From positions 1 through 33,177 of IMG/VR virus record IMGVR_UViG_3300010005_000037: DNA of 33,177 nucleotides. One strand, written 5' to 3'. Made by a program: the position numbers and the translations under genes. Source of the stretch: a virus. Lineage: Duplodnaviria; Caudoviricetes. The notes beneath the pieces are model-generated. The model had not been told where the DNA came from, ran no database searches, and saw only the letters and a list, made by a program, of their open reading frames with translations. This document shows positions 1 through 33,177 of the stretch, one piece after another (within the stretch, counting starts at the first letter, position 1; each line of letters starts with the position of its first letter).

Positions 1-969
1 TCACTGGCGCCGCTCGTGCGCCGCCCGGTAATGCGCTTCGCGCCACTTCGCGGGATCGATTTGCGGGATTGCGTCGACCATCCAATCAGGATCGACCACG
101 TTCCCCTTGCCGAACACTATGCGGGTAGCGGCGCCCTTGGCCGGCGGCGAAATCTCCCGAACGATATCCCCCGACGACAAGCGTCTGGCGTTTTCGCGGA
201 GCAACTGCTTCGCGATTTTGTGGCCGGAGCCATCCGGTGCACCCATCGAGCCATACGGCTCATCCTCCGTGAAGCTTGTGTCGCCCTCATCGCCGTTGTG
301 GTCCAACTCGTCGCCGTTCGGCTCGCACTCATCATCACCTTCGCGGTCATCACCGGGCTCATCCTTGGTGCAGCCCATACCGTGGCCGGTCCACCCAAGC
401 TCGGGCTCTCCGTCTTCAACATACCATTGCTTCGGGTCGGTTTCGGTGCGCCGCACTTGGTTGATTTCCTCCGTCAATCCAAGGGATGGTTCGCCGCTCT
501 CTTCGGCGACCATGCCTTCAACGTCGCCGTAGCCGCTTTCCTCGACCTCCGCATTTTCCCCGGCGTCGTCTTCGCCATCAGTACGGGACCCGGCGCCCCA
601 AGCGTCTTGGCCGCGCGACCTGTCATGGTAGAGAACTCCCGACCGGCCCCAAGGACTTTCAAGCGATGCTGGATGCCTTTCGATAGAGCCGAGCGACGGT
701 TCGGCGTCTGCGTTGTCCTCAAGGTCGCAGTCGTCGGCTTCGCGGTCGTCATGGTCCATGTCGGCCCGAAGCGCCGACGGTCCCCGGTCAGGCCACCCCA
801 GCGAGGGTTCGTCATCGCCCGTCGCTTCGATATCGGGATCTGGGCTCATGGCGTCGAGCAGGTCAATCAGCCGCTCGATCGAGGTTGAAATGGCAAGGCG
901 GTCATTCTCCGCCACGGTCAGGAAGATAGCTCCGTCTGCACGGCGCATTTCAGGTTCATGGATAGTCAT
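1..969 (-). CDS. Highly acidic hypothetical protein with EPxLG repeats (322 aa)
   Basis: ATG at 969 with CCAGGACGGA RBS upstream and TGA at 1-3. About a quarter of residues are D/E. Motifs DEPSLGW, AEPSLGS, GEPSLGL, GEPELGW. Confidence 0.85.
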   Translation of the reverse strand: MTIHEPEMRRADGAIFLTVAENDRLAISTSIERLIDLLDAMSPDPDIEATGDDEPSLGWPDRGPSALRADMDHDDREADDCDLEDNADAEPSLGSIERHPASLESPWGRSGVLYHDRSRGQDAWGAGSRTDGEDDAGENAEVEESGYGDVEGMVAEESGEPSLGLTEEINQVRRTETDPKQWYVEDGEPELGWTGHGMGCTKDEPGDDREGDDECEPNGDELDHNGDEGDTSFTEDEPYGSMGAPDGSGHKIAKQLLRENARRLSSGDIVREISPPAKGAATRIVFGKGNVVDPDWMVDAIPQIDPAKWREAHYRAAHERRQ

Positions 970-976
970 GGTTTTT

Positions 977-1010
977 CCGTCCTGGTTTGAAACCGGCTTC
1001 TCACGGCCGG
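977..1010 (-). promoter_or_regulatory. C4 RNA target site a2/b2 overlapping the RBS of the acidic protein gene
   Basis: Minus strand reads CCGGC-CGTGAGAA-GCCGG hairpin (1010-993), then CCAGGACGG (985-977), 7 nt before the ATG. Both parts are complementary to the a' and b' segments of the RNA at 1062-1143. Confidence 0.8.
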
Positions 1011-1061
1011 CGGGATGTGTGCCACGGTGGCATACATTCCTGTCTCGGCGGGCGGCGCCGA

Positions 1062-1143
1062 AGCCGGGAGTTGAGAACCTGCCAGGACGACAGGCCGAAC
1101 GTTTTTAAGGTTGCCCTCTGGACATAGCGTCCGCTCCCGGCCA
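1062..1143 (-). ncRNA. C4-like (P1 C4 / P4 CI type) antisense RNA
   Basis: Outer stem GCCGGGAG/CUCCCGGC. Inner arm CGGACG/CGUUCG capped by AGG-GCAA-CCU. Hairpin GCCUG-UCGUCCUGG-CAGGU carries the b' loop, followed by the a' segment GGUUCUCAA. Complementary a/b sites lie both upstream and downstream. Confidence 0.8.
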
Positions 1144-1251
1144 TATTCGACCGAGTTGGACGCCCGCCAAGGCGCGCCATATGCGCACAGAAACCCGCCA
1201 AGGTTTCCTACGCGTTCAGGTCAACGCCTCGCCAAAGGTGGTCGACCTATA

Positions 1252-1275
1252 GTCCTAGTCCGGGTTCTCAAGCCC
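1252..1275 (-). promoter_or_regulatory. C4 RNA target site a1/b1 in the 5' leader
   Basis: Minus strand GGG-CTTGAGAA-CCC hairpin; TTGAGAACC is a perfect 9-nt complement of a'. Followed by CTAGGAC, which pairs with b' GUCCUGG with one G-U. Confidence 0.78.
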
Positions 1276-1281
1276 ACGGAC

Positions 1282-1310
1282 ACGATGCCTTTATTCGGTT
1301 AAAAATTCAA
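1282..1310 (-). promoter_or_regulatory. Putative sigma70 promoter of the C4 RNA / acidic protein transcript
   Basis: cTTGAAT-17 nt-CATCGT. The -10 is weak, but the predicted start falls at the a1 hairpin. Confidence 0.45.
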
Positions 1311-1368
1311 GCATGCCCTTTCGGGGGCGTAGCTTTGCCCGCGCTCAAGCGGTGGCGCCTGAACCCCC

Positions 1369-1396
1369 TTGCCTGATTCGGCCGTTGTGGTAGCCT
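1369..1396 (+). promoter_or_regulatory. Putative sigma70 promoter of the HNH gene
   Basis: cTTGCCT-16 nt-TAGCCT with extended -10 TG. Predicted start ~1403, at the a3 hairpin. Confidence 0.55.
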
Positions 1397-1403
1397 GTGG
1401 ATA

Positions 1404-1427
1404 GGCCGTGAGAAGCCCAAACAGGAC
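1404..1427 (+). promoter_or_regulatory. Third C4 target site (a3/b3) over the HNH gene RBS
   Basis: GGCCGTGAGAAGCC (1404-1417) is identical to the 14-nt core of a2. It is followed by CAAA-CAGGAC (b site 1422-1427), 8 nt before ATG 1436. Confidence 0.75.
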
Positions 1428-1435
1428 TACCCAAG

Positions 1436-1831
1436 ATGATACCCGCGACCGTTCGCAACCGCATGTCGGCCAAGCGCCGGCACCATATCTTTTCTGAAAA
1501 TTGCACCGGCCACAACGTCGCGCCGTGCTGCCTGTGTGGCCAGCCGATCCATCGGCACAACGATCAATGGATCATTGAACACAAGCGCGCGCTCGGGTTG
1601 CTCGGCCCGGACCTCAACACCAACTGTGCGCCAGCTCATGAGACGTGCCGCAGGCTCAAGGACAAGCGCGACCTTGCTATGATTGCGAAGGCGAAGCGGC
1701 AGTCCGAGGCGGGCGCGAAAAAGGAAAAGCCGGCTCGAGGTTTTCAAACCCCGGCCGGCGTGGCGTTCGACTGGCGCTTGCGGCGCTATGTGCGGGTCAG
1801 CGCTTCTGCCGACGTTCAGCTTCCATCGTAG
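1436..1831 (+). CDS. HNH endonuclease
   Basis: CxxC (CLC-G), WIIEH, G.D.NTN, AHETC..K pattern. Basic C-terminal tail. AGGA RBS. Confidence 0.8.
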   Translation: MIPATVRNRMSAKRRHHIFSENCTGHNVAPCCLCGQPIHRHNDQWIIEHKRALGLLGPDLNTNCAPAHETCRRLKDKRDLAMIAKAKRQSEAGAKKEKPARGFQTPAGVAFDWRLRRYVRVSASADVQLPS

Positions 1832-2177
1832 CGTTCATGGCAGCTTGCCCTGCCACCAGCGACGAGATGGCGGACTGCATGGCGTCCAGGCGCCTTATCG
1901 TGTCATCCTGAAATTTCTCCCGGTCTGCCCTGCCCCGAACGCTGTTCGTTTCCAGCGTCAAGACACGGTCCTTTAGAGCCGGGATCTGCAAGCTGACTTC
2001 CTGCACCTGGGCGGCAACAATGGCGGTGGCGGATGCCTGCTCAACAAACCGGGTGTCGAGCCAGTTCATGGCAAGCCACCCGAGCATCCCCAAGACCGGC
2101 GTGGCGCCGATCATGGAAAGCCGGGCGATCAGTCGAAGGCCGACACTGTCAGCCAGCTTTTCCATATTGTCGGTCAT
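1797..2177 (-). CDS. Single-pass membrane protein with coiled-coil C-terminus at the end of the lysis cassette (holin-like candidate)
   Basis: Start reassigned to ATG 2177 (GAAGGA RBS). Hydrophobic segment LSMIGATPVLGMLGWLAMNWL, then a heptad-rich tail. Confidence 0.6.
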   Translation of the reverse strand: MTDNMEKLADSVGLRLIARLSMIGATPVLGMLGWLAMNWLDTRFVEQASATAIVAAQVQEVSLQIPALKDRVLTLETNSVRGRADREKFQDDTIRRLDAMQSAISSLVAGQAAMNATMEAERRQKR

Positions 2178-2200
2178 GGGCTGCTGTCCTTCAGGCACGG

Positions 2201-2467
2201 CTATTGCAGTTCTGTTCGGCGCGATGCGCTGGCCGTTGTGTGTCGGTCGCACTCCTCCGCCGTGTACAGCTTCAACGCGCAGCCAGGCGCCATTGTTCGA
2301 TCGATCTTGTTCTGATCCTCGACCGTCTTGCCCTTTGCTCCGGCGAGGCTGTTACCGAGGGCCGAGCGTAGCGCTGGTGCACCGCTGACGTCCGAAGTCG
2401 TACACGCCGCCAGCGTCAATGCACTCGTCAAGAGACATGCGAGCGTCGATGCCCTTTTGAATCGCAT
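2201..2467 (-). CDS. o-spanin (Rz1-like lipoprotein)
   Basis: Start at ATG 2467. Signal peptide MRFKRASTLACLLTSALTLAA-C with lipobox. Overlaps the i-spanin in another frame. Confidence 0.8.
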   Translation of the reverse strand: MRFKRASTLACLLTSALTLAACTTSDVSGAPALRSALGNSLAGAKGKTVEDQNKIDRTMAPGCALKLYTAEECDRHTTASASRRTELQ

Positions 2468-2645
2468 TCTGATTTCCCTTCTCGATCTTAGCGCGGACCT
2501 CGTCGGCGCCTTTGTGCTTGATGAATTCGTAGACCCCGAGCACGGCGCCCGAGGCGACAAGGGCGATGGCCGCCCAGCCGATGACGCCGCCGACCAGGCG
2601 CGAGACGCCAAGCCGGTCGGCAAGGAAGGTGATGAGCAAGCTCAT
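2352..2645 (-). CDS. i-spanin (Rz-like)
   Basis: N-terminal TM helix and helical periplasmic part with two Cys. Directly after the endolysin and overlapping the lipoprotein gene. Confidence 0.75.
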   Translation of the reverse strand: MSLLITFLADRLGVSRLVGGVIGWAAIALVASGAVLGVYEFIKHKGADEVRAKIEKGNQNAIQKGIDARMSLDECIDAGGVYDFGRQRCTSATLGPR

Positions 2646-3493
2646 GCCGGAGCCGTGCCGAGGGCCGCGGCAAGCCGCTTGGCCTTGCGGTTGGCGTACC
2701 AGCGGTAGCCGGCGCCGCCGAGCAGCAGCACGGCACTGAGGACGGCCAGGGCCATCACGACCTTCATGATGAACTCGCTGCCGTAGGACATCGGCGAAAG
2801 CTGGTTCTGGAGATCCTGCAGCGTGCCGGCGATGCCGCCGCTGCCGATGCCGGCGCCGATCGCCGCGTCGGCCGGCGCGGTCGAGGGTGGCGCCTCAGCG
2901 TCCTCGACAAAAGCCTTCGCCTGACCGCCGTCGTAGAAGCTGGCGGCTTGCGGCACCTGACCAGTCGCCCATGCCTGACCGATCGATCGGACTTCAGTGA
3001 CACGCGCCGACCAGCCACGGCCAAAGGTGGCGAAGGTGCTGAGGCGCTTCAGGAAGGCCATGCGCGCGTTGCAGATGCGATCGATCAGCGCGTCGTTGTT
3101 CTTGTCGGCCTTGAGCGCCGCCAGCGTGCCGACGCCCATAACGCCGTCAATTCGCCCGGTGTAGGCAGGCCGTAGCGCCTGCTGAAGCCACATGATCGAG
3201 CGGCCGGGGCCGGAGTTCACCGCGCCGTCGAACAGAACGTAGTCGACGCCGGCCGGCAGCAGATCGCCCTTTACAGCATCCCAATACTGCCTGTCATAGA
3301 TTTCGTTCAGTTCATCCGTGGTGATGCCCTTCACCGAGCGCACCGCAAGGCCTTTGCCCTTCCGATAGCCGTCATAGACGCGCTGGGTGACGCCCTTCAT
3401 GGTGGCGCCACCTGGGTCGGCAGGATGGTTCGAATAACCGCCCTCATGCGCGAGCACGCGGGCAAGCGATTCCTTTTCACGAGAGACAGCCAT
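2642..3493 (-). CDS. Endolysin, glycoside hydrolase family 108 with peptidoglycan-binding domain and hydrophobic C-terminal extension
   Basis: HEGGYSNHPADPGGAT, YWD, FDGAVNSG, DGVMGVGT and FGRGW motifs. Confidence 0.93.
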   Translation of the reverse strand: MAVSREKESLARVLAHEGGYSNHPADPGGATMKGVTQRVYDGYRKGKGLAVRSVKGITTDELNEIYDRQYWDAVKGDLLPAGVDYVLFDGAVNSGPGRSIMWLQQALRPAYTGRIDGVMGVGTLAALKADKNNDALIDRICNARMAFLKRLSTFATFGRGWSARVTEVRSIGQAWATGQVPQAASFYDGGQAKAFVEDAEAPPSTAPADAAIGAGIGSGGIAGTLQDLQNQLSPMSYGSEFIMKVVMALAVLSAVLLLGGAGYRWYANRKAKRLAAALGTAPA

Positions 3494-3587
3494 GCGAAAT
3501 CCTTTCCGCCTATCGGCAGATTGTGTGAGTTTGGGTTTTGGGGTAGTTGGAGAGCGGCCCGCTTGCGGGGCCGGAGCCTAAGCCGCG

Positions 3588-3818
3588 ATGATCACAAGGC
3601 TAGTAGAACGTGGGTTTGCGATATGCGGCAGTCTTGCCGGTATCTTCCTATCGCTCGCGCTGCTGCATGGTTTGCATGACACCTGGCACCCGGAACTGTT
3701 CCAGTTCGTGGTTCTGAAATGGTTCAGCTTCGGCATCTTCATGCTCATCGCAATCTTCTCGCTGATCACGATAATCGAGGCCGCGTTCGGCACCCGGTGG
3801 TTCGGCCCTCTGAAATAG
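3588..3818 (+). CDS. Small two-TM membrane protein, antisense to the late operon (moron)
   Basis: GGAG RBS and two hydrophobic stretches. Fills the gap between tail and lysis genes; its stop abuts the stop of the convergent gene at 3819. Confidence 0.6.
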   Translation: MITRLVERGFAICGSLAGIFLSLALLHGLHDTWHPELFQFVVLKWFSFGIFMLIAIFSLITIIEAAFGTRWFGPLK

Positions 3819-4370
3819 TTATTCGGCCGCAAGCACCGCGGCCGGGTCGAGTTCGAGGGCCGTGACGAACGCCATGGCGTCGGGATCGTCGCAATAGACC
3901 GAGGGATGATCGGGCGCGAACCAGCGCGCGAAAAACTTCGGTTGCGCTGTCAGCATGGCATAGGCCTGATCCATCTTGTCGAGGTCGATCAGGCGTTGCA
4001 TCACCGTCGATTTGGCGACCATAGCGCGCGGCGGGTCGACAGGGGGCGGCGCGTCCTCATAGGTGTTGACGTAGGTTGGAACGCCGTCGATCAACCAGAC
4101 CTGCGTATCGACGATCACCTTGCCGACCGGGCCCGGCACAGCGTCGGCAATCGTCATCAACTTATAGCCATGTCCCTGCCATCCATCGACGGCGGGACTG
4201 GTGTATGCCACTTCCGTCCGCTCCTCGGTGCTATCGATCCATGTTGGGTTCCCGTCATTGTCGGGTGGCCCTTCGACCGAGACAGTCGTGCGGATTGTGA
4301 CCTCACAGGTGAAACCGCCTCCTTCGGCGACCACATCTTTGACAGCCCCGTTTTTGATGAGTGCAAGCAT
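3819..4370 (-). CDS. Hypothetical tail-fibre-associated (assembly/chaperone-like) protein
   Basis: AGGAG RBS; position downstream of the fibre genes. Function inferred from synteny only. Confidence 0.55.
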   Translation of the reverse strand: MLALIKNGAVKDVVAEGGGFTCEVTIRTTVSVEGPPDNDGNPTWIDSTEERTEVAYTSPAVDGWQGHGYKLMTIADAVPGPVGKVIVDTQVWLIDGVPTYVNTYEDAPPPVDPPRAMVAKSTVMQRLIDLDKMDQAYAMLTAQPKFFARWFAPDHPSVYCDDPDAMAFVTALELDPAAVLAAE

Positions 4371-4372
4371 TT

Positions 4373-5068
4373 TTATCTCCTGACAGATGGTGCGGTTTTG
4401 CCGTTGAGGGCAACTGAGTAGAAATCAACTTCCATGTCTGGATTTGAACTGGAGTCGTGGAGACCAACCCAGCCACCAGCACTGATGGCCGAGTTCGTTG
4501 CGGTGCTGTCCCATGAGCCTGGCTCGGAGTTGACAGCAAGCCAAGCCTTCACGGAGAAGCTGTTCCCGATTGCCCGGGCTCTTATCCAGTACCAAGCGTT
4601 GGTTGTCAGCGTTCCGCCTGCTGGGGATACTTGTGTCGTGAACGATGTAGCTGTGCCCGATACAAAGGAAAACATCTGATCGTAGTAGAGCGAGCTGGTG
4701 GTTATTATGCCTGTGGTGAAGCGATATCCTGTCTCAGTACCCGCGCCACCAGCTCCTCTGACCCAGGGGCACATCAAGATCTGGCCGTTCGAACCGGCCT
4801 CGATCATTCTTGTGCGGACAAGAATCTCGGCATCCGGGCTGGGTGGTACTTTGTCCCAAGATAGCCCATGGCGAGTTGCGACGGTCTTCGTCCAGCGAAG
4901 GGCCTTACCACTGAGCGACCCAGCGACAGACTGCACGGCGACCGAGAAGTCGCCAGCAACCTGGCGCGATGTCCAGTCCGGGGGAGCCGCCCCCACTGTG
5001 TATTCAGAGAAATCCGTGACGTAATAGTCTGGGTCCCTCTGAATGTATCCTGGCATGATGAGGCTCAC
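4373..5068 (-). CDS. Putative receptor-binding / fibre-tip beta-sandwich protein
   Basis: Overlaps the fibre stop (GTGA). Beta-rich, Trp/Ser/Thr/Gly-rich (WYWIRARAIG..SVKAW, GWVGL). Lower GC than the flanks. Confidence 0.55.
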   Translation of the reverse strand: MSLIMPGYIQRDPDYYVTDFSEYTVGAAPPDWTSRQVAGDFSVAVQSVAGSLSGKALRWTKTVATRHGLSWDKVPPSPDAEILVRTRMIEAGSNGQILMCPWVRGAGGAGTETGYRFTTGIITTSSLYYDQMFSFVSGTATSFTTQVSPAGGTLTTNAWYWIRARAIGNSFSVKAWLAVNSEPGSWDSTATNSAISAGGWVGLHDSSSNPDMEVDFYSVALNGKTAPSVRR

Positions 5069-6972
5069 TGGAGGGCCTCCAGAACAGCGGTTACACCCGC
5101 AGCAGTCTTGGATATGTGGAGTTTGAACTTGGCGGCGCTGGTGGTGACGTAGGCATCCCCTTTGGGGAAGCCGGAGACAAACCCCGACCAGGTGATAGCC
5201 CCAGCCGAGGCACCGTTGGTGATGTCGATCTCCATATTGTAGGCGCCGGCAAGGGATGGCGCCGCGAAGGTCAGAGCCCCATTGAAAGTGACGGTGCGAA
5301 AGTTGCCGGTGGTCGGGTTCGGAGTGTAGGTCCCCGAGGCCACGGTTCCATCGGACACACCCGCAGAGACCACACCGGCGATAGTCGAAAGACCGGTGTA
5401 AGTCTGAGCCCCCGACCAGGTGAAAGCCCCGGTGTATGTGCCCGACGCGAGCCCTTCATGCAGGATGGCGTAGGCATTGGCGCCATGTGACCACCCGCCG
5501 AACTTCCATTTGTTGTCCGTGTCGATGCCGAAGTTGCCGGCGAATGCGCCGTTGCGGTTGAACGACATGAACGCCGCATTGCCGACCCCGGCGAGTGAGT
5601 TGATCATCAGCCCAGGCGTTCCAGCCGCTGGACCGCCGGAAACCCCTATAGCTTGGCCCGCCGCCGTGGTGACCGATTGCCCGCCCACAGAGAACGAGTT
5701 GGCCGTGTTGAGCTTCGCGACGTTGGATGCTGCAACGCCGCTGTCCTGCAAAAGCTTGCCAGTCGTGCCGTTGAATGAAGCCAGATTGCCCGAGACCGAG
5801 GAGGCGGGGCCACTGGCGTCACCGGTTCCCAACCCGTCTGTGCCCTTGTCGCCGGTCCGATCGAACATCAACCAGCAGGCCATGCCATTCGTAATCGATC
5901 CCGACCCACTGACGTAAGCAAGCGTCAGTTTTCGATAGCCCGTCCCATCGACCACAGAACCGGTCACGTTGAACACATACTTGACCGCGGCCGAGGTCTT
6001 CGACCGGATCGTCAGCTTCCCCTTGATGGTGTTCGTGCTGTCATCGAACGTGTCGAGAAAGCCCGTTTGGCTGACAGCGTCGCTATCCTGATTGTCGATA
6101 TAGGCGGCAGTCGCCGAAGCGATGGTCGCGTTGTTCAGCCGGAATGTGCCGTTGCCAGGATCAGCATCGGTCGTGGTCGTGGAAAAGGTGTACGGAACCG
6201 CCGCCACGGTATTGGCCGCCGCCGTTGCCGACGCCGCAGCAGCCGTTGCAGAGTTGCCGGCGTTGGTCGCCTGGGTCGATGCCGTGGTGGCAGAGCCCGA
6301 TGCAGCCGTGGCAGACCCGGAAGCCGCCGTCGCCGATCCGGCAGCGGCGGTAGCGGAGTTGCCCGCATTCGTCTCGGACGTGGCCGCGTTATTCTTCGAC
6401 GTGTTCGCCGCCGTGGCACTGTTGGCCGCATTCGTGGCGCTGGTCGCAGCGTTGCTTTCCGATGTCGCGGCATTGTTCTTTGAGGTATTGGCCGCCGTTG
6501 CAGAGTTGGCAGCATTGGTTGCGCTGGTGGAGGCAGCAGTCGCTGAACCAGCAGCAGCCGTCGCGCTTGCAGCAGCAGCCACAGCAGATGCGCCGGCATT
6601 GCTCGACAGGGTTTCCGTGAAGGCAAGGCTTGTAGTGCCAACAGTGATCGGGTTCGCGGTCGAGACGTAATACTCCCTGCCCGCGTTTGCCGTCCCCTCG
6701 ATGACCGTCAGGCGCGTGCCCCGGGTCAGATCACGGTTGCTGTCCATATCGCGGGCGCGCTGCCACGCGCCGGCCGAGGCGATATAGATGCCGTTTTGCA
6801 GGCCGGCGCTTTGGTTCTTCACCAAGACCCGGTCATCGGTCGCCGTCATGCTGCCGTCGATCGTCTGCAACCCGCTCAACGTGATGTTGGCGGTGGTCGC
6901 TAGGCGGCAAGGCGCCTTGTATGCTACCGTTTCGCCATAGCCAGTGATTTGATCAACCGAAGTGGTCGCCAT
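5065..6972 (-). CDS. Tail fibre protein (635 aa)
   Basis: N-terminal ATTANITLSGLQTIDG...DRVLVKNQ...NGIY anchor-type domain, Ala/Ser/Thr heptad stalk and Gly-rich C-terminal region. Located after the ejection proteins. Confidence 0.85.
   Translation of the reverse strand: MATTSVDQITGYGETVAYKAPCRLATTANITLSGLQTIDGSMTATDDRVLVKNQSAGLQNGIYIASAGAWQRARDMDSNRDLTRGTRLTVIEGTANAGREYYVSTANPITVGTTSLAFTETLSSNAGASAVAAAASATAAAGSATAASTSATNAANSATAANTSKNNAATSESNAATSATNAANSATAANTSKNNAATSETNAGNSATAAAGSATAASGSATAASGSATTASTQATNAGNSATAAAASATAAANTVAAVPYTFSTTTTDADPGNGTFRLNNATIASATAAYIDNQDSDAVSQTGFLDTFDDSTNTIKGKLTIRSKTSAAVKYVFNVTGSVVDGTGYRKLTLAYVSGSGSITNGMACWLMFDRTGDKGTDGLGTGDASGPASSVSGNLASFNGTTGKLLQDSGVAASNVAKLNTANSFSVGGQSVTTAAGQAIGVSGGPAAGTPGLMINSLAGVGNAAFMSFNRNGAFAGNFGIDTDNKWKFGGWSHGANAYAILHEGLASGTYTGAFTWSGAQTYTGLSTIAGVVSAGVSDGTVASGTYTPNPTTGNFRTVTFNGALTFAAPSLAGAYNMEIDITNGASAGAITWSGFVSGFPKGDAYVTTSAAKFKLHISKTAAGVTAVLEALQ
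6215..6600 (-). repeat. 7-residue-period Ala/Ser/Thr/Asn repeat in the tail fibre, including a tandem 28-codon duplication (6528-6445 and 6444-6361)
   Basis: TSATNAANSATAANTSKNNAATSE(S/T)NA(A/G) occurs twice, with SATAA-type heptads around it. Confidence 0.85.
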
Positions 6973-6976
6973 CGTT

Positions 6977-7186
6977 ATGGACTCCGCAGGGAAAAAGAGG
7001 ATCGTTCCGGCTAGGCCGAGGGTCTGGGAAGATCCGCGTTACAGCGGCTTTGGTGCGCTGATCGGGCTTCTGATTTTTGGCGTTCTCACCTACGCCGTCG
7101 TCACTACGTTCATTGCCCCGAGGGGCGGGACGGATGAAAAATGCTGGAACAACGGCGGCCGGTCCGACGATACCTACAACTGCTAG
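6977..7186 (+). CDS. Small single-TM protein with C-terminal Cys pair, antisense to the late operon; start uncertain
   Basis: TM FGALIGLLIFGVLTYAVVTTFIA. Fills the intergenic gap; stop overlaps the convergent stop in CTAG at 7183-7186. Confidence 0.5.
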   Translation: MDSAGKKRIVPARPRVWEDPRYSGFGALIGLLIFGVLTYAVVTTFIAPRGGTDEKCWNNGGRSDDTYNC

Positions 7187-10100
7187 TTCGCGACCGCGTT
7201 CTTCAGCATCGGCTTCAGGCCATGCTGATCCAGGCCGAAGCCACCTTCGATAATCCACCGCCAATACGGCAGCGTCGCAAACGGCGTCATGCCGATCGCC
7301 CGGTTGATGTCCGCATCCTTGATGTCGAGGTCGCCGTGCGTAGCGCGCGCGCCGATCCCCAGCAGTTGAGCGGCATCGGTTCCAAGCTGGAATGTCGGGC
7401 CGAGAAGAGCCCCGAACGCGTCGCGGTTGGCGTAGCGCGAGGCCGGCGCCCGCTGGCTTCGATTGGGGAAGGCCATGCCGGCGACTGAGTAGATGCCGGA
7501 ACCACCCAATTTTTCCCAGGTATTGTTGACCTCAAACGCGAGCTGGAAAATGCCAGAACGGTCAATGCCTTCAGCGATCCAGCGCCCCGGGTTGTCGTTC
7601 AACTCCCGGTTCGATTCCACCTGTTTTGCGTAGAATGTCAGCGCGCCGAGGGCGCTCATCCCCACCACACCGCTTATGAAGGAGCCCGGGCCTTCCTGAA
7701 GGCCCCGCATCAGCACCCTTTGGTTTGACGCCATCGCGAAGCTCTTGAACTGCAGAAGAGCCTTGCCGGTCGGCGTATGGGCGAATAGCGGCACATCGGC
7801 CACGGACTTGGTGACGATGATGCTGTCCACGTCCTTGTTGACGGCAGCGGCGAAGGCACGGCGCGCCCCCTCATCTGTCCAGTTCGCAAGACCCGGAATG
7901 TGAACGTTGCCGTCAACCTCGCCGAACTCGGCAAACTGTTTCGCCACCCGTTCGGCCATGTGAGCATCTATCCCGAGGAAGCCCATGTATTTTAGCTCGG
8001 CCGGAGCGAGTTGTTCATAATCCACCGCGGCGTTTTTCAGCAGTCGGTTTTGCACCAGGACCGATGCGATGGACTTGTGCATGTCGTTCCAGAACGGCAG
8101 CAGCGTCATCTTCGAAAACAGGTTTGCCGCATTGTCCACGAACCGCTCAAACGGAGAGTGACTGGCATATGGGTCGGCCAGTTCCGCCATCGTCGCCATG
8201 CGCGATTGCAGCGAACGCTCAGTCACGGCGCCGAGAAGCTTGGCATCCTCAACCGCCAGCTTGACCGCTTTTAGGTTGGTGACGAGCGGCGCTATTCCCT
8301 CGCTCATGTAGCGCATCATGCCGTGCACCATCGGCGGCCGGGCGGCATCCGAAAGGGATGAGACCAGCACGCCACCGAGAGAACGCATGTAGTTGAAGAC
8401 GCCTGCCATGCGCAGCACTCGGGCATAGTTGGTGTGCTGGCTTTCGACCTTGTACTGCCCGCGCAGCAAGTCGCGCACGCTGCCCAGGTCTTCGATGTCG
8501 CTTTTCTCGCTTTTGGCCAGGCTCTTCAGCCATTTTTCCCGGGCGGTCGGGTCGACCAGATCAGGGTTGGCGTTCACGGCCTCGCGCATGCGCAAATAGT
8601 CCTGCTGCACGCGCTCTATCTGGCTGGCCAGCGTTGGCTTGCCGGCGCCGCCGTTGCGCCGATCCATGTTGGCCAGTTCGACGTCAGCCGCCATTACGCG
8701 GGCATAGCGCCGGCCGATCAGCTCAATGTCGTGTTCAAGGAATTCCTCGATGAGGTGGTCGGGAATGTTGAAGGTGCGTTCCTTCAGCGGCCCGCGCGAC
8801 GACATCGTCATATCGTAGGACGGCATGCCCTGGTTGGCGCGGCCGGTGAGTTGCGAGAAGATATCGTCAACGATGCTTTTGACATAGTCGGCCCGGTCTG
8901 CCGGCGAGACGAATTCCGGGATTTCCTGCTTCACCTTTGGCATCATCGGTTCGAGCTTGTCAGCCTTGACCTTCAGCCCTTCAATGCCGGCGCGCATGCG
9001 ATCCAGTTCGATTGTCTTGGCGGCGAGTTCAGCCAGGATTTCGTCATTCGCGCCACCCTCAGCATCGAGACGCTTAAGTGCTTCGACGCGCTTCGATAGG
9101 CTGCGTTCCTTCAGCTTGGACTTGAACAGGTCGCGTTTCGTCGTGCCGTAATCCACCACGAGCGCGATACGCGGCGAGGTGTTGGCGAGGTCGCGCACGC
9201 CCTCCAACTCAGTCTCGAGGTTTTGCAATTCCTCGCCCAGCGTCTTAGCTTCGGCGCCGGTAATCTTGCTCTCATTGACAATGGAATCGGTCAGCCGGTC
9301 GAACTGCTCAATCTCCTGTTCAACGCGGGAAATTCGCGTGTCGATGCCAGCCGTGTTCTTTTCGGCGCCAGTGACGCGGGAGATGAAGTCGCGGACGTCC
9401 TTGACCGACGCATCAGGAGCGAGCCCGACGCGGTCCAACCACTCAGCCGCCACTTTGTCCAAATTGTCGAGCGCCGCAGTGACCGCCTCTTCATCGGCCG
9501 AGCGCAACGGGTTGCCGGCCAGTTCCGAGCGGATGGCGTCCATAACCGCGCCCGGCTCAACGTAGCCGTTTCCATCCTGCGGCAGGTTGGCGAAAATCTC
9601 GTCTTCGGCTTGGACGAAGTTGTCGACATCGCCAAGGCCACCTTTTTTAACGAACATGCCCGGGTGCGTCTTTGGCGTCACTCCCATCGCCCGCAGCTCA
9701 TAGTCGAGCTTGGAGCCGACGCGCGCCCCGCCCTTTGCCTTGAGGATGGCCAAGACCGGCGAGCGTTCGGCGAAGGTCTGCTTTCGGTTCGCCGAACGCT
9801 CGGCCGCCCTCGCCTGCTTCACCGTGTCGACCATGACGGCGTTTTCATCGGCACCGCGCAGCATCTTGACCACTTCGGCCGGCGCACGCTCTTTCAGCAC
9901 ATCGAGCCTGGTTTGCTGCAACTGGCCGAGGTCCGAAACCTTGCGCTCGCGAATGCCGCGCCGATCGGCCAGCCTGCTTTCGATGCTGTCCAGCCGGTCG
10001 GATACCTTGCCAAAGGCTTCGCGCTTTTTCTCCGTATCGACAATCTTGTTGCCCACTCGGATCTCGTCAGCCTTGAATTCCAACTGCGCGAGCTGGTCAT

Positions 10101-11394
10101 CGATCCATGGTCGAACGATTTGCTTGAAACGGTCCTCGCCGGCATTGAGCCGGTTAGAGTTCCACAGCCGGGTCAGGTAGGACGTTGCCGTCTTGACGTT
10201 CACGTCGGCCGGCAGGAGCCCCGCCTTGATGGCTTCATCCTTCAACGGGTCGAAAAGCGTCTGACGCCATGAAGCCGCCGCCTTCGAAACCGCTTCATGG
10301 TCCCCGACATCGCCCCGACGCATCGCATAGCTGACAGCGGTTCGAAACTCATCGCGCGTCATGTCCAGGCCGCCACTGGCGCGGGCCTGGTTGTAGATCG
10401 AATGCATGTCATCAAGGCCCTTCGTCAGGGCGCCGCGATCCCAATACTTGACCGCGCTTTCGACAGCGAGATTGCCTTCACCGCGGACGTTCCTTTCGAG
10501 GTAATAGCCAGTCTCGGCCAGGTCAGCCATGCCGGCGCGATGCACGGCAGAGGGGCTATGCGCGGCGCGCAACAGCGGGTTCATGCCGGATTGCATCGCC
10601 CCAACGGTCTTGCCGCCAGCGGCGATATCATAGTCCCCGAGCACCGGCCCCTCGACCGCCTGGGCGCCCGCGCCGACAGCTTCGGCATGTGCGGCAACTT
10701 CATCCGGCGTCGGCACATGTTCCTTGAGCGCGCGTTCGATCGACGCAAACGCCGCTTTGCGTTCAGCGTGGGAAAACAGCGCCCCGGCGCCCGAACCCAG
10801 CAGCCCGCCAAGAACGAAGCCGCCACCCACTGCCATGGCGCTTTCAGCAAGAGGGCGGGTCTGCTGTGTAGCCTGCAATGCCGCTTCGGACACGCCGGCA
10901 CTGAGGCCACCGGCAAGAGCAGTCCGCAGCCCCGTCTGTAGGGCGGCGCGGCCGACACGCACCCCGGACACCAACTCACCGCCGGGGATCAGCGAAGGAA
11001 CGTCCACGACGCCGGCCACGCCGGAGGTCAACGTTCCGAGCCAGCCAGCGGAATCAATCGTGCGCCTGTCTTCGTCCTCCATGTCGATTTGCGATTTCAT
11101 CGCTTCGAGGCCTGGGCGATTGAAAATCGGCATGAAGCGGTCCGACCGGCTTTCGTACTTGGTCCCCTTGATCGATTCCCAAATTTCATCGCCGGTCAGC
11201 CCATCGCGCTTAGACAGGTCGACCCCCGCGAGCTTGTTCGAGGACATCGAGCCGATGGTGTTGTCTTGCCGCCAGCTCGCCCCCAACAGCGTGGCGATAT
11301 CCGGCGAGGTTTCGGCCTCTTGAGGTGCGGCCTGGTTCGCATCGGAAAACGAACCGAGCGCGGGGCGGTCTTCGGGATACAGGACGATCGGCAT
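7183..11394 (-). CDS. Large internal virion (DNA ejection) protein, 1403 aa
   Basis: Size, helical composition, Gly/Ala-rich hydrophobic N-terminal segment. Third of three coupled ORFs after the tail tubular genes. Confidence 0.75.
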   Translation of the reverse strand: MPIVLYPEDRPALGSFSDANQAAPQEAETSPDIATLLGASWRQDNTIGSMSSNKLAGVDLSKRDGLTGDEIWESIKGTKYESRSDRFMPIFNRPGLEAMKSQIDMEDEDRRTIDSAGWLGTLTSGVAGVVDVPSLIPGGELVSGVRVGRAALQTGLRTALAGGLSAGVSEAALQATQQTRPLAESAMAVGGGFVLGGLLGSGAGALFSHAERKAAFASIERALKEHVPTPDEVAAHAEAVGAGAQAVEGPVLGDYDIAAGGKTVGAMQSGMNPLLRAAHSPSAVHRAGMADLAETGYYLERNVRGEGNLAVESAVKYWDRGALTKGLDDMHSIYNQARASGGLDMTRDEFRTAVSYAMRRGDVGDHEAVSKAAASWRQTLFDPLKDEAIKAGLLPADVNVKTATSYLTRLWNSNRLNAGEDRFKQIVRPWIDDQLAQLEFKADEIRVGNKIVDTEKKREAFGKVSDRLDSIESRLADRRGIRERKVSDLGQLQQTRLDVLKERAPAEVVKMLRGADENAVMVDTVKQARAAERSANRKQTFAERSPVLAILKAKGGARVGSKLDYELRAMGVTPKTHPGMFVKKGGLGDVDNFVQAEDEIFANLPQDGNGYVEPGAVMDAIRSELAGNPLRSADEEAVTAALDNLDKVAAEWLDRVGLAPDASVKDVRDFISRVTGAEKNTAGIDTRISRVEQEIEQFDRLTDSIVNESKITGAEAKTLGEELQNLETELEGVRDLANTSPRIALVVDYGTTKRDLFKSKLKERSLSKRVEALKRLDAEGGANDEILAELAAKTIELDRMRAGIEGLKVKADKLEPMMPKVKQEIPEFVSPADRADYVKSIVDDIFSQLTGRANQGMPSYDMTMSSRGPLKERTFNIPDHLIEEFLEHDIELIGRRYARVMAADVELANMDRRNGGAGKPTLASQIERVQQDYLRMREAVNANPDLVDPTAREKWLKSLAKSEKSDIEDLGSVRDLLRGQYKVESQHTNYARVLRMAGVFNYMRSLGGVLVSSLSDAARPPMVHGMMRYMSEGIAPLVTNLKAVKLAVEDAKLLGAVTERSLQSRMATMAELADPYASHSPFERFVDNAANLFSKMTLLPFWNDMHKSIASVLVQNRLLKNAAVDYEQLAPAELKYMGFLGIDAHMAERVAKQFAEFGEVDGNVHIPGLANWTDEGARRAFAAAVNKDVDSIIVTKSVADVPLFAHTPTGKALLQFKSFAMASNQRVLMRGLQEGPGSFISGVVGMSALGALTFYAKQVESNRELNDNPGRWIAEGIDRSGIFQLAFEVNNTWEKLGGSGIYSVAGMAFPNRSQRAPASRYANRDAFGALLGPTFQLGTDAAQLLGIGARATHGDLDIKDADINRAIGMTPFATLPYWRWIIEGGFGLDQHGLKPMLKNAVAN

Positions 11395-14300
11395 CAGAAC
11401 TTACCTCCCGACGTCGTGCCAAAGCCTGTCTTCTGGCTTCCGTCGTATGTGCTGGTACCCTGATCCCTCGCCCGCTGCTCTTCCGGCGACAGCGGGGGCG
11501 TCTCGGCTGCTGGCGTGTTCTCCTGCCGGTAGATATCGGCGTTCAGGTTGCCGGCGCCGATCGTGGCTTCGGAGTTGAGAGCCTTGATGAAGTCCTGGGT
11601 ATTCGGGTCAGCATTGATGGCCTTCGCCTTGGCGACGGCTGCGTCTTCAATGTCGTTGGCCTTGCCTTCGACCACATGGCCGGCGAGGTAGCGACGCTTG
11701 TCCTTCTTGGCGCTCTTGGCCACCGCGATATTGAGCGTCTTGGGCTCGATGCCCCACGGCCCTGCGAAAACCTCATCGAACCTGGTCTGTCCGCCTTCCG
11801 TGTAGGTATAGAACAGGCGATAGCGCGGCGGGCGCTTCATTTCGATATCTGCCCGCGTGTTCTCGTTCGGAATAATGGCGATGTTCTCGACCTTGCGGCC
11901 ATCATGGAGCCCGGCGACATAGTCTTCCGCCGTCTTCATGGCGTCTTCGCGCAGGTAGTCCAGCTTGCCGTCCACCAGCGGATAATGCAGTTCGGGCGGC
12001 AGGCGCATCAGGTTCGGCGAGCCGGATATGTTGCTGACATTCCAACGAGTTTTCATCTCGGCCAACGCTTGCGCCTTCGCTGCGCCTGCGTCGCCGCCGG
12101 TGTCATAAAACTTCTCTTCGGCGATTTCCTTATACTCGGCCAGGAGCGCACTCGACTGAAGCGAGATGATGCCGGCGCCGGGCTCGGATGAGAAGATGCC
12201 AGGGTCAAACTCATTGGTGACGTCGGCCACGGACAGGGTCTTGGTGAATTTCTCCAGGCCCGGCTTCAGGACTTCCCGGTTCACCTTCTGCGCCGGGTCA
12301 TCCATCGCCATGATGCGCCGCGACGCGTCTTCCCCCGACATGCCCCGATCATTGACGAAGTGCCGGAACGTGGCGAGCTTATCGCGAATATCGGCCGCAC
12401 CCTCGACCGCGCCGAAGGAGACGGGCGCAACGGTCTGCAGGGCATCAGCCTGGGACATCGCCGCCGCAAAAACGGCCGGGTCTTTCGACGCCGCTCCCTG
12501 CCGCACCTGGGCCTGTAGCGTATCAGGGATGTAGCCTGTGGCCTTGACGAACCCTTGTGTGACGATCGACTGCTGATCTTCGGGCGTGAGCTTCATCATG
12601 GCGTCATAGGTCTTGTTGCCAAGGGCCTTCTGATCACCGTCATAGCTGTTCACGGCAGCGGCAGGGCTACCCGAGAGGATGGCCTGAATTTTCTCGCTGA
12701 CCCCGCCGTCCTCCTTCTGCTTGGCCCGGAGCGCCTTCAACTGCTTGGTGATGTCGCCGTCATCCAGCACCGCGTCGCTCAGGATCTGATCTTCGCTGAC
12801 AATCTTGCCCGTCTCGATCCCGAGCCCGATGGCGTCGTCATAGGCCTTGTACTGCGCCTGCTGCTGGACGCGCGCAGCGGTCGCTTCGGTCTGGATATCC
12901 TTTTGCGCGCTCTTCGCCACGGTGTCGCGGGTGACATAATCCATGTCGGCAAAACGTGGGTCGACCTTGAAGCCAGCCCCGCCGCGTTGGCCGAGCGGCA
13001 CAGACTTTCCGGCCATGTGCGCGTCGATCGCGGTGCGCGCCCAGGTCGGCACGCTCTCCGAGTGATGCGACGCACCCCAGGCGCGGCGCGCACCGATATC
13101 AAGATGGATCGAGTTGGCGTAAACGCCGATGCCGGTGAAGCCGAGCGACGACGCGGTCTGGATCAGTCGGACCCTATCCTCGGTCGACATGTTGCTGACA
13201 TCGAGGTCCAGCGCGTTGCCGTGCATGTGTTCGGATTGCTTGGCCCCGCCAGCGCGCGCGTTGCGCTCAGGATCACGGAACCCCGAGACGATCGGCACGG
13301 AGGCGCCAAACGCGTTCTGCACCTGCTTGAAGCGGTTGATGACGACGCTGTTGACGCCTTTGACGTCCGGGCTTCCGACGCGCCCGGCCTGGTTGCCGAT
13401 GATGATTGGCTGATCCTTGCCGCCGTACTGCTTGGCCTGCGCATTGTGAAGGTCTTGCGCATAGGCCGTCGCATCATCGGCGTTGTCGAACTTACCCAGG
13501 TGCTTGCCGGTCTTGTGATAGAGCGCAATGGCCTCTTCATCGCTCAAGACCTTGCCGTCGTCCGACACGGTTGGGATGAGGATTTCCTTGCCATCCTCTT
13601 CGAACGACATCGAGCGGACGGTTGAAATGGTGCCGTCGGCGTTCTTGACCACCGGTCGGGCGTTCAGATCGATATTGCCGGGCTCCTGAAGGCCACGAGG
13701 CGCCGACTGGACGCCGCCGTCGCTGGCGCTGCCATGAACACGAGCCAGTACCTTCTTGTAGTAGTCCGCCGATTCCTTGGGAATGACGCTGTCATTGCGT
13801 CCGCTGGCAATCCATTTGTCAGCCCGATCGGCACCACCATTGTAGGCGATGAGCGCTGCTTCTTGATCGCCGTCATACCGGGCAAGCATTTTGTTATAAT
13901 AGAACGTGCCGTATTTCTCCGAGACATCAGGGTCTTTCAGGTACTCAGCCTGTGCAGCGGGGTCTTTCGGAAAGTTCGGGTCTTGCAGCTCGCCGGCAAT
14001 CTCCACCGCCGTACCAGGCATCACCTGCATGAGGCCGATGGCGCCCTTGTTCGAAACCGCGCTGGCGTCGCCTTCGCTTTCAACGCCCTTCATTGCGTTG
14101 ATGATGTCGTCATTGCCGGGAGCCTCACCAAGCGCGCGCAACCGCTCTTCCGGCTTCATGCCGTTCAAGGCGGCCATCTGTGCCTTCGCCTTCCAGCCGC
14201 GGCGCAGAGCATCCTTCTCGATCGGGTTTACGTCCGTGTCCGGGATGGCGTCGATGTAGTTGTTGCCCTCGAAGACCGCGTCGTCAAACTTCGACGGATC

Positions 14301-14813
14301 GCTGTAGAGACGGCTTTCGATAGCCGTCAGGCCTTCATCGATGTTGGTCTTGTAATAGGCCTTGCGTTGCTTCCGCTCGAAGTCGCTGGCGCCGCCCTCC
14401 CCGTTGACGAGGTTTTCTTCGGTGCTGAAAAGCTTCGCGTCATAGACCGGCTTCAACTCGGCCGGCACCGACTGCATGAACTGCTTCGCGGCTTCCTTGT
14501 AGTTGCCCTGAAATTGTTCCTTGAAGCCGAACGCGCCCGGCTCCGCCTTGTCGCCGGCAGCGGTCAGCGCTTGAGCCTGGGCCGATTTGAACTGCTGATA
14601 GCGCGTTTCGGTCTCGAAAAGCTGTGTCTTGTCGACGGTCTCTTTCGCCTGTGTCTCGCGAACCTTCAGACCGTTAGCCAGGGACTGCGCCCCAGCCCCG
14701 AGTTGGACTGCGCCCCGGCCGATGGCGGACGTGTCAATGGTCGCGATAGGCCGGCCTGAGCGCCCGCTTACCGGCGCGCTCAGATCCTCGGCACCAGGCA
14801 GTTTCAACGGCAT
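11394..14813 (-). CDS. Internal virion (ejection) protein with lytic transglycosylase and M15-type peptidase domains, 1139 aa
   Basis: SLT motifs [23 protein letters not shown]15/YcbK motifs [30 protein letters not shown]. Confidence 0.88.
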
Positions 14814-15310
14814 CAGTAATAATTCCCCGAGCTAGGCGCCGCATAAGCGGGCTGTTTCCAGTCCTTCGCAAAGGAGCCGATGCCGTCCATGAGCGTTCCG
14901 GCTGCGCCGAAGTAGGAGCCGGTTTGCGCAGCCTTGCCTTCCATCTGCGCAGCGACAGCTTGCGCCCGGCGGCCCTTGGCGCGCTCCTCGCCGCCATAAA
15001 GGATCATTCCCTTGTTGACTTCACCCTGGGTGATGACGTCGCCGGCAAGGCTTTGGACGGTCTCATCGAGCGCCCCGAGGCCGGACGCGCCAGCCACGGC
15101 CTGTTGCCGCGAGATGACGAAGTCCTTCTCCTTCTTGGCGCGCTCCGCCTCCCGCTGGGCCGCAGCAGTCTCTTCCTGGGCCTGCTGCTTGAGCTGGGCG
15201 GCTTGGAAGTCCGCAGCACTCTTCTGGGCAGCGCCGGCCGCCAAGGTGCCAGCGGCGGAAACCGCCGTGCCGACGAGGCCGAGGACCGCACTTAGTCCGA
15301 AATCTGCCAT
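14813..15310 (-). CDS. Small internal virion (ejection) protein
   Basis: Hydrophobic Gly/Ala N-terminus and Gln/Ala-rich helix, in the position of T7 gp14-like proteins. Confidence 0.7.
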
Positions 15311-15651
15311 GTCCAGATATCTCCATCGTCAGGCTTGAACCCGAGGCGCGCGAGCCATTTTGCCGAGGTCTTTTCGTCCCGGTCGCAGAGCGCAATAATC
15401 CGCTTGTGCCGGGTCTTTGCTTCGTTGATGAGGGAAAGCGCCGTGCGGTGGATGGCATGCCGGTATGGCCGCGCCTCATCCTTCAGGGAGCAAAACGCGA
15501 TGACGTTGCCCCCCGAGAACCAGAAGCCGGCGACCGCCGCCAGTTTGCCGTCGACCAAGCCCGCGATGCCGCGCACCGTCGGGCCGTGGCCCTTGTCCCC
15601 ATACCATTCGATTAGGTGATCTCGCGTCAGCGGAACAACTTCGTGAGCCAT
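15292..15651 (-). CDS. GNAT-fold-like virion assembly protein
   Basis: ATG 15651 overlaps the upstream TGA. SAKWLARLGF motif. Lies between the nozzle and ejection genes. Confidence 0.65.
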   Translation of the reverse strand: MAHEVVPLTRDHLIEWYGDKGHGPTVRGIAGLVDGKLAAVAGFWFSGGNVIAFCSLKDEARPYRHAIHRTALSLINEAKTRHKRIIALCDRDEKTSAKWLARLGFKPDDGDIWTWQISD

Positions 15652-18371
15652 CAGACTTTGTCGTTTGTCTCGACCGTGATCACCGCTGCATTGAGCATGC
15701 AGGGTTTCGGCGCCGTGGCACGGATGCACAGGCGGCTGTCAGGCTTCCATTCACCCCCGAACGTCGTTGCGGGCTCTTCGTAGTCGGTGAAGATTTCGTC
15801 TGCCCCCACCGGCCGGCCTTGGTACAGCCGTGGCAGCTTGTCCATGTTGTTGAAGTCGCGGCCCACCTCGATACCGTCGTTGTGGACGCGGCCCATGATC
15901 AGGCCGACATAATTGACCCGCTTGATTTGGCTCAACGCCGTGCCGGCCGACGCCGCATAGGCCAGCTTGGTCGACCGGTACAGGGCTGTGTAAGGCAAGC
16001 CAACCATGACGTCAGCGGCAGCGACAGGCGCGGTGAGCGTGATCGAGCCTCCCGAGACAGTGTAAGGGCCAAGATACTTCCCAGCCGCCCAGGCGACCAC
16101 GCCAAGCCCGTTCAGGTGCGAAAGACCGGTGACGCTGGTTCCTGTCACCGACGGCACCACAATGAATGCATCGGCTTGCTTGTTCATCGTGCCGCCGAGG
16201 CAATCGGATTCGAGCGCCATCTTTTCCAGATAGCGAACGGTTGACGCGCTGACTGTCCGACGCACCCGGTAATAGACGAAGTCTTCATCTTCGCCGGGAA
16301 GCACTGACACGCCCTCGACAAAGCCGCTGCCGCCCAGCCTGATCCTTGACCAGCACGTCACGTCCTCCGACGGCTCATAGGTCAGCAGGACCACCGTGCC
16401 GTCATCAAGCCACACATGAATACGGCTGTCAGGCTGGCGCTGTATCGCCATGCCGACCACGTTTGCCGAGCCGGTCAGATCGGGGCAAAGCAGCGTCAGG
16501 TCGCGCGGCGAATACTCATAGGTGTTCGGGTCAAAGATGAGCTCGAAAAGACGCTTGCCCGACCGCTGCGCAAAAATGCCTCGCCCGTCGATCTTGACTG
16601 CAGCCACCCCTTGCCGGGAGCCTTGGGTTGAAGGAGCGCCCGCCTGGGCATTCTGTGGCGTCAGCGGTTCATCGAAAGAGGAGGATTTGATAGAGAACTC
16701 TGCACCAGGCGTGCCGATGATCGGCCGCGACAGAGAGAGCATGAAATTGATGGTGTCGACCGGGCCGGAACCCAGCGTGCGGTTGATTGGCGCCGCATCG
16801 CCTTCAAAGTCCGGGTCGAAGTTTTCGTAATCGTCCGACACCGAGAAAATGAAACGCGACTTCCCCGCCCATCCCAGCCGCCCCTTGTCGAAGGCCACAG
16901 CGCCAGGCCAACCCTGCTTGTCCGACCAGATGCCTTCCTGCCAGTTGTCAGTGAATTCCACGCCGTTGAAGCGGTCAAGCACCTCGACCACAGCTTCAGT
17001 CGCCGAGTTGATGGACAGAACGCGGCACACGCCATAGCCGCCGCTGCCGTCATAGTTGACCGCAATAACCGCCGTGCCTGACGTGTATGCGCCGCCCTCG
17101 AAGCCGAAACGGTAATAGATGATCGAGTTGCTATCATCGTCCCCGTTCTGTGTCGGGCCTTCATTGGCAGTGATGTCTTCGTTGACGGAGCCCTTCGCCT
17201 TGCGAAATCGCTTGTAGCCCGATTCCGGGCCATCGCTCGACCGGTACCACCGCAAAGTCCCGGACCACGTCCCCGATAGGGTCCATGTCCAGTCGCGGTC
17301 GCTATAGCTTCCGTTGTTGACGCCCGTAACCCGGAACGGCTCAGTAAACGCTTCGGCGGACCCAAGGCGATAAGTCTGGCGAACGCTCTCATTGAACAAC
17401 CGAAATAGAGCGCCAACATGGGTAGGCTTGAAGAATGGCAGATCGGACGTCAGCGTCGTGTTGCCGTTTGTCGCGCCAACCTTGAGCTTCACCTTGGCGG
17501 TTCGTCCGCTATAGAACGGGCCGTTGTCCGGCGCATAGCGCACGATCGACCAACTGTCAGTCGACCGACGCTCAATGCGCTGCTGCTGGTAGCCCTCGCA
17601 GGCGAGAAAGACCACATCGGCCGACTGGTCCCACCGCACATAGGGCAGATCGGCCGTTGCATAGGGGATATCCAGTTCCATCGTCCCCGAGGACGCGACT
17701 TGGCAAGACGCAACGATTTTGTCGATATCCAGATCGCTTTGAAATTGGATGTAGAAACTGCCCGTTGGAGTGAACGCCAGGCTATGTGCTCCTGTGCGAA
17801 GCACGGTTTCCGCGATGTATTCGTCACCGCCTGAAGTGGAGCCGCAGCGGAACGTCACCGGCCCGCGCGCTATCGCGATATTGAGTGCATGACGCTTGTT
17901 GGCGTCCCCGCCCGCGACCGTGATCTGGCGTCGGCAGAGCGCCAAGCCACCAATGTTTATCGCGTCCAGGACCAAGCCAGAGCCGCCAAAGGTCAGCGTG
18001 CCGCCGTTGGTCGACCCATCGGTCCACCCTGTCGACGTGGCAAAGTTGCTGTTCGATATCGTGGTGGACACGGAGACACGCGAGACCAGCGCATCGTTGA
18101 CGCGGACCCTCATCTTGCCATCGGCAAACTCAATCTGCGCCGTGTCGTCAGTGGCGGCGACGAAGGGGACATCGATGCCAAAGGCGTTGTTGCGGTTTGT
18201 CCCGATGAATTCAAAGCCGGGCCGCAGGAACATGGCGCCGGCTGTTTTAGGCAACCAGTTTTCCATGACGTCGGCGGACAGGCGGATGCGATCGACATCA
18301 ACGCGGGTCAGGGCCGAACTCGACACCAGCCCGCGGTTGAATGCCAGCAGCGGCGCATTGTTCTTCGCCAT
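15651..18371 (-). CDS. Tail tubular protein B (nozzle)
   Basis: 906 aa, beta-rich. FNRGLVS, QSADV, GWPGAVAF and VGLPY motifs; synteny. Confidence 0.85.
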   Translation of the reverse strand: MAKNNAPLLAFNRGLVSSSALTRVDVDRIRLSADVMENWLPKTAGAMFLRPGFEFIGTNRNNAFGIDVPFVAATDDTAQIEFADGKMRVRVNDALVSRVSVSTTISNSNFATSTGWTDGSTNGGTLTFGGSGLVLDAINIGGLALCRRQITVAGGDANKRHALNIAIARGPVTFRCGSTSGGDEYIAETVLRTGAHSLAFTPTGSFYIQFQSDLDIDKIVASCQVASSGTMELDIPYATADLPYVRWDQSADVVFLACEGYQQQRIERRSTDSWSIVRYAPDNGPFYSGRTAKVKLKVGATNGNTTLTSDLPFFKPTHVGALFRLFNESVRQTYRLGSAEAFTEPFRVTGVNNGSYSDRDWTWTLSGTWSGTLRWYRSSDGPESGYKRFRKAKGSVNEDITANEGPTQNGDDDSNSIIYYRFGFEGGAYTSGTAVIAVNYDGSGGYGVCRVLSINSATEAVVEVLDRFNGVEFTDNWQEGIWSDKQGWPGAVAFDKGRLGWAGKSRFIFSVSDDYENFDPDFEGDAAPINRTLGSGPVDTINFMLSLSRPIIGTPGAEFSIKSSSFDEPLTPQNAQAGAPSTQGSRQGVAAVKIDGRGIFAQRSGKRLFELIFDPNTYEYSPRDLTLLCPDLTGSANVVGMAIQRQPDSRIHVWLDDGTVVLLTYEPSEDVTCWSRIRLGGSGFVEGVSVLPGEDEDFVYYRVRRTVSASTVRYLEKMALESDCLGGTMNKQADAFIVVPSVTGTSVTGLSHLNGLGVVAWAAGKYLGPYTVSGGSITLTAPVAAADVMVGLPYTALYRSTKLAYAASAGTALSQIKRVNYVGLIMGRVHNDGIEVGRDFNNMDKLPRLYQGRPVGADEIFTDYEEPATTFGGEWKPDSRLCIRATAPKPCMLNAAVITVETNDKV

Positions 18372-18997
18372 CAGCGAAGCCCTTCCGGCCGCCGACGGGA
18401 TGACGAACCACGGCTTTGCACCAGCCGCCCTGTCGGCGGATAGCGCGTGACCGCCTCATTCATGGCATCAGTGTTGGACGCCTTGTATTTGGCCTTGTCG
18501 CGAGCCTTTTCGAGCCGGTCTTTCCGATCGGCCGAACCGGTGACTTCCTCGCAGGTCGCGAAGGCAAGGCACGTTTCGACATAGTCCACGAACGTTTGCG
18601 GCCACAGTCCGAGGTCGAGCCCATAGTCTCCATCGTTCGACACGTAGCGAAGGTAGATGATGGAAATGTTGGCAAAGATGTAGCTGGCGCGGTCATCGTA
18701 ATCGAGCAGCGGCACCCTGCCATATCCGTCAGTTGTCACGCCGGCCGTGCGGATCCAGTCATCGGGCTTGTCGAAAACATACTGATAGCCGTAGTTGCTT
18801 CCAACCGAGGGCGAAGTCTCGAGTTGCACGAAGCGCATGGCGAAGTTCCAGAAGGCCGCTTCAAGGCATGCCTTCACGGTCTTCGCGTACTCGGCATCGA
18901 GCGCGCGGCGCGCCTTCCCCTCATCCGTGAGAGCGCTAAGACGCGGCTGACCAAGCTTGATCAGCGCGCCGTTATAAAGGGAAAGCTGGTCCGTCAT
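18371..18997 (-). CDS. Tail tubular protein A (adaptor/gatekeeper)
   Basis: NGALIKLG, WNFA, Y.F.KP.D.IR motifs. 208 aa, upstream of tubular B. Confidence 0.85.
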   Translation of the reverse strand: MTDQLSLYNGALIKLGQPRLSALTDEGKARRALDAEYAKTVKACLEAAFWNFAMRFVQLETSPSVGSNYGYQYVFDKPDDWIRTAGVTTDGYGRVPLLDYDDRASYIFANISIIYLRYVSNDGDYGLDLGLWPQTFVDYVETCLAFATCEEVTGSADRKDRLEKARDKAKYKASNTDAMNEAVTRYPPTGRLVQSRGSSSRRRPEGLR

Positions 18998-19001
18998 CGG
19001 A

Positions 19002-19430
19002 TCAGGCCGCCTTTACGTGTTCCGCGATCCAGGCCGCGCCGGCTTCCTTGGAATCCAGCATTTCAGCGACCACCGCCTTGTCCTTGGAGCGGATGACACG
19101 CCAGCCGCCATTTGGGCCGCCCCAGCGCACTTCATGCTCCGAAGGCTTGGCCAGGCTGTTTTCGTTCGTGAGGGTCGTAGGACCGACGATATAGGCCACG
19201 CGAGCGCCACCAGCGGCGCCCTTGCCGAGTTCGAGGACCATGACTTCCCCAAACCATGCCTTGTCGAAGCCGACGACTTCAATTCGATCGTCAACGCGAA
19301 GCTGAGGACCGACATGGACCCAGAAGCCGGGGTCGAGCAGGTCTTCCGGCTCGGTGTTGGCATAGAGCGAGATGCGATGAACGTTGCGCTTGCTTTCGGC
19401 CAGCGCGAGGCCATTGACGTTGAGCGGCAT
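19002..19430 (-). CDS. Hypothetical phage protein (142 aa)
   Basis: Start reassigned to ATG 19430 with GAAGGAG RBS. Confidence 0.7.
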   Translation of the reverse strand: MPLNVNGLALAESKRNVHRISLYANTEPEDLLDPGFWVHVGPQLRVDDRIEVVGFDKAWFGEVMVLELGKGAAGGARVAYIVGPTTLTNENSLAKPSEHEVRWGGPNGGWRVIRSKDKAVVAEMLDSKEAGAAWIAEHVKAA

Positions 19431-19446
19431 GACGAAGAGGTCTCCT

Positions 19447-19827
19447 TCAGGTGAAATTGCCGGTGGCGATGACGGACACGCCGGCACCGGTGGTAATCTT
19501 CCAGGCGCCGGCCAGCGAGCGGAGGTTGAGCAGGATGGTGTAGGTGCCGACCCCGCCGCCCGGACTGTTCGGCAGGACGGTAATCGCCGAGCCCGCACCA
19601 TCCTTGATTTGGACTTGTGCCGTGGCGGCGGTGGCGACGACGCACACGAGCGAGGCGAGTACGTCACCAATGGCGCCGGTGGTGCCCATCACCTGGTCAG
19701 TCTGGGAAGCAGCGACGGTTTCGAACTCGCCATTGCTTGAAATCTTGCCGTCCGGGTCTACGAGGATAACCGGAGTGGATTTTGTGGAACCGGGATCGCC
19801 GGCCACGATCGGGATTGCTTCGGCCAT
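19447..19827 (-). CDS. Hypothetical structural protein (possible head decoration)
   Basis: AAGGA RBS; small, beta-rich, Gly/Thr/Ala-rich; downstream of the capsid genes. Confidence 0.6.
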   Translation of the reverse strand: MAEAIPIVAGDPGSTKSTPVILVDPDGKISSNGEFETVAASQTDQVMGTTGAIGDVLASLVCVVATAATAQVQIKDGAGSAITVLPNSPGGGVGTYTILLNLRSLAGAWKITTGAGVSVIATGNFT

Positions 19828-19844
19828 GGCCGCGTCCTTTCAAT

Positions 19845-19880
19845 GAAAAGAGGAAGGGCGGGAGCCGAAGCGTCCCGCCC
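19845..19880 (-). terminator. Rho-independent terminator after the capsid genes
   Basis: GGGCGGGA-C-GC-TTCG-GC-TCCCGCCC stem with UUCG loop, followed by TTCCTCTTTTC. Confidence 0.75.
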
Positions 19881-19888
19881 GTATTGCC

Positions 19889-20164
19889 TCAGTCGGTGTC
19901 GGTGGTGCCGACAGCCAGACCGTCAGTCAGATCCACGCCCGAAGACGACGCGGCGTTGACGGTGTGGATGGTGGTCGCGTTCGAACTGTCGGTGTCGGTG
20001 ACAAAGACAATGTCGTTCGCGCGCATGCCGAGCTGCCAGCCGTTCGTGAAGTAGCCGGAGACGCGGACCAGCGAGGCCGCGTCGACGGATTCGTACTTCC
20101 AGAGACGGAAGCCGGCGATGCCCTGAGAGATCAGGACCGGAGGGTTTGCGGTGCTATAAGCCAT
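19889..20164 (-). CDS. Small capsid-associated (cement/decoration) protein
   Basis: AGGAGG RBS immediately after the capsid gene and before the terminator. Confidence 0.65.
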   Translation of the reverse strand: MAYSTANPPVLISQGIAGFRLWKYESVDAASLVRVSGYFTNGWQLGMRANDIVFVTDTDSSNATTIHTVNAASSSGVDLTDGLAVGTTDTD

Positions 20165-20178
20165 TGTTTCAGCCCTCC

Positions 20179-21021
20179 TTACTGGCCGACGATGGCAGAG
20201 CCATCATGGTTCATGACGACAACGCCGCTGTTCTGCAGCAGCTTCGAACCCATGAAGGCGGAGGCGCGAGCCCAGGAGTAACCCTGCTCTTCGTCATAGC
20301 CGACCTTGGATTCGAGGTTTTCCGTATCGGCCGCGTGGCCGATGGCGGACTTGTGGAAGAGGAACGCCTTTTCAGCGTTCGTGCCCACACCCGGAAGCGT
20401 CGGGTGCGTCAGCCAGTTGACGCCGGCCCAGCGCATGACGCGCTTGATCGGCCCACCGGCCAGCGGCTGCACGTCGACATAGTCGCGAGACGTGAAAGTC
20501 GCATCGCGCATGAAGTACGTGAGCATTGCGGGAGTGATGAGCCCCCACATGTTGTCGATTTCCTGGATAGGCACGGAGGCCAGGCCGAGGATGCCGATTG
20601 CCTTGGTGACGAGGGCAAGCGAACCGGTCACAGCGGCGCCGGTGTCGACGGTGCCGTTTGCCAGTTCCGTGATGATGTCCGCGTCAACCTTGCGGTTCAT
20701 CACGTTGAGCGACGTCTGCTGCATGATCTTCTTCTGATCGCCCTGGGAGGCGAAGATGTTGAAGTCGGTCTTGCGCACCAGATCGTGCCATTCCACCAGC
20801 GTTGCGGTGTTCTGGTTCAGGTTGTCGGCGCGAGCGGTGATGAGGCCGTTCACGCCGCGCGTGCGGGCTTCCGCGCCGCCACTGTCGGCCACGAGGAAGA
20901 TTGCTTCGTTGCCCTTGCGAACGAATTCCGTCGTGACGGCCATGCGCAGCGGGCTTTCACCGGCTTCGAAACCGGCGATGTATTCCTGTCGATACTGTTT
21001 CTGGAAAGCCGTGTCGGCCAT
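20179..21021 (-). CDS. Major capsid protein
   Basis: 280 aa after the scaffold. AF.KQY, NRKVDADII and FHKSAIGHA motifs. Strong RBS and highly biased codons. Confidence 0.88.
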   Translation of the reverse strand: MADTAFQKQYRQEYIAGFEAGESPLRMAVTTEFVRKGNEAIFLVADSGGAEARTRGVNGLITARADNLNQNTATLVEWHDLVRKTDFNIFASQGDQKKIMQQTSLNVMNRKVDADIITELANGTVDTGAAVTGSLALVTKAIGILGLASVPIQEIDNMWGLITPAMLTYFMRDATFTSRDYVDVQPLAGGPIKRVMRWAGVNWLTHPTLPGVGTNAEKAFLFHKSAIGHAADTENLESKVGYDEEQGYSWARASAFMGSKLLQNSGVVVMNHDGSAIVGQ

Positions 21022-21047
21022 GGTCCAGATTCCTTCTATTGAGGGAT

Positions 21048-21191
21048 CGGGAGCCGTAGGCAGGTTGTCCGCAGGCCAGTGTCGCGGGTTGTCCGGGTCT
21101 TACCGGAGCCGCTAAACCGCCCTTCGGCGCTGACTTCGTGCTGGTTTGGGTAGTGCCGCTATGGACGGAGCCGCTTGGCGGGTTGGCCGTC
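21048..21191 (-). ncRNA. Candidate structured cis-regulatory RNA in the scaffold-capsid intergenic region
   Basis: Three hairpins sharing the internal loop GG(A/C)CAACC / GGCUCC at 21164-21191, 21084-21112 and 21048-21071. Confidence 0.55.
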
Positions 21192-21204
21192 TTCGAGCGG
21201 GATA

Positions 21205-22194
21205 TCAGGCCTTGATCTTGTCGCGGGCCGTGATCAGTTGGCGATAGCGCTCTTGCGCCTTCGTGTCTTTGTGCCAGGCGTTGCGGTCATTCCGCATGCG
21301 CTTTTCCATGGATGCAATCTCTTCGTGCAGGCCTTCGAGCGATGAGCCGCCGGCCGGCACAACGGTTGCCATCGGGTTTTCAGCGACAGCCTTTTGAGCG
21401 AAGAAGCGCAGCACGTCCGGGTGATTGCCGATCTTCGTCCCGTCGGCCAGCCTGCCGCCCATGAGGTTGCTGAACAAGTCCGGGTTGACGCTCTCGAAAT
21501 AGGGCCGCATCGCAGCGAAGTTGCCGGCCATGTCGCCGCCCCACTCCGCTTTCAACGCTTGTTCCGCCTGCTTCTTGAACTCTGCATCCTTGGTTGCCTG
21601 CTGGAACTGCTGTTCCTCTTGCAAGGCGTAGTATTCATCGACCATTTCGGCCATGTCGCCGGGCGCTATGCCCTTCTTGATGGCACGCTCTGCGAAGGCC
21701 GCCACCATCGGCTTGTCTTCGTCGCCGATGACCCGCTTGTCCGGCAGGACGATGGCCTTGACGAAGTCATCGACCACTTCGGGAATGTTGTGCTCCTTGC
21801 GGTACGCCTTCCATTCGTCCTCCGTGGCCTTCTCGCCGGGCTTGCCCTTCGGCTTCAGCCCTTCCGAAATCTTGCGCTGTGCGGCCTCCTGGGCTTCGAG
21901 CAGAGCTTCAGGCGAGGTGAAGCGCTTGAGCATGGCGAGCTTCTTTTCGTCGCCCTTGGCCAGCTTGTCGCGCCAGTCCTTGCCCCATGGGCCTTCTTCT
22001 TCGGCAGGCGGTTCCTTGCCGGGTTCAGGGGTGGCGGCCGCTGGCGTCGCCGCGGCAGGCGCAGGAGTGGCAGCAGGAGCGGCTTTCGCCGGTTCGGCAG
22101 TCGCAGCGGCGGGAGCAGGCTTTCCCGCTTCAGCAGCACCCGGAGCGGGGTTTTCGGCCGGAGCCGCGCCCGCTGCTAGAGTGTCATCAGCCAT
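21205..22194 (-). CDS. Capsid scaffolding protein
   Basis: Ala/Pro-rich N-terminus and charged helical body (LKAEWG, NHPDVLRFF). Lies between portal and capsid. Confidence 0.8.
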   Translation of the reverse strand: MADDTLAAGAAPAENPAPGAAEAGKPAPAAATAEPAKAAPAATPAPAAATPAAATPEPGKEPPAEEEGPWGKDWRDKLAKGDEKKLAMLKRFTSPEALLEAQEAAQRKISEGLKPKGKPGEKATEDEWKAYRKEHNIPEVVDDFVKAIVLPDKRVIGDEDKPMVAAFAERAIKKGIAPGDMAEMVDEYYALQEEQQFQQATKDAEFKKQAEQALKAEWGGDMAGNFAAMRPYFESVNPDLFSNLMGGRLADGTKIGNHPDVLRFFAQKAVAENPMATVVPAGGSSLEGLHEEIASMEKRMRNDRNAWHKDTKAQERYRQLITARDKIKA

Positions 22195-22495
22195 CAGTTG
22201 TTCCTTTCGGTTTCGTCAGCAAATGGATTGGCGTGTTGACCAGTTTCAGGATCTGGTTTCCGACGTTGCGCCGGCCGGTCAGGTGGTGACCGACATCAGG
22301 TTGCCCCGGCACGAACATTTCTTCGTATGTCATCGCCGCTTTGTGGACGATCCAGGCGATTGCGCGCTTCTGTTGCGCCGCTGAGGCATTGCCGGCAGCG
22401 ACCGCCTTGATGGCCTCCACATCGAGGTCATCATACGCGGCAGGCGCCATCGGCCCGACACGCGGGGTGCTCTTCCTTGGGGCGTGCTGGGTCAT
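22187..22495 (-). CDS. Small conserved head-module protein (Bbp19-like position)
   Basis: GRRNVG.QI motif. Between portal and scaffold, with overlapping start/stop codons. Confidence 0.6.
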   Translation of the reverse strand: MTQHAPRKSTPRVGPMAPAAYDDLDVEAIKAVAAGNASAAQQKRAIAWIVHKAAMTYEEMFVPGQPDVGHHLTGRRNVGNQILKLVNTPIHLLTKPKGTTDG

Positions 22496-24129
22496 GCAGC
22501 CTGCTGCAGAGCCTTGACCATCGGCGCGGCCTTGCCGGCGACTTCAGCGGCGCCACCGACGGTTTGCGCCGTGGCCTGGGCCTTCGCCTCATCCGCCATC
22601 TGTTGAGCAGCGGCGGCAAGCATCTTGTCGTCGTTGAGCCATTCTTCCGGCCAGCCAGTGCGGCGCAGCAGGTCCTTGGCAATCGCCATCGCGTTCGGGA
22701 GCTTGGCAACGGTCGGGTCGAGTGAGGCGGCTTCCTTGACGACGCCAAGGCCTTCCATGAGCTTTTGCTGCATGCCTTCGTCCTCCAGGTCTTTGATCGG
22801 CGACTTGAAGGAAAACTCGACACCGGAGCCCTTGAGCGAATCCGGTATTTCATTGGCCGGGAAGGCGCCGAGCGAGCGCATCACCTTGAAGGTCTCTGAG
22901 CAAAGCGGCTCCGAGTATTCGATTTCCACAGGCTCGAACATCGGAATGTGAGCCCGCATCTGCTGTTCGATGACCTTGCGCACTTGGTACGCGGTCATGT
23001 TCGACGTGTCAGGGATCGATACCTTGTCCGTCATCATGCCCATGCGGATGGTCTGGTCGAGCCGGTCCGACATGTTTTGCCCGGCAGGCAGGCCGGTAAA
23101 GTCCAGCGGCAGAGGCCGCAGCGCATCGCCGAGGCGTTCGTCATATTCACGATCGAGCCAGGTGATGCCACCAGCTCCGAGGCCGATATCGGAGCGGATG
23201 ACGTCCATGGTGGCAATCATCGGCGGGTCGATCGCCTTTTCACCGGCTTCGAGCAGGATGCGTTCAATGGCCTGCTGCGTGCGGCTGTCCGGCAGGATGA
23301 TGGAGGTGAACACCGAGCGGGCATATTGCGTGCCTGAGACGGTAGGACCGCGAGGCACGACATAGCCGCGATAGGTGCGGCCGATGTTCTCCAAGACCTC
23401 CCCTTCACAGTCGGGCAGTACCCACAGCGAAATGAAATCCTGCCCAGCCCGGACCGGGATGCCGGTGTCATACGAACCAGACGGCACCACGACATGGCGA
23501 GCCGTGATTTTCTTGTACGGGTCTTTCTCGGCATCCCGCGCCAGCGCTTCAGGTACCTTGCCCGGGAAAAGCTGGATAAGCTGGGTGATGGTCGGCTTGC
23601 AGTTGCGGTGAACGTCAGAGACCGAGCCGGCATAGTCTTCCGACCACGCGCAGTCGCGCAGATGCCAGTTGCGATAGAACAGGTTGCGCCGATCGGTCGT
23701 GGGCGTCACCTCAATGACGGCCTGCCCGAACGTCAAATGATCGTGGTCGCCTGCTTCGGTTGCCCGAGTGAAGCCCGCGCCCTGCCGATACATGACGGCG
23801 CGCTGCATCGTCGTGGCATACTCAAGCCAGGCTCGAGCATCAGGCAGCTTGTTGCGAGCCTCATCAAGGGATTTTACCTCGAAGAAGTCCGCAGGCCGCA
23901 GCATGGTCCTGTAAAGGTCCGCCATGTCCCTACGGTAGATGGCGGCACGAGACGAGAACGAACCGGCAGCATAGTCAGAACCGATGTTGAGCGGCCCGGT
24001 GAAGTCGGCCCGGTCATAATAGAAATGCTCGGCCAACTCCTGCCAGTGCGACAGCAGCGGCGTCTTCTCGCTGAAAAGCCGATTGCCGTTGTCGACAATC
24101 GTCTGGACTGCTGCGTTTGTCGCGGTCAC
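22492..24129 (-). CDS. Portal protein (head-to-tail connector)
   Basis: 545 aa. WQELAEHF, AIDPPM and MTAYQV motifs of podoviral connectors. Confidence 0.9.
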   Translation of the reverse strand: MTATNAAVQTIVDNGNRLFSEKTPLLSHWQELAEHFYYDRADFTGPLNIGSDYAAGSFSSRAAIYRRDMADLYRTMLRPADFFEVKSLDEARNKLPDARAWLEYATTMQRAVMYRQGAGFTRATEAGDHDHLTFGQAVIEVTPTTDRRNLFYRNWHLRDCAWSEDYAGSVSDVHRNCKPTITQLIQLFPGKVPEALARDAEKDPYKKITARHVVVPSGSYDTGIPVRAGQDFISLWVLPDCEGEVLENIGRTYRGYVVPRGPTVSGTQYARSVFTSIILPDSRTQQAIERILLEAGEKAIDPPMIATMDVIRSDIGLGAGGITWLDREYDERLGDALRPLPLDFTGLPAGQNMSDRLDQTIRMGMMTDKVSIPDTSNMTAYQVRKVIEQQMRAHIPMFEPVEIEYSEPLCSETFKVMRSLGAFPANEIPDSLKGSGVEFSFKSPIKDLEDEGMQQKLMEGLGVVKEAASLDPTVAKLPNAMAIAKDLLRRTGWPEEWLNDDKMLAAAAQQMADEAKAQATAQTVGGAAEVAGKAAPMVKALQQAA

Positions 24130-24132
24130 TGA

Positions 24133-24318
24133 TCAGGCACCCAGCTTGCCGACGGAGCCGGTCAGGTTGTCGGACATGATGGTCGAATCCCGGCCACCAC
24201 GAGCGCGCATTTCGGCGAGCTGCTTGCGCTTCTCTGCCTGGACGGCAGGGTCTTGAGCGTCGGGCATGCGCGCCACCGGCTCGACAGCAGGCGTCTTGGG
24301 TTTGAACAGTCCGGCCAT
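24133..24318 (-). CDS. Small hypothetical protein preceding the portal
   Basis: AAGGA RBS; GRDSTI..D....LG ending typical of small pre-portal podoviral proteins. Confidence 0.65.
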   Translation of the reverse strand: MAGLFKPKTPAVEPVARMPDAQDPAVQAEKRKQLAEMRARGGRDSTIMSDNLTGSVGKLGA

Positions 24319-24330
24319 GAGATTATCCTT

Positions 24331-24561
24331 TCAGATGACGAGGGCGAGGAAAGCGGCGGCGACGGTTGCCCAGGACAGCAGCGCCACCCCGACATGAGCC
24401 ATTGCCATGCCGATCGAGCCAGGCGCGGCGCCCAACTCTTCGGCCAGGAATGCAAGCGCGCATGTGATGGCAGCAAGGCCCCATGCCCACGGCTTGTCAT
24501 TGACGAGGCCAGCCGCGGCGATGATCAGCACCAGCGCGAGGCCGGCAGTGTTCTTGTCCAT
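24331..24561 (-). CDS. Small three-TM membrane protein
   Basis: GAGG RBS; 76 aa, almost entirely hydrophobic. Confidence 0.6.
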   Translation of the reverse strand: MDKNTAGLALVLIIAAAGLVNDKPWAWGLAAITCALAFLAEELGAAPGSIGMAMAHVGVALLSWATVAAAFLALVI

Positions 24562-24571
24562 GGTCGCTGCC

Positions 24572-24802
24572 TCAGTTGTTCAGTTCGTAGGCGAGCCCGA
24601 CAGCATCGAGCGAGCGGCCGTTGAGCCCGTAGACCAGCGACACGACGCCGTTGCCGCGTTCCGTCCGCAGAAGCCCGAAGCGAGCCTCGCCGAATGCCTT
24701 GGCCGCCGCATCGAGTGAGGCTTTCGCCTGCTTGACGGTGATAGCGCCGCGTGGCGCATCCTTCTTGGGGTTCGGCACCTTGATCGTGTCTTCGAATGTC
24801 AT
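24572..24802 (-). CDS. Hypothetical protein
   Basis: ATGA overlap with the terL stop. Confidence 0.6.
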   Translation of the reverse strand: MTFEDTIKVPNPKKDAPRGAITVKQAKASLDAAAKAFGEARFGLLRTERGNGVVSLVYGLNGRSLDAVGLAYELNN

Positions 24803-26364
24803 CGTCTGCCTACCTTCTGTTGCGCATAGCCGACCTTCACTTGCGGCAGTCGGCCGCCGAGAGCCGCTTCATGCATCTTGCGGATGGCCAGCTTCTCGCC
24901 TTCCGACCAACTCATGATGGTTGCGTCGCCATCGTCAGGCGAACGCCCGATTCGCTTGCGGATTTCTTCCTTGCTTTCGATCTGGATCAGGCCGGCACCC
25001 ACCGGCTTCCAGCGATAGGCCACGAGGTCTGCAACCAGCATCGGGTCAGGTGGCAGCGCGACAGGCGAGCCGCCTTCTTGCCCTGGGTCCAGAGCCTCAC
25101 GGAATCGCCAGATTGCTTCAGCCCGCTTGTTGATGAAGCCCAGCGCCTTATCGACCGTGCGCGCCGTTGACCCATGGGCGGCATTGAAGCCAGCCACAGG
25201 GACGCCGTTGTCTTTCAGGAACCGCATCGCGTCGCCGCCGTAGCCGCCGCCCACGTCAATGATGACCACGCAGCCATCGCGCCGGATCTTGAACACCTCG
25301 GCACCGATGCTTGGCCCGTCCGGAGTGTCCTTTCCTGGTTTGCGGACCAACGGCGCGAACCATGTGCCGTATCGAGAGGCGAACGAGGACTTGTCTATGC
25401 CGCCCTGTGCCACGTCGACGCCCACAGCCGTCATCTTCAGGCCCTTGAACCCGTCCGACGTCCAGCGCCCTTGCGCTTGGCGTATCCAGTCGGAAGGGAT
25501 CACCTGCCACAGGTCATCTTGCGCACCGATGTCGAAGCGCCCTTCCCTCAGCATCGTGCGATAAGGTTCCGGCATCGCTTCGATGGTCGACGCATAGCCG
25601 CTTTCGGCCAGGTCTGGATTGTCTTCCAGCATCGAGGCAATGAAGGTGCGAGACCGTGGCCGCTCCCCTTTCGGGCCGACATAGTCGCGATCGACTTCCG
25701 TGTCTTCGCCGTCGATGGTGGTGTACCAGCGCAGTTCGCCGGGCTTGGCAGGGTTCGGGTGCGTCGGATCGAGCCACGGACCCCAACGGCGAATGACCCA
25801 TTGCCCTTCTGCAGTTGATGGCGGGTTGCCGGTCGCGAGAGTGCGGCAGCGCTGTTTCGGATTGGCCGAGCGATTCCACCCGATGATGTAGGTGTATTGC
25901 GTCTCGGTGAACTGCGTTATCTCATCGAAGGCTTTCAGGTCATGCGCGACGCCCTGATAGTCCTCCTTGTTGCCCTCATGCTCGCAGTGGCCCAGGTCGA
26001 TGACGCCGCGCGAATGGCGCCATGTGCCCGCCTGTTCGTTGAAGCCGTCCCGAGTGCCGAGCAGGCCTTGCAGCTCACGCTTGACGCCTTTGAGGTTCTT
26101 CCCGACCCGGCGAAGGATCAGGGAATGCTCATGCTCATTGAGCGCGAGCAGGCAAATCAGGAACGTCTTCCCGCCGCCGGCCGAGCCTCCGTAGAAGGTT
26201 TCGTCGGCCTCGCTGAAATAGGCTTCCGTTTGAGGCCCGGGGTTCGGCAGAGCCGTCTTCTTGCCCGCCAGCGTCTGCGCCTGGTCGACAATGGCCTTCT
26301 GCTCTTCAGGTGGCAGCGCCTGATAAGCCCGCAGGATATCGTCTAGCGTCTGGCCGACTGTCAC
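24799..26364 (-). CDS. terL: Terminase large subunit
   Basis: Walker A GGSAGGGKT, Walker B AFDEITQF, ATGNPP coupling motif, nuclease GVDVA and SPDDGDA. Confidence 0.95.
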   Translation of the reverse strand: MTVGQTLDDILRAYQALPPEEQKAIVDQAQTLAGKKTALPNPGPQTEAYFSEADETFYGGSAGGGKTFLICLLALNEHEHSLILRRVGKNLKGVKRELQGLLGTRDGFNEQAGTWRHSRGVIDLGHCEHEGNKEDYQGVAHDLKAFDEITQFTETQYTYIIGWNRSANPKQRCRTLATGNPPSTAEGQWVIRRWGPWLDPTHPNPAKPGELRWYTTIDGEDTEVDRDYVGPKGERPRSRTFIASMLEDNPDLAESGYASTIEAMPEPYRTMLREGRFDIGAQDDLWQVIPSDWIRQAQGRWTSDGFKGLKMTAVGVDVAQGGIDKSSFASRYGTWFAPLVRKPGKDTPDGPSIGAEVFKIRRDGCVVIIDVGGGYGGDAMRFLKDNGVPVAGFNAAHGSTARTVDKALGFINKRAEAIWRFREALDPGQEGGSPVALPPDPMLVADLVAYRWKPVGAGLIQIESKEEIRKRIGRSPDDGDATIMSWSEGEKLAIRKMHEAALGGRLPQVKVGYAQQKVGRR

Positions 26365-26939
26365 TTCGCGGCCTGCTGCCCCTTGGCGAGCGCAAAGGCG
26401 ATGAGGCGAGCCAGTCCGCGCCCCGTCTCTTCCGACACCAGCGGCGAGCCGTCAGGGTTTTCGTGTGACACACGCTCCCGGAAGGCTTGGACGTTGACGT
26501 GGCGGCCGATCAGTTCGAGGCGCTTGACCCTGTCCGAGAGGCGCAGCTTGCGCACCATGCCGACGGCTTCACGCTTCCCGTCGACCACCTCGAATTCCTG
26601 CACTGTGTCGATGCCGGCGACGAGGCCAGTGCGCCAGACCTTGGGCCATTCCTTCATCGGCTTCAGGTTGCCGGCATCGTCGTAGAGGTCCGAGACGTCG
26701 GCGGTTGCCTCTTCGGCCAGGCGCGTCAGCAGCCATTCGCTGTCGATCTTGGTCTTTTCCGACCGCGCCTTGAGGCCGGCCGCTAAGGCCTCGCCGATGT
26801 CAGCATTTGCAAGCAGGCGAGCGCCTTCCGTGCGGGCGCCGCTTTCGGCATATCCTGCCCGGATCGCGGCCTGTGTGGCGTTCAGGTCGAGGAGGTATTC
26901 ATCCACGAACCGCGCCTGCTTGGCAGTCAGTTCAGCCAA
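26361..26939 (-). CDS. terS: Terminase small subunit
   Basis: LTAKQARFVDEYLLDLNATQAAIRAGY signature. Probable TTG start at 26939. Confidence 0.9.
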   Translation of the reverse strand: MAELTAKQARFVDEYLLDLNATQAAIRAGYAESGARTEGARLLANADIGEALAAGLKARSEKTKIDSEWLLTRLAEEATADVSDLYDDAGNLKPMKEWPKVWRTGLVAGIDTVQEFEVVDGKREAVGMVRKLRLSDRVKRLELIGRHVNVQAFRERVSHENPDGSPLVSEETGRGLARLIAFALAKGQQAAK

Positions 26940-26964
26940 AGGTTTTCGTATCCACAAATAGTTG

Positions 26965-26999
26965 TTGATGGCATAGAGGTTTCCGTGTATACAGAAACC
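26965..26999 (+). promoter_or_regulatory. brnTA promoter/operator; probably a leaderless transcript
   Basis: TTGATG-17 nt-TATACA, then 6 nt to ATG 27000. TGTATACA palindrome flanked by GGTTTC/GAAACC. Confidence 0.65.
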
Positions 27000-27248
27000 A
27001 TGATGATCGTTTGGGACGAACCGAAGCGCCTGACCACCCTTGATAAGCATGGGCTGGACTTCGCGTCCTTGGATGAGGCGTTCTTCCTGAACGCGGTCAT
27101 CATCCCCGCCAAGGCGAACCGGTACTTTGCGATTGGTCGGCTGGCGTACAACACCGTCGTTGTCGTGTTCGCCTACCTCGGGACCGAAGGTCTTTCGGTC
27201 ATCACCATGAGGCGGGCGAACGCCAAGGAAAGGAAGCTCGTAGAATGA
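27000..27248 (+). CDS. brnT: BrnT-family toxin (ribonuclease)
   Basis: WDEPKR...KHGLDF, R...IG, VITMRRANAKERK. Confidence 0.9.
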   Translation: MMIVWDEPKRLTTLDKHGLDFASLDEAFFLNAVIIPAKANRYFAIGRLAYNTVVVVFAYLGTEGLSVITMRRANAKERKLVE

Positions 27249-27544
27249 TCCGCAAGAAGAAGAATTTTGAGCCCGGTCGCGGCTACACCAAAGAGGACTG
27301 GCACGAGGCCGATATCCCAGCGCTCACGGATGAGCAGCTTGCGCAGGCGAAGCCGTTTGCCGAGGTGTTCCCCGATCTGGCCGCGAAGATGGAAAAGAAC
27401 GTCGGCGGGCGCCCGCCCTTGGAGAAGCCGAAGAAGGCCATCAATATCCGGCTCGACCAAGACGTCATCGAGAAGTTTCGCCGCACCGGTCCAGGCTGGC
27501 AGAGCCGCATCAACGAGGCGTTGAAGGCCGCGAAGGTCGGTTGA
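27245..27544 (+). CDS. brnA: BrnA-family antitoxin
   Basis: GRP...K..INIRLDQDV.E.FR.TGPGWQSRINEAL. ATGA overlap with the toxin. Confidence 0.92.
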   Translation: MIRKKKNFEPGRGYTKEDWHEADIPALTDEQLAQAKPFAEVFPDLAAKMEKNVGGRPPLEKPKKAINIRLDQDVIEKFRRTGPGWQSRINEALKAAKVG

Positions 27545-27671
27545 GGCAAGAGCTTACCGGTAATTCTGGACGCATTTTCTCTGCGTGCGGGTGGCGATCC
27601 CCGCATCGCTCCGGCTGGCGGCTCTACGGCCCCGCTCTGCAAACGTGTCGCCCTAATTCGTAACGGTGCCG

Positions 27672-27700
27672 AAACTATCCTTTTTTCACAAGGTTTTCAA
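27672..27700 (-). promoter_or_regulatory. Putative late promoter overlapping the 3' end of the NusG-like gene
   Basis: TTGAAA-17 nt-TAGTTT. The -10 contains the nusG-like stop codon and points into terS. Confidence 0.55.
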
Positions 27701-28208
27701 GGGGCACCGTCGTTTCGACTTGCCGGCCGAAAATCGACACGAGGATATTCACAGCCCTTGGGTTGCGCACCGTGTCGACCACACTTTCCAGGCCGGCAAG
27801 CGGCCCCTCCAGAACCTTGACCTTCTGACCCGGCTTCACCAGCTCGCCGTGGACGCGCAGCATGTCGAAATCGCCCGCCTCTTGCCGTGCGCGGATCTCG
27901 TCCACCACCGGCGCGGCTAGGCCGATCGGCTCGCCGCCGACGCTGCGCAGGATGCTGTGCACCGCCTTGCAGCGGGTGAGCTTATACCAGTTGATGTTGT
28001 CGGCCCGCATGAACAGATAGCCCCGAAAGAGCGGGTACGGGCGGACAATCCACTTCTTCTGCCGGTGGTGTTTGAATTCGTACTGGTAAACCGGGCAGTA
28101 CGCGACCATGCCGCGCGCGCTGATTTCCTCTTCGGCCGTGCGCTCCATCTGCGGTTTGGCGCGCACCACAACCCACGGGCTGGCGTTTCCGATCAACGAC
28201 ATGTTCAT
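27675..28208 (-). CDS. NusG-family transcription antiterminator (NGN + KOW), phage paralogue
   Basis: WVVVRAKP..E, PLFRGYLF, GQKVKVLEGPLAGL, VSIFGR. Confidence 0.92.
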   Translation of the reverse strand: MNMSLIGNASPWVVVRAKPQMERTAEEEISARGMVAYCPVYQYEFKHHRQKKWIVRPYPLFRGYLFMRADNINWYKLTRCKAVHSILRSVGGEPIGLAAPVVDEIRARQEAGDFDMLRVHGELVKPGQKVKVLEGPLAGLESVVDTVRNPRAVNILVSIFGRQVETTVPLENLVKKG

Positions 28209-28684
28209 AGGCGGAAATCCTTCAATTCATCGAACACGTCGAAGCGTGCGCTTTTCGGCCTGGTCTTGATGGTCGGGTTGGTTTCCAGCCGCCGCTCACG
28301 TTCGAGGCGCTCTTGCTTCTCGCCTTCTGTCTCGAATCGGCGGATTGGCACGCCCTTCTTTCGTATCGCGGCAAGCACGATCCCTAGATGTTCGTCGCTG
28401 AGGTCAGCCTTGAAGGTCTGGCGCCGGCCGTTTTCCAGCAGGTCGATCGTCCACCCCCAACCGGACGAATAGTATTCGATGACATGCACAGGCCGGCGAT
28501 ATTTGAAGCGCTCGCCGCGGCTCGTGGTCGCCAGCCGTTCGGTGTTCGAAGTCCCGAGCAGCCTTTGCGCCATCTTCAATTCTTGCTGGTCCATACCGGT
28601 CAGCGCCGAGGCTGGTTGCCAGCCGGCCAGCAGCTTTTCTGCCATGCGGTCCAGTTCGTCGTCGGTGTATTCGTGGTCAGTCAT
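28205..28684 (-). CDS. Hypothetical protein (159 aa)
   Basis: Start reassigned to ATG 28684 with AGGAGG RBS. Confidence 0.7.
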   Translation of the reverse strand: MTDHEYTDDELDRMAEKLLAGWQPASALTGMDQQELKMAQRLLGTSNTERLATTSRGERFKYRRPVHVIEYYSSGWGWTIDLLENGRRQTFKADLSDEHLGIVLAAIRKKGVPIRRFETEGEKQERLERERRLETNPTIKTRPKSARFDVFDELKDFRL

Positions 28685-28757
28685 CGAACGCCTCCTAGGC
28701 ATCGGGACAGGGAGGAAGGGAAGAGACACGGAAGAAGGGTGTTGGTTAGTATTGGGG

Positions 28758-29801
28758 TCATTTCTTGCCCCCTTTCATGAACCGATAAATGGGCGGGTCA
28801 TTCGGCCCCCGGCCTCCTTTGTGCACGCATTCGATGAGGCCTCGTTGGTCGAGAACCAGGCGCGCATCCCTGAAGGTGTTGATCGACCAGCGGAGGCTTT
28901 CCGCCATGCCCTTCGCTAGGGCGAATTCGGCATCGGCATTGTGATGCCTGCGAAGGACCGAGAGGAGCGCCCAGGCCCTGGGCTCCTCGGCCGCCAAATC
29001 GTCTACTTCGTCTGCGGCGAAGACGACCCGGGGGCCGTACCCGAACCAGTTCTTGCCTTCGACCTCATATCCCCATGCTGAGGCCACTATCCTTAGAACC
29101 TCTTCGGCGGGCAGCGGCGGCATCATTTCAGCTTTGTTGTGTTCCATGGCGGCTCCCATCAGTTCCTCGATGTTGCGGCATTGCCGGGCGGATTTCATGC
29201 AGTGGCGCCACAGGATGTCGTTACGGTTGCCTTCCCGGGTCTTGGCCTTGCAAAAGTCGGCTACCGGCTCTTCGTTGTCGTTCGTTGTGGGAAGCGACGG
29301 CGCGGGTTGAGCCGGGCCCAGCGGCGACCGCATGACCGGCAGGCGGTCCAAATCATCGTACTTGCCAGCGACAATTCGGTAGATTCCCAGGGCGCCTCGC
29401 GACGGCGGCGCCACCACATACCCATGGCCGAGGATGTCGATAGGTACGCGAGGGTCAGGGCGGATGCGTCGGCCCTCTCCGTTGTGCCGGTACCAAGCTT
29501 GGAAGTGGCCCGAACCGCTCCTAACAATGAACGGGCTTTGACCGTGCCGGGCGAGCCCATCCGCAAGGACACGCTCATCTGGCGTGTCCACATCCAGAAC
29601 CGTTATCTTGTTACGCCGGCACGCCAAGCCGATGGCGTCATGCGATGGGAACTTGATCGCCAGTTGCTCGCTAACATCGGCGCCGAGCTTCAGGTATCCC
29701 TTCACGGCGGGCCGCTTGTCCTTTCCGACGATCGACACCGGAAAGGTTGAAATGCCGTGCCCGGCGTATACGGGTTGCCACGCCGCGAAAACCCCGGTCA
29801 A
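28758..29801 (-). CDS. Bifunctional DNA primase/polymerase (Prim-Pol) with PriCT-like and C-terminal wHTH-like regions; no helicase domain
   Basis: VLDVD, SGSGHFQAWY, DILGHGYVVAPPS. EGNRND..PPLPAEEV..IVASAW (PriCT-like). Confidence 0.88.
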   Translation of the reverse strand: MTGVFAAWQPVYAGHGISTFPVSIVGKDKRPAVKGYLKLGADVSEQLAIKFPSHDAIGLACRRNKITVLDVDTPDERVLADGLARHGQSPFIVRSGSGHFQAWYRHNGEGRRIRPDPRVPIDILGHGYVVAPPSRGALGIYRIVAGKYDDLDRLPVMRSPLGPAQPAPSLPTTNDNEEPVADFCKAKTREGNRNDILWRHCMKSARQCRNIEELMGAAMEHNKAEMMPPLPAEEVLRIVASAWGYEVEGKNWFGYGPRVVFAADEVDDLAAEEPRAWALLSVLRRHHNADAEFALAKGMAESLRWSINTFRDARLVLDQRGLIECVHKGGRGPNDPPIYRFMKGGKK

Positions 29802-30730
29802 CTGGCGCCCCCTGATGGGGCCGGCAGCGCCCCGGCAATCTTGATGCGATCGAGCTCTTCCTGATCGCGCTCGTCATAGAACGTTGACACGTTGATGCTA
29901 TCGAGGATTGCCGCTCGCAGAATGTCGGCGATGGTATTCGGCGGCAGGGCTTCAAGCTGGCACGTGCCACCCTTCCATGTTTTCGTGCGGGAATCCGTCG
30001 CCTTTGGCGGAGCCGTCGGCAACCTGAAATCCTCGACCTGTTCGGCAATCAGCGCGATCCGGCGAAATTTCACCGTAACAGTGGCCCATGGCCGATCCTG
30101 CTCAACGAATGCGGCGACATCCGCTGCAACGCTATCGAAAATGGACTGCCCGCTCGGATCGAAATCGCCCAGGTGCAGGATGATAGCAGGCTTTCCAATC
30201 TCGCAGATCCGATCGGCAAGGCGCTTTTTGGCGGTAAGGCTGTCGAAGCCACCAGACGAATAGACCGGGATCGAGTAGCGTTCAGCAACCCGGAAGAGCT
30301 GCGGCAGCATGCCTGCAGCTTCGCACCAGACTTCAACATGTCGCGGCTGGGCCGCCATCTTGTTGCGCTGGTAGCCTTCGCCGAGTTCGCGCACGTGGCG
30401 CAGGAAGTGTTCTTCACCGTCGAAATGGTCAAGGCTGTAGGTAGTCACGCCGTCATCGCGGATTGCATCGAACGGGATAACCTTGCCACGACGGGCGTTG
30501 GCCAGATGGTGGCAGAGGTTGCTATAAAACGCCTCGGTCTTGGGATAGCCGTGCGCGCCGATCAGGCGGTAGTAGATTTGCCGACAGGTGAGCGGCCAGT
30601 ACGAACGATACTCGTCCAGCACCTTTTGCGCATCGGCTAGCAGCCGGAGCGTTTTGGCCTGTGGATTGTAATCCGCGATGTAGCCGCGATGCCGGCCCCC
30701 ATCAGTTTTACGGCTTGCTGTAATTTCCAT
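29798..30730 (-). CDS. Topo VI-A/Spo11-like Toprim protein (Mini-A-like)
   Basis: LTCRQIYYRL (Arg + catalytic-type Tyr in a winged helix), VEVWCE, GGFDS, HLGDFDPSG (DxD), QLEALPP. Confidence 0.75.
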   Translation of the reverse strand: MEITASRKTDGGRHRGYIADYNPQAKTLRLLADAQKVLDEYRSYWPLTCRQIYYRLIGAHGYPKTEAFYSNLCHHLANARRGKVIPFDAIRDDGVTTYSLDHFDGEEHFLRHVRELGEGYQRNKMAAQPRHVEVWCEAAGMLPQLFRVAERYSIPVYSSGGFDSLTAKKRLADRICEIGKPAIILHLGDFDPSGQSIFDSVAADVAAFVEQDRPWATVTVKFRRIALIAEQVEDFRLPTAPPKATDSRTKTWKGGTCQLEALPPNTIADILRAAILDSINVSTFYDERDQEELDRIKIAGALPAPSGGAS

Positions 30731-30924
30731 TAGTGAGACCTCGCCCGGATGAGGTTTGCCTCACGGATCGCGGCAATTGCCTGTGGGGTCGACAAGCCGA
30801 AGCGCTCACGAAGTTGCGGGACTACCGCATGTGTCTTGTCGGCGCCGCCTGTCGCCAGCCACAGCGCGGCCGGCTGAATATCTGTCTGCGCCACCTGTTG
30901 AGCAGTGCTGACAGACGCGCTCAA
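30730..30924 (-). CDS. Small hypothetical protein (possible HTH)
   Basis: TTGA and TAATG overlaps with its neighbours. VPQLRERFGLS..QA motif. Confidence 0.6.
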   Translation of the reverse strand: MSASVSTAQQVAQTDIQPAALWLATGGADKTHAVVPQLRERFGLSTPQAIAAIREANLIRARSH

Positions 30925-31211
30925 GCAGCGACCGCCATGTCTTCGAGCACCGAAACCTTGGTGTGGAGCCGGTAGCGGGCGTGGTGACCTGGGAACTGGC
31001 CGCCATGGCTTTCATGCTCAGTCTCAATGACGAAGCCCAAGGCTCGAGCCTTGAAAACGTAGTCGGACCAGCGCGGCCCGGGGTGCGTGATCGGCGTACA
31101 GCCGCGGTTGCCGGCATCGATCAACTGCTTCATCGCCCATGCGACACGCCCATCAAGGCGCATCGTCTGGCCATCGGGCTCTATTTTCACAAGCAGGGTG
31201 AACTTCTTCAT
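30921..31211 (-). CDS. Winged-helix DNA-binding protein
   Basis: ATGA overlap. PRWSDYVFKARALGFVIET...HARYRL helix-turn-helix-wing pattern. Confidence 0.7.
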   Translation of the reverse strand: MKKFTLLVKIEPDGQTMRLDGRVAWAMKQLIDAGNRGCTPITHPGPRWSDYVFKARALGFVIETEHESHGGQFPGHHARYRLHTKVSVLEDMAVAA

Positions 31212-31408
31212 GCTGCGGAATCCTCTGTGAAAAAGCTGCGGAGCTTGCCGCGTTCGGCCACCCACTGGTTGCCAACCTTTTTTGCCGGCAGGAGGCCTTG
31301 CTCAAGCATGTGGAAGGTTTGCCGGGGTTTCCTGTTAATTTCTTTGCCAATGTTTTCGGCCCCCCAGACGAGGTCGATGGGCCGAGCCTCTATCACTGTC
31401 GTCATCAC
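31208..31408 (-). CDS. Excisionase-like small DNA-binding protein
   Basis: DLVWGAENIG..I.R..RQ.FHMLE.G.LPAKKVG..WV (MerR/Xis-like). First gene of the operon divergent from regulator and integrase. Confidence 0.72.
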   Translation of the reverse strand: MMTTVIEARPIDLVWGAENIGKEINRKPRQTFHMLEQGLLPAKKVGNQWVAERGKLRSFFTEDSAA

Positions 31409-31544
31409 GTACCTTTCATCGGTTTAGCGGCGTCTCGTTTTGTTCATGTAATCATCAATGTCAATTGATGTTACCATACAGCAGTCACTTGCAATGCGTA
31501 AAGGCCTGTGCGCAGTATCCCCGACTTTCTGGGGATAATTGGTA
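31409..31544. promoter_or_regulatory. Divergent lysis/lysogeny control region with inverted repeats
   Basis: AT-rich. CATCAAT-gtca-ATTGATG (31453-31470) overlaps a minus-strand TGgTAACAT extended -10. TATCCCC-N8-GGGGATA at 31516-31537. Confidence 0.65.
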
Positions 31545-31958
31545 ATGGCTGCTGACAAAGAGAGCACGATGCGGCGCGTTTACGTGCTTCCGACGGAGCT
31601 CGTGGACCGAATCACGGCCTTCCAGGCCGACATGAAACTTCAATCCGAGGTGGAGGCGGCGCGCCGGCTTCTGGATGAGGCGCTTAAGCACCGTGACAAC
31701 GCGGAAGCGATAACGCGCCGGTTCATTGAACGCCTGAAAGAAACGAGAATGATGTCCGACATTGCGAAGGACGTGCTCGTCGGTCACCCGCTGATTGATC
31801 AACTGAAGATCAATACCGGTTCGATCTCATTCGGCATGACGACCGGGGATCAAGTTACGGTCTTCCAGGACGGAAGCGCGATGCTGCGGGACCGCAACAA
31901 GCAGCAATTCAGCATCAACACCGAGGGCGTGAAGACCACGGATGAAATCCCGTTTTAG
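31545..31958 (+). CDS. Ribbon-helix-helix (Arc/CopG-like) regulator, probable repressor, ending in DEIPF
   Basis: RRVYVLPTELVDRI...SEVEAARRLLDEAL. Divergent from the early operon and co-oriented with the integrase. Confidence 0.7.
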   Translation: MAADKESTMRRVYVLPTELVDRITAFQADMKLQSEVEAARRLLDEALKHRDNAEAITRRFIERLKETRMMSDIAKDVLVGHPLIDQLKINTGSISFGMTTGDQVTVFQDGSAMLRDRNKQQFSINTEGVKTTDEIPF

Positions 31959-31968
31959 GGAGGGCTGA

Positions 31969-33177
31969 GTGTCAGTACGCAAGCGCAAATGGACTAATCC
32001 CAAGGGCGTCGAGAAAGAGGCGTGGGTAGTCGACTATGTGGACGGCAAGGGTATCCGCCGCCTAAAAACATATGCCCGGAAAAAAGATGCCGATGCCTTC
32101 GCGGCAACAGCAAGCGTCGAGGTGCGTGACGGTGTCCACGTCGCCGATAGCGCCACCGTGACGGTTCAGGAGGCGGCCGCCCTTTGGCTGAAGAGCTGCG
32201 AAAGTGCAGGCTTGGAGCGGTCAACGACCGACCAGTACAAGCAGCATGTCAGCTTGCATATAGACCCGACGATCGGCGCGACGAAGCTGTCCAAGATCAC
32301 AGTGCCGGCGGTGCGCGCGTTCCAGGAGCAATTGCGCGAGGGCGGCAGATCGGCGGCGATGATCAAGCGCGCCACCGTCAGCCTCGGCAGTATCCTGTCC
32401 GATGCGCAAGAGCGTGGGCTTGTGGTGCGCAACGCGGTGCATGAGATGTCGAAGCGCCGCGGCAATAGTGCCGGCAAGGCTGAGAGGCGCCAGAAGGCAC
32501 GGCTGCGGTACGGTGTGGACATTCCGACCATGGCGGAGGTCAGGGCAATCCTGGCGGCTGCAGAGGGCCGCTACCGATCGTTTCTGATCACGGCCATTTT
32601 CACCGGCATGAGGGCGTCCGAATTACGCGGGCTCTCTTGGGCCGATGTCGATCTCGACAAAGCACAGATCCATGTCCGGCAGCGGGCCGACAAATACCAT
32701 GTCCTCGGAATGCCGAAGTCGGATGCTGGACAGCGGACAATCCCGCTCACGCCGATGGTCGTGAACACGCTGAAGGAGTGGCGCCTTGCCTGCCCCAAGG
32801 GGGATCTCAATCTGGTCTTCCCCAATGGGGAGGGCAACGTCGAGTGGCACCAGAACATCATCAAGCGCGGCTTATGGCCGACACTGATCAAGGCCGGCGT
32901 CACCGTCCCGACTGACGAGAAGGATGAGCAGGACAATCCGATCATGGCCGCCAAGTACACTGGCCTACACGCCCTGCGGCACTGGTTTGCGTCGTGGTGC
33001 ATCAATAGCCGGGTTGATGGTGGGCTCGAGTTGTCACCAAAAGCGGTCCAGGCTCGCATGGGGCATTCGAGCATTCAGATCACGTTCGACACCTACGGCC
33101 ACCTGTTTCCGGCCACTGATGAAACCCAGGCGTTGGCCGACGCTGAAAGCCGCCTGATGGCCGCCAACGCGACATAG
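31969..33177 (+). CDS. int: Tyrosine recombinase / phage integrase
   Basis: TGMRASEL (R), PKS (K), HALRH (HxxR), MGH (H), DTYGH (Y). GGGAGG RBS. Confidence 0.96.
   Translation: MSVRKRKWTNPKGVEKEAWVVDYVDGKGIRRLKTYARKKDADAFAATASVEVRDGVHVADSATVTVQEAAALWLKSCESAGLERSTTDQYKQHVSLHIDPTIGATKLSKITVPAVRAFQEQLREGGRSAAMIKRATVSLGSILSDAQERGLVVRNAVHEMSKRRGNSAGKAERRQKARLRYGVDIPTMAEVRAILAAAEGRYRSFLITAIFTGMRASELRGLSWADVDLDKAQIHVRQRADKYHVLGMPKSDAGQRTIPLTPMVVNTLKEWRLACPKGDLNLVFPNGEGNVEWHQNIIKRGLWPTLIKAGVTVPTDEKDEQDNPIMAAKYTGLHALRHWFASWCINSRVDGGLELSPKAVQARMGHSSIQITFDTYGHLFPATDETQALADAESRLMAANAT

Follow-up and report, generated by a model that had tools for sequence, protein, structure and literature searches.

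A C4/sRNA-Xcc1-like antisense RNA between divergent genes for an acidic and an HNH-like protein in a viral genome, with a probable second target transcript

Introduction

Can a small antisense RNA of the C4/CI type, a kind described in the accessible parts of the literature as acting on sites in its own operon, also control a gene transcribed away from it? The question is raised by the left end of a virus record of 33,177 nt, a prophage of a soil bacterium, which was analysed in its entirety and is called the window below. The window ends on the right with an integrase gene (31969-33177, PF00589) and also encodes primase-polymerase, capsid, internal virion and lysis genes, as judged from Pfam and PHROG matches. 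At its left end, two divergent genes encode an acidic protein and an HNH-like protein, both with named homologues mostly in Mesorhizobium, Aminobacter and other rhizobia; region 900-1900 gave no blastn match in annotated phages or plasmids. A first-pass annotation made from the letters of the sequence had proposed that one antisense RNA silences both genes here, as a candidate new system.

Results

Organization of the divergent module

From left to right, the module comprises the following features.

1..969, minus strand: acidic low-complexity protein of 322 aa (25% D+E); ORF with 84 homologues
978..1010, minus strand: a2b2 target; hairpin 1010-993 exposing GUGAGAA, then b2 CCAGGACG (985-978)
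1045..1061, minus strand: GC-rich hairpin directly 3' of the RNA, from folding; kept in a second phage
1059..1146, minus strand: C4/sRNA-Xcc1-like antisense RNA of 88 nt, with closing stem P1, P2 and P3
1147..1249, minus strand: short, repeated TTGGCG hairpins in the leader that separates b1 from the RNA
1250..1279, minus strand: a1b1 site of the leftward transcript, at its 5' end; UUGAGAAC exposed by a hairpin and followed by CUAGGAC
1282..1310, minus strand: predicted leftward promoter, TTGAAT-17-CATCGT, with its TTG at −40 from the a1 core
1369..1396, plus strand: predicted rightward promoter, TTGCCT-16-TAGCCT, with its TTG at −40 from the a3 core
1403..1428, plus strand: a3b3 site; hairpin GGC-CGUGAGAA-GCC, then CAGGAC
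1436..1831, plus strand: HNH-type endonuclease-like protein of 131 aa (phrog_338, E 7e-6)

The pattern TGAGAA-N5-25-AGGAC occurred four times in the 33,177-nt window, every time inside 979-1427, while shuffled windows contained 0.26 such sites on average and four were reached in 0/100 shuffles. Three of the occurrences, at 979-1003 (−), 1252-1270 (−) and 1409-1427 (+), correspond to a2b2, a1b1 and a3b3, and the fourth, at 1072-1088 (+), is the antisense of the RNA itself. The RNA carries the complementary boxes a' (GGUUCUCAA) at 1079-1071, in the junction, and b' at 1091-1082, in the loop of P3. The b sites overlap the AGGA/GGA of the ribosome-binding regions of both genes, b2 (985-978) being placed at that of the acidic gene, and the a3 hairpin has 14 nt identical to a2.

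Much of this layout had been read correctly in the first-pass annotation. Both ORFs, at 1-969 (−) and 1436-1831 (+), were confirmed, as were the b-type sites at the two ribosome-binding regions; the TGAGAA…AGGAC sites are real, with three of them in 979-1427 for 0.26 expected by chance, and the small RNA said to carry their complements could be delimited to the 88 nt at 1059-1146 (−), with a' and b' located. The two back-to-back promoters fared less well: both carry a CTTG −35, which the part of the literature available to us gives for Agrobacterium, and both have the offset of the RNA family, with the −35 TTG 40 nt before the a-core for a1 as well as for a3 and at −40/−41 in 46/69 family members, but a generic sigma-70 scan called neither of them.

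Some smaller elements accompany these features. The GC-rich hairpin at 1045-1061 is likely a processing or termination element. The leader hairpins at 1147-1249 (−) carry a TTGGCG/CTGGCA motif, present in two to three copies in 63/72 leaders of the RNA family, whose role is perhaps in protein binding or processing. A short GC palindrome lies at 1317-1329, just upstream of the leftward −35 box, and a similar one was seen by eye before the promoter in many members of the family.

A branch of the C4/sRNA-Xcc1-like RNAs

Relatives of the RNA were collected with a core pattern that gave 22 viral and 100 metagenome matches, hence 123 copies with that of the window. Removing 22 copies without the closing stem and 24 duplicates left 77 distinct copies, including three (L136, L149, L162) that are possibly mis-parsed and are still in the counts. 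An alignment of 46 of them recovered a four-helix structure with 99.1% of cells paired and eight pairs showing two-sided changes, a number as high as this being found in 0/500 shuffles; because the cap and a portion of P1 are imposed by the pattern used for the search, these alignment columns were unable to vary. The RNA folds into three stems: b' is presented by the loop of P3, a' falls between P3 and P1, and P2 is long, interrupted by an internal loop and topped by a cap hairpin. For P2, the single-sequence minimum-energy fold was dropped and the covarying fold preferred.

The model built from the alignment (R1) gave 93.9 bits for the window RNA, which was in its training set, and matched 31/151 genomes in the genus of one Mesorhizobium genome (G001); it misses distant relatives such as L051. 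No Rfam family reached its cut-off in the window, and region 900-1500 gave chance matches only. Some relatives scored against sRNA-Xcc1 (RF02221) at 46.2 (L051), 32.0 (L123), 31.1 (L048) and 26.0 bits (L179), for a cut-off of 53. The RNA is a member of an alphaproteobacterial C4/sRNA-Xcc1-like family that remains below every Rfam cut-off.

The 77 copies carry 18 a-cores and 43 box combinations. The own upstream site (a1b1) was matched in 67/72 RNA-family loci, for 6/4273 with foreign boxes, and the own downstream site (a2b2) was exact in 57/77 copies and within one mismatch in 72/77, for 24/4586 with foreign boxes. With boxes that covary across 43 combinations, the first-pass view of a C4/CI-like antisense RNA targeting a1b1 and a2b2 was thus well founded. 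Matches of the sites on the opposite strand at −115 to −141 were discarded as an artefact of a palindromic a' box. In 66/72 loci, b2 starts 13-18 nt before the start codon, with a mode at 14-15, and this fixed distance points to a block of translation initiation.

The acidic family provides the first gene after a2b2 in 28/69 RNA-family loci, the others having varied genes at this place. Considering the loci with at least 800 nt downstream, this family was behind the RNA in 29/62, without the HNH arrangement. The acidic protein has a conserved N-terminal helix motif, 'SIERLIDLLDAMxPDPDLE'; it gave no Pfam or PHROG match, and in the Atlas it fell in hypothetical clusters only, with no fold and a model of pLDDT 0.44. 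Its position alone, by analogy with P1 as covered in the accessible part of one source (PMC8201110), would suggest an antirepressor.

Several family members depart from the common layout. One prophage, in a record of 35.7 kb (G011; L110 and L114), has two RNA copies with the same b' and different a', each with its own a1b1. An extra a-type hairpin lacking a b site stands just before a2b2 in L046, L047, L048, L049, L113, L115 and L125. In L304 and L310, which have the RNA and a1b1, our script found no a2b2, and a small unnamed gene family lies behind.

A third site before the HNH-like gene

The CAGGAC of a3b3 lies 14 nt before the HNH start codon, within the mode of the RNA family (14-15). We found the same layout in a second phage (L014 = L015 = L111, two records, G017), with aligned blocks 69-75% identical to the window and HNH four-fold third positions agreeing in 10/18 cases. 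Between the two phages, a3b3 kept 25/26 nt, a2b2 32/34 and a1b1 30/31, whereas the spacers kept 13/33, 15/54, 3/6 and 2/7. The last value is that of the spacer between b3 and the HNH start, and the distance from b3 to the start codon is 14 in both phages. The RNA differs by one base between them and its boxes are the same. The rightward promoter kept 23/30 nt, for 15/54 in the gap between the promoters, and a search with the pattern of this promoter led, outside the window, to two records of this second phage and to no other. The a3b3 identity between the phages could in part be due to a recent transfer of the complete cassette.

The background for a hairpin site with foreign boxes was 4 matches in 405 record scans (0.0004 per kb). 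With this background and 25/26 nt kept in the second phage, the site first noticed at the HNH start is non-random and conserved. In terms of pairing, b3 engages 6 nt (−11.4 kcal/mol) and b2 8 nt (−16.6), with −11.6 for b1; since b3 pairs more weakly than b2, repression of the HNH-like gene may be weaker.

This third site is rare. Its geometry, a hairpin together with the start-codon distance, was absent from the other 61 of 63 RNA-family loci having at least 500 nt upstream; L161 and L200 had loose third-site matches without this geometry. Nor was a3b3 found in 8 further genome loci or in 30 genome and 3 viral loci, these sets partly overlapping. A scan for orphan a/b sites in 20 whole viral records and the window, in which the a' box was mis-set for G006, returned two weak matches (G013, G019) beyond the two a3b3.

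The HNH-like gene and its neighbourhood in related genomes

The HNH-like protein gave no Pfam match and no PDB sequence match. In the alignment, its invariant residues are C31/C34, E48, N61/N63/C64 and H68. Its model has a pLDDT of 78, and the top fold matches are HNH domains, all at E >= 0.2; the best one in Foldseek is the Gme HNH nickase, with a probability of 0.92 but an E of 0.2. Given the PHROG match, the conserved residues and these fold matches at E >= 0.2, the HNH assignment is probable but weak.

Homologues of this gene were found in 40 loci, or 36 after removing two without upstream DNA and two duplicates. The first-pass annotation had suggested looking for co-occurrence of the RNA and the two genes in homologous prophages, and the RNA was usually lacking: model R1 found the RNA in 1/36 HNH loci and had no match in 35/36, and the gene found upstream of HNH in 17/36 encodes an HTH_3/HTH_31 protein (17 of 19 candidates tested, many of the matches falling below the Pfam curated cut-off). 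Eight other HNH loci had no C4 or sRNA-Xcc1 match. The HTH gene overlaps the HNH start in 10 loci. A tRNA gene, likely the attachment site, is present within 4 kb upstream in 21/36 loci and within 260 nt in 8/36, and in these eight no regulator lies between the tRNA and HNH.

Adding L036, recognised by eye, to the 17 gave 18 HTH-type loci. An acidic partner gene is nearby in 5/34 HNH loci examined and is divergent in 4 HTH-type loci; over 65 aa, the acidic genes of the HTH-type locus L010 and the RNA-type locus L014 share 74% identity. A leftward ORF common to RNA-controlled operons was present in 8/18 HTH-type loci, or 7 without L028, which was dropped because its sole match was a translation across a tRNA. 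The same two flanking genes, acidic and HNH, thus enclose, depending on the phage, either an HTH gene with further genes or an RNA cassette. From what is known of their family, the HTH genes would repress their neighbours. The divergent module likely adjoins the prophage end, and the RNA cassette likely replaced a protein repressor there.

Two other loci of the window may be mentioned. Between the terminase region and a NusG-like gene, the segment 26970-27544 (+) contains a BrnA antitoxin gene (27245-27544, PF14384), and the gene before it likely encodes a BrnT-type toxin. An unnamed gene (phrog_16979, 31539-31958, +) separates the excisionase operon from the integrase and may be the main regulator; in the second phage, its place is taken by a different small gene.

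Discussion

Comparison with known systems

The order promoter, a1b1, RNA, a2b2, gene is that of the immI region of P1/P7 (C4, RF01695), and the RNA resembles C4, as presented in the portion of PMC2864571 that we could consult, in its three stems, in the placement of b' (P3 loop) and a' (junction), and in its AUGG-type 5' end. As in C4, the upstream and downstream sites change with the RNA (67/72 and 57/77 with the own key). However, the window had no RF01695 match at the cut-off or at E <= 10, and 41 related loci had none at E <= 1-5. The window RNA also differs from C4 by a longer P2 with an internal loop, by the gene behind it, which encodes the acidic protein without Pfam or PHROG match and not icd/ant (C4 regulates Ant expression according to the available part of PMC8201110), and by a second target on a divergent transcript.

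With sRNA-Xcc1 (RF02221), the RNA shares the layout of P1, P2 with internal loop and cap hairpin, and P3. In contrast to it, the window gave no RF02221 match, the best relative staying at 46.2 bits, below 53, and the part of PMC12189769 accessible to us treats sRNA-Xcc1 as a virulence-linked trans sRNA and not as an a/b switch. A third relative in design is the CI RNA of P4 with seqA and seqC, a processed RNA pairing with sites upstream and downstream (PMC4825925, in the part available); processing of the window RNA is predicted. CI causes termination of transcription, whereas the downstream site is here at a fixed distance from the start codon, which points to a translation block. Finally, the RNA cassette has the same position, between acidic-family genes and HNH, as the presumed XRE (HTH_3) repressor of related prophages, but the latter is a protein acting on DNA while the RNA is predicted to act on two mRNAs.

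The "new system" announced by the first-pass annotation has therefore to be reduced to one of its parts. The switch itself is one branch of an already known kind of RNA control, working like C4 and lying outside RF01695 and RF02221 by score; what is new is the probable second, divergent target transcript. The literature that we searched, mostly without subscription papers, contained no description of this RNA branch or of a divergent C4 target.

A proposed repressor of two divergent transcripts

In our view, the 88-nt RNA is probably an antisense repressor of the C4/sRNA-Xcc1-like type that prevents translation of the acidic protein, encoded on its own transcript, as well as of the HNH-like protein, encoded on the opposite one, and that takes the place of the XRE-type repressor found at this spot in related prophages. 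We observed the RNA structure, the covariation of a1b1 and a2b2, the spacing and conservation of a3b3, and the HTH gene at the same position in relatives; the way in which the switch would operate is drawn from P1 C4 and P4 CI. The RNA would be cut from the leftward transcript, as is P4 CI, would first be held by a1b1 and would then accumulate. At both start regions, the a-loop would be bound by a' and the ribosome-binding site by b'. The two genes would thus be expressed briefly after infection, or when the RNA is lost, and be silent in the lysogen.

As a3b3 has both the promoter distance of a1 and the start-codon distance of b2, it probably originated from a second cassette with the same boxes, whose RNA was deleted when its a1b1 and a2b2 repeats recombined. 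The complete scenario, in which an XRE repressor gene gave way to a C4-like RNA cassette that regained two-way control by acquiring a second target leader, with its own promoter and a3b3, and that now represses two opposite transcripts, is more tentative, and we would give it slightly less than an even chance.

Alternative explanations

The site before HNH could instead be mainly a decoy, with a rightward transcript that titrates the RNA and so induces the acidic gene while hardly affecting HNH. Like a1b1, a3b3 is at the 5' end of its transcript, b3 is about as weak as b1 (−11.4 vs −11.6 kcal/mol), and action in trans is described for IsrK, which is structurally homologous to P4 SeqA (PMC4825925, in the part available). 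A pure decoy has no need, however, for a distance from b3 to the start codon equal to the a2b2 spacing, and this distance amounts to 14 nt in the two phages though the intervening spacer differs (2/7 kept); we regard this explanation as rather unlikely. Much the same holds for a non-functional relic of a duplicated cassette, the action of the RNA then being confined to its own operon, as is usual for C4. The rarity of a3b3 (two phages), its identical boxes in both and the simple deletion origin at hand would all fit a relic, but not the conservation of 25/26 nt next to spacers that keep 3/6, 2/7 and 15/54, nor that of the promoter boxes, and we find it unlikely.

The first-pass annotation had raised, among other possibilities, an RNA-antitoxin or abortive-infection module, in which the RNA would hold an HNH toxin in a type I-like manner with the acidic protein as its inhibitor. 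The HNH motif is intact, a target site covers the HNH ribosome-binding region, and the acidic partner is nearby in 5/34 loci. Against this idea, 35/36 HNH loci lack a match to the RNA model, leaving 1/36 with the RNA; in 8/36, the distance from a tRNA to the HNH start is at most 260 nt and includes no regulator; and the acidic family follows RNAs in 29/62 loci without the HNH arrangement, which is restricted to two phages. A dedicated nuclease inhibitor is likewise disfavoured for a family that heads 28/69 RNA operons. A complex prediction for the HNH-like and acidic proteins (score 0.00, mark 0.32) counts for neither side. We thus judge the toxin module improbable. Operators for a DNA-binding protein, in place of RNA targets, would account for the 14 identical nt shared by a2 and a3 in opposite orientation around divergent promoters. 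Against this, the sites lie downstream of the promoters, over ribosome-binding regions, and vary together with the unpaired boxes of the RNA over 43 combinations, and this last explanation appears highly improbable. The repressor of both transcripts remains our preferred reading.

If the second target works, RNAs of the C4/CI type can build up small regulons through a simple deletion, and within one and the same neighbourhood of genes such an RNA can substitute for a protein repressor. The RNA family is common (31/151 genomes) and has at least 43 natural box combinations, and thus offers a set of candidates for orthogonal switches of translation in rhizobia.

A related RNA in traM leaders

A related RNA was detected in the traM leader of pTiC58, in the traH-traM gap (L318:1282-1371; 43.4 bits, E 3e-9), with its own matching a1/b1 upstream. 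The same set includes L306, L309, L313, L316 and L317, TraM (PF09228) being recovered in 3/3 loci tested. No Rfam family covers this RNA, and we found no paper describing it in the literature searched. QfsR was considered as its identity and rejected, since it lies between atu6119 and atu6120. It may be an unrecognised RNA switch acting on the control of plasmid conjugation. Present in plasmids of the Ti and RepABC types, it is perhaps of greater importance than the divergent target described above. In 3/6 loci, a complement of a' and of the P1 strand was seen by eye just before the traM start, and the traM leader of L309 matches 339 plasmid records.
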